In this document: one piece after another, positions 1 to 64,000 of the stretch
Position numbering within the stretch: position 1 is the first letter of the stretch
How the letters are laid out: the number at the start of each line of letters is the position of its first letter
From: a virus
IMG/VR virus record: IMGVR_UViG_3300027798_003516
Location: 1 to 64,000 of that record
Length of the DNA stretch: 64,000 nt
Strand: one strand, 5' to 3'
The notes under the pieces: model-generated
What the model was told of the DNA's origin: nothing
Databases searched by the model: none
Seen by the model: the letters and a program-made list of their open reading frames with translations, nothing else
Program-made: the position numbers and the translations under genes

Positions 1-298
1 TCAATTCACGCTCACGAGCATGAGCCGCTGTCTTACCACGCACAACTTCTAACAAGTAAGGTGTAAAGCCTTCACGACCATATGTACGAAGTGCTTCGCA
101 CAAGTTCCAGTTCTTGCTTTCTGTATTGGCACGGCTTAGGTGACGGTTAAAGCGTCCACGCACGGAGCTCAATGCAGAGCCATCAACTACAGTGATACCA
201 ATGTAGCTGTCGCCAGTGACTTCGCAGAACAGCTCATATATCGCATGGTTGCGATCGGTGCGGCGCTTGCGTTGTGTTGGAGTGTTTTTGCAGTTCAT
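1..298 (-). CDS. GIY-YIG family endonuclease (runs off window edge)
   Basis: Not in ORF track; manual translation MNCKNTPTQRKRRTDRNHAIYELFCEVTGDSYIGIT...RFNRH...ARERE shows AIY..YIG plus downstream R and E. Confidence 0.7.
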   Translation of the reverse strand, partial: MNCKNTPTQRKRRTDRNHAIYELFCEVTGDSYIGITVVDGSALSSVRGRFNRHLSRANTESKNWNLCEALRTYGREGFTPYLLEVVRGKTAAHAREREL

Positions 299-304
299 GT
301 TATT

Positions 305-333
305 ATTATAGCGTATTTAGGTCCACTCGTCAA
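305..333 (-). promoter_or_regulatory. sigma70-type early promoter
   Basis: TTGACG-17-TATAAT, preceded by AAAACGG. Confidence 0.8.
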
Positions 334-372
334 CCGTTTTCAGGGCGTTTTTTGACTTTTTTGAGCCTATTT

Positions 373-425
373 TTGTTGTATTTTTACAACAATAAAGCAG
401 TACTTTTTGTTGTGTTTTTACCACA
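373..425. promoter_or_regulatory. palindromic operator-like motifs (2 copies)
   Basis: TTGTTGTA-TTTT-TACAACAA at 373-392 and degenerate copy at 408-425; recurs at 47152 and 57274. Confidence 0.55.
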
Positions 426-537
426 TAAAAACCCGCTATTTTTACGGGTTTTTAGCCCTAATTTAGACAAAAAGTAGGGTTTTACTAAATAAAAGATGCA
501 GATGATTTTGCATAAACATTTAAGGAGCCACATTATT

Positions 538-846
538 ATGGCCTGCAAATTAGTAATTATAAAACAAAAACGAGTCGACACCTCTACAGCATTCTATCTG
601 TTGTCTGCTGAAAACAAAACCGCGCTTGAAGCTCAGCCAAGTGCCACCGTGATTGGTGAAAGAAATATCGGTAACGGTCTTGTCAAAATCCGTACACTAT
701 TTTTCCCTAACCCAGAGCGTTATGCTGAATGGCAAGCAAACACAACTATCCAGGGAAACATTGCCACCCGTGACGCATACAATACTGCCAATGGTATTAC
801 ATCAACTACCACAGTCATTGACTTGCCAAACTACAATCCATATTAA
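538..846 (+). CDS. small hypothetical protein, paralogue family A
   Basis: AAGGAG RBS before ATG 538; RxDTSxxFY...RxxYNxANGIT motifs shared with 49968 and 50278. Confidence 0.7.
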   Translation: MACKLVIIKQKRVDTSTAFYLLSAENKTALEAQPSATVIGERNIGNGLVKIRTLFFPNPERYAEWQANTTIQGNIATRDAYNTANGITSTTTVIDLPNYNPY

Positions 847-870
847 TTCTTAGTTGTATTAATTGTATTA

Positions 871-899
871 AAAAACCGCCCCTTAAAGGGGCGGTTTTT
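871..899. terminator. bidirectional intrinsic terminator
   Basis: AAAAACCGCCCC-TTAAA-GGGGCGGTTTTT between convergent genes. Confidence 0.85.
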
Positions 900-904
900 G
901 TTTG

Positions 905-1726
905 TCAATTAAAGGTCAATCGTTTGAGCAATCTATCTGGTTCACCTGGATCAAATGTTATTGGATCTCTGCGATGCACACCATTCCAATTGTCATAAAC
1001 TAATATATCGCCATTGGACCAATGATGTTTGTAAAATGTATCCTTTTTGCTTTCGCACAAGCGGTATAGATTTTCCATAAAGGCCATCATCTTCTCGACT
1101 TTCATGCCATTCCTATCAACATGGTGAATCCAGGTATGTTCTGGACCATAGCAGTTTACTCTAGGACTTACTTTACCAGAATACGGATTTGTTTTCAAAA
1201 ACGGAAACTTGGTAATATTTGTACCTGGCCTGTACATAAAATGTTGGTATATGTCAACATTCTTGTAGTACTGTTTTTCTACTTCGGTAAATTGCTCATA
1301 CGCAACTTCAGCGTTTAACCAATAGGTATCACCACTGCCATTGTTGGCACTTCGTACCATGTACAATGCACGGAATGGCAGACTCTTTGCTCCAATGTGT
1401 GCCATGTCTGCATGATACTTCATGTCATTGTCTTTCCAGCGAGTGTTCTTTGTTTTAAAGTAACTCACCGGCGACTGTATGTCTTTATTCAGTGTTGGAT
1501 CACCAACACTGGCTTTGATATATTCTTCACTGGTCCATAGTTGTCCAAACTTAGAGCCCACTGCATGAAATTCAGCATCAGTCAATGTTGGAGGCAGTCC
1601 TTTGATGATCAGAAGCCCTCGGTTGATCAAACGGTCTCGCCAAACGCCCGTTCCCTCAGCCAACAGTTCTTCATGCGTTACAGAGTACTCAGTACACCAG
1701 GTGTCAAATACATCTGTCACTGTCAT
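905..1726 (-). CDS. TauD/TfdA-family Fe(II)/2OG dioxygenase
   Basis: YHAD, GDTYW and HHWSNGDILVYDNW..VHRR motifs. Confidence 0.85.
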   Translation of the reverse strand: MTVTDVFDTWCTEYSVTHEELLAEGTGVWRDRLINRGLLIIKGLPPTLTDAEFHAVGSKFGQLWTSEEYIKASVGDPTLNKDIQSPVSYFKTKNTRWKDNDMKYHADMAHIGAKSLPFRALYMVRSANNGSGDTYWLNAEVAYEQFTEVEKQYYKNVDIYQHFMYRPGTNITKFPFLKTNPYSGKVSPRVNCYGPEHTWIHHVDRNGMKVEKMMAFMENLYRLCESKKDTFYKHHWSNGDILVYDNWNGVHRRDPITFDPGEPDRLLKRLTFN

Positions 1727-1729
1727 TGG

Positions 1730-2026
1730 TTATCGTCCTAAACCTTGGCGATATGCTTGGTCTTCTCTGCGGCGCTGTTCTTCCACTTGACGCTGATGTA
1801 CACCACGCATACACGATTCTTTTTCACCATACGAAGCATAACGGGCACATGATTCGGTAATGACAACAGTTCGATCAACAACAGGTGCAGGCTGTCTTAC
1901 AACAACAGTATTATTAGAAGATCCAAGAGCGTAACCCACAACTCCGCCCGCCACCACAGGAATCAACTGTCTGCTGGAACATCCTGACAATGCTAAAATT
2001 GATAAAGCCAAAATAAGTTTTTTCAT
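1730..2026 (-). CDS. lipoprotein with glycine zipper
   Basis: lipobox LSGC, GGVVG segment. Confidence 0.7.
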   Translation of the reverse strand: MKKLILALSILALSGCSSRQLIPVVAGGVVGYALGSSNNTVVVRQPAPVVDRTVVITESCARYASYGEKESCMRGVHQRQVEEQRRREDQAYRQGLGR

Positions 2027-2047
2027 AGTGAACTCCTGAGTTAATAT

Positions 2048-2446
2048 TTACCTACGCATCCGGCTGATGTCCTCTGCTTCCTCATTGCTAAAAACAGGTA
2101 CTGCATTGCTTTTGTGCATGGTTGCAATACCTTTGACTTTATCTCCAGTGTACACCTTGGCCGGTGCCAATGTGGCAGAGCCCAATCCGCTATTGAGACT
2201 TTTGATATGGGCAGTGGTATTTCGGCCCTCGGGTATTGTCAACCTGTACACAGAGCTCAGACTGGGTGCCGACATGGCTCGCTTTCGCTTGCGTTCTTCT
2301 TGCTCTACACCTTGTCGCTTGAGCAGTTCTAGCCAGCTTTCTTCCAATTCTCTTGCCTTTCGTGCATGTTCTGCACTGGCAAATTTCTTTTTGCCTTTTC
2401 GTTTGCCGGTGGTGTTGAGCCACGGACCTTCTAAATGCATGCTCAT
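2048..2446 (-). CDS. phage hypothetical protein (MHKSNAVPVF motif)
   Basis: Basic protein; start reassigned to MSMHLEG, downstream of the promoter at 2476-2504. Confidence 0.65.
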   Translation of the reverse strand: MSMHLEGPWLNTTGKRKGKKKFASAEHARKARELEESWLELLKRQGVEQEERKRKRAMSAPSLSSVYRLTIPEGRNTTAHIKSLNSGLGSATLAPAKVYTGDKVKGIATMHKSNAVPVFSNEEAEDISRMRR

Positions 2447-2475
2447 TAAAACACTTTCTAGAGTTAAGTTTGTAC

Positions 2476-2504
2476 AGTATAGCAAAGAATAACCAGCTTG
2501 TCAA
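2476..2504 (-). promoter_or_regulatory. sigma70-type early promoter
   Basis: CGG-TTGACA-17-TATACT. Confidence 0.8.
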
Positions 2505-2512
2505 CCGATCAT

Positions 2513-2544
2513 AAAAAAAGGGTATGACCGAAGCCATACCCTTT
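2513..2544 (-). terminator. intrinsic terminator after dctP
   Basis: AAAGGGTATG stem, TTCG-containing loop, U-tract on minus strand. Confidence 0.75.
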
Positions 2545-2561
2545 GGACCACCTAATAGATA

Positions 2562-3506
2562 TTAGGCTAGTTTGATTTTACCGATCAAACCTTGTGTAAA
2601 GATACTGTCGTACTTGACATGCAAAGGAGCAGTCACAGACTTGAATTCTGCTTGCTCTTCTGCTGATAAGTGAACAACATTGATACCTTCTGAAACTGCA
2701 CGAGCTTGTGTTTGTGCAATGTCAGCGATACTTTCTTGACGTTCAATGCGAGCGGCAGCTAACGCGGCATCAGCAAAAATTTGCTGAGTTGCTGTATCAA
2801 ACGAATTCCATAGATCCTTGTTGATGATCAAGCTTGTCAAGAACAAGCTGTGCTCACTGTGAACCAGGCTCTTGGCATGTTGGGCTTGCTTCATACCATA
2901 AATGCGTGGGTATGTGCTTTCACCAGCATCAACTTCTTTAGAAGCCAAAGCGCCTGCCAATTGTTCAATGGCCATTTCAACTGGAACAGCACCGATTGCT
3001 TCAAATGTATCTTTGGCAACTGGGCTAGCTGGAATACGAACACGCATACCGCGTAGGTCTTCTAACTTTTCAACAGCTTCTGTGGCTGGAATGATACGGA
3101 AACCACCTGAGTATGTGAAAGCTAAACCTTGAACTTTTGATTCTTCGGCTAACTTGGCAAATAACTGTTGACCAATGGCACCATCTAATACACGCTCTGC
3201 GTGATCGTGACCTTCGAAAAGGAATGGTAAGTCAAGTACAAACATGTCTTGGCTTAATTGACCCAATGTAGTAGTATACATCTGGCTCAATTGTACTTCA
3301 CCGCTTTCTAGCATGTCGAGTAATTCGAAGCGGTTGTTAATTGTTTTACCTGCTTGGTATTTGTCAGCGTATTCTTGTAGACCAAGAATTTCGATTTCAA
3401 ATGCGCCAGCAGTTTTTTCGTTAACTTCCTTTGAGAATTTCTCAGCGGCTCTTAAAAATAAATCATACGGTTCATGTGCTAGAACCCATGTTAATTTTGT
3501 TGTCAT
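2562..3506 (-). CDS. dctP: TRAP transporter substrate-binding protein (DctP family), no signal peptide
   Basis: DLPFLF, GGFR, EDLRGMRVR, GAVPV, VDAGE motifs. Confidence 0.85.
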   Translation of the reverse strand: MTTKLTWVLAHEPYDLFLRAAEKFSKEVNEKTAGAFEIEILGLQEYADKYQAGKTINNRFELLDMLESGEVQLSQMYTTTLGQLSQDMFVLDLPFLFEGHDHAERVLDGAIGQQLFAKLAEESKVQGLAFTYSGGFRIIPATEAVEKLEDLRGMRVRIPASPVAKDTFEAIGAVPVEMAIEQLAGALASKEVDAGESTYPRIYGMKQAQHAKSLVHSEHSLFLTSLIINKDLWNSFDTATQQIFADAALAAARIERQESIADIAQTQARAVSEGINVVHLSAEEQAEFKSVTAPLHVKYDSIFTQGLIGKIKLA

Positions 3507-3593
3507 TATAATGTCCTCTGTTTTAGATGAGCTTGTCGGCTCAAGCTTATTTATACAAACTAGGACACAAGCCAGTTAAAAGGCCATTTAAAA

Positions 3594-4514
3594 TTATTTT
3601 GTTGAGTTAATTTCTTGGGCAAACTGGTGAGTTAAAACCCGCATCAACATCCAGCGTTTTTCTATAAATTCAACAGGGTCCATGGGCGGAGTAAAACTCT
3701 GTGGAGGAATAATGTCAGCCAGTGCCAAATCTGCGGTTGTTTTAATCACTGCTTCATTTAGTATTTTGATAATTTCTTTGCGCTTTTCTGCTGGCATTTT
3801 AACATGGGCAACTGTGCCAAAGAAAATACTTGGTGTGTCAAATCCTTGCTCTCGGACTGTTTTGATGTCGGGCACTGAGGCCACACGCTTGGGACAATTT
3901 ATTCCCAGCAATTGCATCTGCGGAAGCCTTGTCTTAAAGGTTTGATAATTTTGCACAGTTTCAATTACAAAGTTAATGTCCAACCCGCTGGCCATGTCTC
4001 TGAGTGCATCGTAGTTTGATTTGTAAACAATATATCTAACTTTAAAACCATACGCTTTGCCCAATACCAGTGATGTCAGGTGTGCGGCATTGCCATAGCC
4101 AGTGCCACCCACTGTGATTTCTTTCTGACCCTTTAGGCTGGCCAATCCTTGAGCAGTATTTCCAACATTGGTAATAATGCCCCAACAGGTGTCACCGGTA
4201 GCGGCGACAGGGACATAGTCCCTATCATTGATCATGCCAGCATTGGCATTTTCAATAAACGCAGGAGCAACAGATGCCAGCCGATTTTCTGGGCTTTGAT
4301 CCATTGCTCTCAGAGCCAGGACGCCATTGGCACCTGGTTTGATCTCTAAAATAAATTGGTACTTGGTTTGGATGGTGTTTGCAACTTCTAACATTTTTAC
4401 ATAAGAGCCAAAATTTGATTGGCTTGCGGCCGCCCCATATTGCACATAAATTTTTTCAGCGGCCAACACATTGGCAGTCAACAACAACCCTAGAACAAAC
4501 CAAATAATCCTCAT
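3594..4514 (-). CDS. TctC/Bug-family tripartite tricarboxylate transporter binding protein
   Basis: Signal peptide; KPGANG, GTGYGNAAHL, VYKS, VPDIKTVREQG motifs. Confidence 0.8.
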   Translation of the reverse strand: MRIIWFVLGLLLTANVLAAEKIYVQYGAAASQSNFGSYVKMLEVANTIQTKYQFILEIKPGANGVLALRAMDQSPENRLASVAPAFIENANAGMINDRDYVPVAATGDTCWGIITNVGNTAQGLASLKGQKEITVGGTGYGNAAHLTSLVLGKAYGFKVRYIVYKSNYDALRDMASGLDINFVIETVQNYQTFKTRLPQMQLLGINCPKRVASVPDIKTVREQGFDTPSIFFGTVAHVKMPAEKRKEIIKILNEAVIKTTADLALADIIPPQSFTPPMDPVEFIEKRWMLMRVLTHQFAQEINSTK

Positions 4515-5428
4515 TACTTGGTTTCTAGCTTGATCTGACTAGCAAGCTTTTTCCAGTATGCTGTATGGAAAGCAAAGAACTTGTCCAATCCATCATAAGC
4601 AACAGTTTGTGGTTCGCAATAGTCAACAGCATAGGCCGCACGAACTGCATCTGTCTTTGATGCCCGGGTAAAGATATCATGGAACTCTTTGCGCTTGGCT
4701 TCATCAACACCGGTTGGAAGCAACATGTGGTGGCCAACATTCATGTCAGCAAAGCTGGCATCAAAACCTTGGCGAGCCAATGGAGTATATCCATTGACAA
4801 CTTTGCTACCTGTGATGCCCAACACAGTGACCTTACGCTCTGCACGGGAATTTTCCTTGCTCCACTGTTCAGCTTCGCTGATAAAGCCAATGTGCAAATC
4901 AGTCTGACCTGATACCATGCTCAACATGCTGTCGTTGGTGCTCTTAAATGGAACAATGTTCAACTGTGGGTAACGCTTTTGTAACTCAACGGCGGCCAAG
5001 TGTGTGGTAACACCCAAGCCACTGATACCAACACTTGCGTTGGTTGGCACATCTTTGACAGTCTTGTACTTGGTACTGGTCACTGCCATTGGAGCCATAC
5101 AGTGAACATATTGTTCTTTGTACTTGGTCAAGTCATAGCTTTCATTTGGGAACACAACAGGACGAACAAAGAATGCTGTACTGTGAGCCAAAATATTAGC
5201 AGGTGTATTCAACACATGGTTAGCGGCAATAGCGCCACCAGCACCTGGCTTGGTATCAAAGATAAAGGTGTATTTGTCTTGGATTTTGTTTGCTTCGTTG
5301 GCAATGGTGCGATGGTAGTTGGCAACAGAGTCGCCTGGCCCCCAAGCATAAACGATTGTAATGGTGTCTTTAGCCTGTACGCTTAATGCGGCCATAGCTA
5401 AACACAAGATTGAAATGAATTTTTTCAT
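4514..5428 (-). CDS. TctC/Bug-family tripartite tricarboxylate transporter binding protein
   Basis: Signal peptide; KPGAGGAIA, SGLGVTTHL, VPFKS motifs. Confidence 0.85.
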   Translation of the reverse strand: MKKFISILCLAMAALSVQAKDTITIVYAWGPGDSVANYHRTIANEANKIQDKYTFIFDTKPGAGGAIAANHVLNTPANILAHSTAFFVRPVVFPNESYDLTKYKEQYVHCMAPMAVTSTKYKTVKDVPTNASVGISGLGVTTHLAAVELQKRYPQLNIVPFKSTNDSMLSMVSGQTDLHIGFISEAEQWSKENSRAERKVTVLGITGSKVVNGYTPLARQGFDASFADMNVGHHMLLPTGVDEAKRKEFHDIFTRASKTDAVRAAYAVDYCEPQTVAYDGLDKFFAFHTAYWKKLASQIKLETK

Positions 5429-5503
5429 TAGTAGTTCTCCTATGCCAATACTTATAGCGTATTCACTGACAGATTGTCCAGAATCTGGGCATTTGGAAAA
5501 ATG

Positions 5504-6376
5504 CTATTTTTTTGCAAACATGGTTTCGGAGATCCGTATTTTTTTACGATCGTTCTCACTTCTACATTGGCCCACGGTACAAGCAAAGTGATCACCAGGA
5601 GCATGCCAATTTGTATCAAATGCGTTAAAGTGTTCATTACGGCCGCCACATTCACTATACGATACAAATCCCTTTGGATTTATATGAATCCAATCAACAC
5701 CTGCATAACACGGGAGTCCAGTATACACAGGATCAATAGAATTTATAATGCTTAAATCAGTGTATACCGGAGTGGTGTCTTCTGTTGTTGCTTCATCACT
5801 GCGACTGAAAATTCTATTAACATCAACTTGGCTGTATGCCCTAATAAATCTTCCGTCTGGCTCGTACAATATTTGTTCCGTACATTCAAGTCCTAGCTGT
5901 TGATAATATTTTATCTTTTCTCTAGTTTCGTTAATGCGGCTAGGAATTAAAGGAAACTCCATTGTTACTTTTTTGTTCCTTGACTTGCATTCATCTAAGA
6001 TGAATCCAACTACATCATCATTTTGCCATTCGTGATATGTCAGATGTAACCAGTCAATTAAATGTAATACCCGATATAACGCAAAGTATGTATCGTCGCC
6101 ACTGGTATCCAATCTAATAGTTGACGGCCAAGCCCGTATTGCCTGTAGTACTTCGGTAAGATACGGAAAATGCAAAGGTTCTCCTCCACCAAGTTTCCAA
6201 AGTACTTTAGTGTAGTGACAATAGCGTGTTAGTTGAAGTTTTTTAATAACTTCTAGGTAATCTTGTAACGGTCTATCAGCTGGCCCGTTTTTCCATTCGG
6301 GTCGACAATATGAACATTGAAGCTTGCAATGTCCGTTTAACAACCAATTTATTTCAGCATGTTCTAGTGTTATCAT
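5504..6376 (-). CDS. radical SAM enzyme with Cys-rich C-terminal (twitch/SPASM-like) domain
   Basis: CKLQCSYC, GGEP, CYAG...C...CTVGQC; start reassigned to MITLE, 5 nt after TTAAATA. Confidence 0.85.
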   Translation of the reverse strand: MITLEHAEINWLLNGHCKLQCSYCRPEWKNGPADRPLQDYLEVIKKLQLTRYCHYTKVLWKLGGGEPLHFPYLTEVLQAIRAWPSTIRLDTSGDDTYFALYRVLHLIDWLHLTYHEWQNDDVVGFILDECKSRNKKVTMEFPLIPSRINETREKIKYYQQLGLECTEQILYEPDGRFIRAYSQVDVNRIFSRSDEATTEDTTPVYTDLSIINSIDPVYTGLPCYAGVDWIHINPKGFVSYSECGGRNEHFNAFDTNWHAPGDHFACTVGQCRSENDRKKIRISETMFAKK

Positions 6377-6400
6377 ACTGTTATTTAACAAAACAAAAAT

Positions 6401-6494
6401 GCACACTTTAGGAACTTTCGGGCACGACTCCTACTTGTTCCAGGGCAGTAGCCGCCCCACACTGAAAACCATAAGGTCCTAAGGTAGTGTGTTC
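6401..6494 (-). ncRNA. candidate structured RNA
   Basis: CACACU/AGUGUG and UUAGGA/UCCUAA closing stems, GC-rich internal pairings, 3' U-rich tail. Confidence 0.45.
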
Positions 6495-6584
6495 TTATAC
6501 AGGACTGTAGGGATTTCGTGGTCGATCCGTACCATCGTCTTCTGGGTATACTGGGTATTGATCAGGATTTGGATTAGTTTCCAT
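6495..6584 (-). CDS. 29-aa Pro/Tyr/Asp-rich peptide METNPNPDQYPVYPEDDGTDRPRNPYSPV
   Basis: Manual translation; start overlaps the end of the upstream gene. Confidence 0.5.
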   Translation of the reverse strand: METNPNPDQYPVYPEDDGTDRPRNPYSPV

Positions 6585-6894
6585 ATGGGTTTTCGCCTGT
6601 TAGTCTTGGTCTTGCAAACCATAATCGGAACCAAGCTTCTGTTCCTGGCTCAATGTGGTTCTTGCGTTGATATTCAGCTCTTTCGCTGCCGCCATGTGTG
6701 AGTGGACTGTCTATGCCACTTTGGTCTTTGCCTGTGCCCAATGTCAGGCCGGCCAGTCTACGCAGGTCAGCAATGTGCGAGTGGTCTACATCATCAGCTT
6801 GATGGTATTTTTTACCATCAATTCTGTTGCCCGGCGCATCAACCGGCAGTTGCGTGATTAAAGTTTTACCGCTGCCAAGTTCACTTATTTTCAT
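6574..6894 (-). CDS. hypothetical protein, possibly virion-associated
   Basis: ORF in late-promoter operon; PGTEAWFRLWF motif. Confidence 0.6.
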   Translation of the reverse strand: MKISELGSGKTLITQLPVDAPGNRIDGKKYHQADDVDHSHIADLRRLAGLTLGTGKDQSGIDSPLTHGGSERAEYQRKNHIEPGTEAWFRLWFARPRLTGENPYGN

Positions 6895-7477
6895 CTTCGT
6901 CTTCGTAACCGTGTTCGTTTAGGTCTTCTATTAGACTGGCAAAAGATTTTGACATACGATTCTCTGCATAACCAAACCCACCTACTGCGGCTTTGATATG
7001 TGCAATGGTATAGTCCTTCATGTTGGCATATTCTCTTGGCAAGTGGAATTTGATAGTCTGTTCAATTTCATCTAGTGCTCGTGTCAATTGCTCAACTTGT
7101 TGTTCTAGTTCGGCCGCAAGTTCCGTGGCCTTTTCGCTGTAAATTTCATCATTGATGCGTTCAGCAACAGGAGTGCCTGCCACTGTTGTGGAATTCTGAA
7201 TTCCAGCAAGTTTTTGAATACGACTGACATCATATTCTTGCTGAACATTGACGCTGGCTTGGCCTTCTTGTAATTGTTTGTTTTTCATTGTTTTTGCTTC
7301 TTTGACTTGAACTTGCCCGTCAGCAGGTGCAGATGTAGGATAAAATGCGGCCAATTGTTTACGCATGGTATCTGTGTGTACATCCGCAGTCAAACTGCTA
7401 CTCCAGCGTGGGTCTACGGCTTCCTTGCGGTTTTTAGCAATGTATCCCGATGACTCAACAATTTCTCTAAAGTGCAT
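6881..7477 (-). CDS. acidic coiled-coil protein, possibly head-associated
   Basis: GGAGG RBS, CTAAATA box upstream; RIQKLAG motif echoed by LRRLAG in the next gene. Confidence 0.55.
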   Translation of the reverse strand: MHFREIVESSGYIAKNRKEAVDPRWSSSLTADVHTDTMRKQLAAFYPTSAPADGQVQVKEAKTMKNKQLQEGQASVNVQQEYDVSRIQKLAGIQNSTTVAGTPVAERINDEIYSEKATELAAELEQQVEQLTRALDEIEQTIKFHLPREYANMKDYTIAHIKAAVGGFGYAENRMSKSFASLIEDLNEHGYEDEDENK

Positions 7478-7511
7478 AAAAAAGCCTCCAGTATATTTAG
7501 CAGAGGCTTTT
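7478..7511 (-). promoter_or_regulatory. hairpin combining terminator, late promoter (loop) and RBS (3' arm)
   Basis: AAAAGCCTCTG-CTAAATATAC-TGGAGGCTTTTTT-ATG. Confidence 0.7.
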
Positions 7512-7529
7512 GGTTATTCCATGAACATA

Positions 7530-7643
7530 TCAAGCCATGGTGATGGCAATAAATGCCAACATAAACATCAGTACAGCACCCACAATGGGCAGTACAATGT
7601 GTATGTGTTTGACCACCGATTCTACTGGATCATTGTTGTCCAT
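7530..7643 (-). CDS. small single-pass membrane protein
   Basis: MDNNDPVESVVKHIHIVLPIVGAVLMFMLAFIAITMA; start uncertain. Confidence 0.5.
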   Translation of the reverse strand: MDNNDPVESVVKHIHIVLPIVGAVLMFMLAFIAITMA

Positions 7644-7755
7644 TGTACACAGCTTTGGCTTCATCAATTCTGCCCTGACGAGCAAGACTGGCAGCGGCAC
7701 GAGCTTGCCCAAATGCTTCTAACACTGACCAAATTGAGTTTAAGATTGAGTTCAT
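7630..7755 (-). CDS. 41-aa hypothetical protein
   Basis: Manual translation MNSILNSIWSVLEAFGQARAAASLARQGRIDEAKAVYNGQQ; ATGA overlap with upstream ORF. Confidence 0.55.
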   Translation of the reverse strand: MNSILNSIWSVLEAFGQARAAASLARQGRIDEAKAVYNGQQ

Positions 7756-7913
7756 AGATATTTTTCCTTTTGATAGTTAAATTGTCGGATGTAGTTTTCC
7801 AACTGAGCGGCATCGGTAATGCCTTTGTCTGCTAGATAAGCGTCTAGGCGGCTTTGATAGTTAGAGCTTGGAAACATTTCTGCTAACCTTTCTAACATTC
7901 TTTCTAATAACAT
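7752..7913 (-). CDS. 53-aa helical protein (resembles DUF3563-type small proteins)
   Basis: Manual translation MLLERMLERLAEMFP...RLDAYLADKGITDAAQLENYIRQF; AAGGA RBS. Confidence 0.55.
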   Translation of the reverse strand: MLLERMLERLAEMFPSSNYQSRLDAYLADKGITDAAQLENYIRQFNYQKEKYL

Positions 7914-7931
7914 CGTGTGTCCTTATAAATG

Positions 7932-7962
7932 AAAAACGGCATCGGCTTTTGGCCGACACCGT
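7932..7962 (-). terminator. intrinsic terminator after phasin-like gene
   Basis: ACGGTGTCGGC/GCCGATGCCGT stem followed by U-tract on minus strand. Confidence 0.7.
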
Positions 7963-7984
7963 AGTTGTATCTGCCCGGAGTTAA

Positions 7985-8212
7985 TTACTCGCCGGATTTT
8001 TTACTTTTAGCAACGGTGTCAAAGCCAGGAACTTTGAATGCTTCCAAGTTCTTGTAAGCTTCTACAGCTTGTGCTTTGAATGTTTCGGCCAATTGCGTAT
8101 TGACATCTAATAGTGTCTTTGCAAATGCTGTTGATGCACCTGTCAGTTGTGCGGTCAATTCTTTGGCCAATTTTTGGTTTGATTCGAAAGTTTTTGTGAT
8201 TTCAGTGAACAT
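7985..8212 (-). CDS. phasin-like (PHA granule-associated) protein
   Basis: Small Ala/Lys/Thr-rich amphipathic helical protein; TGC-N3-GCA palindrome in its promoter. Confidence 0.55.
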   Translation of the reverse strand: MFTEITKTFESNQKLAKELTAQLTGASTAFAKTLLDVNTQLAETFKAQAVEAYKNLEAFKVPGFDTVAKSKKSGE

Positions 8213-8293
8213 TTTATTTTCCTTTATTAAGCAAATGTTTGGTAGCCTCTAATGAGCACTACCACTAGTAGAAACACTATCAGTGTTTTCACT

Positions 8294-8326
8294 AGTATAA
8301 CATTATATATGTTGCACCGCAACATA
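8294..8326 (-). promoter_or_regulatory. promoter TTGCGG-17-TATACT overlapped by PhaR-type palindrome
   Basis: TATGTTGC-ACC-GCAACATA at 8308-8326 covers the -35 box. Confidence 0.6.
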
Positions 8327-8448
8327 GTTATCACCCGTTTTAATGAAAATTGCACTAATTTGGATAAATTGATCCAGCCGTGATAAATAGACATGACGGC
8401 AAGTGCCCAATGGCCATTAAATGGTCCATCGTAAAGGAAATAACAACC

Positions 8449-8898
8449 ATGATAGAAAAAAACAACTTACATTTTAGTTTCGTTGAAATTAAAGTAGGAC
8501 TACCACCGCCAAGGCCAACCCATGCTCCACATATGGAAATTGATGCTACCTGGTGGAATTATATACAAACTGCATATTTTTTACCCGATAAGATAGTACA
8601 AATGAGAAACACCATGTCATCTGATTCCAATGTTCGGTCACTATTTTTTGAATTTAGTACACTGGCCGACCGAGAAGTATTTTTCACTGATGCACAAGTA
8701 CTAGCCGGATTTGATGCGCTGTCAGCATATGATAATGCAAACAAATTTAAATTACTGCAGATTGATGAAAACCGCTCATTTCCATTAACGTCTACTCTAG
8801 CAAGCTTTCCATTTACACAATGGATTGATAGCAATAATACCCTGCCCGTCGGCCTGCACGGCATCAGCGGAAGAATAGCACACTCTGCTACTGCTTAA
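8449..8898 (+). CDS. hypothetical protein, divergent member of paralogue family A
   Basis: AAGGA RBS before ATG 8449; YIQTAY...SSDSNVRSLFFEF...AYDNAN aligns by eye with 50278. Confidence 0.55.
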   Translation: MIEKNNLHFSFVEIKVGLPPPRPTHAPHMEIDATWWNYIQTAYFLPDKIVQMRNTMSSDSNVRSLFFEFSTLADREVFFTDAQVLAGFDALSAYDNANKFKLLQIDENRSFPLTSTLASFPFTQWIDSNNTLPVGLHGISGRIAHSATA

Positions 8899-8931
8899 TA
8901 ATCTATTAGGTTAACGAAAAGAAATAGCGGC

Positions 8932-9942
8932 TTAGGCCGCTATTTTGTTGGCAAATATACCACTGGCCAAGTTCTTACCCTTGCTTTCACATTGGATATC
9001 AAAGTCATCAGCAAATGTAGCGGCCCAGTCATTCACGGCTGTATTCCAATAGAAGTCACTGTGTGCTCTAAGCTTTTGTTTCTTATAACCCTGTGCCAAT
9101 AAACTGGTCATGTCTGGCATAGTGTCTGCATCATGCCCAACCAAATAATCTTCTCTACTGACACTATAATGCATGGCAGGCCGCACACCACGCCAGCTAT
9201 CAATCACACGCCGAACTCTATCGTCAGCGGGCTGAATGTATTCTCCTGTACGGATCCAGTGATGGTGTATGTCCAGCACCAGGGCACAATGCTTGGCAAG
9301 TTCGAGACTGGAGTCAATGCCCCAGGCGTTTTCATCGTTTTCAATGGTGATACAGTTGCGGGCTTCTGGTGACAATCGTTCAAGGGCTGAAACAATGCCG
9401 GCAGGTCCTTGCTTGCCTGAGATGTGTACATTGATCTTAAAGTCCTGGAACGACTTGCCGTAGCCCATCCATCTAGCCATGTCCGCATGATATTCAAACT
9501 CCTCTATGCTTCGATCAACAATGCCAGGATTCTCGCTGGCCAGCACACAGAACTGTCCAGGGTGAAAACTCAAACGCACATCCAGACGTCTGGCAGTTTC
9601 ACCAATGGGCGCAAATATCTTTGCACAATGGTCTTGAATCTCCGGTTGTTGCCACCAGTTGATCCAATCTTTCTGGGTATAACCCTGTAGCATTTCACTG
9701 CCAAGTCGAACCATTCTGCGATTGGCTGGCAATGTGGCCACACGCTCGATTAACCGTACAGCGGCTGTGGCATTGTGATTCATAATATCCCACTGACGCT
9801 GTTCAGCTTCGGCAGGATGTTCACGCAACCAACGCATGGTGGTTGATCGGCCGTTCAGGTCACGATCCACAGCACTGACTTTCATGCCAGCCACTTCACT
9901 GGGATCGTTGATCCATTTGCAACAAAAACCTACACGACCCAT
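8932..9942 (-). CDS. uvsE: UV damage endonuclease
   Basis: RLSFHPGQF, INVH, IENDE, LDIHHH, HYS, AHSD, ESKGKN motifs. Confidence 0.9.
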   Translation of the reverse strand: MGRVGFCCKWINDPSEVAGMKVSAVDRDLNGRSTTMRWLREHPAEAEQRQWDIMNHNATAAVRLIERVATLPANRRMVRLGSEMLQGYTQKDWINWWQQPEIQDHCAKIFAPIGETARRLDVRLSFHPGQFCVLASENPGIVDRSIEEFEYHADMARWMGYGKSFQDFKINVHISGKQGPAGIVSALERLSPEARNCITIENDENAWGIDSSLELAKHCALVLDIHHHWIRTGEYIQPADDRVRRVIDSWRGVRPAMHYSVSREDYLVGHDADTMPDMTSLLAQGYKKQKLRAHSDFYWNTAVNDWAATFADDFDIQCESKGKNLASGIFANKIAA

Positions 9943-9950
9943 AATAACTC

Positions 9951-10142
9951 CTACCAATGATGTATGACGTTAGCACAAATGAACAAACAAGTGATTACAT
10001 GTATTATAACCCAAAATGTCTTCAAAGTCAAGGCAATTCTAGCTTCTTGCTTGGTAAGAATAGGTACATCGGGCCGGTCGTCATCTGTTTGGCCCATCAA
10101 ATGACCAGTAGCTCTGGCCCATACTTTTTCTAAACTGTTCAT
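9951..10142 (-). CDS. small membrane protein
   Basis: MNSLEKVWARATG... with C-terminal hydrophobic helix. Confidence 0.6.
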   Translation of the reverse strand: MNSLEKVWARATGHLMGQTDDDRPDVPILTKQEARIALTLKTFWVIIHVITCLFICANVIHHW

Positions 10143-10150
10143 ATTAATAG

Positions 10151-10366
10151 TGCCACGAAGCAGGGACGAAATGAAAATAGTCAAACAGCAAAGATCAAAT
10201 AGCTAATATCAAACATGGGTCTTTTGCTTAGGCATCACATCAAACATCAAAGTGGTTTTTGATGCCTAAGCAAGACAATTTGGAATTAGTTTTTCAGACT
10301 AAGCCAGTAGGTTTTCATCAATTAAGATGAAGTATTTTCATCTCCTACCCTGGACCAAGTGTGGCA
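10151..10366 (-). ncRNA. candidate ~215-nt structured RNA with UUUGA repeats
   Basis: Three-part basal helix joining both ends, perfect 14-bp internal stem, five TCAAA (UUUGA) copies. Confidence 0.6.
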
Positions 10367-10369
10367 GTC

Positions 10370-10945
10370 TTAGTCTAGACCGAGGTCAGTCAGCACAAGT
10401 GCTACCTGTTCGGCTACTTCAAACTCTGTGCGGACATTGATGGTGACCATCTCGTCCTTGATCTTGCGTCGACGCTTTTGAATGCGAGCCAGTTCTGCTT
10501 TGGCTTCTGCCACAGTCTCAGGCAGAGCCACATGCACTTCAATGTTGTAGTCACGACCGTATATGCTTCGCTCGTTGCCAGTGTTGGCACTACGAGCTTG
10601 AATTTCTTTTTCAAGTGCAGACAGATCAGGACGAACTTCAAGTTCAGTAATCTGACGCACACGACTTTCGGCACTGGCCAAGAATGCATCTTCTGCTAGG
10701 TAATCGGTGATGCCAACTTCGGCATTTTTCTTTGCCACAGTTGCACGAAGGTAACGGTTTGCATCCAGCAAGCGGCCAACTCGTTGGTTATTTGCAATTA
10801 CTTTTTCTAACTGTGCATTCAATAGATTGGCCACATTGTCAGCAAACAAGCTCACACTGACAGTTGTTTTTTCATTGCCCAGACGCTTGATTTCGTCAAT
10901 GATTGTTTGCTGGACCACACTGGCCTTGCGTAAATTAATTTTCAT
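10370..10945 (-). CDS. coiled-coil protein, DIP1984/DUF6847-like architecture
   Basis: Helical heptads; C-terminal LARIQKRRRKIKDEMVTINVRTEF recalls the DIP1984 C-terminus (by eye). Confidence 0.55.
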   Translation of the reverse strand: MKINLRKASVVQQTIIDEIKRLGNEKTTVSVSLFADNVANLLNAQLEKVIANNQRVGRLLDANRYLRATVAKKNAEVGITDYLAEDAFLASAESRVRQITELEVRPDLSALEKEIQARSANTGNERSIYGRDYNIEVHVALPETVAEAKAELARIQKRRRKIKDEMVTINVRTEFEVAEQVALVLTDLGLD

Positions 10946-10979
10946 ATTGTTCCTCAGAAGTTTAAATGTCTATACAGCT

Positions 10980-11007
10980 ATTATAGCAGTTTAAATTAGA
11001 ATGTCAA
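10980..11007 (-). promoter_or_regulatory. sigma70-type promoter
   Basis: TTGACA-16-TATAAT. Confidence 0.75.
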
Positions 11008-11449
11008 GTCTTTCTGTTGATTTTGGTAAAATAAATTCACCTTGGCTGGCCAGGATCAACATGCCATCAGGATCATTGGCATGAATCTCTCCATGTAAAA
11101 TAATAGTGTCATTTTGTTCAACCAGTTGTACCCGACCAAACAACCATCTTCCGATCCTGGCGGGCCGAATAAATTTATTTGACATTTGTGTAGTAACTGC
11201 CTGCTTGCCACCAGTTAGGTCCCAAATATGGGCCGCCATGCAATAGTCCATGTATGTCATCAATGCACCACCATGTGTGAGGTTTAATGCGTTTTTATGC
11301 AAGCTCAGCGTGTACCATGCAAAATTGCTTTCAACATGATCAATGCTGAATTTAAACCAAGTCTGCATGGTGTTGGCAACAAAATCTTCCCACACATGAC
11401 TTCTTAAATTGTAACCCAGTAGTCTCAACGCCGCTGGCGAATATTTCAT
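10991..11449 (-). CDS. PaaI-family hotdog thioesterase
   Basis: N..LTHGGALMTYMD and FIRPA motifs. Confidence 0.8.
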   Translation of the reverse strand: MKYSPAALRLLGYNLRSHVWEDFVANTMQTWFKFSIDHVESNFAWYTLSLHKNALNLTHGGALMTYMDYCMAAHIWDLTGGKQAVTTQMSNKFIRPARIGRWLFGRVQLVEQNDTIILHGEIHANDPDGMLILASQGEFILPKSTERLDILI

Positions 11450-11727
11450 TGCGACTCAATGTCCCATTTGACACGGTCAGGTAACATTTGATCAATTTCA
11501 AACTGCACAATTTCAAAAGCACTTGGACCGTTTTCACAATTCTCTATGGCTGTGCCCAATTCAAACAGATAGCAAATTTGTCTATTGTCGTCTGGGTATT
11601 CGTGAACATCATCACTGGCAACAATGTCACCCACTTCGTCTTCAATGATATCTGTCAGCTCTTCAAATTCTTTGTCAGTCAGTTCTCTGGATACACTAAC
11701 TTTAATGTAATGTTTCATGTTTTCCAT
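11446..11727 (-). CDS. acidic hypothetical protein
   Basis: ORF with ATGA overlap to next gene. Confidence 0.6.
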   Translation of the reverse strand: MENMKHYIKVSVSRELTDKEFEELTDIIEDEVGDIVASDDVHEYPDDNRQICYLFELGTAIENCENGPSAFEIVQFEIDQMLPDRVKWDIESQ

Positions 11728-11761
11728 AATATTACTTTACCATGAAATAGATTTGTAAGTG

Positions 11762-11787
11762 TCATGCGTCTATTTATAGACGCATGA
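11762..11787 (-). promoter_or_regulatory. hairpin centred on a TATAAATA late promoter
   Basis: TCATGCGTC-TATAAATA-GACGCATGA. Confidence 0.6.
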
Positions 11788-11788
11788 G

Positions 11789-13300
11789 TTAGCTGGTGAT
11801 GCCGCCTCGATTGGGACTGGTAAACGGAGTTTGCAATATCCTATTGGCGCCACCTTGCAAGTATGTGGTACTGGTGTAGGCAGTGCTACTACCTTCTACC
11901 AGGGCGTTCTTAACAGAATGGTCAATCAAGAACTGTTTGGCTTCGGCAGGAGTCATTGCGGGTCGAGCTTGTAGCACTGTTGCAAGTACGCCTGTCACTT
12001 GTGGGCATGCCATGCTGGTGCCTGAAATTTTACCCAATCTGTGTGCTGTATTTCGAGGATCAGCCACAGTTGGAGAGTAGTTCGAACTCAGCGCACTCAT
12101 AATACTGGTGCCAGCGGAATACACATCCACACGCGGTCCAGTTTCACTGAAGTATACTTTTTGTTCTACAATTGAGTTGTCAATAGCACCCACATTGATA
12201 AAACCATCAGCACGAGTTGGACTACTGCCTCTGTGATAGTATGTTGTCTCGCCATAACCAATGTAATAATTATCATAGTCAAGTCCACCAGGCACATCAA
12301 TTTTATGCAGATAGTTGCCAGCGGCACCAACTAGTATAACACCTGCATTGGAACAGCTTGTTGCACTGACATCAAGATAATTTACAACATACGGATGAAG
12401 GTAATTGACCTGGCCACGGGCAGAATTTGCACTGGATCCAGGGTAAGATACGCCGCGGTATACTGTTGAAGTCATACCACTGTATGTTGATCGATAGCCC
12501 CACGAGTTTGTGCAAATTGTAGGACGCATGTTGCCAGCCGCCCGTTTTGTCAAGTGGAATTGTTTGACAATGTCAAATGCAATGTCACTGTTGATTGCAC
12601 CCAGGTAACCTCCGCCCATGATGTTATTACCGTCAAAAATTCTCAAACTATAAATTGCGGCACCCGGGGCCCAACCATGTGTGTTGCCAGCCGCAATGCC
12701 GGTACAGTGACTTCCGTGTCCGTCGGCATCGCCTAAGTAACCACCTATGCTGGCAGCACTGGCTGTTCCCGGAACACCTAAACTGGCCCAATTAAAATCA
12801 ACAACTCGACTTCCGCCGGTGCCATCTGGGTTGACTGCAAATTCAGGATGACCTGCATTGACACCGCTGTCCATGACAATGATGTCGACACCTGTGCCAT
12901 CCAAGTTATATGCGAAATCAGCACTTACTGAGGTGGAGGAGGCAAATGGATTTGCTGGTCTACTGGATCGAAGTAACCCCCAGTTTTTCATTGTGGCAGT
13001 GGTTGTGCCACTTTTGTCATATGTTGCTGTTGGTCTGGTACCAAAGTGTTCTTTTTTTACTTCTGGGTGTAAGTCTGCTTGTAGTTCAACAAATGCTATT
13101 CTATCATCTTGTCTAATTTCTTCCGCTTCTTCATCTGTCAAGTTGAAGTGTGCCATAAATTCATTGAATGGTCGCTCGTTTAAAACTTCAATTGCTCGCT
13201 TGGGGATAAAGTTATCACCTAGGCCATTGATGGTCAATTCGTTCCAAAGACTTGTGTCCCATACTGCTGGGTCTTTTACTGTAATGATATATTCACGCAT
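11789..13300 (-). CDS. S8 subtilisin-like serine protease
   Basis: Catalytic triad VMDSG, GHGSH, GTSMACP; oxyanion AAGN. Confidence 0.9.
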   Translation of the reverse strand: MREYIITVKDPAVWDTSLWNELTINGLGDNFIPKRAIEVLNERPFNEFMAHFNLTDEEAEEIRQDDRIAFVELQADLHPEVKKEHFGTRPTATYDKSGTTTATMKNWGLLRSSRPANPFASSTSVSADFAYNLDGTGVDIIVMDSGVNAGHPEFAVNPDGTGGSRVVDFNWASLGVPGTASAASIGGYLGDADGHGSHCTGIAAGNTHGWAPGAAIYSLRIFDGNNIMGGGYLGAINSDIAFDIVKQFHLTKRAAGNMRPTICTNSWGYRSTYSGMTSTVYRGVSYPGSSANSARGQVNYLHPYVVNYLDVSATSCSNAGVILVGAAGNYLHKIDVPGGLDYDNYYIGYGETTYYHRGSSPTRADGFINVGAIDNSIVEQKVYFSETGPRVDVYSAGTSIMSALSSNYSPTVADPRNTAHRLGKISGTSMACPQVTGVLATVLQARPAMTPAEAKQFLIDHSVKNALVEGSSTAYTSTTYLQGGANRILQTPFTSPNRGGITS

Positions 13301-13316
13301 TTGTTATTCCTTGTTC

Positions 13317-14906
13317 TTAAAGTTTAGTATAGCCCCAGTTAACCACTTGGTCAGAGCCACTGTTATTAGTAATGCCAAAGGTAAACACATTGGCAGTTGT
13401 GGTGGCAACCACAGCGGTGCTAATACCATTGGCAGTTCCAACAACTTGATCGGGTATTGCGGTGAGCACTAGAGCATTGCCGTCTACATAATACCAACCA
13501 TAACTACTGCCTAGTACCGGCACATTAGTGTTAGTCACAACTACTGTAGCGGTATATGAAACAATACCATTGGGAATATTACCGTTGACCCATATAGAGT
13601 AAGTACCGTTTATTGGTACTGTGAGACTTACTGTGTTAGCGCCTGCGGCCAGTGTCCAAGACCCTGTAGTTTTTTCTACAATAGTTGGTTTATTGGTTAA
13701 GTCGTTGTAACTACCACTAGTTGCTACAGTGGCCAATTCATTGCCATTGAATGTTATATTACCTGACGCTACAAACGCTAAATCATTTCCACTGGTAAAC
13801 GATACAGGACCAGCACCTGTAAATGTGATATTTTCTACATTTAAGTCTGTGGCTGTTACACTTGTAAATGTTGGAGCAGTTGGCTTGTTGGTCAGATCAT
13901 TGTATGATCCACTGAACAGCGTAGGCTTGTTAGTTAAGTCGGCGTAACTGCCACTGAATAGGTCTAGAGCGACAAACAGTACACTGGCACCAGTACTGTC
14001 AACAATGTCTCCACCTGCTGGCAATGCTAGCCTACCATCTGTGCCAAATGTCCAAGTTGCTGGTGCGCCCGATTCATACGCACTTAATTGTATATTCTTA
14101 TTGGCATCAAATCTTAATGCACCACCGTCATCGTAAATGTTACTGCCACTTGACAATGATACGGTACCATCGGCACCAAGCACCACTTGGTATTCGCCAT
14201 TTACTAATCTGTTAGGTGGTGGAGGTGCTTTCCAACTCAGATCAGTGCCATTGTAATAAAGATATCCAGGAATGTTTTCAGGCGTACTAACTTCTGGGAC
14301 ACCTAAATCAAAAATGCTGGTTGGAATCAGCGGAACAACAACATCAAGCACTCGCTGTTCTGTAGTTTTACCATTGATGAAGATTTCACCAGCGGCATTT
14401 AATTGCAAGTCGTTGCCACTGTTGATATCTACAATACCTGTACCAGTGAATACAATATCTTTGACATTCAATAGTTCAGTGGTGATCTGCGGTGCCAGTA
14501 AATCCAGTACACGCTGTGGTGTATAATATAAGTTGCTACCTTCTACCAAGTGGTATGTGTTCTTTCCAGCAAATGCATTATCAAAATATTCCTGGAATTC
14601 AGACTCTTGAACAGAGTTGTTAATTGCACTTTGTAGTTCGTTGTAGAACTCTGGGTTGTTGTTCATTGCATCTGCCAACTCTCTAAGAGTATCCAGCATC
14701 TGTGGTGCACCATCAATCAAATTGGCAATGGCCGTTGCAATAGATGTATCAACATACACCACATCTGCCAAGTTTGCAATTGACTTAACGCTGAAGGCAA
14801 CTTCGTTGCCAGTAATTTTAGATGTTACGCCATCCTGGACAGTTGCAAGAAAGTCTGCATTCTGAAGTGTGGTTACTAAACCTAATTCTGAGATTCTGAT
14901 TTCCAT
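13317..14906 (-). CDS. tail fibre/virion protein
   Basis: GAP..LDTLRELA module and SGSYxDLTNKPT repeats. Confidence 0.75.
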   Translation of the reverse strand: MEIRISELGLVTTLQNADFLATVQDGVTSKITGNEVAFSVKSIANLADVVYVDTSIATAIANLIDGAPQMLDTLRELADAMNNNPEFYNELQSAINNSVQESEFQEYFDNAFAGKNTYHLVEGSNLYYTPQRVLDLLAPQITTELLNVKDIVFTGTGIVDINSGNDLQLNAAGEIFINGKTTEQRVLDVVVPLIPTSIFDLGVPEVSTPENIPGYLYYNGTDLSWKAPPPPNRLVNGEYQVVLGADGTVSLSSGSNIYDDGGALRFDANKNIQLSAYESGAPATWTFGTDGRLALPAGGDIVDSTGASVLFVALDLFSGSYADLTNKPTLFSGSYNDLTNKPTAPTFTSVTATDLNVENITFTGAGPVSFTSGNDLAFVASGNITFNGNELATVATSGSYNDLTNKPTIVEKTTGSWTLAAGANTVSLTVPINGTYSIWVNGNIPNGIVSYTATVVVTNTNVPVLGSSYGWYYVDGNALVLTAIPDQVVGTANGISTAVVATTTANVFTFGITNNSGSDQVVNWGYTKL

Positions 14907-14907
14907 T

Positions 14908-15312
14908 TTATCCTGCCCTTAATAACGAAATGTAAATGTTGTAAGTCAAAGGAACCAGTCCTTTGGCACATGTTATATTTAAGACATTTCCGGCTATTAC
15001 TAATTCTACATCTGCTTCAGCTGTTTCTTGAAATATATCTTCTACTTTGTAAACTGTGCCGCCTGGTGAAACAGTTCCTCTGATTTGTTTAGTGGCAATA
15101 TTTCCAGCTGAGTCAGTTGCAAGCATTCTCAGATCAAAAAATTCAACTCCAGTCAGCTCAATGGTATCTTCAAATCTATCACCGGCCACAATTGGATTTA
15201 CGCCATTGCTTTCGGCAAATAGCACATAGCTTCTTAAATTTGTGCCAAAACCAACACCAAGATTAAATTCACTTGATGTAGTTCCATGTGCGTTATTGAA
15301 TTTCTTAGACAT
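14908..15312 (-). CDS. putative virion structural protein
   Basis: Beta-rich; inside fibre operon. Confidence 0.55.
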   Translation of the reverse strand: MSKKFNNAHGTTSSEFNLGVGFGTNLRSYVLFAESNGVNPIVAGDRFEDTIELTGVEFFDLRMLATDSAGNIATKQIRGTVSPGGTVYKVEDIFQETAEADVELVIAGNVLNITCAKGLVPLTYNIYISLLRAG

Positions 15313-17290
15313 AGGTCACCTCAACCTTAAATGTTCCTGTGGCAGTATTGCTTGGAATAGCTACCACTACATTGGCCCTGGCCGATGTAACTAATTCTGA
15401 TTCAACTGTGTATGTTCCAACACCAGTGGCACCATTATGGATATATCGCCAAACACTTGCGCCATCAACAGTGATGTCAAACGCTGGTGCATCAACCAAT
15501 GCGGTTGTAACTGATACACTGACATTTAGTATTCTTCTACCTTGGGTAATTGTACCAATGTTTGTAGTTGCACCAGGTAAAGTGATTTGTTGACTGATTG
15601 TTCTTGCATCAGTTTCTTTACTGCGCTGGTTTGTCACTTCTTGCCATACATTACCATCCCAGAGATACAATGCCCATTCACCGTGGCCTGCATCTATTAC
15701 CCAGGCTTGATCACCAGGTAAAGTGCTCAATGCATCTCTGGCCGCAATTGTAGGAACTGTAGTGGTTGAGTTGGCTCGTAGGCCCTGCTCAACATTTAAA
15801 CCAATTGCATAGCGACCTGTTTGTCCACTCATTACACCTGCGGTACTAAAAAATTGTCCTTGACTATCTACCAAGGTCATTGGACCACCATCATCTCGGT
15901 ACAAACGCAATGCGCTGGTTGTTGTATTTGCAGGAGTTGTTTCTGGCAATGCACTCACACCATTCGCCCCGGCAAAAGGATTGCCGTTCGCATCGTTTGC
16001 AATGTTGACAATGGTAATTGCTCCACCTGCTGTTTCTGTTATAACAATATTTCCGTTTGCATCAATGCCAGTTGAAATATCTGGAATTCTTGCTGTGTTG
16101 ATGTCCTGTATCATGTCAACACCAATTGCAATGCCCGGACCGTATTGTACAGATCCAGAAGCTGTTGTTGTAAAGTTCACGGTGATGCCGTTGATACTGG
16201 CACTAAAAGGAACATAACCAGCAATCAATCCATACGGTGTTGGATATGTGACTGTGTCACTTACAATTTGATTTGATGCACCCACTTTAATTGCTGTGAT
16301 ATTTGTATCCACAGTGGCCACATTGATCAGCGCAATGGCTTCATCTAGATTGTATGTTCCAGTGCCACTGCCTTGCAATGTCAACGGCACACGATTAATT
16401 AATACCACATCACCATCTGTTCCAGTTGGATCAATACCTGTGCCTGTTGTTATAGTTTGAATGGCGTTGGATAGTTTGATAAAAATAGGTTTATTACTGG
16501 CCGAGTCTGTGGTAAGAGCGCCTGAACCATCAGCGGCAGGATAGATAAAGTCGCCAATGATGCCAGGAAGACCTGGAGCAAAGTCAATGATACCGTTGCT
16601 GGGTCTTAGAATAAATTGATGTGGTCCAGGCCCTGGATATATCACTGTGCCAATGTACTTTTTAGCATTGTCTGCATTGGTGATTTCAAATGTGCCATTG
16701 ACAATGCTGATTGGCTGTCCAGTTTTCAACCCATGATTTTCTTTTGACAATGTGTAGTTGGTCAACGGATTCATGTATTGGAATCTACTTTGAACATCAC
16801 TAAAAAAGTTTACACTAGCCTGTCCAGGCAATGGATCCAGCATTGGCAATCCAAGCTCATTGATTTGGAAGAAAATTACAGCACCAGGACATCCAAACAG
16901 GCCAAAGCCAGTTGGGTCTCTGAATGTATTATAACGCAATCGGTCTTCTACAATTGCAGTTATAGTAGAATCTGTTTTTGCCAAGATGCTGATGATTTCA
17001 ACCACTTTGCCATCTTGGGTACCTGCAACAAAGTCACCGACTTCGATATCTTGTGCAGTGAATGTAAACGGGGTTCTAGTTAAGTTACTGCCTTGACTGG
17101 TTGCACCAACTGTAAAATCAACTTGCCATCGATAGGCTTGGGGATTAGAACCACCAGACCAATAAGGATCAGTTGGATCATTGGCATGAGGCCAAAGCGC
17201 CACTGGAACAAATGCGTCGGCTGTGGCCGCCATAACCTTGGGAGGTTTATTAATTCCAATGAAGCTGGTTTTCCATGCATTAATTGACAT
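15305..17290 (-). CDS. putative virion structural protein
   Basis: G/T-rich beta protein; start at MSINAW after AGGAG RBS. Confidence 0.65.
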   Translation of the reverse strand: MSINAWKTSFIGINKPPKVMAATADAFVPVALWPHANDPTDPYWSGGSNPQAYRWQVDFTVGATSQGSNLTRTPFTFTAQDIEVGDFVAGTQDGKVVEIISILAKTDSTITAIVEDRLRYNTFRDPTGFGLFGCPGAVIFFQINELGLPMLDPLPGQASVNFFSDVQSRFQYMNPLTNYTLSKENHGLKTGQPISIVNGTFEITNADNAKKYIGTVIYPGPGPHQFILRPSNGIIDFAPGLPGIIGDFIYPAADGSGALTTDSASNKPIFIKLSNAIQTITTGTGIDPTGTDGDVVLINRVPLTLQGSGTGTYNLDEAIALINVATVDTNITAIKVGASNQIVSDTVTYPTPYGLIAGYVPFSASINGITVNFTTTASGSVQYGPGIAIGVDMIQDINTARIPDISTGIDANGNIVITETAGGAITIVNIANDANGNPFAGANGVSALPETTPANTTTSALRLYRDDGGPMTLVDSQGQFFSTAGVMSGQTGRYAIGLNVEQGLRANSTTTVPTIAARDALSTLPGDQAWVIDAGHGEWALYLWDGNVWQEVTNQRSKETDARTISQQITLPGATTNIGTITQGRRILNVSVSVTTALVDAPAFDITVDGASVWRYIHNGATGVGTYTVESELVTSARANVVVAIPSNTATGTFKVEVTYV

Positions 17291-17301
17291 TGCTACTCCT
17301 A

Positions 17302-20300
17302 TTAAGCATTTGCCAACACAAATTGCACAACGCAATGTGTTATTTGGCCTAGACTCGCACTAGATCCCGATAATGCTTTGGTTAAGCTGATTGTCATTTG
17401 GTGTGTACTTGAACTGAATGATGAGAATGCTGTTGGACTACCAGAGCTACCGCCACCAGCCACTGTTCTTACAGTATAATCACTTGAGATAGCACGAGTA
17501 ACATAAATGTTACCTGCTTGCTGATAACCGTAGACTTGTACACCAAGTGGTAAACATACGCTTCCAGTAAATGTAAATGTCACTGTGGCAGTTGCTGACG
17601 CCGCAGTAGCAATCGCGGCACTAATACCACCATTTAATACGCTGACACTTGATAGGTTGCCAGAAGCATCATAATTGACTTGAACAGCGGCTCGGAAGAT
17701 ACCAGAACTGCTGCCGCTTCCACCACCTCCACTACTGCTGACAGTACTTGGGGCCCATGCTCCACCGTCCCATACCAGTGCTTGACCTGTGGTAGGAGTT
17801 GTGTCTGCAACATCAGCCAGTTGTGATAAATTACTTTGGCCAATTCGTGTATCAAATCTTGTGTTGGTATAGTATAAGTTACTGCCTTCTGTGACATTGC
17901 TGGTTGTGGCATTGATACTGAATGTACCACTGGCACTATTGTAACTTATACCAGTTCCTGCGGCCAATGCGTTACGAGCAAGACTATCGCTGAAATATTT
18001 GTTTGATGTACCTTGATTTAAGTTGTCTGTTGTCTTGGCCGCCAATCTGTTGTCCCAACGAGTGTTGGTAAAATATTGATTGGCAGAACCTTCAGTGACA
18101 TCGTCAGTGTTTAAAACAACAATACCTGTTTTGGCATTGACACTTGATACTGCGCCTGCGCCACCACCACTTGATGTTGCAGGAGTCCATGCACTACCTG
18201 TCCAGGTCAATACTTGACCATTAGTTGGTGCCGCTGTGACTGTATCAACGTCTGACAATGCATTAATGCTTGAAGCACCAATACGCACATCTGCACGGGC
18301 ATCTGCACGAGTGTTGGTAAAATATAGGTTACTGCCTTCAGTAATATAACTTGTGTTGGCACGATACTTTATTTGACCAGTTGAGTTGTCATAGCTGATC
18401 AAACTAGTAATATTGCTATCACTAAGTGAACTAATAGCTTGTTGCGCCCTAGAATCTGTGTAGTATAATCTGGTACCTTCAGTGACGTCACTAGATGTAA
18501 CACCGCTGATGGCAGTTGTCATGCTTATATTGGCACTACCATCAAAACTTACTAAACCAGTTACTTTACCTGTCAACGCAATGTTTCTTGCCGTTGTTAG
18601 TTTGTTTGCCTTGTTAGACAAATCAACTTCTAAATCGTATCCGCTTTGTGTTGTAGCACCTAGGCCGTATACTTGAACACTACCAACTTTGCCATTGACT
18701 GTGTAGCTGGTACCTGTGGCACCTGTGGCTCCTGTATCACCTGTGTCGCCTTTGACACCTTGAATACCCTGTATACCCTGTGAACCTGTGCTACCTTGTG
18801 GTCCAACTACTCCACCTGCATTAATTGTAACACCGTCTGTCAATGTGACTTGTAAATTGCCACCAGCATCAACTACTACGCCACCATTGGCAATGCTTCG
18901 TCCCGCAGGACCTGCGGCACCTTGCGGTCCTTGAGGTCCAATAACACTACCGGCATTGGCAGTGGTAGCGTCTGTCAATGTGACTTGTAAGTTGCCGTCA
19001 CCGTCAACTACTACGCTGTAAATTCCAAGTCCTGTAGCACCAGTTGAACCTTGCGGACCTTGGGCACCTGCTGTACCTTGTGTGCCAGTTGGTCCAACTA
19101 CACTACCAGCATCTACTGTTGTAGAATCTGTTTTTATAATGATCAAGCGGCCACTGCCATCGACTGCGGCAGTTGTGATACCTACACCATTTGATCCACT
19201 GGTACCATTTGAACCAGCAGGTCCTGTGGCACCAGCTTCACCTGTATCACCTTTGATACCTTGGACGCCCTGTGGTCCAACTACACTACCAGCATCAACT
19301 GTTGAGTTGTCTGATTTAACAATTAATAAACGACCAAAGCTGTTTACACTTGCTGATGTTACTGATAAACCAGCAGGTCCTTGACTACCTGTGTCGCCTG
19401 TGACACCTTGTATACCTTGAGCACCTGTGGCGCCTTGTGGCCCAATTACATTGCCAGCATCAACTGTGGTGTTATCTTGTTTTGTTAAGATTAAATTGCC
19501 ACTGCCATTTACAGTGGCTGATTTAATACCAGATACATTACCAGCATCAACAACGCTGTTGTCTGTCAATGTTAATTGTAAGCGACCTGCCAATGTTACT
19601 GTGGCGGCACTGATACTTAAACCTGCTGTGCCTGCGCTACCAGCTGGGCCTGCAGAACCTGTATCACCTTTGGCTCCACTGTTGGCAACAGGAACCCAAT
19701 GATTGCCATTCCATCCTAAAATTTGACCAGCTGTTGCACCTGTTGTAATGACATCAGTTAAGGCATCTAAGTTGGTTGTTGGAGTAGGAATTGCACCAAT
19801 GCTATCATCAACATATTTCTTGGTTGCGGCCTGTAAATCTATTGTGGGGGCACCTGACAGTGTCAATGCTCCGGTCATTGTACCACCTGACAAGTTTACC
19901 TTACCGGCTAGAGTACTTGTAAGGTCTGTTGCAAAACTTGGATTGCTGGCAATGGCCGCGGCCAATTCGTTTAGTGTATTCAATGCTCCTGGAGCACCAT
20001 TGATTAAATTGTCTACTTGGCCTGTAACATAAGTTTGTGTGGCATATCCGTTGTTGCTTAGGTATGTGCCAACATCACTTAATGTAACACCACCACCTGT
20101 GCCACCAACAGAACTGATAACACCATTGCTGATTAAAATAGTAGAGCCGTCAACTCGGACACCACCCAGTACACTGGTACTGGCAGTTGGTAATGTGTAA
20201 CTGTCTATTAAATTTTGTGAGTCTGTTAGTTGACTTACATCAGTAGGCACCGTTGGTCTACCAGATAAATCACTATAGTTGCCGCTGAACAGCGTTGGCT

Positions 20301-20880
20301 TACCAGATAAATCACTGTAGTTCCCACTGAACGGCGTTGGCTTGTTGGTCAAGTCTGTATAGCTACCACTGAACAGAGTTGGCTTGTTGGTCAAGTCATT
20401 GTAGTTTCCACTAAAGTCACCACTGCCCCCACCACCGCCACCGCCAGTGATGGTGACATTTGCTGTGCCATCCAGGACTGTAACAGTTGCGCCACTGACA
20501 AAATTAATACTTGTAAAATTCCCGCGGTTCGCAGTATTCTCATATATTGAAACAGAATCTAGGCCACCGGTAATTGTAGCAACATTGTTTGTTAGATCAA
20601 CACTGGGTCCAACAAAATTCAATGTTGTTGCGGTTCCTCGAGCGGTTCCATTTTCTTTTACAATAATGTTTGTTCCACTGCCGCCACCGCCTGTTGCGCC
20701 AGCTAGACTTAAAACAAGTTTACCAGTTTGGTCATCATAGGTAGCTTGTAGGCCGATATTGATATCGTTGCCTACTTCAATTTGGTCTGCTACAATGTCT
20801 TGGACGTCTTCTTGTGTAAGGCCTCCGCCACCACCTGTTCCACCTTGTAGTTGTCCTCCTGAAGATGCGTTAATCGCCAT
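17302..20880 (-). CDS. collagen-like long tail fibre protein
   Basis: G-X-Y runs, six DAG beta modules, FSGxYxDLxxKPT and TEGSNLYYT repeats. Confidence 0.85.
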   Translation of the reverse strand: MAINASSGGQLQGGTGGGGGLTQEDVQDIVADQIEVGNDINIGLQATYDDQTGKLVLSLAGATGGGGSGTNIIVKENGTARGTATTLNFVGPSVDLTNNVATITGGLDSVSIYENTANRGNFTSINFVSGATVTVLDGTANVTITGGGGGGGSGDFSGNYNDLTNKPTLFSGSYTDLTNKPTPFSGNYSDLSGKPTLFSGNYSDLSGRPTVPTDVSQLTDSQNLIDSYTLPTASTSVLGGVRVDGSTILISNGVISSVGGTGGGVTLSDVGTYLSNNGYATQTYVTGQVDNLINGAPGALNTLNELAAAIASNPSFATDLTSTLAGKVNLSGGTMTGALTLSGAPTIDLQAATKKYVDDSIGAIPTPTTNLDALTDVITTGATAGQILGWNGNHWVPVANSGAKGDTGSAGPAGSAGTAGLSISAATVTLAGRLQLTLTDNSVVDAGNVSGIKSATVNGSGNLILTKQDNTTVDAGNVIGPQGATGAQGIQGVTGDTGSQGPAGLSVTSASVNSFGRLLIVKSDNSTVDAGSVVGPQGVQGIKGDTGEAGATGPAGSNGTSGSNGVGITTAAVDGSGRLIIIKTDSTTVDAGSVVGPTGTQGTAGAQGPQGSTGATGLGIYSVVVDGDGNLQVTLTDATTANAGSVIGPQGPQGAAGPAGRSIANGGVVVDAGGNLQVTLTDGVTINAGGVVGPQGSTGSQGIQGIQGVKGDTGDTGATGATGTSYTVNGKVGSVQVYGLGATTQSGYDLEVDLSNKANKLTTARNIALTGKVTGLVSFDGSANISMTTAISGVTSSDVTEGTRLYYTDSRAQQAISSLSDSNITSLISYDNSTGQIKYRANTSYITEGSNLYFTNTRADARADVRIGASSINALSDVDTVTAAPTNGQVLTWTGSAWTPATSSGGGAGAVSSVNAKTGIVVLNTDDVTEGSANQYFTNTRWDNRLAAKTTDNLNQGTSNKYFSDSLARNALAAGTGISYNSASGTFSINATTSNVTEGSNLYYTNTRFDTRIGQSNLSQLADVADTTPTTGQALVWDGGAWAPSTVSSSGGGGSGSSSGIFRAAVQVNYDASGNLSSVSVLNGGISAAIATAASATATVTFTFTGSVCLPLGVQVYGYQQAGNIYVTRAISSDYTVRTVAGGGSSGSPTAFSSFSSSTHQMTISLTKALSGSSASLGQITHCVVQFVLANA
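20262..20420 (-). repeat. tandem ~39-bp coding repeats (FSG[NS]YxDLxxKPT x4)
   Basis: Four 13-codon units; related copies near 13690-13720 and 13880-13960. Confidence 0.8.
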
Positions 20881-20901
20881 TTTATTTCTCCTGTTATTCC
20901 C

Positions 20902-21267
20902 TTATAGGCTGAGAACTACTCGTTCACAAGTGCCTACTTGCTGGACATTTAGTCCCAGATGACTTCTATGTATTCTAGCTCTTAGATATACGAAATTTCC
21001 AACAATGTTGAAGCTTTCAACCCTGGTTTCTGGCCCATCAACACTATAAAATGATGTTCCGTTTGGACCTAGCCCAATTGGAAACCAATCACTTTCTTGT
21101 GGTTTATCACTCAATGATGCTTCTATGATTAAATTTCCTTTGAAATTTTTAATATAGAATGCAACAGTATGCATACCATCTGCATACCCATAATATCCGT
21201 CAGCACGAACTGCTGGCCCAGTTTGATCCAACTGTGCATTGTCAATGAGCATGTTGTGTGTACCCAT
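20902..21267 (-). CDS. putative structural protein
   Basis: Beta-rich; ADGYYG and FVYLRA motifs; directly upstream of fibre gene. Confidence 0.55.
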   Translation of the reverse strand: MGTHNMLIDNAQLDQTGPAVRADGYYGYADGMHTVAFYIKNFKGNLIIEASLSDKPQESDWFPIGLGPNGTSFYSVDGPETRVESFNIVGNFVYLRARIHRSHLGLNVQQVGTCERVVLSL

Positions 21268-21269
21268 TG

Positions 21270-21437
21270 TTACTCCTGAATAATTTCAACGATTACATCT
21301 TTACCAACCAGCTCTTGTGCCACTTGTTCTAAACCTGCAACAATTTCAGCGCCAGCAATTGCCGGTACATCTGCATTGCTGTCCTTGTGTAGCTTGCTTA
21401 ATTTGATAACGATGAGTTCTTCTTGTATTTTAGCCAT
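21270..21437 (-). CDS. 55-aa hypothetical protein
   Basis: Manual translation MAKIQEELIVIKLSKL...; GGAGG RBS. Confidence 0.65.
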   Translation of the reverse strand: MAKIQEELIVIKLSKLHKDSNADVPAIAGAEIVAGLEQVAQELVGKDVIVEIIQE

Positions 21438-21470
21438 TAAAAAGCCTCCAGCTGTATTTAGCGGAGGCTC
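21438..21470 (-). promoter_or_regulatory. second terminator/late-promoter/RBS hairpin
   Basis: GAGCCTCCG-CTAAATACAGC-TGGAGGCTTTTTA-ATG. Confidence 0.7.
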
Positions 21471-21492
21471 ATTGATTTAGCTTAGTACTTTT

Positions 21493-22131
21493 CTAGTCTG
21501 GTGCTCTGATTCTTTCAAATCTTGTGATATAATCACCCAGTTGTAGGCGTAGCATTGCGGCATCATCCTGGCTTGCAAGGTATAAATGAAGAGGTTGTCC
21601 CCATCCATATGTCCTTGGCAAAACATCATTGTAAATCAGTTTCTTCAACAGCCCTGCACAAAACCAATCGCTGTTGTCCAATGATAACACCGCAGATCTA
21701 AAGTTATCTACTGCTTTTAATCTAAAGTTGTCATCGTAATTGATACGGGCTCTAATAGGAAATTTACCGTACCAGGGCCTAGCTCTGACAACATCATAGG
21801 TATGTGTTTTAAGCAAGTCCAATGCTGATTCACTTTCTGGAGACCAAGTTGCAATGACTCGGTCTTTCCAAGATTCAACTACATCATTCATTTCTTGTTC
21901 GGTATCTAGAAAAACACTTAAATTGCCTTCACGGCGAAGACCAGCTTCGGGAAATCTTGCTTTGCACCACTTGGTGATCATATTGATATCTTTGGCTCGT
22001 TCTTGCCTTTCTTCGTCGGTCATTCTGAACGAATGATTGATATAGGTAGTTTTACGAGCTGGCGTAATTGCAACAATTACCTTGTAAGGCCAGCGTTTCC
22101 AGAACAATTTTTGTGTGTAATTTTGTTTCAT
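21493..22131 (-). CDS. hypothetical protein
   Basis: 212-aa ORF coupled to clpA stop. Confidence 0.65.
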   Translation of the reverse strand: MKQNYTQKLFWKRWPYKVIVAITPARKTTYINHSFRMTDEERQERAKDINMITKWCKARFPEAGLRREGNLSVFLDTEQEMNDVVESWKDRVIATWSPESESALDLLKTHTYDVVRARPWYGKFPIRARINYDDNFRLKAVDNFRSAVLSLDNSDWFCAGLLKKLIYNDVLPRTYGWGQPLHLYLASQDDAAMLRLQLGDYITRFERIRAPD

Positions 22132-24344
22132 TAACTAATAACTAAACTGTCATCTTTGGCGCCAATGTGATGAAGATCAAGTCCTTCCTTGATGATCCGT
22201 TTGGCAATTGGCAAACGAATTTCTTCGTTGATCAATCTCTTCATTGGTCTAGCACCCATTGTTTCACTGTAACCATGTGCGGCAAGATAATCCAATGCAC
22301 TATCATCATACACAATCGATTGTCCTTGTGTTTCCAACTGCTCGCGAATCTGTGTCATAAACTTATCTGCAATTCTGCGGATAATATCCTGCCCCAAACG
22401 ATTGAATTTAACAACTGCATCCAAACGATTGCGGAACTCTGGTGCAAAGAATTTCTTCACTGCTTCTTCACTGGCATCGTTGTTTAGACCTCCACCAAAT
22501 CCAATCACTTGTCGTTCACTGTCAACAGCACCCAAGTTTGATGTCATAATGACAAAGGCATTACGAGCACTGGCTTGTTTGTTGTCACTGCCTGTGACAA
22601 TACCATTGTCCATCAAGCCCAGCAAGACTTGGATCACATCTGGGTGAGCTTTTTCAATTTCGTCAAACAGCAATACGCAATTGGGCACACGCTCAAGTTC
22701 GTTGATCAATTTACCTGAACCTGCTTTGCCTTCGCCGTATCCAACATAACCCGGAGGGCTACCAATCAAGCTGGCAATCTTATGCGGTTCACGATATTCA
22801 CTCATGTCAAAACGCACAAGTTCCATGCCCAGCCCAATGGATAGCTGTTGTGCCAGTTCAGTTTTACCAGTGCCAGTTGGTCCTACAAACAAGAAGTTGG
22901 CCATTGGACGATTTACTTCTTTCAATCCCGACTTGGCAATATACACCATGTTCATCAGGCGTTCAATTGCATTGTCTTGCCCAAACACATTTGTACGCAT
23001 ACGGCTTTCTAAGTCAGTGACTGCAACATTCTTCTGTTCGCCCAACTGTTCAATTGGCACACGAGTGATATCACTAATTTCTTGACGAATGTTGTCTTTG
23101 GTAGTTTCAGTTCCTTCTGGCGTATTTGTAACACGCAGACGGGCCATAGCCGCATCAATGATATCAATTGCTTTGTCGGGCAGTTTCTTGTCCAGCATGT
23201 ATTTCATTGACAAATCAATTGCTAAATCAATTGCACCTTCTTTGATGTCAAGTTTATGATAAGCGGCATACAACGGCGCAATTCGACGCAACATCAGTTT
23301 GGTTTCTTCCACCGAAGGTTCATTGATGTCAACTTTGGTAAAGCGGCGCAGTAGGGCACGGTCTTTCTCAAAGTTCTCGCGAAACTCTTCATATGTTGTG
23401 CTACCAATGCAACGCAATTTGCCTTTTTCTAAACTGGGCTTGAGCATGTTTGCTACATCCATGCTACCTTGGCCGCCAGCACCTGCACCCATGATCATGT
23501 GTATTTCATCAATGAACAAAATGGCATCGTCTCGTTCTTCCAGTGCTTCAAGCACATGTTGCATACGCTCTTCGAAGTCGCCGCGATATCGTGTGCCTGC
23601 CAACAACTTGCCAAGGTCCAAGCTGTAAATTGTTTTCTTCTTTAATACTTCAGGAACTTCGTTGCGAATCATTGCCACTGCAAGACCTTCAACAATGGCA
23701 GTCTTACCCACACCAGGCTCACCTACCATGATTACATTATTTTTCTTTTTACGAGTAAGTGTTTGTGCAAGACGGAACACTTCTTTCTCTCGACCAATTA
23801 AGGGATCAATCAGTTGTTTTTCTGCGCTCTTGTTCAAGTTGGTGGTGTACTTGGTCAGAATCTTTTCGCTATCACGCTTCTTTGCAACTTTACTTTCTTT
23901 GCTTCGGCCATCTTTGAGACGCCCAACATATCCAATCAATGCTTCTTTGTTGATGCCATGCTTGGCCAAAAAGAAGTTGGCGTGGCTGTTCTTTTCGCTG
24001 GTGATACTGATCAACAGGTCAATGGGTTCCATGTGTCCACGGCCTGTAAAAATGGCCTGTGTGTATGCACGATTAAAACAACGCTCTAAGGTGGCAGTTT
24101 TGCGTGGCTTGGTAATTCCATCCACACGAATATCTTCTTGTCCTCTTAGCCAAAGATCAATTTCTTCTTTCAATGCAGGAACATCCATTTGCAGTTCGCT
24201 AAGGATATCTCGAACTTCATCTTCATCCAGCATCACACGAAGAATATGTTCTAATGTAACATACTCATGCTCACGGCTCAGTGCTTCTTGAAATGCACGA
24301 GCAATGACTTCGTTAATGCGACTGTTGTTCTCTTCTTGACTCAT
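22131..24344 (-). CDS. clpA: ATP-dependent Clp protease ATP-binding subunit ClpA
   Basis: Clp-[35 protein letters not shown] loop; no M domain. Confidence 0.93.
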
Positions 24345-24838
24345 AATACCCTTTTTTGTTTACGCAATTCTTTTCGCTGTCTTTCTTTGGCAAGCCGCAA
24401 ACTCAATGGCTTGGCCTTGCTTACAAATGTCACACCATTTAAATGGTCTAACTCATGTATATAACATCTTGCCAGCAGTCCATCAAACCGTTGTTCAACT
24501 GTTTCCCCATTGAGCGTACGATATCGAGCATGCACCCACTCTGGCCTCTTGATATTTAACCACAAACCAGGAAATGATAAACACCCTTCTAGATTCATAA
24601 CATCTGGGCCATGCTCAACAATTTCAGGATTGATACACACAAAGTTGGGACCGCTTTGTGGCCCCATTACAAACATTCGTACAGCCAAGCCCACCTGTGG
24701 TGCTGCCATGCCAATACCACCACTGCTCCACATCAGCAAAAACATGTCTTTGCTGAGTGCTTCCAGGTTTAGTTCATCGGTTGCTGTTGGCATCACTGCG
24801 GCCAGAATCGGATGGTCATCATTTACTAATTCTATCAT
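24341..24838 (-). CDS. def: peptide deformylase
   Basis: GIGMAAPQ, EGCLS, HELDH. Confidence 0.95.
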   Translation of the reverse strand: MIELVNDDHPILAAVMPTATDELNLEALSKDMFLLMWSSGGIGMAAPQVGLAVRMFVMGPQSGPNFVCINPEIVEHGPDVMNLEGCLSFPGLWLNIKRPEWVHARYRTLNGETVEQRFDGLLARCYIHELDHLNGVTFVSKAKPLSLRLAKERQRKELRKQKRVL

Positions 24839-24850
24839 ATGATTATTTTA

Positions 24851-25669
24851 CTATGTTTTATTAATAAAGTCAACAATGGGTCGTTGTTTATCATCTTCGT
24901 TTAACTTGGGTAGCTCAACCTTAATTTCAATAAAAGCATTGCCTCTTGCATTGGTTCCTCTGGCGCTGAATCCTTTTCCTCTTAGACGCAACTGAGATCC
25001 GGGTTGTGTGCCAGCAGGAATTGTAACTTCAATAGCAGTTCCGTCAATTTCCGTCAAGCCAATGGTAGTGCCAAACATTGCTTGCCAGACTGAAATTTTA
25101 ATGGTCCCAATCAAATCAACTCTATCCAATTTCCAAAATGAATGATCACTTATGTTTAGTTTAACATACAAGTCACCAGCGGGCAACCTGTCAGATACTC
25201 GGCCACCTTCACCGGTAAATCGTATCTTGACATCTTTTGTACAGCCTGGCGGGAATGTCACTTCTAATTGTCTAAACTCGCCGCTTGGCACTTGAAAGTT
25301 AATGACCTTGGTAAAGCCATGGAATGCTTCTTCTAGTGTGCATGGCATGCCAACTGTGATGTCTGGATTTTTTACAGCACCTGGCTCAAAATTAAAGTTG
25401 AAACCACCGGGTCTCCGCATCTTACTGAACATGTCGCCAAAATCACGAAAGCCTGTGCTGTCTGGATCAAAGTGTTGATCAGAGAATCCAAACGGAGTTG
25501 AACCACCACTGTTGATCAAAGTCTCGTAGGCTTCTTTTATTTTTTTAAATTCAGCTTCGTCGCCACCGCGGTCAGGATGGTGCTTCATTGCCAGTTTGCG
25601 ATAGGACTTTTTAACATCTTCATCGCTGGCGCCGGGTTTAAGGCCTAAAATTTGATAGGGATTCATCAC
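24851..25669 (-). CDS. dnaJ: class B DnaJ/CbpA-like co-chaperone
   Basis: J domain with HPD, G/F region, C-terminal domain, no zinc finger. Confidence 0.9.
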
Positions 25670-25673
25670 TTAC

Positions 25674-25702
25674 AGTTTAACACCTTTCTGGGTCGCTGTC
25701 AA
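25674..25702 (-). promoter_or_regulatory. sigma70-type promoter for dnaJ-def-clpA
   Basis: TTGACA-17-TAAACT. Confidence 0.7.
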
Positions 25703-25706
25703 GTGT

Positions 25707-25976
25707 TTATTTAATGCTGTCGAAGATCTTCTTTTGGGTATTATGCCACTCGATCCAATTTTCAACTTTGAGTTGGCATTGATAGTACAGACTGTAGTTG
25801 TCTGCAACAACTGCCAATGCAGTACTCAACTTGGTTGTGCCCGGTTCAATTAATTTTAAATCTGGACACGCTTCCATCAATTCTGCAGGGGCAGTTGGAA
25901 ACTTTGCAACCACTGGCACTACAGTAGTGCAACCTACCAAGCATGAAAATAATGAAATGATCAATAGATATCTCAT
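25707..25976 (-). CDS. lipoprotein, putative o-spanin (Rz1-like)
   Basis: Lipobox LVGC, Pro-rich PAELMEACP; overlaps upstream TM/coiled-coil gene. Confidence 0.65.
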   Translation of the reverse strand: MRYLLIISLFSCLVGCTTVVPVVAKFPTAPAELMEACPDLKLIEPGTTKLSTALAVVADNYSLYYQCQLKVENWIEWHNTQKKIFDSIK

Positions 25977-26449
25977 TTTTTAATTCCTGTGGCTTTGGTT
26001 GGATTGGTGGCCGCTTCATTGAATAACTGCACAGCATCTGGTGTCAATTTGCACTCTGCATCAATTATCTTTTCCTTCACTACAATGCGCTCTTTGACTG
26101 TGACTGCGTACTCAGTGATTACCTTCTGCTTCTTCTTGCGTTCGGCTACCAACAGCACATTGGCATCTACAGACTTCTTTTCAGCTTCTGCTACTTTGGC
26201 TTCTGTTTCTTCAACCCGTTTACGCCAAGTCATTTCAGTATCATATGCTCCATAGAAATATACGCCGGCCACCATCAGCACAACTGATAGTACACTTATA
26301 GCACCTTTGTAAGGAGCCAATTGTAGACTGAGGGGAGGTGGAATAAACCTAAAGAAAAAGGTGATGGCATAAAGGCCAGCACCAGCAAACAACATCACCA
26401 ATATTGAAAAATGTAAAACCGAATCAGGTATAAAACTTAGTATCCACAT
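25973..26449 (-). CDS. membrane-anchored coiled-coil protein, putative i-spanin (Rz-like)
   Basis: N-terminal TM helices, coiled coil, C-terminal Cys. Confidence 0.55.
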   Translation of the reverse strand: MWILSFIPDSVLHFSILVMLFAGAGLYAITFFFRFIPPPLSLQLAPYKGAISVLSVVLMVAGVYFYGAYDTEMTWRKRVEETEAKVAEAEKKSVDANVLLVAERKKKQKVITEYAVTVKERIVVKEKIIDAECKLTPDAVQLFNEAATNPTKATGIKK

Positions 26450-26457
26450 ATAATTGT

Positions 26458-26679
26458 TTATCCCTTGTGCCTGTATACAATCCTTCCTTTTGTTGTGTCG
26501 TATACACTTACTTCTACATCAACTTTATCACCAATAATTATGGTGATTCTATTCACACGCAGTCGACCTGCCAAGTGACCCATTAACATTTGCCCAGAAT
26601 CAAGGGTTATTCTAAACATTGCATTTGGTAGAGTCTCGGTAACAACACCGGCTACTGTAAAACTATCTTCTCGGGCCAC
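26458..26679 (-). CDS. infA: translation initiation factor IF-1
   Basis: GVVTETLPNAMFR...GDKVDVE..YD.TKGRIVYR. Confidence 0.93.
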   Translation of the reverse strand: MAREDSFTVAGVVTETLPNAMFRITLDSGQMLMGHLAGRLRVNRITIIIGDKVDVEVSVYDTTKGRIVYRHKG

Positions 26680-26682
26680 TGA

Positions 26683-27165
26683 TTAATAATTTGTTAAATT
26701 TTTCATTCTCAAATAATATGCACGGCTCTCTGGCGGTAGTGCATACATCTTTGGATCTTGTACAATTTCTTGGTTTAAATTTCCAATGTCAAGATCTTTT
26801 CTAAGCCCGTCCATGCCTACAAACTTCCATTCTAGTTGGCCTATGGCATGCTCAGCATCTTTGATAATTTCAATGATCTTTTCATTTATGCCTGGCATTC
26901 TTTTTATTTCAAGGTAAACATGAAACTTGCCATCTTTATCGCTGGCATCACTAACTTCTACATCTTCAATCTTTTGCGAACTCCACTCCAAGTACGCACC
27001 CAAATCCACTGCGGCGTCTTTGGTATTGGCTTTGAATGCAACCACAACGGTATCTGCATCGGTGCCAATCTTTGGTTTGTAGCGATCAATCTCAATGAGA
27101 CTGTCAATGGTATCTCTTAGATCGCCTGGGCGAAGGCTTTCTTTAAGTTTATACTTTTTGATCAT
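26683..27165 (-). CDS. phage hypothetical protein
   Basis: 160-aa ORF in late operon. Confidence 0.65.
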   Translation of the reverse strand: MIKKYKLKESLRPGDLRDTIDSLIEIDRYKPKIGTDADTVVVAFKANTKDAAVDLGAYLEWSSQKIEDVEVSDASDKDGKFHVYLEIKRMPGINEKIIEIIKDAEHAIGQLEWKFVGMDGLRKDLDIGNLNQEIVQDPKMYALPPESRAYYLRMKNLTNY

Positions 27166-27697
27166 CTTGGCCTTCTACCTCTGAACTATCTGCATCATCT
27201 TGCTGTAGACCTTGCTCACCGTCTAACTCTTCGTCGTATGCGGCTTCTACACTTTCGTAGTCCACATCATCCATGTCTTTGATGTCTTCGCTTACATCAA
27301 GCAATTGTTTTGGAATACGCAATGTGACCAACCAAACAGTTTTTTCCACAGGCCTAGGAATTCTCTGTCCATCTTCTGTTGCAATGACATCATCAGAATT
27401 TTTAACTTTGACAAAAGTTTTAAATTTGCTCTTGCCAAAAGATACTTTGCAACCATTCTTAATAAGGCGCATGGCGGCGTCGGGGTTTGGCATCATCTTC
27501 TGTGGGTACATCAGTGTTAACTCTACCCAATGGCGTTCTACAAAAGGGCCATCAACAATTTCACCCCTGATCCAATTTTCATAGGCATATACATCCATGC
27601 GATCTAATACACGATCTACTTCGATTAGTGTATCGATTACATTGGGGCTGTTGTGGATATTACCCAGGTTTTTATAAATTGCGTCTTGTGTTTGCAT
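27149..27697 (-). CDS. phage hypothetical protein with acidic tail
   Basis: CTAAATA 7 nt before ATG; MPNPDA motif. Confidence 0.65.
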   Translation of the reverse strand: MQTQDAIYKNLGNIHNSPNVIDTLIEVDRVLDRMDVYAYENWIRGEIVDGPFVERHWVELTLMYPQKMMPNPDAAMRLIKNGCKVSFGKSKFKTFVKVKNSDDVIATEDGQRIPRPVEKTVWLVTLRIPKQLLDVSEDIKDMDDVDYESVEAAYDEELDGEQGLQQDDADSSEVEGQDDQKV

Positions 27698-27867
27698 AGA
27701 CAGATATTTAGTCTATTATTGCCATTACCCTACCCAACTTGCCGATCATCATTAAATACTTTTGGTTCAGCGATGAATCAGCCTGACTAACCCGGGCTGA
27801 AAACTAAATTTTCACAAAAATCAATGAAATCAGCCCGACAATACAACATATATTGTAAAGGAGCAAG

Positions 27868-28629
27868 ATGAGAAAACAGCAAAAACGAGTCCACCAGGAC
27901 CGTAATTCGGCGTTTGATGGTAACGCAGTCATCGATTTAAATCATTATAGAGATACAGATCCGAGAGATTTGAAACCTTCCAAGTACAAGCGAGTTGAAA
28001 TAGTACCTCGAAATTTACGACAAGAAGATTATCTAGCACACTTAGAAAACCCCGGTAAAGATATGGTATTTGCACTAGGGCCTGCGGGCACTGGCAAAAC
28101 CCTTATTGCTACCTTATGGGCAGTTAAGCAGTTGAAGGCAGGTGCAGTAGAGCGCATAGTTATTACCAGACCAGCAGTCAGTGTTGATGAACAACACGGC
28201 TTCCTACCAGGTGATTTAATGAGCAAAATGGCACCATGGACCCGTCCTGTGTTTGATGTGTTTCGAGAGTATTGGAATACAAAACAAATAGAAGGTATGA
28301 TAACCGAAGGCACAATAGAAGTTGCTCCTCTAGCCTACATGCGTGGTCGTACATTTAAAGATAGCGTTATCATTGCAGACGAAATGCAAAACGCCACACA
28401 AAGCCAGATGAAAATGCTGTTGACTCGTATCGGAGATAATAGTAAGTTTGTCATAACCGGAGATCTTGAACAACATGATCGTGGTTATGAAAACAATGGT
28501 CTAAAAGACTTTATGGAAAAGATACTTGACGGTAACAAATCCAATAGGCTTGCCATCGTTAAATTTGAGATTGGCCATGTTGAAAGACATCCGGCTGTTG
28601 CTCAAGTATTAAGAATATACGGAGATTAA
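27868..28629 (+). CDS. phoH: PhoH-family ATPase
   Basis: GPAGTGKT, GFLPG, YMRGRT, DEMQN, TRIG, GDLEQHD. Confidence 0.95.
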   Translation: MRKQQKRVHQDRNSAFDGNAVIDLNHYRDTDPRDLKPSKYKRVEIVPRNLRQEDYLAHLENPGKDMVFALGPAGTGKTLIATLWAVKQLKAGAVERIVITRPAVSVDEQHGFLPGDLMSKMAPWTRPVFDVFREYWNTKQIEGMITEGTIEVAPLAYMRGRTFKDSVIIADEMQNATQSQMKMLLTRIGDNSKFVITGDLEQHDRGYENNGLKDFMEKILDGNKSNRLAIVKFEIGHVERHPAVAQVLRIYGD

Positions 28630-28658
28630 ATTTAGTAGGGGGAAACCCCTACTAAATA
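28630..28658 (+). terminator. hairpin after phoH whose 3' arm contains a CTAAATA box
   Basis: TTTAGTAGGGG-GAAA-CCCCTACTAAA. Confidence 0.6.
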
Positions 28659-28662
28659 CAGT

Positions 28663-29376
28663 ATGATAGATATTAATACTGTTGTCTACCAACTGCCTAT
28701 TGAAGTAGATTTTGCCCAGCTTTATAAAGAGGCATCAATAATATTTCAAACTTCCTTGCGGTCACAATTGCAAAAGAGCGAATCGGCTGGATTCAGTATT
28801 TCTGTCACTGGTAAGCCCCCAGACGAACGATTACATCGTTGGTATGATCACGCCAATGGGGACATGAAAATAACCAAAGATGCTGTCACTGGAGAACTGC
28901 TTACAAAAGACTTTGCCAAATATACCACCGGGTTTCCGGGCCCTTTTAGGGAAGTAAATTCATATTATGAAAATGGTACTAGTGATCGAGATTTAACTCA
29001 ATGGCATCCAACCATGATTGACAGCGAAATGTTTCAACTCAAAGAGCGGATAGCTTCTTATTTTAACATACCCAGTGACCTTAGATGTAGAATAAGCCGT
29101 ATATATGGAAAATTTTCTATTGGCAAACATGCTGATCCACATACCCCCTGGAGAGTGCATGTAAATTTAAAAACTGGACCCAAATCACATTGGAAATTTT
29201 ATGACGTTGAAAACAATGAAAGTGTTGAGTGGTTTCAACCAACTGGATCAGTTTGGTTAGTCAGAACTGGCAATGTTCAACACGAAGTTGTCGTGCCGCT
29301 GGGTGAAACTAGAATTCAATGTTTTTACCATATCTGGCAAAGAGACCTTGGTCCCAATTACCACCAGATAGCGTAG
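28663..29376 (+). CDS. Fe(II)/2OG oxygenase-like cupin (AspH-like)
   Basis: KHAD...RVHVNL...VQHEV...R. Confidence 0.7.
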   Translation: MIDINTVVYQLPIEVDFAQLYKEASIIFQTSLRSQLQKSESAGFSISVTGKPPDERLHRWYDHANGDMKITKDAVTGELLTKDFAKYTTGFPGPFREVNSYYENGTSDRDLTQWHPTMIDSEMFQLKERIASYFNIPSDLRCRISRIYGKFSIGKHADPHTPWRVHVNLKTGPKSHWKFYDVENNESVEWFQPTGSVWLVRTGNVQHEVVVPLGETRIQCFYHIWQRDLGPNYHQIA

Positions 29377-30173
29377 TCTTTGTACTTTTTTACACTACGA
29401 GCCAGTAGCTCTGCATATTCTTTTGGACGAACTCGGCAAATAACAAAACCAGTTACACGACTATCAGTGTCACCTTCGGGGACTGCTTCGACACCGTGAG
29501 CGGCATGTGTAGTCGTCAGGTGAAATGGAAAGCGCGGACACGGGTACTTTCCGTAAACTTTTTCATCTTCTACAAAGTCTGACCATGGTAACTGCTTGAC
29601 AGTTCCGTCTGCGTTCCTGGTCAAGTTGAGCAATCTCTTTGCTGATGGATTCTTAGCTTTCTGAAAGAAAATTCTAGCATTGCTACGATTAACTGCATAG
29701 AATCGTAAACCAAACCATACATCTGGGTCTGTGTGAATACCAACATCTGTTCCTGCTTTTTGATTCAGCAAACTCATTGTGTAAAATTCACTAACAGGTA
29801 AACTTTCAAAGTAAGCGGCCAGCTCTGGCAACCATTCTTTAAATTCTGGGTAGTATTCCCATCCGTCATTGGCAAAGTCACTACGCATTAAATGCAACAG
29901 GCGCCAAGGATATGTGTCCTTTTCTTTTGACCAGCTTGCTGTATATCTTAGCCAAGGATGATCCAATGGGATAGGACCGGTTGCTCCAGACACAGATCCA
30001 GCCAAGGTGCCTCGATCTCTTTCGTCACGCATGGCAATATATGCAAACAGGCGTGCCTCATCAATTTCTGGAGGCTCTGGCAAATCCAACGGACAGAAGA
30101 TTAGACCCTTGTAGGGTTCAAGTTCTTTTGGAAATTCTTGCAGTAGCGATGGGTCTCTAAACTGTTGTGCCAT
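29358..30173 (-). CDS. Fe(II)/2OG oxygenase-like cupin
   Basis: IHTD...AAHGV...SR. Confidence 0.6.
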   Translation of the reverse strand: MAQQFRDPSLLQEFPKELEPYKGLIFCPLDLPEPPEIDEARLFAYIAMRDERDRGTLAGSVSGATGPIPLDHPWLRYTASWSKEKDTYPWRLLHLMRSDFANDGWEYYPEFKEWLPELAAYFESLPVSEFYTMSLLNQKAGTDVGIHTDPDVWFGLRFYAVNRSNARIFFQKAKNPSAKRLLNLTRNADGTVKQLPWSDFVEDEKVYGKYPCPRFPFHLTTTHAAHGVEAVPEGDTDSRVTGFVICRVRPKEYAELLARSVKKYKDYAIWW

Positions 30174-30741
30174 TTATAATTTTGTATACCTCGTTCCAAG
30201 TATTTACTCTAATCACCGAATCAGTGTAAGACAAATTATGATTGTTTGTCATTAATAATGGGCGTAGTCCATACTTAAATCCAAGCTCAGCATTGCTGGG
30301 TTTGTCTTCAATCCAATACAAGTTTGAATCTGTATAGTCAACCAGCTTTAGACCTTTGTCTCCATGCAATGGCAAAATGTGTAGCTCATCAACGGCATCT
30401 TGTCCAAATACCCGGTCTAAATTACTCTTCCGAAGGCCATAGGTCCAAGGATGATCGCCGGCAGTTGTAATCACAACAATCTTCCAATTCTCATTTTTCA
30501 ATTGTGTAATATATTCAACACTATCTTTGAATGGAGTCAATGACTCAAAGTCGCTGGAAGCATTGAACTTGGCAATCAATGCAGAGCCTGCCGCTGGACT
30601 AATGTTATATTGCTCGCTGGTGCTGTAAGCATTGACCGCAGTATCTCTTAATTGATATCCTAGTCGTTTTGCAAATGCTCTAAACTTGGTTTCCCAGTCT
30701 AATAGTACTCCGTCACAGTCTGTCAGCAGTATCTTATCCAC
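30157..30741 (-). CDS. HAD-family 5'(3')-deoxyribonucleotidase-like protein
   Basis: DCDGVL, ITT, WIEDK. Confidence 0.8.
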   Translation of the reverse strand: MDKILLTDCDGVLLDWETKFRAFAKRLGYQLRDTAVNAYSTSEQYNISPAAGSALIAKFNASSDFESLTPFKDSVEYITQLKNENWKIVVITTAGDHPWTYGLRKSNLDRVFGQDAVDELHILPLHGDKGLKLVDYTDSNLYWIEDKPSNAELGFKYGLRPLLMTNNHNLSYTDSVIRVNTWNEVYKIINGTTV

Positions 30742-31660
30742 GTCTCGATAATCTCTCTAGTTCAACAAATGTTGCGCTCAGGTTGATCTCTGGATCTGCT
30801 ACCAGTCCATGATTGACCAATCCTTTGCGAATTAATAGCAAAGCTTCATCTTGTGTATCTACATCGTTGCCCCAGAAGTCCAAGTTACGATACATGAAGC
30901 GATACATGTCCTGATACTCTTCTAAACTAATTTGTTTAATGATCAGTTGCCGAGCTTCTTTGATTCTACCCTGGCGGAACAGATCAACCATTGCAATCTT
31001 ATAGTCACTCTCTGCATCTTCTTGCTTGGGTGATTCAAGACGACCACTGGTACTACGCATCTGTACAGTATTAATTGCCTTACGCAAATCTGGATAGCAG
31101 GTCTTTACATAAGTTTGTAAAGTCTCAGCATCTAGTTCAACACCCTCACCTACTAGAATCTCAGCCAGTCTGCGAGTAAATTGAGTTTCATCCAGTGTTC
31201 TAAATGTAATTGTTTGCAAGCGACTGTGCAGGGCTGGAATAATCTTGTTGGGATAGTTACAGGTTAGAATAAACCTAACACCCTCATGATACTGTTCAAG
31301 CATGCCACGCAAGATGCCCTGTGCTGGTGGCGTAATGTAATCTGCTTCATCTAGCAGTACAACCTTAAACGGACCATTGGCCATTGTACTACAGAAATTG
31401 GCAATCTTGTTTCTTAAGAAGTCAACACCATTGTCTCTACTTGCATTAATGTGCATGAACTCGCTGGGGTCTACACCCAGCTCATTGACTAAAACTTTTG
31501 CCAGTGTAGTCTTGCCTGCGCCGGCATTGCCTGCCAACAACAGATGTGGAATATACTGATCTTTTACCCAGGTTTCTACCATGTGCTTGGTATCTTTATC
31601 AATCCATACATAATCTTTGATTGATACTGGTCGGTACTTCTCTACCCATAATTCTTTCAT
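30734..31660 (-). CDS. clamp loader AAA+ subunit (RFC small/gp44-like)
   Basis: LWVEKYRP, GNAGAGKT, LDEAD, ILTCNY, SRL. Confidence 0.92.
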   Translation of the reverse strand: MKELWVEKYRPVSIKDYVWIDKDTKHMVETWVKDQYIPHLLLAGNAGAGKTTLAKVLVNELGVDPSEFMHINASRDNGVDFLRNKIANFCSTMANGPFKVVLLDEADYITPPAQGILRGMLEQYHEGVRFILTCNYPNKIIPALHSRLQTITFRTLDETQFTRRLAEILVGEGVELDAETLQTYVKTCYPDLRKAINTVQMRSTSGRLESPKQEDAESDYKIAMVDLFRQGRIKEARQLIIKQISLEEYQDMYRFMYRNLDFWGNDVDTQDEALLLIRKGLVNHGLVADPEINLSATFVELERLSRRG

Positions 31661-31896
31661 TTAGTTTCCTTTGGTACCTTTGTCATTGTAGGCTTTGGCT
31701 GTTCTTCTATGTGCGGCTCAATGAAAGTTGGACTTGGTCCAGTCATCATTGGAAACAGGTAATGTGTGAAAGTAACTGGTTTCCAATACTTTGCAAATAA
31801 ATTGTTAACCACCAAGATGGCCATTACAATTAAAATTAAGCCAATTCCTGTTAGAATTGTACATGCTAAAAATACGCCTGCTGATTCTACTGTCAT
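31657..31896 (-). CDS. small membrane protein (paralogue of 54868-55107)
   Basis: TM helix followed by NN..KYWKPV. Confidence 0.6.
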   Translation of the reverse strand: MTVESAGVFLACTILTGIGLILIVMAILVVNNLFAKYWKPVTFTHYLFPMMTGPSPTFIEPHIEEQPKPTMTKVPKETK

Positions 31897-31916
31897 ATAA
31901 TTACTTTCTTTGTTGA

Positions 31917-32120
31917 TTACCAATTGCTCACATCTGTGATATCAATTACTGTGTCCTCTGGATCAAAGGTTTGAAATTTTACCAACAAGCCTAAACCGAT
32001 TCCAGAATCTGCCATCCAACTAAGTTTAAAATTTTGAACTTCTGGATGCAACTGCAATAATTCGTTTAACTTTTCAATTTGTTCCCTAGTTAACACAATT
32101 GAATCTCTTAGATTACTCAT
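31917..32120 (-). CDS. hypothetical protein
   Basis: ORF; SGIG and DITDVSNW motifs. Confidence 0.6.
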   Translation of the reverse strand: MSNLRDSIVLTREQIEKLNELLQLHPEVQNFKLSWMADSGIGLGLLVKFQTFDPEDTVIDITDVSNW

Positions 32121-32341
32121 GCTATCTCCTCATTGTTATCTTCTTTTGCGGCCTCTAGCAATCGTATAAGCGAGTTTACGCCGGCTTCTGACATGGTTAA
32201 TGTGGTATATCCTATTCGCAAGGTGATAGAACCATCAAGTGTTTTACCAACTTGGTATACTGGGCCTTCGTCGGCCTTGGGCACTTCAACTGGCTTGATC
32301 TCTGGCATGATATATTCTGGCTTTTTAAAAAAATCAAACAT
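32117..32341 (-). CDS. hypothetical protein
   Basis: ORF in operon. Confidence 0.55.
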   Translation of the reverse strand: MFDFFKKPEYIMPEIKPVEVPKADEGPVYQVGKTLDGSITLRIGYTTLTMSEAGVNSLIRLLEAAKEDNNEEIA

Positions 32342-32345
32342 TGAA

Positions 32346-32591
32346 TTAGTATCCCTGTAACTTGTTTAGTATAACAGTTTCTTTGTGTTCTTGCAACCAG
32401 GCATCTTCACCATAAAACTCGGGGCACTTGTTTAGCTGTCGCTGTGCTTCCCAAAATATCTCGTACAGTTTTTGTTTCTGACCCCATTGGTAATATCCAT
32501 CCATGTGTGGGTCAGTGCAGTTATATCCAAGTTTCTGAATATCCCAAACTATGTCATTAAGGCTTACTTCTGAAGACATTTTTAATTGCAT
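32346..32591 (-). CDS. hypothetical protein
   Basis: ORF in operon. Confidence 0.55.
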   Translation of the reverse strand: MQLKMSSEVSLNDIVWDIQKLGYNCTDPHMDGYYQWGQKQKLYEIFWEAQRQLNKCPEFYGEDAWLQEHKETVILNKLQGY

Positions 32592-32739
32592 TAAAAAGAT
32601 TGAGGAACCTGGCCTTGTAAGGATCGTTTATAATTTGATCTGCTAGACTAGGGTGATGGGGACAGCGTCCTTGCCGCCAATTGCATTGCGGCGAATATAT
32701 GTCACCGCATGTTGTACAACGAGTAGTTTTAGTATCCAT
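32557..32739 (-). CDS. small Cys/His-rich protein
   Basis: CTTC...C..QGRCPH; promoter TTGACA-18-TATACT at 32746-32775. Confidence 0.55.
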   Translation of the reverse strand: MDTKTTRCTTCGDIYSPQCNWRQGRCPHHPSLADQIINDPYKARFLNLFNAIKNVFRSKP

Positions 32740-32777
32740 GTTAATAGTATAACACGAATACTAAACAAATGTCAACT

Positions 32778-33152
32778 TTAATTTGCGCCGAAATCTTCTG
32801 CGCGGTGCATGGTTGGGCTAGTGTCAATGCCCACACCAACAAAGTCATCCATTGGATCAACGTCTGACACAGCCAGCACTTCTTTGTTATCTAAATGAAC
32901 CAATTTCATTGTTTCACCGTTGTGCTCACATTCGAACTGTCGGCTCCAACGGCCATGTGACACCAATACATATTGGCCTGGAGTGACCCAATCAATGCCT
33001 TCACCCACTAAACGAACTCGGGCCCAGCGAGGACGGATGCCTCGGTCCTTGCCATTTTCACCTTGAATAATAATGCCACTGGCAGTTACTCGTTGTTCTA
33101 ATCCCAGCAACTCGGCCAAGATGCGTTCTTTCAATGGTCTAATAGTTTTCAT
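32778..33152 (-). CDS. groES: GroES-like co-chaperonin
   Basis: IRPLKERI, TASGIII, VGEG, EVLAV. Confidence 0.75.
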   Translation of the reverse strand: MKTIRPLKERILAELLGLEQRVTASGIIIQGENGKDRGIRPRWARVRLVGEGIDWVTPGQYVLVSHGRWSRQFECEHNGETMKLVHLDNKEVLAVSDVDPMDDFVGVGIDTSPTMHRAEDFGAN

Positions 33153-33550
33153 TATAGGCTCGTTGGAGTTGGTTGTGCTTTTGGAGCGACTTGTATACTG
33201 CCGTCACTGTATTCGGTTTCAATGGATTCAAATCCGTCAATTGATGTAATATTTCTAGTGGCAACTACTGTTGGCGTATAGTCGGCTGTCACTGGCGAAT
33301 TCCTAACCGGATTGATGGTGTCATCTGCTTTTAGGCTGACTTGTTTTTCTTGGTTATTTTGTAAGTTTGATACTGCTCTTGAAATACTCTGGCTTGGTAT
33401 TTTTATATTGCCTCTGGCGTCGACAACATCACCTCGTCCATTTAAATTACCGTTGCCAACTGCTGGAGTATCACCGTGCTTGTCTGCAAAAGCACTCATG
33501 TTAAACTCTCGACCCTTGTGGGTCTTGTATCTTGGCGTGTGTTGACTCAT
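33152..33550 (-). CDS. hypothetical protein
   Basis: ORF; AVGN..NGRGD motif. Confidence 0.6.
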   Translation of the reverse strand: MSQHTPRYKTHKGREFNMSAFADKHGDTPAVGNGNLNGRGDVVDARGNIKIPSQSISRAVSNLQNNQEKQVSLKADDTINPVRNSPVTADYTPTVVATRNITSIDGFESIETEYSDGSIQVAPKAQPTPTSL

Positions 33551-34023
33551 CTAATAAACTCCTTAATATCTAAATTGTACTTAATTGGATTGATCTGGTG
33601 CAGTTCGACCAAGTACAACAAGAACGAACTAACGGAACTGCCTCGGCCTACTCCCCAAATAATGTTATTCTCTTTCATTATTCGAACCAGGTAAATCATA
33701 AAACGAAGCATAGGTTCTAAACCACGACTTCTAAATAATTCTAATTCTTCTACTACCCTATGGGCTTCTTCAATTGTACTAATCTTTTCAGCAAAGTATA
33801 TATCTAAATCCAAACTGGCGATATCACCAGGAAGATTCCAATTTTTTAATGCTTCTTCTACTGTCATTGGCAATGGTTGAGAATAAAATGATGGTGCTTG
33901 TCCAAGATCGTTACATCCGTTTATGTAGCGATCGAGTATGCTGGAATTTACAGTCAACTGTCCAGCCTTGTCTTGGTACAGTAATTCTACCAAGTCTTGT
34001 TCATTGATGGTTGTAGTTGGCAT
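33547..34023 (-). CDS. stand-alone fragment of DNA polymerase III alpha (GRGS region)
   Basis: WGVGRGSSVSSFLLYL...INPIKYNL..EF matches the DnaE segment preceding PDIDxD. Confidence 0.8.
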   Translation of the reverse strand: MPTTTINEQDLVELLYQDKAGQLTVNSSILDRYINGCNDLGQAPSFYSQPLPMTVEEALKNWNLPGDIASLDLDIYFAEKISTIEEAHRVVEELELFRSRGLEPMLRFMIYLVRIMKENNIIWGVGRGSSVSSFLLYLVELHQINPIKYNLDIKEFIR

Positions 34024-34024
34024 G

Positions 34025-34255
34025 TCAAGCAATGCTGTCTTTGAATTGATCATTGTCTTTGTTTTCGCTGGCCGCGTAGCTTTGTTTGTAACCCATTTCC
34101 CAGATTGCTTGTTTGATTGCTTCCATGTGACCCAATAATTGCGATAGCACTTCTTGACTTGCTCCGCCCTGCCATGCGGCGTTGTATTTTTTACTAATCA
34201 GGGTTTGTTGAACCATAAGCTCTTCAAATTTCATAGAATAGTATTTGGAATACAT
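34025..34255 (-). CDS. hypothetical protein
   Basis: Start reassigned to MYSKYY after erpA stop. Confidence 0.55.
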   Translation of the reverse strand: MYSKYYSMKFEELMVQQTLISKKYNAAWQGGASQEVLSQLLGHMEAIKQAIWEMGYKQSYAASENKDNDQFKDSIA

Positions 34256-34259
34256 GCTA

Positions 34260-34598
34260 TTAACCTGGATTGAAACTGCTACCGCAACCACAAGTGGATT
34301 GAGCACCTGGATTATCAATTACAAAACTTGAACCAGCAAGATCTTCTTTGTAGTTGATGGTGGCCCCAGTGAGATATGAAATACTCATTGAATCAATGAC
34401 CACTTTGACACCATTCTTTTCAAAATGGAAATCATCTTCGTTTTTCTCTTCGTCAAATGTGAATCCATATTGCATTCCACTACAACCACCACCTTGTACA
34501 AATACTCGCAATGCCACATTGTCACTGATATCTGCTGTTTCTAGCATGATGTCCTTGATCTTTGCATAAGCATCATCTGTAATATTAACTTGTTCCAT
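34260..34598 (-). CDS. erpA: A-type Fe-S carrier ErpA/IscA
   Basis: [16 protein letters not shown]...CGCGSSF. Confidence 0.9.
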
Positions 34599-34599
34599 A

Positions 34600-34818
34600 T
34601 TATGACCTCACAATGATTTCGATTAGCTCTTCCTTCTTCTTCCTAGAATTGATGGAAATATTATGCTTTTGAGCATAAGCTACGACTTGTCTTTTAGTTA
34701 GCTGATCTAGCTCTTCCCTGCGATGCCGTGCAGACACAATCAATGGTTCGCTGATCAACGATGCGTTTTCATCCACTTGCTTGCCTAAAAATGATTTAAT
34801 TGTACTCATTGCTGACAT
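34600..34818 (-). CDS. Rho-N/HeH-like small nucleic-acid-binding protein
   Basis: [18 protein letters not shown]...[10 protein letters not shown]; start uncertain. Confidence 0.5.
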
Positions 34819-35086
34819 TTTCTCCGACATGTATTTTTGCAAATAAAGCATCTTCCTTGTCCTCAAATAGTAAAAAGGCCCGTTCTCGGCCAATTATTCC
34901 AAATCCCCAACCACACCAATAATTTGATAACTCTACCATTTTACTCAATACATCATGAGGAATGCCTTGTACTGCTTCCAACTGTCCATCTTCTCTTAGC
35001 ACTGGTATAGCCCAAAACTGTTCAGGTTTTTCGTCCTGAATATGGCTGTAAACTTGATGAAGATCAGCATGTGTTAGTAACCGCAT
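34796..35086 (-). CDS. hypothetical protein
   Basis: Start MRLLTH immediately after iscS stop. Confidence 0.55.
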   Translation of the reverse strand: MRLLTHADLHQVYSHIQDEKPEQFWAIPVLREDGQLEAVQGIPHDVLSKMVELSNYWCGWGFGIIGRERAFLLFEDKEDALFAKIHVGENVSNEYN

Positions 35087-35087
35087 G

Positions 35088-36308
35088 TTAATGGCTTGCC
35101 CACTGTATGGCGTCCAAATCAACACCGTCTTTGTACATTTCCCAAAGTGGACTTAGTTCTCTCAGTCCAGCGATCTTGCGCTGAATCAGTTCAATTGCAA
35201 AGTCTATTTCTTGTTCGGTGGTGTATCGGCCCAGTGTAAACCTTATACTGCTGTGTGCCAGTTCGTCATTACGGCCCAAGGCTCTTAGCACATAACTGGG
35301 TTCAAGACTGGCACTTGTACAGGCCGAACCTGAACTTACTGCCAATTGTTTCAAGGCCATGATCATGCTTTCACCTTCCACATAGTTGAAACTGATGTTG
35401 AGATTGTGTGGCACACGCTGAGTCATGTCTCCGTTGATGAACACTTGCTCAATGGTTTCTAGACCTGCCAGCAGTCGATCACGCAGGATTCTCACTCGGG
35501 CAGTTTCTTCCTGTAAATGTATCTTGGCCAGTCTAAATGCTTCGCCCATGCCCACAATTTGATGTGTGGCCAGGGTGCCTGATCGCATGCCTCGTTCATG
35601 GCCGCCACCGTGTATCTGTGCTTCAATTCTCATTCTGGGCTTGCGGCGCACATACAAGGCACCAATGCCTTTGGGACCGTAAGTCTTATGGGCACTAAAA
35701 CTCATTAGGTCAACTTTTAACAGTTGTAGGTCAATCTCTACCTTGCCCGTGGCCTGCGCCGCATCCACATGGAATGCAATACCTTTTGATCTGGCTAATT
35801 CACCAATCTGTTCAATATCCTGTATTACACCAATTTCGTTGTTGACATAGATCACGCTGATCAAGGTAGTGTCAGGCTGTATGGCCGCAGTCAACTGAGC
35901 CACATCAATCAGGCCATTGGGTAGTACATCAAGATAGGTCACAGTCCAACCATCTCGTTCCAGTTCACGACAAGCATCTAAGGTGGCCTTGTGTTCAGTC
36001 TTTACTGTGATGATGTGTTGCCCTTGGCCTTTTCTAAACTTGGCCGCACCTTTGATGGCAAGATTAATGCTTTCGGTGGCACCACTAGTCCAGACAATTT
36101 CTCTAGGATCTGCGCCCACTAGGTCAGCCACATGTTGTCGGGCCTGTTCTACTGCGGCTTCTGCTGACCAGCCGTAGGCATGACTGCGTGATGCAGGATT
36201 ACCAAACTGCTCACGCATGTAGGGAATCATGGCATCTACCACTAGTGGATCCATGGGAGTGGTTGAACTATAGTCCAGGTAAACTGGAAATTCTGTGTAG
36301 TCTATCAC
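35088..36308 (-). CDS. iscS: cysteine desulfurase IscS
   Basis: [13 protein letters not shown] (PLP lysine), [17 protein letters not shown]. Confidence 0.96.
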
Positions 36309-36316
36309 AGCTATCC

Positions 36317-36523
36317 TTAAACTGTTCTGAAATGTTTTTGTAACACTTCTAGCTTGTCTTCATACTCTGCAATGTGTGCTATCTCTTTTTCCACAGCCGC
36401 CATCCAATCAGTGTGATCGTGTATGGCCATAGGATTGTTCAGCATGATCTCCACATTCATCTTGTGCTTCAGAATGTTGGCTGAAAAGTTTGCTGTCAAT
36501 GCATCTATTAATTTTATTTTCAT
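36317..36523 (-). CDS. phage hypothetical protein
   Basis: Helical 68-aa ORF. Confidence 0.6.
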
Positions 36524-36544
36524 TTTAGATATTCTCTATTCAAT

Positions 36545-37390
36545 TTATTGCTGATAAGTTTGAATGCCGGCCAATAACCAACCACCAGAGGATTTTGACT
36601 TGGTCATGTTCCAAACTTCTTCAAATGCCTCAGCTTCTGCTCCCACTGTGTCTTGTATTGTGCCGGCAAATTCCACACTGGCTATGTAATTGACATCAGT
36701 TTCTTCTATGCCCAACATTTTCACTGTCAATGATATCACTGCTGTTCTATATACCTGGGTAGCATCGCGAGATGCAATTTGTTGTTGTATCTCTGTCAAC
36801 ATGGTGTCTGTCATCATACTGCCTAGGGTGGTGATATCTGCCCGGTCCCATGCGCCTTGTAACAACACGAAGTTTTGTTTGGCGGCAGATTCGAAACCTG
36901 CTACATCAAACCCTGCAGGAATGGTCCAAGTGGGGGCCACTGCAACTCCAATCATTGAACCACCTGAGAACCGTGTGGGTTGATCAATTACAGCATTGGT
37001 TCCAGCGCCTTGATAAGCAAGGTCAGGTGAACTGGCCATCATACGCCGACGCATGAACCAACCTATTGCTCCTAACACCACAGCACCAATCAACAGTGCC
37101 ATCATAATATTGCCAAATGCCTCACCCATGCCCAGACTACTGGCCAACCAAGCCAGACCCAAGCCTGCCGCAAGTCCTCCTAGCATAGCACCCCATGGTC
37201 GACTGGGTGCAGGTGCAGGTGCCGCGGTTGGTGGTGTGGCTTGTGCCGGAGGTGTGGCCTGTTTTTTAGTCACATTAGAACTTTGTTGTCCTACGCTTTT
37301 GCCACTACCCATGCGTTTATTACCGGCTTCGGCAATCACACTGGCAAAAGCCATTACGCTTATTAATAAAATTGCAATAAACTTTTTCAT
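36545..37390 (-). CDS. Tim44-like domain membrane protein
   Basis: Signal + KRMGSGKSVG, LGGLAAGLG TM, LQGAWD...EEVW...WLLAGIQ. Confidence 0.88.
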   Translation of the reverse strand: MKKFIAILLISVMAFASVIAEAGNKRMGSGKSVGQQSSNVTKKQATPPAQATPPTAAPAPAPSRPWGAMLGGLAAGLGLAWLASSLGMGEAFGNIMMALLIGAVVLGAIGWFMRRRMMASSPDLAYQGAGTNAVIDQPTRFSGGSMIGVAVAPTWTIPAGFDVAGFESAAKQNFVLLQGAWDRADITTLGSMMTDTMLTEIQQQIASRDATQVYRTAVISLTVKMLGIEETDVNYIASVEFAGTIQDTVGAEAEAFEEVWNMTKSKSSGGWLLAGIQTYQQ

Positions 37391-37391
37391 A

Positions 37392-38039
37392 TTATCTCCT
37401 TGATGCAAGTACTATCTTGCAAATATGCTCCAATCGCTCTATGTGTTCATAGGCTCTCCATGGACTTGTGTCAATGGCAACTACTCCATGTCCCTTTATG
37501 CCCACAATATCAAAAGCAATATTGCCAGCCGTATCCAATTGCAACTGCCGATGACATTGATCCGCAAGCTCTTGACTGATGGGAGGCACATCGCCTACAT
37601 TGGGTGCTACCCGAGTATATCTATTTAATTCTGGAAAGTCTGCACTCACTGTGCTTAGATCAATGCCGGCGTGCATGGCCGCAATACAGTAAGTGGGGTG
37701 AACATGTACAACCACACGAACCTCTCCGGTGTGTTGACCCATTTCTTTTTGCAATCCAAAATGCAATGGCAGTTCTCCACTGGGCTTGAGGTTGGCACTG
37801 ATATCAGTATATGTCAACTCAGTGCTGGCATGATACAGCCTAGGAGGTTGGTCATAATAACCCTTCTCAATGCCAATCTTCTTAAACTGATCTGGCTGTA
37901 GAGTTTGTTTACGGACACCACTGGGAGTGATATAGAAGTGGTCACGGTCGTGATGTCGTATGCTGACATTGCCATCACGACTGGTAATCCAATTACGCTT
38001 GTAAGCGTCTTCTAGCACTTCACAAATGGTTTCTAACAT
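37392..38039 (-). CDS. class II aldolase/adducin family protein
   Basis: GNVS, ITPSG, KPSGELPLH, HVHP, GHG. Confidence 0.88.
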   Translation of the reverse strand: MLETICEVLEDAYKRNWITSRDGNVSIRHHDRDHFYITPSGVRKQTLQPDQFKKIGIEKGYYDQPPRLYHASTELTYTDISANLKPSGELPLHFGLQKEMGQHTGEVRVVVHVHPTYCIAAMHAGIDLSTVSADFPELNRYTRVAPNVGDVPPISQELADQCHRQLQLDTAGNIAFDIVGIKGHGVVAIDTSPWRAYEHIERLEHICKIVLASRR

Positions 38040-38236
38040 TATTCATGACCTTTATGAATCAGCTGATTAACAATATTAAGATCAAACTCTAATTTAGAAA
38101 TTCGATCGCGCATCTGTTGATATTCTTCACTGTGTACATCGCCGTTGGCAACCACAATATCTAAATACATCTCTGCGGCTCGGTCATGTGCAATTTTAAG
38201 CTCGTGTTCTATTAGTACTCTTCTGTCTTTTAACAT
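38039..38236 (-). CDS. hypothetical protein
   Basis: Translationally coupled ORF. Confidence 0.55.
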   Translation of the reverse strand: MLKDRRVLIEHELKIAHDRAAEMYLDIVVANGDVHSEEYQQMRDRISKLEFDLNIVNQLIHKGHE

Positions 38237-38745
38237 TATGCAAACAAGTCCTCATTCCATTCACGGTGTCCTTCACGGAACGCCATGTTACTTTGTGTTT
38301 CACGAACTTCTACACGATAGCACCAAAGTCGTTGTGCTTCACCGTGTCCTAGGTAATCAGGAATGTAAACACCATTGACATACTTGTAAAGCTGATCTGC
38401 TAGACCTTCGCAACCCAATTTGGGCAGGATTGTCAGTTTGGCCAACTTGCGCTGTTCCATCTCTTTGTAAAAGGCCAGTTCAGGATCGTCCTCTGCTACC
38501 AGTAGGGTGTGATCAAATTGACTTTCCAATACACCTTTGAGTTCTTTGAGGCCACCATAATCGGCCGCCCAGTTGCGAGCATCCAGATAGTCTGTACCAA
38601 AGTAAAACTTCATACTAAAACTGTATCCATGAATTAAATTGCAGTGACTATCGGCCCTCCACTGTCTGTACGCACATGGAAATGCGTCATGATACTCTTT
38701 GGTGCTGGTGTACTTGTATTGTACGGGTTGTAATAAATTTGCCAT
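38236..38745 (-). CDS. queD: 6-carboxy/6-pyruvoyl-tetrahydropterin synthase (QueD/PTPS)
   Basis: CNLIHGY, FDHT, E..A, VRET motifs; GGAG RBS before MANLL. Confidence 0.8.
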   Translation of the reverse strand: MANLLQPVQYKYTSTKEYHDAFPCAYRQWRADSHCNLIHGYSFSMKFYFGTDYLDARNWAADYGGLKELKGVLESQFDHTLLVAEDDPELAFYKEMEQRKLAKLTILPKLGCEGLADQLYKYVNGVYIPDYLGHGEAQRLWCYRVEVRETQSNMAFREGHREWNEDLFA

Positions 38746-38770
38746 TGTTATCTCCTTTAGATTTAGCAAT

Positions 38771-38815
38771 GACATGCAGAATATTTAAAGAGGGATGAAT
38801 GCCGAAAAGTCCTCT
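38771..38815 (-). promoter_or_regulatory. candidate preQ1-I-like pseudoknot leader
   Basis: AGAGG-17 nt loop-CCUCU, A/U tail, loop GGCAU can pair with downstream AUGUC; GATAAGTA box at 38821-38828. Confidence 0.45.
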
Positions 38816-38834
38816 AGCTATACTTATCAAAGCG

Positions 38835-39419
38835 TTATCGTGTTTTCAACTCTTTAATACCTAGTTTGGAAAAGGATCGTTGTACTCCAATGAGTTGACT
38901 CCAACAATCCCATAATGCATGGTGTGCCGCACCTTGTGGTCTCTCTAGTCCAGGCACCAATGCATATAGTGTACGAGCGTCACGGGCTTGCCAGTAACTC
39001 CAGGCCACTCCTCGCTTGAGTTCGCGACTAAAGTGTTCAAGTATGTTTAGGTCAAAGCCTGTACCGTTGGCCCATATTGCGTCGACACCACCACACCACT
39101 TGTGGAAGTCTCGTAGCACATCACGAATGTCATGCCTGTCATCTTCTGCAAATGCTTCCGCACGAACTTCTTCGTTTTGTTTGCCCCACCATTCCAGCGT
39201 GGCATCATCAACAATATGATCAAGCCCTTCAAAGCTTTCTAGGCTAACACGACGATAAAATGTGTCCATTTTTTCCATTGGGTTGTTGACATCATCTGCC
39301 CAAGGATTGAATCGTATTGCACCAATAGTAAGCATTAGGCTATTTGGTTTGGTGCCAAGTGTCTCAAGGTCAACCATAATATGGTTTCCAGGAGTGTTAT
39401 AGTTAAATGCTGTTACCAT
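38835..39419 (-). CDS. DEDDh 3'-5' exonuclease
   Basis: MVDLETL, WANG..FD, RDART, HHALWD. Confidence 0.85.
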   Translation of the reverse strand: MVTAFNYNTPGNHIMVDLETLGTKPNSLMLTIGAIRFNPWADDVNNPMEKMDTFYRRVSLESFEGLDHIVDDATLEWWGKQNEEVRAEAFAEDDRHDIRDVLRDFHKWCGGVDAIWANGTGFDLNILEHFSRELKRGVAWSYWQARDARTLYALVPGLERPQGAAHHALWDCWSQLIGVQRSFSKLGIKELKTR

Positions 39420-39585
39420 TGGTAACTTCCTTTTTCTTTAAAATCCAAGAACCGTCTTTGTTGTCGTGCCACTCAAGTGTGTCACCTTCTTTCCAACCAG
39501 CCTGCGCCAATAGATCCTCAGGGAACTGCAAAATACATTCACCTGTAGCAGGATCTTCTTCAACTGTGAGTGTCCAAGATGCCAT
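39403..39585 (-). CDS. AbrB/MazE-like small DNA-binding protein
   Basis: LQFPEDLL...GWKEGDTLEW. Confidence 0.65.
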   Translation of the reverse strand: MASWTLTVEEDPATGECILQFPEDLLAQAGWKEGDTLEWHDNKDGSWILKKKEVTNGNSI

Positions 39586-39827
39586 TATACTAAACTCAAT
39601 AGTTGTGCAGAGAGAGATTTAACATCTTTATCTGACAAGAAGAAGTTGTAAGTGCTGGTGTCTGCTACTGTGCCGTCAGCCCGCAATGATTCATTGATAA
39701 ACTCGATTGAGTTGATGTCCTTAGGCGACACTGGCTTCCAACTTCGAATACGCAAACGATAACCAGTGTTTTCTTTTGCAACAAATTCTTTGACATCGAG
39801 GTCAGGGTGTAGAGTGGTGGTAGTCAT
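39585..39827 (-). CDS. hypothetical protein
   Basis: ORF in operon. Confidence 0.55.
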   Translation of the reverse strand: MTTTTLHPDLDVKEFVAKENTGYRLRIRSWKPVSPKDINSIEFINESLRADGTVADTSTYNFFLSDKDVKSLSAQLLSLV

Positions 39828-40045
39828 TTTATTTTGTTTCCGTTAAAATCTTTAGTTGAAAGTTGATCTGGTGCTTTTTGTGCCAATCGCTCAAAGTCAG
39901 ATGCGTTTGGATAATGGCGCATGATCCAACGAGCCCGTTCCCTAATAGGCCCAGGTACCCTTGGTGTCACCTGCGGTATCAAAAGGTCTTCAATAAGACG
40001 CATGCCTTCGACCAGGGCACGGTATCTCTCATCAGGCATTGTCAT
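39824..40045 (-). CDS. BPSL0761-like small protein
   Basis: MTMPDERYRA...RERARWIMRHYP. Confidence 0.6.
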   Translation of the reverse strand: MTMPDERYRALVEGMRLIEDLLIPQVTPRVPGPIRERARWIMRHYPNASDFERLAQKAPDQLSTKDFNGNKIK

Positions 40046-40099
40046 AATTTTGTTCCATATTCAAATTTTAACATCTATTAGAAGTAAATGCAACCACCA

Positions 40100-40933
40100 T
40101 TATGTCCAAAGTGATTGCCGAATCTTAATAAGACGGATCATCATTGCTTCATCTTCTTTTTCGTATGCGGCTTCAATTTTTTGCAACAGCTTGTGAGCTT
40201 TGTCACTCTGCTTTTTCATTTCGGGTGTTTTGTCAGCACTGAAACTTAGTTTACCACCATTGGCTATTCTGCTGGCTTCACAATAATCTGTCCAACCGCT
40301 GGCATCGTATGCATCAGGCCGAGCACGATAGGTAACAGTCCACCATGTGTAAAGTTCTTTCATTTCCTTGGCGGCCAGCGCCTGGCCAGTTGGTACTGCT
40401 TCGCCCTTCTTACCTTCTTCTAACCATTCTTCATTGGTAAGGGTCATGGCCCAATCAAGGTGATCCAGTCCTGCTTGTGGACAGCGCCACACACGCCAGC
40501 GCCACCAACCACTAGCCCAGAATGGAGGATTGTATTTGGCACGGTCTTCTTTCTCACCCCAGGCAATGTGGCTCCATGCTGTTTCTATCTCAACAAAATC
40601 CACCAGTTCATTGAATAGGCAAGGTAAAAAGCGGTTGCCCACATCCTGCCACTGGCCTGGCTTGATGTCCTGGGCATGGGCAGTAAGACTATGAGTGCGA
40701 GTAACCCAGCGGTTGTTGATGTAGTACTTGACAGAATAAATTTGATCAGGAATAAAATAGACAGTTTTTTGTAAGTAATCTAATCCTTCTTCTGCTAACC
40801 AGTAGCGGAAGTTGTGTTTCATTTGAGCGCGAGTTGTCCACTCATCCCATTCTTCACTGGTACCAGCACCAAGCTTGGCAGTTCCTCGAATCCAATCGGC
40901 AAATTTGCTACATGTCCAATAGTGACTTCTCAT
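40100..40933 (-). CDS. Trp-rich phage hypothetical protein
   Basis: 277-aa ORF. Confidence 0.65.
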   Translation of the reverse strand: MRSHYWTCSKFADWIRGTAKLGAGTSEEWDEWTTRAQMKHNFRYWLAEEGLDYLQKTVYFIPDQIYSVKYYINNRWVTRTHSLTAHAQDIKPGQWQDVGNRFLPCLFNELVDFVEIETAWSHIAWGEKEDRAKYNPPFWASGWWRWRVWRCPQAGLDHLDWAMTLTNEEWLEEGKKGEAVPTGQALAAKEMKELYTWWTVTYRARPDAYDASGWTDYCEASRIANGGKLSFSADKTPEMKKQSDKAHKLLQKIEAAYEKEDEAMMIRLIKIRQSLWT

Positions 40934-41094
40934 TTGTTAACTCCAGTTAATGGTTTGAATGGGGTTGTGGGTCTGTTGATACAATACTCGCAGGTTGGAT
41001 CAGTACACTTGTCTTCCGTCCATTCATTGGTTTTTTCATTGTAATAAGCATCGTATTTTTCAGAATACACAAGGTCTTGACTATCGTTGTTCAT
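40930..41094 (-). CDS. 54-aa Cys-containing protein
   Basis: Manual translation ...YDAYY...KCTDPTCEYCINRP; ATGA overlaps at both ends. Confidence 0.6.
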   Translation of the reverse strand: MNNDSQDLVYSEKYDAYYNEKTNEWTEDKCTDPTCEYCINRPTTPFKPLTGVNK

Positions 41095-41609
41095 TCTTCT
41101 ACTTGGTTTACAATTACACCAGCCTGCTTTAGGAAATCTGTTCCTGTTGTATTTCTATAGTTATCACGATAAAACACTTGTTTGATACCACTTTGGAATA
41201 CTAATTTGGCACACTCAATACACGGAGCATGAGTAATAAAAATTACAGCACCTTCTGAACTTTCCGGACTGCGAGCCACTTTGGCAATGGCATTGGCTTC
41301 TGCGTGAAGTACTTCGGGTTTGGTTTTCAACCGATAACGACCTTGTATTTCATTACCATCGGTGTCCCTATACGATCCTTCATATGGCCAACCAGCTGTA
41401 ATCTCTTCTGGGTCGAGCCATCCACCACCAGTGCACCACTCGGCCTCTTCGCAGTTGTTGTCCCAGCCGCTGGGCATCCCATTGTAGCCAATTGAGATGA
41501 TGCGGTCTTCTTTGACAATGAGCGCACCCACTTGCAGTCTACGAGCCGTACTTAACTTGGCATAGATCTCTGCCACCCGCATGTGGGCCTTAATATACTT
41601 TGGTTTCAT
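41091..41609 (-). CDS. dCMP deaminase
   Basis: GYNG, HAEANAI, PCIEC; promoter TTGACA-17-TATACT at 41616-41644. Confidence 0.9.
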   Translation of the reverse strand: MKPKYIKAHMRVAEIYAKLSTARRLQVGALIVKEDRIISIGYNGMPSGWDNNCEEAEWCTGGGWLDPEEITAGWPYEGSYRDTDGNEIQGRYRLKTKPEVLHAEANAIAKVARSPESSEGAVIFITHAPCIECAKLVFQSGIKQVFYRDNYRNTTGTDFLKQAGVIVNQVEE

Positions 41610-41654
41610 ACGATAAGTATAACATAATGATTAACAAGTGTCAATAGGAAAATT

Positions 41655-42245
41655 ATGATAATTTATATTCACGGTGCCAGTGCCACCGGTGAAAGTTTTA
41701 CTCACATCAGAGAGCATGTTGGAGGTCCTGACCGAGTCCTGGAATATTCCAGTGCCAACGGATTTGCCAACAACCTGGAAATGATGATGGAAGCACTTGA
41801 GTCAGTGGACCGGTTATTTTTTGTGGCTCACAGTTTGGGTGGCATCTATGCCTTACACTTGGCAGAACATTATCGACATCGAGTGCAGGGAGGAGTAACT
41901 CTTAGTACACCATACGGCGGGTGCGTTCAAGCTGACTATGCCAAATACTTCTTACCATTCAGTAGACTCATGCGTGATGTTGGTACAATGAGCAAGCCAA
42001 TGATTGATGCGGCAAAAATACCAGCACCACGGAACTGGACCAATGTAGTTACTACAGTGGGTGACAGTCCCTGGATTCACGAACCAAACGATGGCGTGGT
42101 CACAATTGAAAGTATGCGTTCAAAAACAGACATGGAACTGATTGAAATTGACCTAAACCATTACGAAGTTGTTATTAGCAACCGTGTGGTTGACCTTATC
42201 AAAGAACGAACTAAACAATTATCGCCTTTTCCTTCGCGTATTTAA
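41655..42245 (+). CDS. alpha/beta hydrolase
   Basis: IHG, AHSLGG nucleophile elbow, NDGVV, NH. Confidence 0.8.
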   Translation: MIIYIHGASATGESFTHIREHVGGPDRVLEYSSANGFANNLEMMMEALESVDRLFFVAHSLGGIYALHLAEHYRHRVQGGVTLSTPYGGCVQADYAKYFLPFSRLMRDVGTMSKPMIDAAKIPAPRNWTNVVTTVGDSPWIHEPNDGVVTIESMRSKTDMELIEIDLNHYEVVISNRVVDLIKERTKQLSPFPSRI

Positions 42246-42540
42246 AAAGACTGGTTCCCCGCTCTCTAACCGAGTCAGCAACCACTTGCGGTGAATCCTC
42301 CCACATCTTTCTCATTTCTTCGTATTCATAATCTTCAACAGTATCATATGCCCATACTTCTGGAAAGCGTTGGTGGTTGGCCTGTGCTCGTATCACCATC
42401 AGGCTGACACGCTGGCCAACACGATCCTTTGGCTTTTTACCAGACAGCACAGTCAACATATCTTCTCCCCTGAGGTCATCCCAAGGTAATAGTGTGTCAA
42501 CGCCCAATGTATCAAATAAGACTACCCATTGTTTGGCCAT
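42211..42540 (-). CDS. hypothetical protein
   Basis: ORF. Confidence 0.55.
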   Translation of the reverse strand: MAKQWVVLFDTLGVDTLLPWDDLRGEDMLTVLSGKKPKDRVGQRVSLMVIRAQANHQRFPEVWAYDTVEDYEYEEMRKMWEDSPQVVADSVRERGTSLFKYAKEKAIIV

Positions 42541-42741
42541 TTAAAAATCTCCTGTGCGTTGATCTTTTAAAATACCAATTGCCCGCTCAAGGTTTTCCAG
42601 TGTTGGATCAGTCATACGCATCAAAGTATTTCCAGTATGCTCGTTGTAGATTGCAAGACCAAAACTGCCGTCGGCCTGTGTGATCAACAGCAATTGTTTA
42701 TCGTTATGCGCTAGTACTTTATATACAGTATAACTGGTCAT
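42541..42741 (-). CDS. hypothetical protein
   Basis: ORF. Confidence 0.5.
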   Translation of the reverse strand: MTSYTVYKVLAHNDKQLLLITQADGSFGLAIYNEHTGNTLMRMTDPTLENLERAIGILKDQRTGDF

Positions 42742-43031
42742 GCTACATTCTCCTCATCTGGTTTGACTATGATACCTTTGCAATTTGGGAAACGAATTCC
42801 AAACTGCTGATTCAATTCATCCATGTCCTTGCCTTGACAAATGAATTCTTCATTGACAGCATTGTAAGCAAAGAGCTTGTCACTGTGCGTTTCAATTTTC
42901 ATAAAAACAACTTTAGACAACAACTGCTGTACATCTTTATGCACTTCGTTGATCTCCCTTGACACTTTTCTACTCCATAGCCACACCACAAATAGCAGGG
43001 CAACACCAACTATCAAGTAGATATCTTCCAT
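42738..43031 (-). CDS. membrane-anchored hypothetical protein
   Basis: N-terminal TM helix. Confidence 0.55.
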   Translation of the reverse strand: MEDIYLIVGVALLFVVWLWSRKVSREINEVHKDVQQLLSKVVFMKIETHSDKLFAYNAVNEEFICQGKDMDELNQQFGIRFPNCKGIIVKPDEENVA

Positions 43032-43032
43032 A

Positions 43033-43350
43033 TCAATTTCCGTTCAATGGTACTATGCTGATGACATTCTCAACACGGAAACTACGCCACTCATGCTTGT
43101 CTGTGCAAAACACACTCATGACAGTGGGATTGAATTTTTTAACTTTGGGAAAGTCAACTGGATTATCTGTATTGGTAAAGTGTGGAGCAGGAATAGGATC
43201 GGGTATAAACTCGGCCTTGAGTGTGCAAGGCATAGTGCGTAAGGTACCATCAACCTTGGTGAAGGTAACTTCTGCAATACCTTTGCCCAAGGCCTCAGTC
43301 AGCATATCTCGGCGTTGCTGTAGATTTTCTTTGTCAAATTCAATCATCAT
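43033..43350 (-). CDS. WYL_2/Sm-like SH3 barrel protein
   Basis: VTFTKVDGTLRTMPCTL...EWRSFR. Confidence 0.75.
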   Translation of the reverse strand: MMIEFDKENLQQRRDMLTEALGKGIAEVTFTKVDGTLRTMPCTLKAEFIPDPIPAPHFTNTDNPVDFPKVKKFNPTVMSVFCTDKHEWRSFRVENVISIVPLNGN

Positions 43351-43898
43351 TGTTCCTTTAATTTAAAATAGTCAAAGTGGTCTTGTAATGTCCATGTAGT
43401 TGGATCAATTGCTTGTCCATCGTGCGTGGCAATTGCATCTGTAAAAATATTGTAGCGTTCAAAGAATATCCACAAGTTTGACGTTGAACTTACCCTGCCA
43501 CTTTTGTTAAGCGCCAAGTCTTGTTTTTTAGAAACAAAACAAGTGGGCATATTAATTACCTGTTCTGCTGTCAATATGCCTTGCAACAACAGGTCCCGAG
43601 TCTTGCTGGCTGGAATCACATGCTCAAAGATTTTGGCCTTTGAACTGGCACTTTCCTTGGTGGCATAATGGCTACCAATGCTACCACGAATTGCATAACC
43701 ATGGTACCTGCGTAACCAATGATCAATGGCATCGCGGATCAAACGCAGTCGTTGAGCACCAGTGGTTGTCCGATACAAATTGACAAGGCGGTTCAATTCA
43801 ACCACAGTAATCTCAATGGACTCTGTGTAACTGTCTGGGCCTCGCCGAACTTTTGTGTACGGCGTGGCCACATAGTTGGCAATGGTTTCTTTTAGCAT
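43347..43898 (-). CDS. hypothetical protein, possibly nuclease-like
   Basis: FEHVIP motif; own TTGACA-17-TATAAT promoter at 43905-43933. Confidence 0.55.
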   Translation of the reverse strand: MLKETIANYVATPYTKVRRGPDSYTESIEITVVELNRLVNLYRTTTGAQRLRLIRDAIDHWLRRYHGYAIRGSIGSHYATKESASSKAKIFEHVIPASKTRDLLLQGILTAEQVINMPTCFVSKKQDLALNKSGRVSSTSNLWIFFERYNIFTDAIATHDGQAIDPTTWTLQDHFDYFKLKEQ

Positions 43899-43929
43899 AA
43901 TCTAATTATACTACAAAATGGTCAAAGTG

Positions 43930-44682
43930 TCAAACAGGTTGTTGCGGAAATACTACAAATTCTCTAGGCCAGTTTCGATAGGTATGAAACTGTGGTGTGT
44001 GGTAAAGTTCACCATCTCCGGACCCTTTCATTTGCAAACTAAAAATCTTTTGATCCTTTGAACCTACACACCATATGTTGTAGTTGTGGCCAATTCTACT
44101 ACGACTCATGGTCCAACGACAGTTGGCAGTGATCCAAACCACATACTGATTCACATCTACAATTTCAATGTAGTTGGTTCTCTTGTTGCGCCATATAAGA
44201 TAGTCTACAGTATGCCGGTCATTCAACGATTGCAACAACAACTTTGGCAGGACCCCCGACACGGTAACTTCATTCAACCAAGACAAAACTTCATCCCATG
44301 CTGGAATATGATGACTACCAAACCGCTGTCTGCGTTGTTCGCTGTTGGCATGCAGATCAATTCCAATGGCCCATGTATTGAACTTGGTCAGATCCGATGT
44401 GCCAAACCAGCGTTCTAATTTTTCTATCACAGTTGCAGGCGCATTTAAAGTGCTACACATGGCTTTGTGCGTTGTGCCGTGGACCTGTGTATTTCCCCCA
44501 CTGGCATTTTTTATACTGAAGTAAGTTGGATTGTCAAGTGCATCATATCCTGTCAGGTCCACCTTTGTACCGGTACTTCCTCCCACTGCAAAAGTTTCTA
44601 CATTGAAAATGTTTTTTAGTAAAACTTGCAATTGTGCATCGCTTTCATAATTGCGACCTTCGTAATATTGTTGACTGGACAT
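43930..44682 (-). CDS. putative PD-(D/E)XK restriction-endonuclease-like protein
   Basis: GTKVDL...FSIKNAS...QVH and LQMKG pattern. Confidence 0.5.
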   Translation of the reverse strand: MSSQQYYEGRNYESDAQLQVLLKNIFNVETFAVGGSTGTKVDLTGYDALDNPTYFSIKNASGGNTQVHGTTHKAMCSTLNAPATVIEKLERWFGTSDLTKFNTWAIGIDLHANSEQRRQRFGSHHIPAWDEVLSWLNEVTVSGVLPKLLLQSLNDRHTVDYLIWRNKRTNYIEIVDVNQYVVWITANCRWTMSRSRIGHNYNIWCVGSKDQKIFSLQMKGSGDGELYHTPQFHTYRNWPREFVVFPQQPV

Positions 44683-44910
44683 GGTTTATATAACCATGCA
44701 CCAGTCTCATGTTATGCCATAATAATATTACGAATTTACAGTTTCAAATGGGCTGTATTGCTCGCCACCAAGTCGGGTGTCCAACACCCAATTGTTCAGG
44801 ATGCGTTGCAACGACTCAAACTTGTAATCAACTGCCTTGGGGCGAATTGCTTCAGCTTGTTTACGATCAAATTCCAAATTCAGTTCGCGGTTGGTTTTCA
44901 TTGTAGTTCC

Positions 44911-45102
44911 TTAAAGTGATTTAATGTGATTGATAACTTGATTTGCTTCTTTGTAGCCCGACTCTTCCAATTGAAGATTGTCCATTGCTTCGGCCATCAT
45001 CTTTTGTGCAATTAATTCAAAATCAATTTTAGTCAGCTTGGGTGAATAAGGTTGTGTCCACCTAACTGAATATATTGAATGAACTTTCTTTTTATCGTTC
45101 AT
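44911..45102 (-). CDS. hypothetical protein
   Basis: ORF. Confidence 0.5.
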   Translation of the reverse strand: MNDKKKVHSIYSVRWTQPYSPKLTKIDFELIAQKMMAEAMDNLQLEESGYKEANQVINHIKSL

Positions 45103-45545
45103 GCCGCTACCTTGAGTCCTTCACTGACCAAGCGAAGTTCGTTGTTGCGGCATGTGCTGTAATACCATACACCGTCTTGCATGACATAAAAGAACTCGCA
45201 ACCACTACCTTCAAAGTAATCGATGAATGATTTGTAGTCATCAAATACCTTCCAACCGCAATCTTTTTCTTCACGATCGCGGCCATAAAAGGTTGTCATA
45301 TCTCCGTAGAGCGATTCGTATTCCTCTTTGGACATGTTAGAATCATATTGACTAAAGTGGTGCTTGATGCCAATCTCTTTGCCCAATGAACTAATTTGTC
45401 CCAGTGCCACTAGATTGTTGGCCCGGCCGCTGTCATAGTGCTGTTGTAAAATAGCACCATTGTGTTCGAGGTAGCCGTCCCAATGACAGTATACTGCCTT
45501 GATCACACCACCGTGCATGACTGCAATTGCTGAACGAGTTGCCAT
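45099..45545 (-). CDS. phage hypothetical protein (YCHWDGY motif)
   Basis: MATRS...VYCHWDGY...YGRDR. Confidence 0.7.
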   Translation of the reverse strand: MATRSAIAVMHGGVIKAVYCHWDGYLEHNGAILQQHYDSGRANNLVALGQISSLGKEIGIKHHFSQYDSNMSKEEYESLYGDMTTFYGRDREEKDCGWKVFDDYKSFIDYFEGSGCEFFYVMQDGVWYYSTCRNNELRLVSEGLKVAA

Positions 45546-45547
45546 GA

Positions 45548-45772
45548 TTAATCCTTGGTAGAGATAGAAAGTTTAAAAAAGATATTGACCAGTACCAACA
45601 GTCCCCAGGCCTGTAGCCAGGTAATTTCATTGACACCTGTGATTGCAGAAACCAAACAACCATTCCACAACCACATGACTGGCAAGCTCATTATTAGGCC
45701 AAACAGCACACCAACAACAACTAAGCCGCCAAAGAATCCTGCTGTCTGTGCTTTACTATTCAGTGTGAACAT
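45548..45772 (-). CDS. small membrane protein
   Basis: Two TM helices; WLWN...ITWLQAWGL. Confidence 0.6.
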   Translation of the reverse strand: MFTLNSKAQTAGFFGGLVVVGVLFGLIMSLPVMWLWNGCLVSAITGVNEITWLQAWGLLVLVNIFFKLSISTKD

Positions 45773-46044
45773 TATGCATTCTCCAACATTGAAGCTGGTA
45801 CATTGTAACGACCTTGTGGTGTGTTTACCAGCACAAATTTAATTTTGATTTTGTCAACTGTGCCTGTGTAAGTCATACCATTGCGGTTGCTGGTAAACTT
45901 GACCTTAGAACCAATTGTGAGTTGGCGTTTGGTTTGGCGAACCAAATTGGCCCGAGCAAATCGAATTGCATCGCCAATGCTGGTCAGTTGATCATTTGTA
46001 AAAGAGCCAGACATGATGGCTGAGTTGATTTCTTGTATAGTCAT
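45772..46044 (-). CDS. SH3/KOW-like small protein
   Basis: Start MTIQEI after GGAG; GSKVKF...GTVDKI. Confidence 0.6.
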   Translation of the reverse strand: MTIQEINSAIMSGSFTNDQLTSIGDAIRFARANLVRQTKRQLTIGSKVKFTSNRNGMTYTGTVDKIKIKFVLVNTPQGRYNVPASMLENA

Positions 46045-46202
46045 ACCGTTACTCCTGTTGTATCTTCTGCCACATTTTGGTCTTCCAACCAATCGTATAC
46101 TATGCCCAAAGGACAGTCCAAAAGTCGAGCAATCTTTGTAGGGTGACACCCTTCAATGTACAATTGCTCAATGTCGTATGCCAGTTCTGCCATTTTGCTC
46201 AT
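46041..46202 (-). CDS. 53-aa HTH-like protein
   Basis: Manual translation MSKMAELAYDIEQLYIEG..PTKIARLLDCPLGIVYDW. Confidence 0.55.
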   Translation of the reverse strand: MSKMAELAYDIEQLYIEGCHPTKIARLLDCPLGIVYDWLEDQNVAEDTTGVTV

Positions 46203-46211
46203 TTGTGGTCC

Positions 46212-46439
46212 TTAGATATAAAAGGTGGTTTTAAAATTACAACGACTGTAAACAATTTCGCGAACTTCTGTGTCCATTGCTTCGCCAAATTTGTCTTCGT
46301 TGCTCAGTGCATCAAGGGCCGTGTAAGTCTCAGGCCAAGTCCAGCGTTTGGCGTGGGCTCGCTTGACAATGGTTGCCACTCGCTTGTTGCCTGCAACAGT
46401 AAACATACCAAAATCTTTGGAAAAATCTGTCTCAAACAT
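46212..46439 (-). CDS. hypothetical early protein
   Basis: AGGAG RBS; promoter TTGACA-17-TATAAT at 46470-46498. Confidence 0.6.
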   Translation of the reverse strand: MFETDFSKDFGMFTVAGNKRVATIVKRAHAKRWTWPETYTALDALSNEDKFGEAMDTEVREIVYSRCNFKTTFYI

Positions 46440-46520
46440 CGCCAACTCCTTTTTACTTACTATGCCACAATTATAACGCAGAACCAATACCCTGTCAACC
46501 ACTCGGGTTATTGGTGTTGT

Positions 46521-46784
46521 TTATCTGCAACCTTGGAAAACATACACACCGTGATGATTCATCTGGTACACAGGTGTTGAATACCCTGGGCAAACATGAC
46601 CTAGGTTACGAGTTGGGCCGCCGGTGTGTCCGTAGTGTGGCACAGGTTGTGCATACACCACTCGAGGTTGGGCCAACGAGTAACCAATCACGCCACCCAG
46701 CAGGGCCGAGCCCACTGGATTATAGGCACAGCCACTGGTGGCCAAGCTGGCTGTGACAACAAGGGCAAGGGCAAGTTTTTTCAT
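46521..46784 (-). CDS. lipoprotein with glycine zipper
   Basis: Lipobox TSGC; LGGVIGY segment similar to 1730-2026. Confidence 0.65.
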   Translation of the reverse strand: MKKLALALVVTASLATSGCAYNPVGSALLGGVIGYSLAQPRVVYAQPVPHYGHTGGPTRNLGHVCPGYSTPVYQMNHHGVYVFQGCR

Positions 46785-46798
46785 GTCAATCTCCTGGA

Positions 46799-47038
46799 TT
46801 AGGCAGAAACTCGAGCATCCATCATTTCGCCAAGGATGAATTTTGCAATGTTCATCTGCTTGCGAACATATTCAACCGAACGAGGACCTGTGCCCATTGA
46901 CATCATTTCTTGGCAATCGCTCAGGATGCCCATGGCCACCATTTCAAGTCCAGAGAACTTGGCAGTGATGCCATTCATGTATTGTTCACGGATGGCTTGC
47001 TCGGACATACCGTAGCAGTTCTTTTCAAATTCTGTCAT
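46799..47038 (-). CDS. hypothetical early protein
   Basis: AGGAG RBS and promoter. Confidence 0.6.
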   Translation of the reverse strand: MTEFEKNCYGMSEQAIREQYMNGITAKFSGLEMVAMGILSDCQEMMSMGTGPRSVEYVRKQMNIAKFILGEMMDARVSA

Positions 47039-47068
47039 CTTTAACTCCTTTTCGTTTACTGTACATAC

Positions 47069-47169
47069 AGTATAAGCGATCTAGGCCCAAAGGTCAACCG
47101 TTATTTTGAGCCGCTAAGTTGTTGATTTCTAAGGAGATTTTGGGCTATTTCTGTTGTATTTTTGCAACA
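47069..47169 (-). promoter_or_regulatory. early promoter with IHF site and palindrome
   Basis: TTGACC-17-TATACT (47069-47097); AATCAA-CAAC-TTA fits IHF consensus (47115-47127); TGTTGTA-TTTT-TGCAACA (47152-47169). Confidence 0.7.
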
Positions 47170-47173
47170 CCGT

Positions 47174-47449
47174 TTAATTTTGAGCTTTTTTTAGGGGTTT
47201 TATATCTTTGATTTTTAGCACAGGTTTAGCTTTTGCAGACTTTTCAAATTCTTTGGCCAAGTAGTAGGCAATTACTTTGTTGGCAATTGAATGTACTATT
47301 GATGTGCTGTCATCATCCAAGGCCCATTGGTAAGGGCTATGTTGCCAGGACTTGGTCTTTTGAAATGTATGGAAAATATTGCGGTGCTCTGTTTTAGTTG
47401 CATCAAAAATTAAAAAAGGCCTAGCATGCAATACAAATGATCGTAACAT
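47174..47449 (-). CDS. hypothetical protein
   Basis: AGGAG RBS; promoter TTGACA-17-TATACT at 47480-47508. Confidence 0.6.
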   Translation of the reverse strand: MLRSFVLHARPFLIFDATKTEHRNIFHTFQKTKSWQHSPYQWALDDDSTSIVHSIANKVIAYYLAKEFEKSAKAKPVLKIKDIKPLKKAQN

Positions 47450-47547
47450 TAAATGTCTCCTGATAGTGTTAGTTCTACTAGTATACCACAAATTTATCTA
47501 AATGTCAATTGGGCAAGATGTCCAAAAAAAATGTGATAACTAAGGAT

Positions 47548-48501
47548 ATGAAACAGTATTTAACCCGTGAAGAACTAGCCACCTGGCCCAGTGCCGGCAA
47601 GGATGGCTGGATCAAAATGAGATTCAACAGGAATTATGAAACACCATACCTAGACAGTGACATGGATGCATACCTGGTTCCCAATGGGCCAAGTCGGCTC
47701 AGAGACATTACAACTGTCAGCAATGAAATTGCCCAAGAGTTATATGACACCTACGGCAAAATATTTGTTGGAATGAGCGGAGGAATTGACAGCGAATGGG
47801 TAGCCAAAAGTTTTCATAGGCAAGGCATTCCATTTACTCCAATCATATACGAAGCAGAAGACTTACAGGCGTCTGACACTTGGTGGGCACACAAATGGTG
47901 TGCTGACAACAATGTCAAACAGATCACATATAAAGAATACATTTCACAATACATAGTCGGTATTACCGAGCTTGGCAGTCGAGATTGTTTGCGTACTGTT
48001 GGTGGTCCATATATCAGCCGCAGGATTGCCAAATACGCAGAAGATCATGGCGGATTTTTGGTAATGGGAGCTGGATTTCCTGAAGTATTTCCAGACCCAA
48101 ACATTGGGTACATTGCCGGTCGATTCTTTGACAACAAATTTGTAAATGCAGACGGCTCCTTGAAGAATGCTGGTTGGCTGTTTCACGAAGCAGACTTTAC
48201 AATCAACAGGTACTGTGGGAATCATCCTTGGAATTTCCTTAGCTGGAATCCAGAAATTGTATTATCATACATCACGCTTCGAACAGAAGGTACCACTGAG
48301 TTTAATAAAGCAAGAATCTTTGATTGTTTACCACGACCTAAAAGTACCGGTGTTCCAGATGTATTTTGGAGATCCAGGCTTCCACTCATTGACAAATGGA
48401 CAAAGATTAAAAACCGTGTTGGCACAAGCGAATCAGAATTTCTTGGAACAACTGAACAGTTGATCGCAATATTGACCACTGGAGATATACATGCAGTCTG
48501 A
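47548..48501 (+). CDS. PP-loop (adenine nucleotide alpha hydrolase) enzyme
   Basis: VGMSGGIDS; ATG 5 nt after ATAACTA. Confidence 0.7.
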   Translation: MKQYLTREELATWPSAGKDGWIKMRFNRNYETPYLDSDMDAYLVPNGPSRLRDITTVSNEIAQELYDTYGKIFVGMSGGIDSEWVAKSFHRQGIPFTPIIYEAEDLQASDTWWAHKWCADNNVKQITYKEYISQYIVGITELGSRDCLRTVGGPYISRRIAKYAEDHGGFLVMGAGFPEVFPDPNIGYIAGRFFDNKFVNADGSLKNAGWLFHEADFTINRYCGNHPWNFLSWNPEIVLSYITLRTEGTTEFNKARIFDCLPRPKSTGVPDVFWRSRLPLIDKWTKIKNRVGTSESEFLGTTEQLIAILTTGDIHAV

Positions 48502-49048
48502 GAAAATTGAGTTTACATTTAAACTTGGATTAATTAACTTGTACCACCCGGTGCCTGTGAAATTCTCACTGAATGATACAACTGTACACAATTTATCATT
48601 GGGTGCCAACAGCAATAGTATCAGTTTTATTACACAGCTAGAAGATAACCAGGCCTATTGTCTTAAATTCCAAGTTTCGGCACTGGACAAGCCTGCTAAA
48701 ATTGTTATTAACAATATTAATGTTAATTGGCCAATTGATACAGAATCGTCAAGATATCTAAGACCCGGCTGGCGAGCAGAGAGTCCAAACGAGGTTTGGA
48801 ATTATACTGATCCGGATGCAGGAAGGAGACAAGAGTTACTGGTTAAGCGAACACAAAATATTGATTTAGATTACTTTATTGGGCCGCAGGCTAGTTATAT
48901 TAAAAAGTTTGGTCGGTTTGAATCAGCCAGCGGCGAAATCACATATTTTTCTAATTTAAATAAACCATTTGCCATCACTGCTCCTGGCGCATTTAAATTA
49001 GATTTTACTTCACCTATTAGCTATTGGTTATACAGAAACTTGTTCTAA
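48491..49048 (+). CDS. hypothetical protein
   Basis: GGAG RBS; overlaps end of PP-loop gene. Confidence 0.6.
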   Translation: MQSEKIEFTFKLGLINLYHPVPVKFSLNDTTVHNLSLGANSNSISFITQLEDNQAYCLKFQVSALDKPAKIVINNINVNWPIDTESSRYLRPGWRAESPNEVWNYTDPDAGRRQELLVKRTQNIDLDYFIGPQASYIKKFGRFESASGEITYFSNLNKPFAITAPGAFKLDFTSPISYWLYRNLF

Positions 49049-49906
49049 CCATTTGCGGAAATGCAATTTTTGCTCTTCTAGATTGTCTGGATGAATCTCA
49101 ATGTTGGTCAATTGTTCTGCTTGATTTTTATCCTGTGCCCATGCAGTTTCCCAAACCCTAGAATTAATTTCCCAATTTTGTGCGCCATATCGAGTATCTT
49201 TATACTTGTATACATTGATTTTGGTCAGTGCATCAGAGACTGGGATGCATACAGTAATAAACCACGCACCTGGTTGCCATTCTATCATGGTGTAAGGGAA
49301 AACTGTGGTCCATGCGGCTGAATACGGCAATGCCCTATCTGCATCCAATAGTGTGCTGTTAAATTCATTGTCCACTTCAACTCGCGGCACCAATTGAACG
49401 CTGGCATTGTCTTTGTAATGCCATTTGATATTGCTAATATTTGGTGCGCTGATTTCTTGATAAACACCGGGGTGTACAATTGGAATATGATCTACATCTA
49501 AAAACAAATCAATTACCTTTTTCCAATGAGCATTGACCGTGTCAATTCTGTTTTCAACCAATATTAAATTACGATTATCTAAAAAATTTAGCTCGGTTAA
49601 ATCTACAGCATCTGAAAATACAAAATTATTTGAAACAAACACATCCTTAGTATCCAATGCCAAACTGTTTGGACATTTGGTGTTGCCACTGCCCAATGGC
49701 TCACCGTGTAAATCATAGCGCCAGCCGTGGAATGGACACATCCTGTCGCCTCGACCAGCATCGCCGCGTAACCTGCTTCCTTGATGCCGGCATACATTAC
49801 TGACCAGCGATAATTTATGGTCGTTGTTGATTAATGCCCAATTTGGCAATTGCGGATACACTCGCCAATGATTGTGTTTGACGTCGGAAACATGACTTAG
49901 GAACAT
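49028..49906 (-). CDS. Rieske non-heme iron oxygenase alpha subunit
   Basis: CRHQG...CPFHGW Rieske ligands; DVDHIPIVH and distal QD iron ligands. Confidence 0.88.
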   Translation of the reverse strand: MFLSHVSDVKHNHWRVYPQLPNWALINNDHKLSLVSNVCRHQGSRLRGDAGRGDRMCPFHGWRYDLHGEPLGSGNTKCPNSLALDTKDVFVSNNFVFSDAVDLTELNFLDNRNLILVENRIDTVNAHWKKVIDLFLDVDHIPIVHPGVYQEISAPNISNIKWHYKDNASVQLVPRVEVDNEFNSTLLDADRALPYSAAWTTVFPYTMIEWQPGAWFITVCIPVSDALTKINVYKYKDTRYGAQNWEINSRVWETAWAQDKNQAEQLTNIEIHPDNLEEQKLHFRKWLEQVSV

Positions 49907-49920
49907 GTAGATATTTATTG

Positions 49921-49951
49921 AAAAAAATAAGGAACCGTAGTTCCTTATTTT
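49921..49951. terminator. intrinsic terminator
   Basis: AAAATAAGGAAC-CGTA-GTTCCTTATTTT. Confidence 0.75.
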
Positions 49952-49967
49952 AGATTTTAACCTGGAG

Positions 49968-50264
49968 TTAAACTACGGATTCTGATGATGTAATGTTATT
50001 TGCTGAGCAATGTGCAATTCTTGCATCTTCGACTGCAACAACTACAGCCTCAGCCTGATACTGGGCACAGGCCTCTGGAGTTGTAAAGATCAGTGTTTGT
50101 ACAAATGTTAACAGATCAGCAGTAGTAGAAATGTTGTGTTCTAGTAGTGTTGGGTTGGCACCCAGATATTTTGCGTTCAATGCTTCTCTGTGTTCTTTTG
50201 GCATTCCAAAATAAAACCCAACTGATGTGTTTGGTCGAATTTGAATTTTTGTTAAAGTTGTCAT
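49968..50264 (-). CDS. small protein, paralogue family A
   Basis: RPNTSVGFY...RIAHCSANNIT. Confidence 0.7.
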   Translation of the reverse strand: MTTLTKIQIRPNTSVGFYFGMPKEHREALNAKYLGANPTLLEHNISTTADLLTFVQTLIFTTPEACAQYQAEAVVVAVEDARIAHCSANNITSSESVV

Positions 50265-50277
50265 TTTATATTATCCT

Positions 50278-50601
50278 TTATTCCATTGGTATTGGGTCAT
50301 TATCGTCATTGATCAATTCGCCGTGGTAGTCGAGAGTAATATTGTTAGAAATACAATATAACAATCGAGCCTCTTTCATTACGATTGCATCTGCATCAAA
50401 AACAAATTCATCAAATGCGGCCTTTGATTTCCAAAAAGAGTAAACTGAAAGAGTTAAACCGTCCTCTGACAATTTTGATTGTGTATTTGTTTTACCTGTT
50501 TCGGTATATCGAGTTTGATACAAGTCCCTGAATTGGTCCTCAATTGAATAAAACGGGACAGAAGTATTTTCTCTAATAAATGTTGCTGTTGAAATTAGCA
50601 T
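50278..50601 (-). CDS. small protein, paralogue family A
   Basis: RENTSVPFY...RLLYCISNNIT. Confidence 0.7.
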   Translation of the reverse strand: MLISTATFIRENTSVPFYSIEDQFRDLYQTRYTETGKTNTQSKLSEDGLTLSVYSFWKSKAAFDEFVFDADAIVMKEARLLYCISNNITLDYHGELINDDNDPIPME

Positions 50602-50677
50602 GTGTTCTCCAATTATCTGGCTTAAAACGCTCTTGACTATTTAGCCAAACAATATAATGTTCTACAGTTATTTAGCA

Positions 50678-50878
50678 TCAGTTGTAATTACTGTAGTCCG
50701 GATAGTTAAAAAACTGCTCCAAATAGTTGCTGATATTGCCATAAATTATTGCTTCAAGATGTTCTTGCTGTTCAGGCGTTAAATCAGTGTCTTTCTCAAT
50801 GGACTCGTGCAGAGTCAACAGCCAAGAATTTATAGTGTCCATACAAACCTGATGATGTTGCCTTTTTATATTGCTCAT
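50678..50878 (-). CDS. hypothetical protein
   Basis: Promoter TTGACA-17-TAAAAT at 50885-50913. Confidence 0.55.
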   Translation of the reverse strand: MSNIKRQHHQVCMDTINSWLLTLHESIEKDTDLTPEQQEHLEAIIYGNISNYLEQFFNYPDYSNYN

Positions 50879-50934
50879 TGTGTAATTTTACGCTATACTA
50901 GTACGAATGTCAATCTTGTTACTATAAATACACC

Positions 50935-51492
50935 ATGCTACTCGACAACCAATATCCTGCGCTGTTATTAAACGCAGACTTTCAACCATTTCATATCCAT
51001 CCATTGAGTACGGTCAACTGGCAAGATGCAATCAAAGCCATTGTGTCGGACCGAGTTACCATAGTTGAAGAATACGATTATGAAATACATAGTGCAAGCC
51101 GTGCCTGGCGATTGCCCAGCGTCATTGCGCTCAAAGACTATGTCAAACGAGATCAAACCCCAACATTCAGCAGGTACAATGTTTATCTTCGCGACAACTT
51201 CACTTGCCAATATTGCGGATCAGAATTTGAGACTCGCGCATTGACATTTGACCATGTGATACCAAGGCATCACGGTGGTGTTAGTTCTTGGCAAAATGTT
51301 GTGGCCGCTTGTAGCCCATGTAATCATAAGAAAGGCAGTAAGTTACCGGCCGAAGCTAAAATGTTTCCCATGGTGAAACCCAAGGAACCAACCAGTTGGG
51401 ACCTGCATGCCCGTGGAAGAAGGATTCCTCAAAAATATTTGCACGAAACTTGGAGAGATTATCTTTACTGGGATGCTGAACTCGAAGCGTAG
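50935..51492 (+). CDS. HNH endonuclease (McrA-like)
   Basis: RDNFTCQYCG, TFDHVIPR, WQNVVAACSPCNHKKG; TATAAATA 4 nt upstream. Confidence 0.9.
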   Translation: MLLDNQYPALLLNADFQPFHIHPLSTVNWQDAIKAIVSDRVTIVEEYDYEIHSASRAWRLPSVIALKDYVKRDQTPTFSRYNVYLRDNFTCQYCGSEFETRALTFDHVIPRHHGGVSSWQNVVAACSPCNHKKGSKLPAEAKMFPMVKPKEPTSWDLHARGRRIPQKYLHETWRDYLYWDAELEA

Positions 51493-52337
51493 GATTCTGT
51501 GGCCAGAGTTAAATCATGCTCAATGTTTGCTCGCCACATCAATCTAATGGCGCCTGTATCCAGTCCTAGGTCACCTCGGCGGTGTACAAAAGGCCAGTTA
51601 TCATATAAGATAATGTCATTGGGAGTCCAGTGATGCTCGTACACGCATCCTGGAACTTCGGCCATGGCTTCCATCAATTCTTCTACAATGCCTGTGCCCA
51701 TGCTGATGCCATCACGCTTGGTATCTAATATCCAAGAATCTTCTACGCCGTGATAATTACAACGGGGACTCCATCGTTGAGTTACTGGATGTTGTTTCAT
51801 TGAAGGCCATTCAATTATGTCTCGACCAGGATGATGCCAATTTTGTTGCATGACGGTAATGCTTTCCCAGCGTTTTCTCAGTGCTGGATGCACTTCTGGA
51901 TATGCCAATTCCATGTCTAACCAGTATGTGAAGCCAGCGTCAACATTGGGCACAGTTTTCATATAAATGCAACGATGCGGGAAATTTGTTTTACCGTCAA
52001 CTCTATTGGCAATATCAGCATGCCAGGGCATTTCGTAATCTATTAGGCGCTTGCTGATTTTATTACTCATTTGAGTAATGTACCTGATGTTGCCAGTGAC
52101 TGTATCTCTAACCGGTTCCCATTTTTCTATACTTTTTTGATAATCTAATGCATTCCACGGCTGACCCCATAAAGCTAAAAAATTCCAATATTCTAACTTG
52201 GTCCAATTTGGAGCATGAAATACCAACATTTTACGATCGTACAACAGTTTCTTAAGTTCACGAGTGTCTTGGGTTGACAGGTCGCTCATGTCTGTGAATT
52301 CTGTGCCCCAATCGTTGAATATGTTCTTTATTTCCAT
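51465..52337 (-). CDS. TauD/TfdA-family Fe(II)/2OG dioxygenase
   Basis: WHAD, TYW, HHW..NDIILYDNW..VHRR; paralogue of 905-1726. Confidence 0.85.
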   Translation of the reverse strand: MEIKNIFNDWGTEFTDMSDLSTQDTRELKKLLYDRKMLVFHAPNWTKLEYWNFLALWGQPWNALDYQKSIEKWEPVRDTVTGNIRYITQMSNKISKRLIDYEMPWHADIANRVDGKTNFPHRCIYMKTVPNVDAGFTYWLDMELAYPEVHPALRKRWESITVMQQNWHHPGRDIIEWPSMKQHPVTQRWSPRCNYHGVEDSWILDTKRDGISMGTGIVEELMEAMAEVPGCVYEHHWTPNDIILYDNWPFVHRRGDLGLDTGAIRLMWRANIEHDLTLATESYASSSASQ

Positions 52338-52352
52338 GTCTGTATTTATAGA

Positions 52353-52613
52353 CTACCGTGACAGCTTGTTGAGCATGTGTTTTTCAGCAAAATCTTTTAA
52401 GGATTCGTCACGAGATTCTATTAGCTTGGGCAGAATACTTTGTATTAATGAAACAACATAGCGTTCACCTGGTTCTTTCAATTCGCTGTAACGGGGATTT
52501 GAACTGATGTAACAGTACTCTTTGTTGTTGAGCATCTCTTTTAAACTGCCCATGATCATATTACTGACCTGTGCATCAAGTTCGATGGCTTCGATGCTTT
52601 TTGTATTACTCAT
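52353..52613 (-). CDS. hypothetical protein
   Basis: AAGGA RBS before MSNTK. Confidence 0.55.
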   Translation of the reverse strand: MSNTKSIEAIELDAQVSNMIMGSLKEMLNNKEYCYISSNPRYSELKEPGERYVVSLIQSILPKLIESRDESLKDFAEKHMLNKLSR

Positions 52614-52642
52614 ATATTTCCTTTTAAACCAAGACCAAACAA

Positions 52643-53266
52643 TCATTTTACTAAGAATTCGTACAAATTATTTTCAAACTCACCAATGGTCAAATCTTGC
52701 ATTCCTAAATTAATCCAATTGGCATGCCAAGGTTGCTGACCACGCAATAGAGCTCGCCCTAGTACAACAACAATTGCCCATTCTTTTCTTTCAAACCGCG
52801 GAAGGTATGGCATTTGTAATCTAGTATTTTCACTGTATTCTTTAGTCTGTTTTTGCCTACGCAATGGAATCATTGTGGTGTATTCTCCCTGCTTGGTCGG
52901 CCAATGGTCGTATACTTTGGCATCAGCTGGCACCGTTATTCCTTCCGGAATCCGGTCTTGCTCGTACCAATGTCGGTAACCTTTTTCTATCCACTCAACC
53001 ATGCATTGCTTTTCCCAGACTAATCTTTTTGCTGAGTCTCGCACATGTTTGCCGTGCCATTCGTCTGTGCTGGCGCCACTGATGTAATGCACACTGGTAT
53101 TGTCGCCTGCTACAATTCCAAACGGAACGTCGCCTTCTACGGCAATTCTAATTTTGTCATCGTGGTCAATTGTCACTGAATAGGCTGTCCGATCCTCACG
53201 AGTTGGATTACCGTCGGCCCATTCAAACATTTCAGCATATCCAGTTGCAGTTGTATTATTTTTCAT
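52643..53266 (-). CDS. stand-alone peptidase G2/intramolecular chaperone-like domain
   Basis: YAEMFEWADGN...GIV...YLPR.ERKEW..V..LG. Confidence 0.7.
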   Translation of the reverse strand: MKNNTTATGYAEMFEWADGNPTREDRTAYSVTIDHDDKIRIAVEGDVPFGIVAGDNTSVHYISGASTDEWHGKHVRDSAKRLVWEKQCMVEWIEKGYRHWYEQDRIPEGITVPADAKVYDHWPTKQGEYTTMIPLRRQKQTKEYSENTRLQMPYLPRFERKEWAIVVVLGRALLRGQQPWHANWINLGMQDLTIGEFENNLYEFLVK

Positions 53267-53301
53267 ACAGATATTTAATGGCCTGTGCTGGTATATGTTT
53301 G

Positions 53302-54000
53302 TCACATTGTCAATTTAACTCTGGTCAATCGGGTTTCAGCATTGCCCTCTCGGTCAGTCTGGTGTGTTTTAACCACGCCAACAATTTCAAATTCCTCAGG
53401 AGCATCGGGCCACATGTCAATCATTTTGCTACTGGTCCAAAAATACAAGTTGGTGCCGTCTGTGGCACGAACAACTGATCCTGGAAATGCTCGGCCTTCG
53501 AACTTGCTCATTACTTGTACTCGAAGACGCAGATGCTGGTCTATACTGCCTTGGTGTATACTGGTGCCACCAACTCGTAGCAGTACTTCATCTTTGGTTT
53601 CCTTGGCCAGCTCACGCCGGTAACGAACTGCCATGCAGGCCAGATAAGCCATGCCCATGGTGGTATCGACTTCGTCTTGAGTGATAAAGTTCATGATCTT
53701 TTGATCAAACTCATTCAGGCGATCTGACAATGCTTTGAACGCAATACCTTGAAAGTGGTCGTGCATGGCCTGGCCAAATTGACGATCCGTTTCGGTTACA
53801 TTGGGACAACCCAAGGCCAGCTGAGTTTTAATAAGTTCTCGGTTAGGATGCTTTGCTACAACGCCGGTGTCTTGATCAAACTCTGGAAACTTAATGTACA
53901 TGCCTTCATTGACCCGATCAGCCATGGCTACCAGAGACCATGCCTCAGTGAGAGGAAGCTTTTTCTTTTTGATAAAGTTCTTCCGCTCTTCATTGTTCAT
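53302..54000 (-). CDS. hypothetical protein with OB-fold-like C-terminus
   Basis: GVVKTH...ETRLTRVK. Confidence 0.6.
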   Translation of the reverse strand: MNNEERKNFIKKKKLPLTEAWSLVAMADRVNEGMYIKFPEFDQDTGVVAKHPNRELIKTQLALGCPNVTETDRQFGQAMHDHFQGIAFKALSDRLNEFDQKIMNFITQDEVDTTMGMAYLACMAVRYRRELAKETKDEVLLRVGGTSIHQGSIDQHLRLRVQVMSKFEGRAFPGSVVRATDGTNLYFWTSSKMIDMWPDAPEEFEIVGVVKTHQTDREGNAETRLTRVKLTM

Positions 54001-54003
54001 TTG

Positions 54004-54222
54004 TTATCCTCTATAATATTGTACAACGCCTAGTAACCACACAGTGGCCAACATGGCAAAGTTTGCGGCACTGGGCCAATCTTTACTTCGTACAGCAGTC
54101 ACCAACCAAGCGGCGTTTCCTACAAATAGTAGCTCAATGCCTATAATAGGATCCAGATTAAAACTGACTACTATAGCACCTGCAAACATGATGCCAAAAC
54201 AGATCCATTTGGCCAGGTTCAT
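54004..54222 (-). CDS. small multi-pass membrane protein
   Basis: Three hydrophobic helices. Confidence 0.6.
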   Translation of the reverse strand: MNLAKWICFGIMFAGAIVVSFNLDPIIGIELLFVGNAAWLVTAVRSKDWPSAANFAMLATVWLLGVVQYYRG

Positions 54223-54330
54223 TTTTCTTTATTCTTGTGCATATCCCATAGTACTACTCCTACCACAGTTAGCATGACTACAATAGCAACAATTTCATCA
54301 ATGGTCATATTCATACTTTGTATTTATTTT

Positions 54331-54720
54331 TCAATTCCAGCGACCTTGTAGTCTTTGATCAGCACGAGACACCGCTTCAAGCCGTTCTTGTTCAGTGAGT
54401 TCATCGCAACGGCTAGAGTGATCTAGGGCTCGCAACCACTGCACACCTTTTCGAGGTGCATAGGTGTTCTCCACTGTACGAAACACAGCCCAAGTGCCAA
54501 ACACCATACTGATAACAGCAATGTGACCCAGCATGTTATAGCCAATTGTGAGCAGTTCACCTACATATAGTCCAAATGCTAAACTCCAAAAGCAACCTAA
54601 CAGGATGCTGAGAAAATATTTGACATACACAGGTGCGTGACGCAGAGGATTTAGATTGGGATTCAATATGTCTTTGCTTGATTTAAAAATCAAGTATAAA
54701 AATTTCAATATACTAAACAT
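54331..54720 (-). CDS. membrane protein
   Basis: NPLRH motif and two TM helices. Confidence 0.6.
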   Translation of the reverse strand: MFSILKFLYLIFKSSKDILNPNLNPLRHAPVYVKYFLSILLGCFWSLAFGLYVGELLTIGYNMLGHIAVISMVFGTWAVFRTVENTYAPRKGVQWLRALDHSSRCDELTEQERLEAVSRADQRLQGRWN

Positions 54721-54865
54721 CGTCTTTCTCTTTCTCTTCAATTTCTAATGTAGGGAAGCACATCTTCGTACCATCCCAACGCTGTCCGCACCAACACTCA
54801 CCTTGATCGTTGATGATACAATTACCACCTCCGCAACACCTATCATCCTTGGTGTTTTCGCTCAT
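54713..54865 (-). CDS. 50-aa Cys-rich peptide
   Basis: MSENTKDDRCCGGGNC...CWCG...MC. Confidence 0.5.
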   Translation of the reverse strand: MSENTKDDRCCGGGNCIINDQGECWCGQRWDGTKMCFPTLEIEEKEKDDV

Positions 54866-54867
54866 TT

Positions 54868-55107
54868 TTAATTTTTCTCCGCGGGCCACCGATGCGGCGG
54901 AATCTTTGCAAGTTCTTCTTCCGTTGCATAGCGTGGGAGAGATGTTCCACCAAAAGGTTGCCAACTGTCTGCTGTGAATATTCTAACAGGTTTCCAGTAC
55001 TTGTGCAAGATGTTGTTGATTACTGCACAGCCTGCAACAATTATAACAAACCCCAGCATAATTAATACACTGCCTGCCAGGAATACTGCTGATTTATCTA
55101 TGTCCAT
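54868..55107 (-). CDS. small membrane protein (paralogue of 31657-31896)
   Basis: TM helix followed by NNILHKYWKPV. Confidence 0.6.
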   Translation of the reverse strand: MDIDKSAVFLAGSVLIMLGFVIIVAGCAVINNILHKYWKPVRIFTADSWQPFGGTSLPRYATEEELAKIPPHRWPAEKN

Positions 55108-55322
55108 TATTTAACTCCTAATGTTGCAGGACTGTGATCCAATCTATTGCTAAACGCATCCGAATAGAAAGTGGCGTCCTGATCTGTTATTGTAACACAC
55201 AAATCACTATGAAGCAAGTCATAATCGGTGAACTCACCTGAATCTGTGTACACACGGAACTGGTACTTGTTCATGGCTGTATATATTAAATGACCTTCTA
55301 CACCGTTTGCTGATAGTTTCAT
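55107..55322 (-). CDS. hypothetical protein
   Basis: Translationally coupled ORF. Confidence 0.55.
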   Translation of the reverse strand: MKLSANGVEGHLIYTAMNKYQFRVYTDSGEFTDYDLLHSDLCVTITDQDATFYSDAFSNRLDHSPATLGVK

Positions 55323-55585
55323 TATTCAACTCCGAAATGTAGTTTAATCTTGTCCACAATATGTTGGCTTTGCTGGATTCTTGCTTTATTCCAGCTTTCA
55401 TCCTCAGGATTGTGTACTTTCTGATCCTCTACCCACTTCTTTTGTTCTAAGGCAATCTCAGCACATTCCCTAACAATCAACTCGGCGAACTTTTCAAGTA
55501 TTGGATTTCCTTGTTGATCTGTACCAGACATCCAAAGAGAGGATACACTAGCCTGTTCAGCAAGTTGTTTAATTTGTTCGTTCAT
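55322..55585 (-). CDS. tandem paralogue (MNE..LAEQA / EKFAELIV.EC / HFGVE)
   Basis: Blocks shared with 55582-55806. Confidence 0.7.
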   Translation of the reverse strand: MNEQIKQLAEQASVSSLWMSGTDQQGNPILEKFAELIVRECAEIALEQKKWVEDQKVHNPEDESWNKARIQQSQHIVDKIKLHFGVE

Positions 55586-55806
55586 TCTTTAACTCCAAAA
55601 TGTTGTTTAATCTCTAGTATAGGATGCAAGTATTCTTCACCAGGTCTGCTCATTCTAACAGTATATGGAGCAATGATATCAATACATTCCTGCACAATCA
55701 ACTCGGCGAACTTTTCTTTATCAAAGTCCCAACACACTCCGTCATGTGCTGATGGGTCAATACGGGTAGTGGCCTGTTCAGCAAGTTTTTTAATTCGGTC
55801 GTTCAT
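55582..55806 (-). CDS. tandem paralogue (MND..LAEQA / EKFAELIV.EC / HFGVKE)
   Basis: Blocks shared with 55322-55585. Confidence 0.7.
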   Translation of the reverse strand: MNDRIKKLAEQATTRIDPSAHDGVCWDFDKEKFAELIVQECIDIIAPYTVRMSRPGEEYLHPILEIKQHFGVKE

Positions 55807-55898
55807 TCTTCAACTCCAAAATGTTTCTTATCTGCTAACTGTTGTTCCATCCATGTAATAGACCGGGTTAACATATCTTCTGTGATTTCATTTGTCAT
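55803..55898 (-). CDS. 31-aa ORF sharing only the HFGVEE tail
   Basis: Manual translation MTNEITEDMLTRSITWMEQQLADKKHFGVEE. Confidence 0.45.
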   Translation of the reverse strand: MTNEITEDMLTRSITWMEQQLADKKHFGVEE

Positions 55899-55900
55899 AG

Positions 55901-56119
55901 TTACCTTGAAAGCTTGTCAACCACTCTTTGGTGGATAAGATCCATTTCATCTTGTTCCATATAAAAGTCTGTGGTTGGGTCATAGTATGCACCTTCTGCA
56001 TTGTCATAGTATAACACACGACCGCTGAAATTAAAAGGCCCCTCTAGTCCTTTTCTAGGTCCATACTTGACACGCATCTGATCCATCTGCGTCTTGTCTG
56101 CTAGAACAGCATAGCCCAT
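55901..56119 (-). CDS. hypothetical protein
   Basis: GLEGPF...YYD...YYDP. Confidence 0.6.
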   Translation of the reverse strand: MGYAVLADKTQMDQMRVKYGPRKGLEGPFNFSGRVLYYDNAEGAYYDPTTDFYMEQDEMDLIHQRVVDKLSR

Positions 56120-56128
56120 GTCAACTCC

Positions 56129-56269
56129 TTAAATGGTATGCAAAGGATTGCGTCTACGCAGGTGAGCCAGGGCGGCTTCCTTTGAGTCAAAGCGACCACT
56201 GATTGGTGTCTGATGTGCGCCTCGCACAATGTACCATCCGCCCAACAAACCGTTGAATATAACTTTCAT
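56129..56269 (-). CDS. 46-aa hypothetical protein
   Basis: Manual translation MKVIFNGLLGGWYIVRG...; AAGGA RBS. Confidence 0.5.
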   Translation of the reverse strand: MKVIFNGLLGGWYIVRGAHQTPISGRFDSKEAALAHLRRRNPLHTI

Positions 56270-56371
56270 TGCAGTTCCTTAAATTTTAGTAAGAATCCAA
56301 ACCTTGACGGCAAAGATTATTGCCACCACTGCCACTGTTACAAGAATTTCCAAATCTGACATTACGACTCC

Positions 56372-56698
56372 TTAGTCTGCTCTTGAACTCATGTATGCAG
56401 TGATGCCATGTGACTTGAGGACGTCAGCGTAGGCTTGTGCGCCTGTTTCTTTGATGTCCATGCTTTGCGTGAAGCTACCACCAGGATTCCAAAGTTGAAG
56501 TCCGCCGCCATATGCAGGCTTGAAGCCCACAGTTTTCAGCGCACGGCCCAATTTGGTTGATGCCTTTTCGCTCACATGCACCCATGCAAAACCGCAGTAG
56601 CCTGGCTCACCGTGCTGAGCACGAAAGTCAGTTTCGGCTTTTTGGGCCGCCGCAGTAGCGGTGTTATGGACGGATTCGATATTGTCTAGTGCAAACAT
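56372..56698 (-). CDS. phage early hypothetical protein
   Basis: CGFAWV and QSMDIKE motifs; promoter TTGACA-17-TATAAT at 56729-56757. Confidence 0.65.
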   Translation of the reverse strand: MFALDNIESVHNTATAAAQKAETDFRAQHGEPGYCGFAWVHVSEKASTKLGRALKTVGFKPAYGGGLQLWNPGGSFTQSMDIKETGAQAYADVLKSHGITAYMSSRAD

Positions 56699-56753
56699 TC
56701 TGAGCTCCTTTTTACTGTTTATGTGTTTATTATACGACCTATTGGACCAAATG

Positions 56754-57203
56754 TCAACCGTTTAGTCTGTCTTTTAACAAGTCTCCTAGGCTCAACTGTG
56801 GGTTTTCTGCCACAGTCACGCCCTCTACGAACAAATCTACGCTCTCGCTGTAGTAGCCATTGCTTTCACCCAACCAACGCACATCCACATAACCCTTGCG
56901 GGTTGCGAACTTGTAGAAAGTATAAGAATAGCTCTCATAGTGCTCTTCGTCTGGCTCTGTGGCACCGGCCACTTCTTCGGCCATCAACAAAGGAGAGCCA
57001 ACCAGGTCCTGCAAGTCACCCACAATGTCGTTGATGCGTACTGTCTCGCAACAATCCTGACAATGAGCAAACATGAACCGTTCGCCTTGTGCAGTTTCGA
57101 ACAGCATCTCGTCACCATCCACAGAGCCAGTGACACGGACAAAGGTCCGACCTATCATCTGCGCCAGGCCCTTTTGGGTGTTTACTATGTTGTCATAATT
57201 CAT
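56754..57203 (-). CDS. phage hypothetical protein
   Basis: H.QDCCE...RWLGESNGYYSE. Confidence 0.65.
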   Translation of the reverse strand: MNYDNIVNTQKGLAQMIGRTFVRVTGSVDGDEMLFETAQGERFMFAHCQDCCETVRINDIVGDLQDLVGSPLLMAEEVAGATEPDEEHYESYSYTFYKFATRKGYVDVRWLGESNGYYSESVDLFVEGVTVAENPQLSLGDLLKDRLNG

Positions 57204-57235
57204 ATTGTGTTCCTTGTTTTTTGTTTCATGCCACT

Positions 57236-57306
57236 ATTGTAGCAAACTTCGGTCCACTTGTCAACCGTTTTTGTGTTGTATTTTTACAACGGAAAAGTAG
57301 TGCTTT
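57236..57306 (-). promoter_or_regulatory. early promoter plus two palindromic motifs
   Basis: CGG-TTGACA-17-TACAAT; TGTTGTA-TTTT-TACAAC (57274) and AAAGTAGTGCTTT, both also present at 373-407. Confidence 0.7.
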
Positions 57307-57326
57307 TAGTTGCAATAAATAACCCT

Positions 57327-57992
57327 ATGAATCCCAGTACTTTACCCGCACTTACAGCAGAGCAAACACAGGCATTAATTTCTTGCTTTGAAAACAATCA
57401 ACAATTGCAAGAATATCCAGGTAGACGATTTGCACTAGATCTTGCTCCAGCATTAGAAATTGTTGCTCCAATTATTAACAGCGTACTGGGCACAGGCACT
57501 TGGGAAGTCACAGGCGGCAACTTTTTTGAAACAGATACAGGATATCGTGTTCACGCAGACACAGGCAAGGAAGGTCCAGACAGAGTACTGCAAACTTTTG
57601 TGTTTCCTTTGAGTATTACTGCCAAGCCCGATGTTGTGCCAAACTTAGAGAGAGTTAGGTTTCTTGTACTAAATCAAACATGGGCAGGTGATGCCGCTTT
57701 CTTTTTACGAGGCAGTCCAGACGAACCAAGTGAATATAATATTGTAGTCAAAGACTACAGAGATGTTGGTAATCGTGATGACAACTTGACCATTGATGGT
57801 GTATTAATCAATGAATGTCCGCATCTAATTCCCAGTAACTTTGTTGGACTATCAGTGGACAAAAACTTTCAATGGATACCCGGCATACCGATGACATTCC
57901 CTAGAAACAGACTGCATGTCAGTTCAGCATTTCCAAGACAAGGTGTTGCTAAAAAACTTGGCCTAAGTATATTCACATCAAAGAAACTATGA
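57327..57992 (+). CDS. Fe(II)/2OG oxygenase-like protein
   Basis: VHAD...FPRNRLHVS...K; ATG 5 nt after ATAAATA. Confidence 0.6.
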   Translation: MNPSTLPALTAEQTQALISCFENNQQLQEYPGRRFALDLAPALEIVAPIINSVLGTGTWEVTGGNFFETDTGYRVHADTGKEGPDRVLQTFVFPLSITAKPDVVPNLERVRFLVLNQTWAGDAAFFLRGSPDEPSEYNIVVKDYRDVGNRDDNLTIDGVLINECPHLIPSNFVGLSVDKNFQWIPGIPMTFPRNRLHVSSAFPRQGVAKKLGLSIFTSKKL

Positions 57993-58951
57993 AAAAAATT
58001 ATTGAAATTAAGCGCACCGAAGATACAATTACCTTTTATTGGAAGCTGACAGATTATTGCAATTATGCATGTAGCTATTGTAGTCCAACATTACACGAAG
58101 GTAAGGACTACTATGCCAATCGGTTATCAAGCGATCAACTTATTAGAGCATTTTTAGACCGTCTGCCATCTATCAAGGGAGATAAAAAATTAATTGTTTG
58201 TTTAACAGGTGGTGAACCAACGACTCATCCTTTATTTGGTGAGATAGTTGAAAAAATTCAAAGCATTGGTGGATATGTTGATATAATTACTAACGGTAGT
58301 CGACCAGTTGGTTGGTGGAAAAAATTGCCAAGTTTACCAACTTTCAACATTATATCTTTACATCCTGAATATTCCAACTTGGCAAAAATTAATGAGTTGG
58401 CATTGTACCTTGACAGTCAAAAAGTATCGTTGAGATTTAATTTATGTGCTGATCCTGCAAATTGGGATTGGGTCAAATCTGTCTACGACCATCTTGATCC
58501 ATCCCTGCATAACGCTATAATTTGTAAAGTTCTAACAAGGCACAGGCACGAAGTTGATCCTCAGCATATTAATGGTCAACTGTATGATTACACTAAAGAA
58601 CAAATGGATTTTATTAAGGCTAGGAGTTCATATCGCAGGGCTGAACGAAATCCAGGGGATAATAGTATTGGATATTACGAAGATGGTACTTCGTTTAAAG
58701 TAAGTCCAATAATGCTAACATCAAACAATAACCATAAATTTTATGGTTGGGAATGTTCAGCTGGGCAGACTGGATTTGTAATAGCAGGCGATGGAAAAAT
58801 TTATGCAGGAATTTGCGAAATGAAATGGTTAGGATACATTGATAATTTCCAACCAATGACAGAGCCAGTTAAATGTAAAATTCTGTTTTGCAAATGTCCA
58901 TCGGACATAATGCTTAATAAGAAAAAGGTTACATTGTCCCAGGGTCAGTAA
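57989..58951 (+). CDS. radical SAM enzyme with twitch/SPASM-like C-terminus
   Basis: CNYACSYC, GGEPT, TNGS, CSAG...C...CKILFCKC. Confidence 0.88.
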   Translation: MKKIIEIKRTEDTITFYWKLTDYCNYACSYCSPTLHEGKDYYANRLSSDQLIRAFLDRLPSIKGDKKLIVCLTGGEPTTHPLFGEIVEKIQSIGGYVDIITNGSRPVGWWKKLPSLPTFNIISLHPEYSNLAKINELALYLDSQKVSLRFNLCADPANWDWVKSVYDHLDPSLHNAIICKVLTRHRHEVDPQHINGQLYDYTKEQMDFIKARSSYRRAERNPGDNSIGYYEDGTSFKVSPIMLTSNNNHKFYGWECSAGQTGFVIAGDGKIYAGICEMKWLGYIDNFQPMTEPVKCKILFCKCPSDIMLNKKKVTLSQGQ

Positions 58952-59576
58952 AGCCCATGTCTGCCAAAGCCCAGGCACGCTCTACACAATTGTAACATTC
59001 ACCACAGCGTCCTTGAGTAAGGGCTGTGCAACTGTGTGTGATTTCAATCAGTGACCATACATCAAACGCTTCATACAAATCTAAGGTATGACGCTTGTCT
59101 AATAAGGCAAATGGGCAGGTTGTTGTAACTATGCCAACTTTGTTGGTGTATTCAATACGATCAGGTCTGCCCGGATATTCGCCCGGCATGGGCACAGGAG
59201 GATGTCGTTGACTACCATAGAAGATGTGTTCAATACCATGTTTAATTCTAGCATCTCGTTCACCGGTATTTGTTTGCTCACTGTGGTGAACTGTTGGATC
59301 ACCAACCATGATGGGCTGGGGAATGTCTAAGCCCAACATTTCGTTTACCCGAGTAACAATAGGACCTGCATAATCCCAAGCCCCATCTGTGCGCGGCACA
59401 CACAGAGTAATTAATTCATGTTTGCTTTTTGCCAGCTTCCATTCTGTTGCCAACAGATATAGTAAGATGGCACTATCTGCGCCACCTGATACCATTACAC
59501 CAATGCGCTGATGCTGTGGTGGCAATTCAATTTTAATTTCACGCTTGTCGTCTTTGGGTCCAGCTGTTATAATCAT
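58929..59576 (-). CDS. queC: QueC-like PP-loop ATPase
   Basis: SGGADS and THSC...CGECYNC.ER zinc motif. Confidence 0.7.
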   Translation of the reverse strand: MIITAGPKDDKREIKIELPPQHQRIGVMVSGGADSAILLYLLATEWKLAKSKHELITLCVPRTDGAWDYAGPIVTRVNEMLGLDIPQPIMVGDPTVHHSEQTNTGERDARIKHGIEHIFYGSQRHPPVPMPGEYPGRPDRIEYTNKVGIVTTTCPFALLDKRHTLDLYEAFDVWSLIEITHSCTALTQGRCGECYNCVERAWALADMGFTDPGTM

Positions 59577-59577
59577 A

Positions 59578-60321
59578 TCAATGTCTATGTTGTAAATGTT
59601 TCAGCACCCGGTTTACATTCTCCGCTGTAAACGGTACATTAAGTATCAAGTGCCACGAATCATTGGCCCATGAAACTGTTCTGTGTGTTTTACGAGTGTT
59701 TACATAATACACACGACCCAGTTCAATGTTTAATTTTTTATCATCCTGCCACCAATCGTATTCTAATGGTCCACAGTTCTTCAAGAACGCCACCAGGCGA
59801 AAGCAAGGGCGCGGCATGCCTGGATGGTCTCTGTGTGGCACAAAATACCCGCCAATGCCCGAGTTGACAATGAATGTTCTGCCCAAAGGATTCCATTCAT
59901 CTAGGAAATCTTTTAAACTATCAAGCCCAGGATGTGCTTGGTCACAGTCTTGGTACAATTGCGTAGGAACACAAAACTCATGCTCAAATGGTACTCGTCC
60001 CAATTTGTTTGTTGCTTCTGGAATGCTGGGAGGACTGCGATGGTCCCAACCTGGGATAGTTGTAAGTGTCATTGACCGACGATTATTTGGGCGGTCTGTT
60101 CTTGGAAGGTAATCTACCCAATCTGTGCTGTATTTTTCTGTAATTATCTTGTCAATGCTGTGTGCATCCAGGTGCCAATCTAACGGCTCAAAGTCCCCCA
60201 GTTGCAACAATGCCAGTTCTGCGGCCACTAATTCTGGACGCATAATGCCCATACCTTGTCGGCTTCCACTGACTCCGTCACCAACAACTGCGTTTGGATT
60301 ATTTTGATTGAATAAGCTCAT
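59578..60321 (-). CDS. Fe(II)/2OG oxygenase (AspH-like)
   Basis: PHRD...GRVYYVNTRKTH...HLILN. Confidence 0.7.
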   Translation of the reverse strand: MSLFNQNNPNAVVGDGVSGSRQGMGIMRPELVAAELALLQLGDFEPLDWHLDAHSIDKIITEKYSTDWVDYLPRTDRPNNRRSMTLTTIPGWDHRSPPSIPEATNKLGRVPFEHEFCVPTQLYQDCDQAHPGLDSLKDFLDEWNPLGRTFIVNSGIGGYFVPHRDHPGMPRPCFRLVAFLKNCGPLEYDWWQDDKKLNIELGRVYYVNTRKTHRTVSWANDSWHLILNVPFTAENVNRVLKHLQHRH

Positions 60322-60396
60322 GCAAATAGTTATCTATTCTACACAACCATGCAAGATCTAAATGTCTACTATAAATACTACTGTCGGGAGGATTCT

Positions 60397-61125
60397 ATGA
60401 CACGTCAGGCTTTTAATTGGTCCGCATTGGATCGCGATACATTGTACTCAATGCTTTACAGCCTCAAACCAGAGATTGTAGACAAACGCTTGCCTATAGG
60501 TGAAATTACTCGACAGTTAAGTAAGCATATTAAAGCACACCTTCCAATCAAAGTAGTCAGTCATAGACACAAGCCCGTTAAACCAGGCGAAATTTGGATA
60601 GGTGGCGCCTATTACAGTGACGATGACAAACAAGGAAAGAAGCGATTCATTGAAGTTGAATTGGCGTTTCCTACAGACACTAAAACTATGAAAACCAGTT
60701 CATATCGTTGGGAACGCATTTGCACACTTTTTGCAGATACAATACTACACGAAATCATACACACACGTCAATATCGTGCTAGAAATTTTAAAGATCTCCC
60801 AGGTTATGAAAGCACTGCTTATTATGCCAAGGATCGTGCATGGCAAGAGTACTATGGCCACAGAGACGAAATAGGTGCCCACTCATTTAACCTGGCGCAG
60901 GACATGATTGATAAGTTTGACTTTGATCCAAAGGCCATACGAGAATACTTAGATTCAAAAGTTCCAAAACGAGTTTGCCCCAACAGTTGGGGACGATTTA
61001 TGAAATCTTTTGCATACGATCACGCTCATCCAAAAGTACACCAAATGAAGCATAAAATTATGACTCAATTAGAAAATGCGTACCACGGCAAGCCATTCAA
61101 AACATCAAATTATTTGACTTATTAA
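60397..61125 (+). CDS. HExxH zinc metallopeptidase-like protein
   Basis: ILHEIIH.RQ...DEIGAH; GGAGG RBS. Confidence 0.65.
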   Translation: MTRQAFNWSALDRDTLYSMLYSLKPEIVDKRLPIGEITRQLSKHIKAHLPIKVVSHRHKPVKPGEIWIGGAYYSDDDKQGKKRFIEVELAFPTDTKTMKTSSYRWERICTLFADTILHEIIHTRQYRARNFKDLPGYESTAYYAKDRAWQEYYGHRDEIGAHSFNLAQDMIDKFDFDPKAIREYLDSKVPKRVCPNSWGRFMKSFAYDHAHPKVHQMKHKIMTQLENAYHGKPFKTSNYLTY

Positions 61126-61131
61126 ATAAGC

Positions 61132-62031
61132 CTATATTAATTCTAAGCCCGGAATTACATCACCATCTATTAGCATGTCTTTGGGATGTTTTTTGCCAAA
61201 GAATTCATTTTGTGTCCAGTTGCCAGACTGTTCATCAAAATCCCACCAACAGCTAAATCCCAACATCAAATGTATTCTAAGCTTGGGCACCTTTTGTGTT
61301 GCATACGCTCTATGTAGTACATGGGTATCCCAACTGTATGCATATCCTACTTCTAAGTGTTCGGGTGCATGTCCTTGTTGTTCTAATAGAAAAATTGGAT
61401 CAGTGTACAACGGGATATTGACTCTCAAATTTTCAAACATACTTTCATCTCGGTGCCATGTGACGCCAGCATAGTTGTCATCGCCAACTGGACCTTCTTG
61501 CTCTGCATAAATGATACGAACTGCTGACCGAACCATTGTGCGTTTGCAAGTATCTAAGAATTTTCCCAAGTGCCCATATTTGCTTGCTGGAGTACGATAG
61601 CTTAGAGCATAAGTGTCATAATGTGAATTTCTCTTAGAGAAAATTTGACTACTTTTTTTATCCAATAAACTAAATGGGTTTGTTATTCCTGTTGCAGGTT
61701 TAGGATTACCTTGCACTTGTTGGTGTATGTCAGCTTCTTTTAAATCGTTGTGAGTTGGATTATATGTTAGTCCAATGCCACCGTATCCTGCATCAAGCCG
61801 GAGTTCGTCTTCAACATTCCTGCCAAGCCTATAATTCCACTGTCCGTATATTTCCATTGTCTTGTTGGTGTCGGCCAGTAATTGATCTAAGTCAAGACTT
61901 GGCATGGTCAATTTAATCAATGGAGATTGATTAACAGCGCAACAAGTGCTTTGTATAAAAGCAGATATCCTATTCAATGAGCTTGCAATTGGTTCATCGC
62001 TGGGTAGCGTATCACGATTCAATGTTAACAT
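61132..62031 (-). CDS. Fe(II)/2OG oxygenase (AspH-like)
   Basis: WHRD...RVNIPL...WDTHVLH...RIHL. Confidence 0.72.
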   Translation of the reverse strand: MLTLNRDTLPSDEPIASSLNRISAFIQSTCCAVNQSPLIKLTMPSLDLDQLLADTNKTMEIYGQWNYRLGRNVEDELRLDAGYGGIGLTYNPTHNDLKEADIHQQVQGNPKPATGITNPFSLLDKKSSQIFSKRNSHYDTYALSYRTPASKYGHLGKFLDTCKRTMVRSAVRIIYAEQEGPVGDDNYAGVTWHRDESMFENLRVNIPLYTDPIFLLEQQGHAPEHLEVGYAYSWDTHVLHRAYATQKVPKLRIHLMLGFSCWWDFDEQSGNWTQNEFFGKKHPKDMLIDGDVIPGLELI

Positions 62032-63032
62032 TTGGGTATAAAATCCTTATACTTTTGGTAGCTGGGCTCAATGGCTTTAATCCAATCATAAACTTTGGGG
62101 CGACCTTTGATTGCCATTATAATTTTTGGTTTGGCCAAGTCGGCTCCGTGCAAAAATGCGCCATTATTAAAAACAAAGGTGTTGGTGTCTTTGGGCAATT
62201 CAACATACATCTTCTGCTGTTGTGTGATTCGTTCTGCTTTGACTCCGTATGCACCTTTATTGCGAGTTGTGATGCTGGCTGGGTTGAACTCTGCAGTTCT
62301 TTTTGGCCATCGGCTCATCCAAAATGTTGCTTGTTCATTGGTGTCCCACAGCATGATACGCAGGCTATCTGGCCATGGATATATAACAGCATCTGGATCA
62401 AAGTGCGGAGCAACTTCATTGATATTTGCCCAAAGCACAATTTTTTCTATGCTGTGAAAAGGAAGGCAATTTCTAATTTGCTCAAACATCTTAGGAAAGT
62501 GCATACTCCAGTCGTCAACAACTGTATTGCTATAATTAAACATTGTTGTATTGATCGCAGGATTTAACCAACAGCACAGTCCTTTCCAGTATTGCGTTTC
62601 ATTTAGGCCGCGAGTGATATCTGCATTTTTTTCATCCCATAGCTTCCAAAATAAATCCCAATCATCGGGTTCAATGCGTGGAATATCAAGTGGGATATAA
62701 GGAACTGAGGTCCATTTAGGATCTAAGGTGCTTGCTATTTCTGGCCAGGCCTGTGGGCTGATGTGTGTTAGAAAACCCAAATCCAGGTCGGCATCAACTT
62801 GCATAACCCTGGGACCAATTTTTGCATAATTACCCCAGGGTTGGCTTCCGTTCATCAATGTAAAACCCAATGCTGGATCAAGTGCCACCCAATATTCTGT
62901 GTCACCATCATTGACATCACCGGGAGGCAATGCGTTTGGCAATGCAAATTGTGTTTTGCCAGTTAGGCGCAGAGTTTTACGGTCAGCTTCGGCCCAAAGG
63001 ATTCTTCTTGTTGGAATAAGTTGCGTTGTCAT
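62025..63032 (-). CDS. Fe(II)/2OG oxygenase-like protein with extra N-terminal domain
   Basis: PHFD...NNGAFLHGA...K. Confidence 0.62.
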   Translation of the reverse strand: MTTQLIPTRRILWAEADRKTLRLTGKTQFALPNALPPGDVNDGDTEYWVALDPALGFTLMNGSQPWGNYAKIGPRVMQVDADLDLGFLTHISPQAWPEIASTLDPKWTSVPYIPLDIPRIEPDDWDLFWKLWDEKNADITRGLNETQYWKGLCCWLNPAINTTMFNYSNTVVDDWSMHFPKMFEQIRNCLPFHSIEKIVLWANINEVAPHFDPDAVIYPWPDSLRIMLWDTNEQATFWMSRWPKRTAEFNPASITTRNKGAYGVKAERITQQQKMYVELPKDTNTFVFNNGAFLHGADLAKPKIIMAIKGRPKVYDWIKAIEPSYQKYKDFIPKC

Positions 63033-63051
63033 GCTAATAGTTATGACAAAT

Positions 63052-63663
63052 TTAGATGACTGCGTTGTTCAATGCTTGTTCTATCTCAACCCAATCGTTG
63101 AATTTCCTGACAGATATATCAGAAAAGTCCAGGTTCCACGGTTGTTTGATCATGTATGTTGCATGCCCAGCTTGAGCACTGATTCGGGCTGTGGATTCTG
63201 TACTAGTAACGCAGACCGCATATTCGTGTTCTTTGAACAGCGGATATAAATTGGCGGTTCTGCCAACCACATACAATTCCTTGAACACACCGGGCATGAT
63301 TAATTCTAAGTTTGCTCTACGCAATATTGCACGACTCATTTCATTGCTGGACTTGGTGTACCCAATGATGACCCAACCTGCCGCGGCCAATTTTGGTAGT
63401 ATTTGTTCTGCACCCATCATTGGATACAATGCGCCCCATTGCCAAGTACGCTCACAGAATTCACTCATCCAAAGGTCTGCTAAATCATCTGGAATATTCA
63501 ACCAGTGGCCCAGTGTTTCTCTGTTGGTAATTCGATTGCCTGCAACACCTTTGAGTCGATTTAAGCTAGCAAGCCAACGAACAAATGCTGTTAATGTGTC
63601 AAGGCAAGTATCATCTATGTCGATGATTAATTTGCGAGGTAGTTCTTCATCCTGCAAGTTCAA
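63052..63663 (-). CDS. HAD-family nucleotidase-like protein (start uncertain)
   Basis: IDIDDT...QPWN...DW; motif IV degenerate. Confidence 0.65.
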   Translation of the reverse strand: MNLQDEELPRKLIIDIDDTCLDTLTAFVRWLASLNRLKGVAGNRITNRETLGHWLNIPDDLADLWMSEFCERTWQWGALYPMMGAEQILPKLAAAGWVIIGYTKSSNEMSRAILRRANLELIMPGVFKELYVVGRTANLYPLFKEHEYAVCVTSTESTARISAQAGHATYMIKQPWNLDFSDISVRKFNDWVEIEQALNNAVI

Positions 63664-63958
63664 CGCTGACCCCAAGCGGGTGACCATTGGTGCGAGCAAT
63701 CTGTGTAGATTCCATGGCCTTCTGTTCAGCTACTTCAAACGAATAAATTCCAGCTGTGCCTTTGCCAAGCTGATGTACCTGCAACATGATTGCAACTGCG
63801 CCTTCTTGTGAATGATGGAATATAACTTTTAACAATTCTATAACAAATTCCATTGGTGTGCTGTTGTCGTTTAAAATGACCACGCGGAATCTTTCTGGTT
63901 CTTTGACTCCAATGATGTTTTCAGTCTTGTTAATAGTTTCGGTAGCAGTATCTGACAT
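63647..63958 (-). CDS. clpS: Clp protease adaptor ClpS
   Basis: VVILNDNSTPMEFVI...MLQVH..GKG..G.Y..EVAEQK...HPL. Confidence 0.93.
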   Translation of the reverse strand: MSDTATETINKTENIIGVKEPERFRVVILNDNSTPMEFVIELLKVIFHHSQEGAVAIMLQVHQLGKGTAGIYSFEVAEQKAMESTQIARTNGHPLGVSVELAG

Positions 63959-64000
63959 TTTTTATGTTCCGTGTTAGTCACTATATTTAGTGTGGGCAAG

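What the first reader, a model, noticed from the sequence alone, without database searches (positions are those of the whole stretch)
10151..11007. Coiled-coil protein followed by a ~215-nt folded RNA with five UUUGA repeats: candidate protein-ncRNA system
Seen: starting 3 nt after the stop of 10370-10945, the minus-strand RNA can close on itself through UGCCAC/GUGGCA (10361-66 with 10151-56), CAGGG/CCCUG (10348-52 with 10161-65) and GAGAUGAAAAUA/UAUUUUCAUUUC (10333-44 with 10168-79). The last helix contains a G-U pair that would be an A-C mismatch on the plus strand, indicating the functional strand. Inside are a perfect 14-bp stem (UUGCUUAGGCAUCA/UGAUGCCUAAGCAA), a UUCAUC/GAUGAA hairpin and five UUUGA copies in predicted unpaired regions (near 10181, 10195, 10209, 10240, 10247). 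The unit has its own TTGACA-16-TATAAT promoter, and 200 non-coding nt is exceptional in this dense genome. Inference: the protein (DIP1984/DUF6847-like by eye) and RNA form an RNP, e.g. an RNA-antitoxin/toxin pair or a multivalent protein sponge.
Basis: partly seen in the sequence, partly recalled or inferred. Interest (0 to 1): 0.8.

Follow-up and report, generated by a model that had tools for sequence, protein, structure and literature searches.

The report
Phage UUG-heptad RNA and partner protein
Right behind a small helical-protein gene, this uncultured freshwater jumbo phage encodes a real, conserved, folded RNA of about 216 bases with a UUG every seventh base; RNA and gene stay side by side in many jumbo phages, so they are probably an undescribed protein-RNA particle whose job is untested.

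Summary
Window 10151-10366 (minus strand) is a 216-nt RNA starting 3 nt after the stop of ORF 10370-10945. It folds far better than shuffles (z -6.5). Across 13 related phage loci, 96.7% of pair cells are paired and 24 of 51 pairs show compensatory changes. It matches no Rfam family.

A divergent form of the RNA (about 260 nt) lies next to distant homologues of the protein (29-38% identity) in nearly all 60 other jumbo-phage loci. It sits upstream or downstream, always on the gene's strand, mostly inside tRNA arrays and twice near GOLLD RNA. Cultured Caulobacter phage CcrPW has it too.

The protein has a DIP1984-like (PDB 3KDQ) helical fold, is predicted to form a homodimer and carries an Arg-rich helix.

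Best reading: a dedicated, trans-acting phage protein-RNA particle whose heptads are the protein's binding sites. Binding and function are untested. The toxin-antitoxin reading, a cis-acting 3'-UTR role and a VIPR-like guide role are disfavoured. Three earlier reports of this scan describe the same module in other genomes. No paper was found.

The parts
10980..11007 (-). Sigma-70-type promoter of the unit: -35 TTGACA at 11007-11002, 16-nt spacer, TGn plus -10 TATAAT at 10985-10980. It lies inside the 3' end of the upstream 4HBT thioesterase ORF (10991-11449).
   Evidence: 12 of 12 consensus match with an extended -10 TG. Sequence read. Metatranscriptome contigs of 4 runs end at 10916-10960, just downstream (weak hint).
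10370..10945 (-). Gene for the 191-aa helical protein, a DIP1984-like fold with a C-terminal Arg-rich helix RRRRKIKDEMV. The GAGGA Shine-Dalgarno sequence is at 10957-10953.
   Evidence: ORF. 152 homologues and 336 clusters. AF2 pLDDT 83. 3kdq is the top hit. Homodimer model ipSAE 0.70 against best control 0.00. No Pfam, PHROG, NCBIfam or PADLOC hit.
10151..10366 (-). The structured RNA (216 nt; the CM match spans 10150-10367). It starts 3 nt after the TAA stop at 10372-10370.
   Evidence: Fold z -6.5. Covariation. CM R1 scores 247.7 bits. No Rfam match.
10333..10366 (-). 5' strands of the three-part closing helix P1: 10361-66, 10348-56 and 10333-44.
   Evidence: Pairs listed. Helices 1-3 are 98-100% paired, and 8 pairs change on both sides.
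10151..10179 (-). 3' strands of the closing helix P1: 10168-79, 10159-65 and 10151-56.
   Evidence: G.U wobbles (for example 10342-10170) identify the transcribed strand; 44 of 657 pair cells are G.U.
10314..10331 (-). Hairpin P2 (UUCAUC/GAUGAA). In relatives it is often ..GCUUCAUGC.., a hallmark shared with the distant subtype and with phage CcrPW.
   Evidence: Helix 4: 4 of 5 pairs are compensatory. Sequences.
10286..10302 (-). Hairpin P3: UUAGU-CUGAAAA-ACUAA, a 5-bp stem with a 7-nt loop (C)UUGAAAA/CUGAAAA. This is the best-conserved hairpin of the whole family.
   Evidence: Helix 6. The same hairpin was found beside the gene in distant loci.
10219..10276 (-). Long hairpin P4 (stem 10260-10276 with 10219-10237). 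Its 22-nt loop holds two heptads.
   Evidence: Helices 7-8: 9 of 16 pairs are compensatory. Pairs listed.
10239..10252 (-). Heptad cluster 1, in the P4 loop: CUUUGAU (10252-46) and GUUUGAU (10245-39).
   Evidence: TG...TTG is invariant across both RNA subtypes.
10180..10214 (-). Heptad cluster 2, single-stranded in the consensus: GUUUGAU, AUUAGCU, AUUUGAU, CUUUGCU, GUUUGAC. It abuts the 3' strand of P1.
   Evidence: UUG-UUG distances peak at 7/14/21/28 (54/39/22/27 observed against about 1.5 expected). This is the only such cluster in the 64-kb window.

Best explanation
The locus is a two-gene phage module: a small helical protein and a dedicated, trans-acting structured RNA that most likely assemble into a ribonucleoprotein.

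Shown. The RNA (216 nt here, about 260 nt in distant relatives) is a conserved fold. A long three-part closing helix encloses hairpins P2, P3 and P4. Between these, about 7 single-stranded UUG units sit at an exact 7-nt period: 2 in the P4 loop and 5 before the closing helix. RNA and protein gene are co-inherited in essentially every locus examined, on the same strand. The gene-RNA order is permuted and the neighbouring genes are unrelated between clades.

Inferred. The protein forms a symmetric dimer. Using its exposed Arg-rich C-terminal helix, it reads the heptads, one UUG per subunit. This resembles HutP on (UAG-N4)3 or Vipr protomers on GGY repeats. The helices act as a scaffold that sets the spacing and number of sites.

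In this phage the RNA is made as the 3' part of the protein's own mRNA, from a consensus promoter, and is presumably trimmed to the closing helix. In most relatives it is made with the tRNA array and ends in a U-tract.

The cellular role of the particle is unknown. Its home in tRNA/GOLLD islands points to RNA, tRNA or translation takeover, or to counter-defence.
For: The RNA is real. Fold z is -6.5. 96.7% of pair cells are paired and 24 of 51 pairs are compensatory, against 3-7 for slid controls, with 0 of 500 shuffles as good. The CM is strand-specific and finds one copy per locus.

The family extends to distant phages. A second CM built from 13 distant loci finds one RNA beside the gene in nearly all of L039-L098, at 45-240 bits. 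The type-A model with filters off places its five best hits inside those RNAs on the right strand, the best at E 0.004. Motifs are collinear between the subtypes.

The RNA and gene are coupled. The RNA lies 2-8 nt after the stop in the window's clade. In distant clades it lies upstream (ending 5-250 nt before the ATG, followed by a U-tract and a promoter) or downstream. An RNA-only pattern scan of 2.9 M viral contigs returned 107 stretches, of which 80 were listed and tested. Fifteen were true RNAs, and all 15 were next to the gene, including L128, where the contig ends inside the gene. Flanking genes differ: 4HBT and UvdE here, tRNA arrays and GOLLD there.

The heptads are periodic. UUG distances peak at 7/14/21/28 in both subtypes. 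The heptad logo differs between subtypes, RUUUGAY against NNUUGYN, in parallel with the protein clades. CcrPW has six heptads in perfect register.

The protein is helical with a conserved RRRRRKIKDEMV helix. The homodimer model scores ipSAE 0.70 against a best control of 0.00. The runs agree in at least 97% of contacts and partner pLDDT is at least 86. That mark was reached by 20 of 30 proteins solved as pairs of one chain and by 1 of 23 solved as single chains. The interface does not use residues 145-191.

Expression. 24 freshwater metatranscriptome runs hold the stretch. Contigs of 4 runs bridge the gene-RNA junction, and one spans exactly 10154-10960. This is a weak hint only: these are contigs, and the strand is not known.
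Against: No binding, RNA ends or phenotype has been measured.

The homology between the two RNA subtypes is not shown by R2 or nhmmer. It rests on weak collinear CM hits and shared motifs.

The most distant cultured homologue, Pseudomonas phage PA5oct gp180 (26% identity), has no detectable RNA beside it or elsewhere. Its four published ncRNAs carry no heptads.

Two loci on contigs of one Myxococcales MAG (L234, L235) also lack a hit.

Co-location in ncRNA/tRNA islands could partly reflect shared transcription rather than a physical complex.

The helical-bundle fold match (Z 10.6) is below the level at which such matches are safe for helical proteins (note), and the fold carries no known function.
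Confidence: 0.55

Rival explanations
1. The RNA is a decoy or sponge for a host factor: a host RNA-binding protein that likes U-rich/UUG single strands (for example Hfq-like), a host RNase, or a complementary host RNA. The adjacent protein would be only a helper (chaperone, processing or stabilising factor) or merely co-regulated.
For: There are multiple identical short motifs in single-stranded regions on a rigid scaffold, as in CsrB/RsmZ or CrcZ (established knowledge). The module sits among host-takeover genes and tRNA arrays. It is held in many metatranscriptomes.
Against: The strict co-inheritance with one particular phage protein, through permuted gene order and changing neighbours, is not needed for a host-directed sponge. 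The heptad consensus changes together with the protein clade, although the hosts are unknown. No host factor with a 7-nt register is known to me.
Confidence: 0.17
2. It is a cis-acting 3' UTR element of the protein's mRNA: a stabiliser against 3' exonucleases and/or an autoregulatory operator bound by its own product.
For: In the window's clade the RNA begins 2-8 nt after the stop codon and has no terminator of its own. Metatranscriptome contigs bridge gene and RNA.
Against: In most distant loci the RNA lies upstream of the gene. There it is followed by its own U-tract and then by a separate TTGACA/TATAAT promoter for the gene, or it is separated from the gene by another ORF of about 140 aa. 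The element therefore works when it is not part of the mRNA. A 216-nt five-helix fold with 24 covarying pairs is far more than a stabiliser needs.
Confidence: 0.08
3. It is a type III-like toxin-antitoxin pair, in which the repeat RNA neutralises a toxic protein.
For: A protein gene sits next to a repeat-bearing non-coding RNA under one promoter.
Against: Type III antitoxins are tandem units of about 34-36 nt placed upstream of an endoRNase toxin and cut by it (established knowledge of ToxIN). Here the repeats are 7 nt long, embedded in one structured molecule and not full-unit repeats. The protein is a helical bundle with no PADLOC match. The module is single-copy and conserved like a core gene in lytic jumbo phages. 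The PA5oct homologue carries the record's ESI-MS/MS mark, which the paper uses for proteins confirmed in the virion.
Confidence: 0.05
4. It is a VIPR-like guide RNA. Protomers would bind each conserved UUG and present the four variable bases for non-contiguous pairing to a nucleic-acid target.
For: It is formally similar to vrRNAs, which have conserved GGY alternating with NN, a Vipr filament along the RNA and a structured tail, and are phage-encoded.
Against: The 'spacer' bases are conserved, not hypervariable. The heptad tract is nearly identical between phages whose proteins are only 68% identical (window against L007). The type-A logo fixes positions -1, +3 and +4. The protein is not a RAMP/RRM fold. 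There are only 2+5 units.
Confidence: 0.04

Closest known systems
HutP with the hut terminator RNA of Bacillus subtilis (PMC2425495)
   Same: The RNA carries a conserved trinucleotide every 7 nt (UAG-N4, three units) in two clusters. An oligomeric protein reads it, one triplet per subunit. Here the unit is UUG-N4, also in two clusters.
   Different: HutP is an alpha/beta hexamer acting in cis as an antiterminator on its own operon leader. Here the protein is a helical, DIP1984-like predicted dimer. The RNA is a 216-260-nt stand-alone scaffold that works upstream or downstream of the gene. No terminator is involved. The flanking bases of the heptads are conserved.
VIPR systems (Vipr protein + vrRNA; bioRxiv 10.64898/2026.04.26.720920 and .720927)
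   Same: Both are minimal phage-encoded protein + tandem-short-repeat RNA modules. Both have a conserved triplet alternating with other bases, and a structured part attached to the repeat tract.
   Different: Vipr is a RAMP (RRM core, G-loop, thumb). The repeats are 5 nt (YNNGG), number 9-16 and have hypervariable NN acting as guide. The vrRNAs are about 100 nt. Here the protein has a helical fold, the period is 7 nt, there are about 7 units with conserved spacers, and the scaffold is large.
CsrB/RsmZ-type and CrcZ-type protein-sponge RNAs
   Same: Many copies of one short motif are displayed in loops and single strands of a structured RNA that titrates a dimeric or oligomeric RNA-binding protein (established knowledge).
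   Different: Those motifs (GGA; A-rich) have no fixed register. Their partners (CsrA, Hfq) are host global regulators encoded elsewhere. There is no sequence or fold relationship.
DIP1984 of Corynebacterium diphtheriae (PDB 3KDQ) / Pfam DUF6847
   Same: It is the best structural match of the protein: Foldseek probability 0.99 with TM 0.51/0.62, and VIA Z 10.6, rmsd 3.3 A over 143 of 152 residues. An ESM Atlas neighbour cluster carries DUF6847 in 19% of its members and is 84% viral.
   Different: No HMM hit to PF20935 or to any NCBIfam model. The phage protein is about 40 residues longer. DIP1984 has no known function and no known RNA partner.
Type III toxin-antitoxin systems (ToxIN, CptIN, TenpIN)
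   Same: A protein gene and a repeat-containing non-coding RNA form one small unit.
   Different: Those repeats are about 34-45 nt, lie upstream, and are processed by the endoRNase toxin. Those systems are bacterial or plasmid defence systems. None of these features is seen here.
GOLLD RNA (RF02032) and other stable RNAs in phage tRNA clusters
   Same: It is a large structured phage RNA of unknown function embedded in tRNA arrays. GOLLD lies 0.5-1.5 kb from the module in L070 and L049.
   Different: It is a separate molecule with no sequence or model match to GOLLD. GOLLD has no known obligate protein partner.

Membership tests
Any Rfam 15 family | Covariance-model score at or above the family's gathering threshold | tested here: not met
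   There were 0 matches in the whole window at gathering thresholds. With E up to 10 on 10050-10450, only snoRNA/miRNA noise appeared, at 21 bits or less. The distant loci gave only tRNA, GOLLD and freshwater-2, and none of these lies on this element.
tRNA / tmRNA | Cloverleaf or tRNA-like domain detected by ARAGORN | tested here: not met
   0 genes in the window.
Type III toxin-antitoxin (ToxIN-like) | Antitoxin is a tandem array of full repeat units of about 34-45 nt upstream of the toxin gene | tested here: not met
   The repeats are 7 nt, lie inside one folded molecule, and in this window are downstream of the gene.
Type III toxin-antitoxin (ToxIN-like) | Toxin is a ToxN/AbiQ-type endoRNase | tested here: inconclusive
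   No PADLOC or Pfam match. The model is an all-helical bundle. The absence of ToxN from the fold-search lists is not proof.
VIPR | Vipr protein is a RAMP (RRM core, G-loop, thumb) | tested here: inconclusive
   The AF2 model is helical apart from two 3-residue strands. No RAMP appears among the fold matches.
VIPR | vrRNA has 9-16 YNNGG 5-nt repeats with hypervariable NN | tested here: not met
   The period is 7 and the core is UUG. There are 2+5 units. The flanking bases are conserved.
HutP / hut RNA | RNA with (NAG-N4)x3 in two sites | tested here: not met
   The 7-nt register and the two clusters are the same, but the triplet is UUG, not UAG. This is an analogy only.
HutP / hut RNA | Protein of the HutP family | tested here: not met
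   No Pfam family at E up to 0.01. The fold is helical and DIP1984-like.
DUF6847 / DIP1984 family (PF20935) | Match to the Pfam HMM above 27 bits | tested here: not met
   No hit at E up to 10 in the window's genome or in hmmscan. One distant relative, P0140, reaches only E 0.12.
DUF6847 / DIP1984 family (PF20935) | Shared fold with 3KDQ | tested here: met
   VIA Z 10.6, rmsd 3.3 A, 143 of 152 residues aligned, rank 1 of 48,161 chains. Foldseek rank 1, probability 0.99. Caveat: for helical bundles, Z below about 13 can reflect a common arrangement only.
GOLLD RNA (RF02032) | Match to the GOLLD covariance model | tested here: not met
   No match in the window. In L049 and L070, GOLLD is a separate element 0.5-1.5 kb away.

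The most novel reading that the evidence does not exclude
A new class of phage ribonucleoprotein. A dimeric DIP1984-like protein decodes a 7-nt 'UUG register' displayed on a dedicated scaffold RNA. The resulting particle, encoded at the heart of jumbo-phage tRNA/GOLLD islands, acts in trans on the host's or the phage's RNA, tRNA or translation machinery, or on a host defence. This would give the large, mostly viral DIP1984/DUF6847 superfamily its first function, RNA binding.
Probability: 0.35. Interest if true: 0.85.

Novelty: categorically new. Interest (0 to 1): 0.77.

Why it matters
Structured non-coding RNAs with dedicated protein partners are rare finds in bacteria and phages. Past examples (CRISPR, tmRNA-SmpB, omega-RNA/TnpB, vrRNA/Vipr) each opened a field.

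This RNA is absent from Rfam 15, and its partner has no Pfam, PHROG or NCBIfam name. Yet the protein family counts 336 clusters at 50% identity, and the pair is present in jumbo phages from many freshwater samples. It also occurs in cultured phages of Caulobacter and Brevundimonas, where it can be tested genetically.

The strict 7-nt UUG register is an unusual and easily mutable recognition code. The module's position inside tRNA arrays next to GOLLD RNA may also give a handle on what these long-mysterious phage RNA islands do.

Tried and rejected
RNA database searches
- Rfam at gathering and at E up to 10 gave nothing. ARAGORN gave nothing.

Searches with the window's own DNA and protein
- blastn and tblastn against 50,697 phage records gave no match. 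Only distant family members hit cultured phages.

Ideas tested and dropped
- A small ORF in the heptad tract (MFDISYLIFAV*): its ATG is lost in L010 and L014, and a 7-nt period is not a reading frame.
- Mimicry of the 16S rRNA 5' end (GUUUGAUC): the distant subtype has UUGY rather than UUUGAU.
- Mimicry of GUN anticodon loops, or a TGT/colicin-E5 'UGU' decoy: the window's subtype lacks UGU in most units.
- A VIPR-like guide: the spacer bases are conserved.

Linking the two RNA subtypes
- R2 does not detect the window's RNA.
- nhmmer profiles do not cross-detect; the best hit has E 0.25.
- RNAalifold finds no consensus on the MAFFT alignment of both subtypes.
- Only R3 with filters off gave collinear weak hits.

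PA5oct
- No RNA by CM. Its four published ncRNAs carry no heptads. A whole-genome heptad scan was empty, but that heuristic also misses L070, so it is weak.

Metatranscriptomes
- All runs are kept as contigs, so there is no strand, no true ends and no expression levels. Regions without cover and depth contrasts are not used as evidence.

Tools that could not be used
- The protein-atlas search was busy once and answered later.

Literature
- Nothing for DUF6847; one irrelevant paper for DIP1984.
- Searches on GOLLD with jumbo phage, GOLLD/ROOL, CcrColossus with non-coding, and heptanucleotide repeat turned up no paper describing this RNA.
Full report
**Context.** The window is the first 64 kb of a 95,957-bp IMG/VR viral contig that CheckV rates 27% complete, so it is a fragment of a jumbo phage of roughly 350 kb. 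Relatives come from freshwater metagenomes and include contigs of 285-374 kb. On the minus strand the gene order is: S8 subtilase, acidic 93-aa ORF, 4HBT thioesterase (10991-11449), the 191-aa ORF (10370-10945), 227 non-coding nt, a 63-aa membrane-like ORF (ATG at 10142, phrog_1679), then UvdE.

**Observation.**
- The minus-strand RNA folds at -70.4 kcal/mol, against -44.1 +/- 4.1 for dinucleotide shuffles (z -6.5). The plus strand gives z -5.4.
- The promoter is a perfect TTGACA-16-TGnTATAAT.
- No intrinsic terminator follows the RNA.
- 'Exceptional' spacer length is overstated. A crude ORF tiling leaves about ten other gaps of 185 nt or more in the window.

**Is it a conserved RNA?** Searching viral contigs with the protein gave 16 loci at 59-98% identity.
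- All of them carry the same element 2-8 nt after the stop codon, while the next gene differs between loci (MNSLEKVW..., MKKLWRIW..., UvdE, or others).
- An alignment of 13 distinct copies gives a consensus of 51 pairs in 8 helices.
- 96.7% of pair cells are standard pairs, against 35-45% when the 3' partners are slid by 1-3 columns.
- 24 pairs change on both sides, against 3-7 for the slid controls, and 0 of 500 column shuffles reach the observed values.
- 44 of 657 cells are G.U, which would be A.C on the other strand. The covariance model scores 248 bits on the gene's strand and about 20 bits (the P4 hairpin only) on the other. The RNA is therefore read from the gene's strand.
- The consensus differs from the single-sequence MFE in one respect. 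It forms a 5-bp hairpin P3 with a 7-nt loop CUGAAAA/CUUGAAA (10286-10302) and leaves the repeat tract unpaired.
- No Rfam 15 family matches, even at E up to 10.

**The repeats.** The five UUUGA copies are the local form of a more general rule: UUG at an exact 7-nt period.
- In the window the P4 loop holds CUUUGAU-GUUUGAU.
- The stretch 10214-10180 reads GUUUGAU-AUUAGCU-AUUUGAU-CUUUGCU-GUUUGAC and ends at the closing helix.
- Over 19 distinct RNAs of this clade, UUG-to-UUG distances of 7, 14, 21 and 28 occur 54, 39, 22 and 27 times, against about 1.5 expected.
- This cluster is the only place in the 64-kb window that passes a simple heptad filter.

**A much wider family.** The protein family is large: 336 clusters at 50% identity, all about 185-195 aa, sharing the N-terminus M[KN]I.LRKA. 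I fetched 80 loci of relatives at 29-50% identity.
- The window-type model finds the RNA in the closer ones, including two divergent copies at 94 and 100 bits.
- In the distant ones the gene lies inside large tRNA arrays, twice near GOLLD RNA.
- Beside the gene is a roughly 260-nt element with the same order of parts:
  - a 5' motif GGGUAGAUGAGGAUAGAC, compared with GGGUAGGAGAUGAAAAUAC here;
  - a hairpin that often reads GGCUUCAUGCC, compared with UCGCUUCAUGCGA in window-clade members L008 and L011;
  - the CUUGAAAAC-loop hairpin;
  - a long hairpin whose loop holds two heptads;
  - 3-4 heptads (for example CUGUGCC-UUGUGCC-UUGUGAC), a variable hairpin, then two more heptads;
  - the 3' strands of a long closing helix.
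- Its own alignment shows 24 of 28 predicted pairs with compensatory changes.
- A model built from 13 of them (R2) finds exactly one copy, on the gene's strand, in essentially every distant locus whose flank is long enough, at 45-240 bits.
- The copy lies either upstream or downstream of the gene. Upstream, it ends 5-250 nt before the ATG and is followed by a U-run and a separate TTGACA/TATAAT promoter. Downstream, it starts 38-470 nt after the stop.
- UUG periodicity is equally strong there: 182, 83, 43 and 51 observed, against about 6 expected.

**Are the two subtypes one family?** The statistics are thin.
- R2 and nhmmer do not cross-detect, and MAFFT plus RNAalifold fails on the mixed set.
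- The window-type model run without filters over 96 kb of distant loci places its five best hits inside those RNAs, on the right strand and in collinear model coordinates, the best at E 0.004.
- MAFFT aligns the shared motifs in order, with the loop TG...TTG and two later TTG columns invariant in all 19 sequences.
- I treat them as one family with two subtypes. This is an inference from architecture, motif order and partner homology.

**Coupling of RNA and protein.**
- (i) Every RNA found through the protein is adjacent to it.
- (ii) An RNA-only pattern scan of the viral collection returned 107 stretches, of which 80 were listed and tested with the model. Fifteen were true RNAs, and all 15 lie next to the gene. 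This includes one new contig that breaks off inside the gene's last 23 codons.
- (iii) The order is permuted and the neighbours are unrelated between clades.
- (iv) Among 185,579 prokaryotic species genomes only 5 loci encode a relative. One is a tRNA-rich contig with the RNA at 90 bits, and two Arenicellales chromosomes have weak hits (E 0.006-0.01) exactly downstream of the gene.
- Exceptions are two contigs of one Myxococcales MAG, and Pseudomonas phage PA5oct gp180 (26% identity to a distant member). For PA5oct I found no RNA by model or by heptad scan, and its four published ncRNAs have no heptads.

**Cultured examples.** Caulobacter phage CcrPW gp279, and by tblastn also CcrColossus and five Brevundimonas vB_BpoS phages, encode homologues. 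In CcrPW and in vB_BpoS-Domovoi, the two inspected, the gene is followed by an unannotated gap of about 290-310 nt. The CcrPW gap folds at -127 kcal/mol. It contains a CCGCUUCAUGCGG hairpin, two loop heptads and six heptads in perfect register, and it is the best R2 hit in that 308-kb genome.

**The protein.**
- The AF2 model (pLDDT 83) is a helical bundle with two tiny strands.
- Its best solved match by both methods is 3KDQ, the DIP1984 protein of C. diphtheriae, whose function is unknown. Foldseek gives probability 0.99. VIA gives Z 10.6 over 143 of 152 residues, well ahead of the other rows in coverage.
- No HMM library names it.
- An ESM Atlas neighbour cluster is 84% viral, with DUF6847 on 19% of members.
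- BFVD shows look-alikes in CcrColossus, Vibrio phage Vp_R1 and Erwinia phage pEa_SNUABM_47.
- The most conserved segment is RRRRRKIKDEMVSINVRTEFEVPEQVALVLTELGLD.
- A two-copy model passes the tool's test. ipSAE is 0.70 in three runs against 0.00 for the best of three controls, with at least 97% contact agreement and partner pLDDT of at least 86. That mark was reached by 20 of 30 known homodimers and by 1 of 23 proteins solved as single chains. The interface uses residues 19-144, which leaves the Arg-rich helix free. This supports dimerisation but does not show it.

**Expression.** Twenty-four freshwater and lake metatranscriptome runs from 24 studies hold the stretch. All are stored as contigs, so the strand, true ends and expression levels cannot be read, and DNA carry-over is possible. 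In four runs, contigs bridge the stop codon/RNA junction. All four end at 10916-10960, just inside the predicted transcription start, and one contig spans exactly 10154-10960, from the promoter to the RNA's closing helix. I count this as a weak hint that the gene and RNA form one primary transcript here.

**Mechanism.** The step from co-inheritance to a physical RNP is an inference. It rests on three points: the permuted but unbroken linkage, the Arg-rich exposed helix on a predicted dimer, and the repeat logic.
- A fixed 7-nt register of a 3-nt core in single-stranded segments held by a rigid scaffold is what an oligomeric reader requires. HutP reads UAG-N4-UAG-N4-UAG on each face of its hexamer, and Vipr protomers each clamp a GGY of the vrRNA.
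- The heptad logo differs between the RNA subtypes (RUUUGAY here, NNUUGYN in the distant one), in step with the protein clades. That is compatible with co-evolving recognition, but equally with shared descent.

**Rivals.**
- The upstream, separately terminated arrangement in most relatives argues against a purely cis-acting 3' UTR role.
- The conserved spacer bases argue against a programmable guide. They are almost identical between phages whose proteins are 68% identical.
- Nothing resembles a type III toxin-antitoxin system beyond 'protein plus repeat RNA'.
- A host-directed sponge remains a serious rival.

**Function.** What the particle does is open. Its position in tRNA/GOLLD islands, and in this phage among many host-takeover genes, suggests RNA, tRNA or translation control, or counter-defence.

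**Earlier work.** No paper describing this RNA or protein was found. Three earlier follow-up reports of this scan, on other genomes, describe the same module and reach the same reading. I had reached the heptad rule, the HutP analogy and the tRNA-island context before opening them. I took from them the VIPR lead, which I then checked in the preprints.

Noticed in passing
L049:3071-3290, L065:3071-3290, L074:3071-3290 (after the gene); L076:~2050-2190 (before the RNA): A second conserved, strongly folding non-coding element lies beside the module in several distant loci. It reads '...ACAGACCCCGG...GCACGGUGCAUUGGAUCUACCGCAAGG...GACUUGAGAAAUC...GGACAGRGUAACC.CUCAGUCUAGGGC...GCUAGACAC'. It has no Rfam match, even at E up to 1.
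   Followed up: partly
L070:1247-1711 and L049:390-851: GOLLD RNA (RF02032, 212 and 198 bits), with an embedded tRNA, lies 0.5-1.5 kb upstream of the protein-RNA module. Both sit inside arrays of 10-20 tRNA genes.
   Followed up: partly
L059:3462-3529: A freshwater-2 RNA motif (RF02980, 54.3 bits, gathering score 49.9) lies about 100 nt after the UUG-heptad RNA of that locus.
   Followed up: no
L007:3795-3850 and L008:3800-3860: Directly after the RNA sits a terminator-like hairpin (CAGCGGUUGACA.AACCGCUG plus a U-run). Its loop and 3' side carry TTGACA...TA(C/T)AAT for the next gene (UvdE).
   Followed up: no
window 10003-10031 (minus strand): An 11/12 sigma-70 promoter (TTGACT-17-TATAAT) lies inside the 63-aa ORF and points at the UvdE gene (8932-9957).
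   Followed up: no
L099 (Pseudomonas phage PA5oct 107445-108008, gp180): The most distant cultured homologue of the protein carries the record's note 'ESI-MS/MS'. [quoted passage not shown] The protein family may therefore be packaged in virions.
   Followed up: partly
L051:2218-2352: A GC-rich folded insert of about 130 nt lies between two tRNA genes just upstream of the protein gene. It is unlike the heptad RNA.
   Followed up: no
window 48502-49027, 16461-16777, 56120-56371, 16076-16295, 42742-42958: These are other long stretches (217-526 nt) without an ORF of 50 aa or more in the crude tiling. They were not examined for RNA structure.
   Followed up: no
L237, L238 (Arenicellales bacterium nBUS_45 / nBUS_48 complete chromosomes): These are the only complete bacterial chromosomes with a homologue of the protein. 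Each has a weak R2 hit (E 0.006-0.01) exactly downstream of the gene. They may be prophages or a host-range hint.
   Followed up: partly
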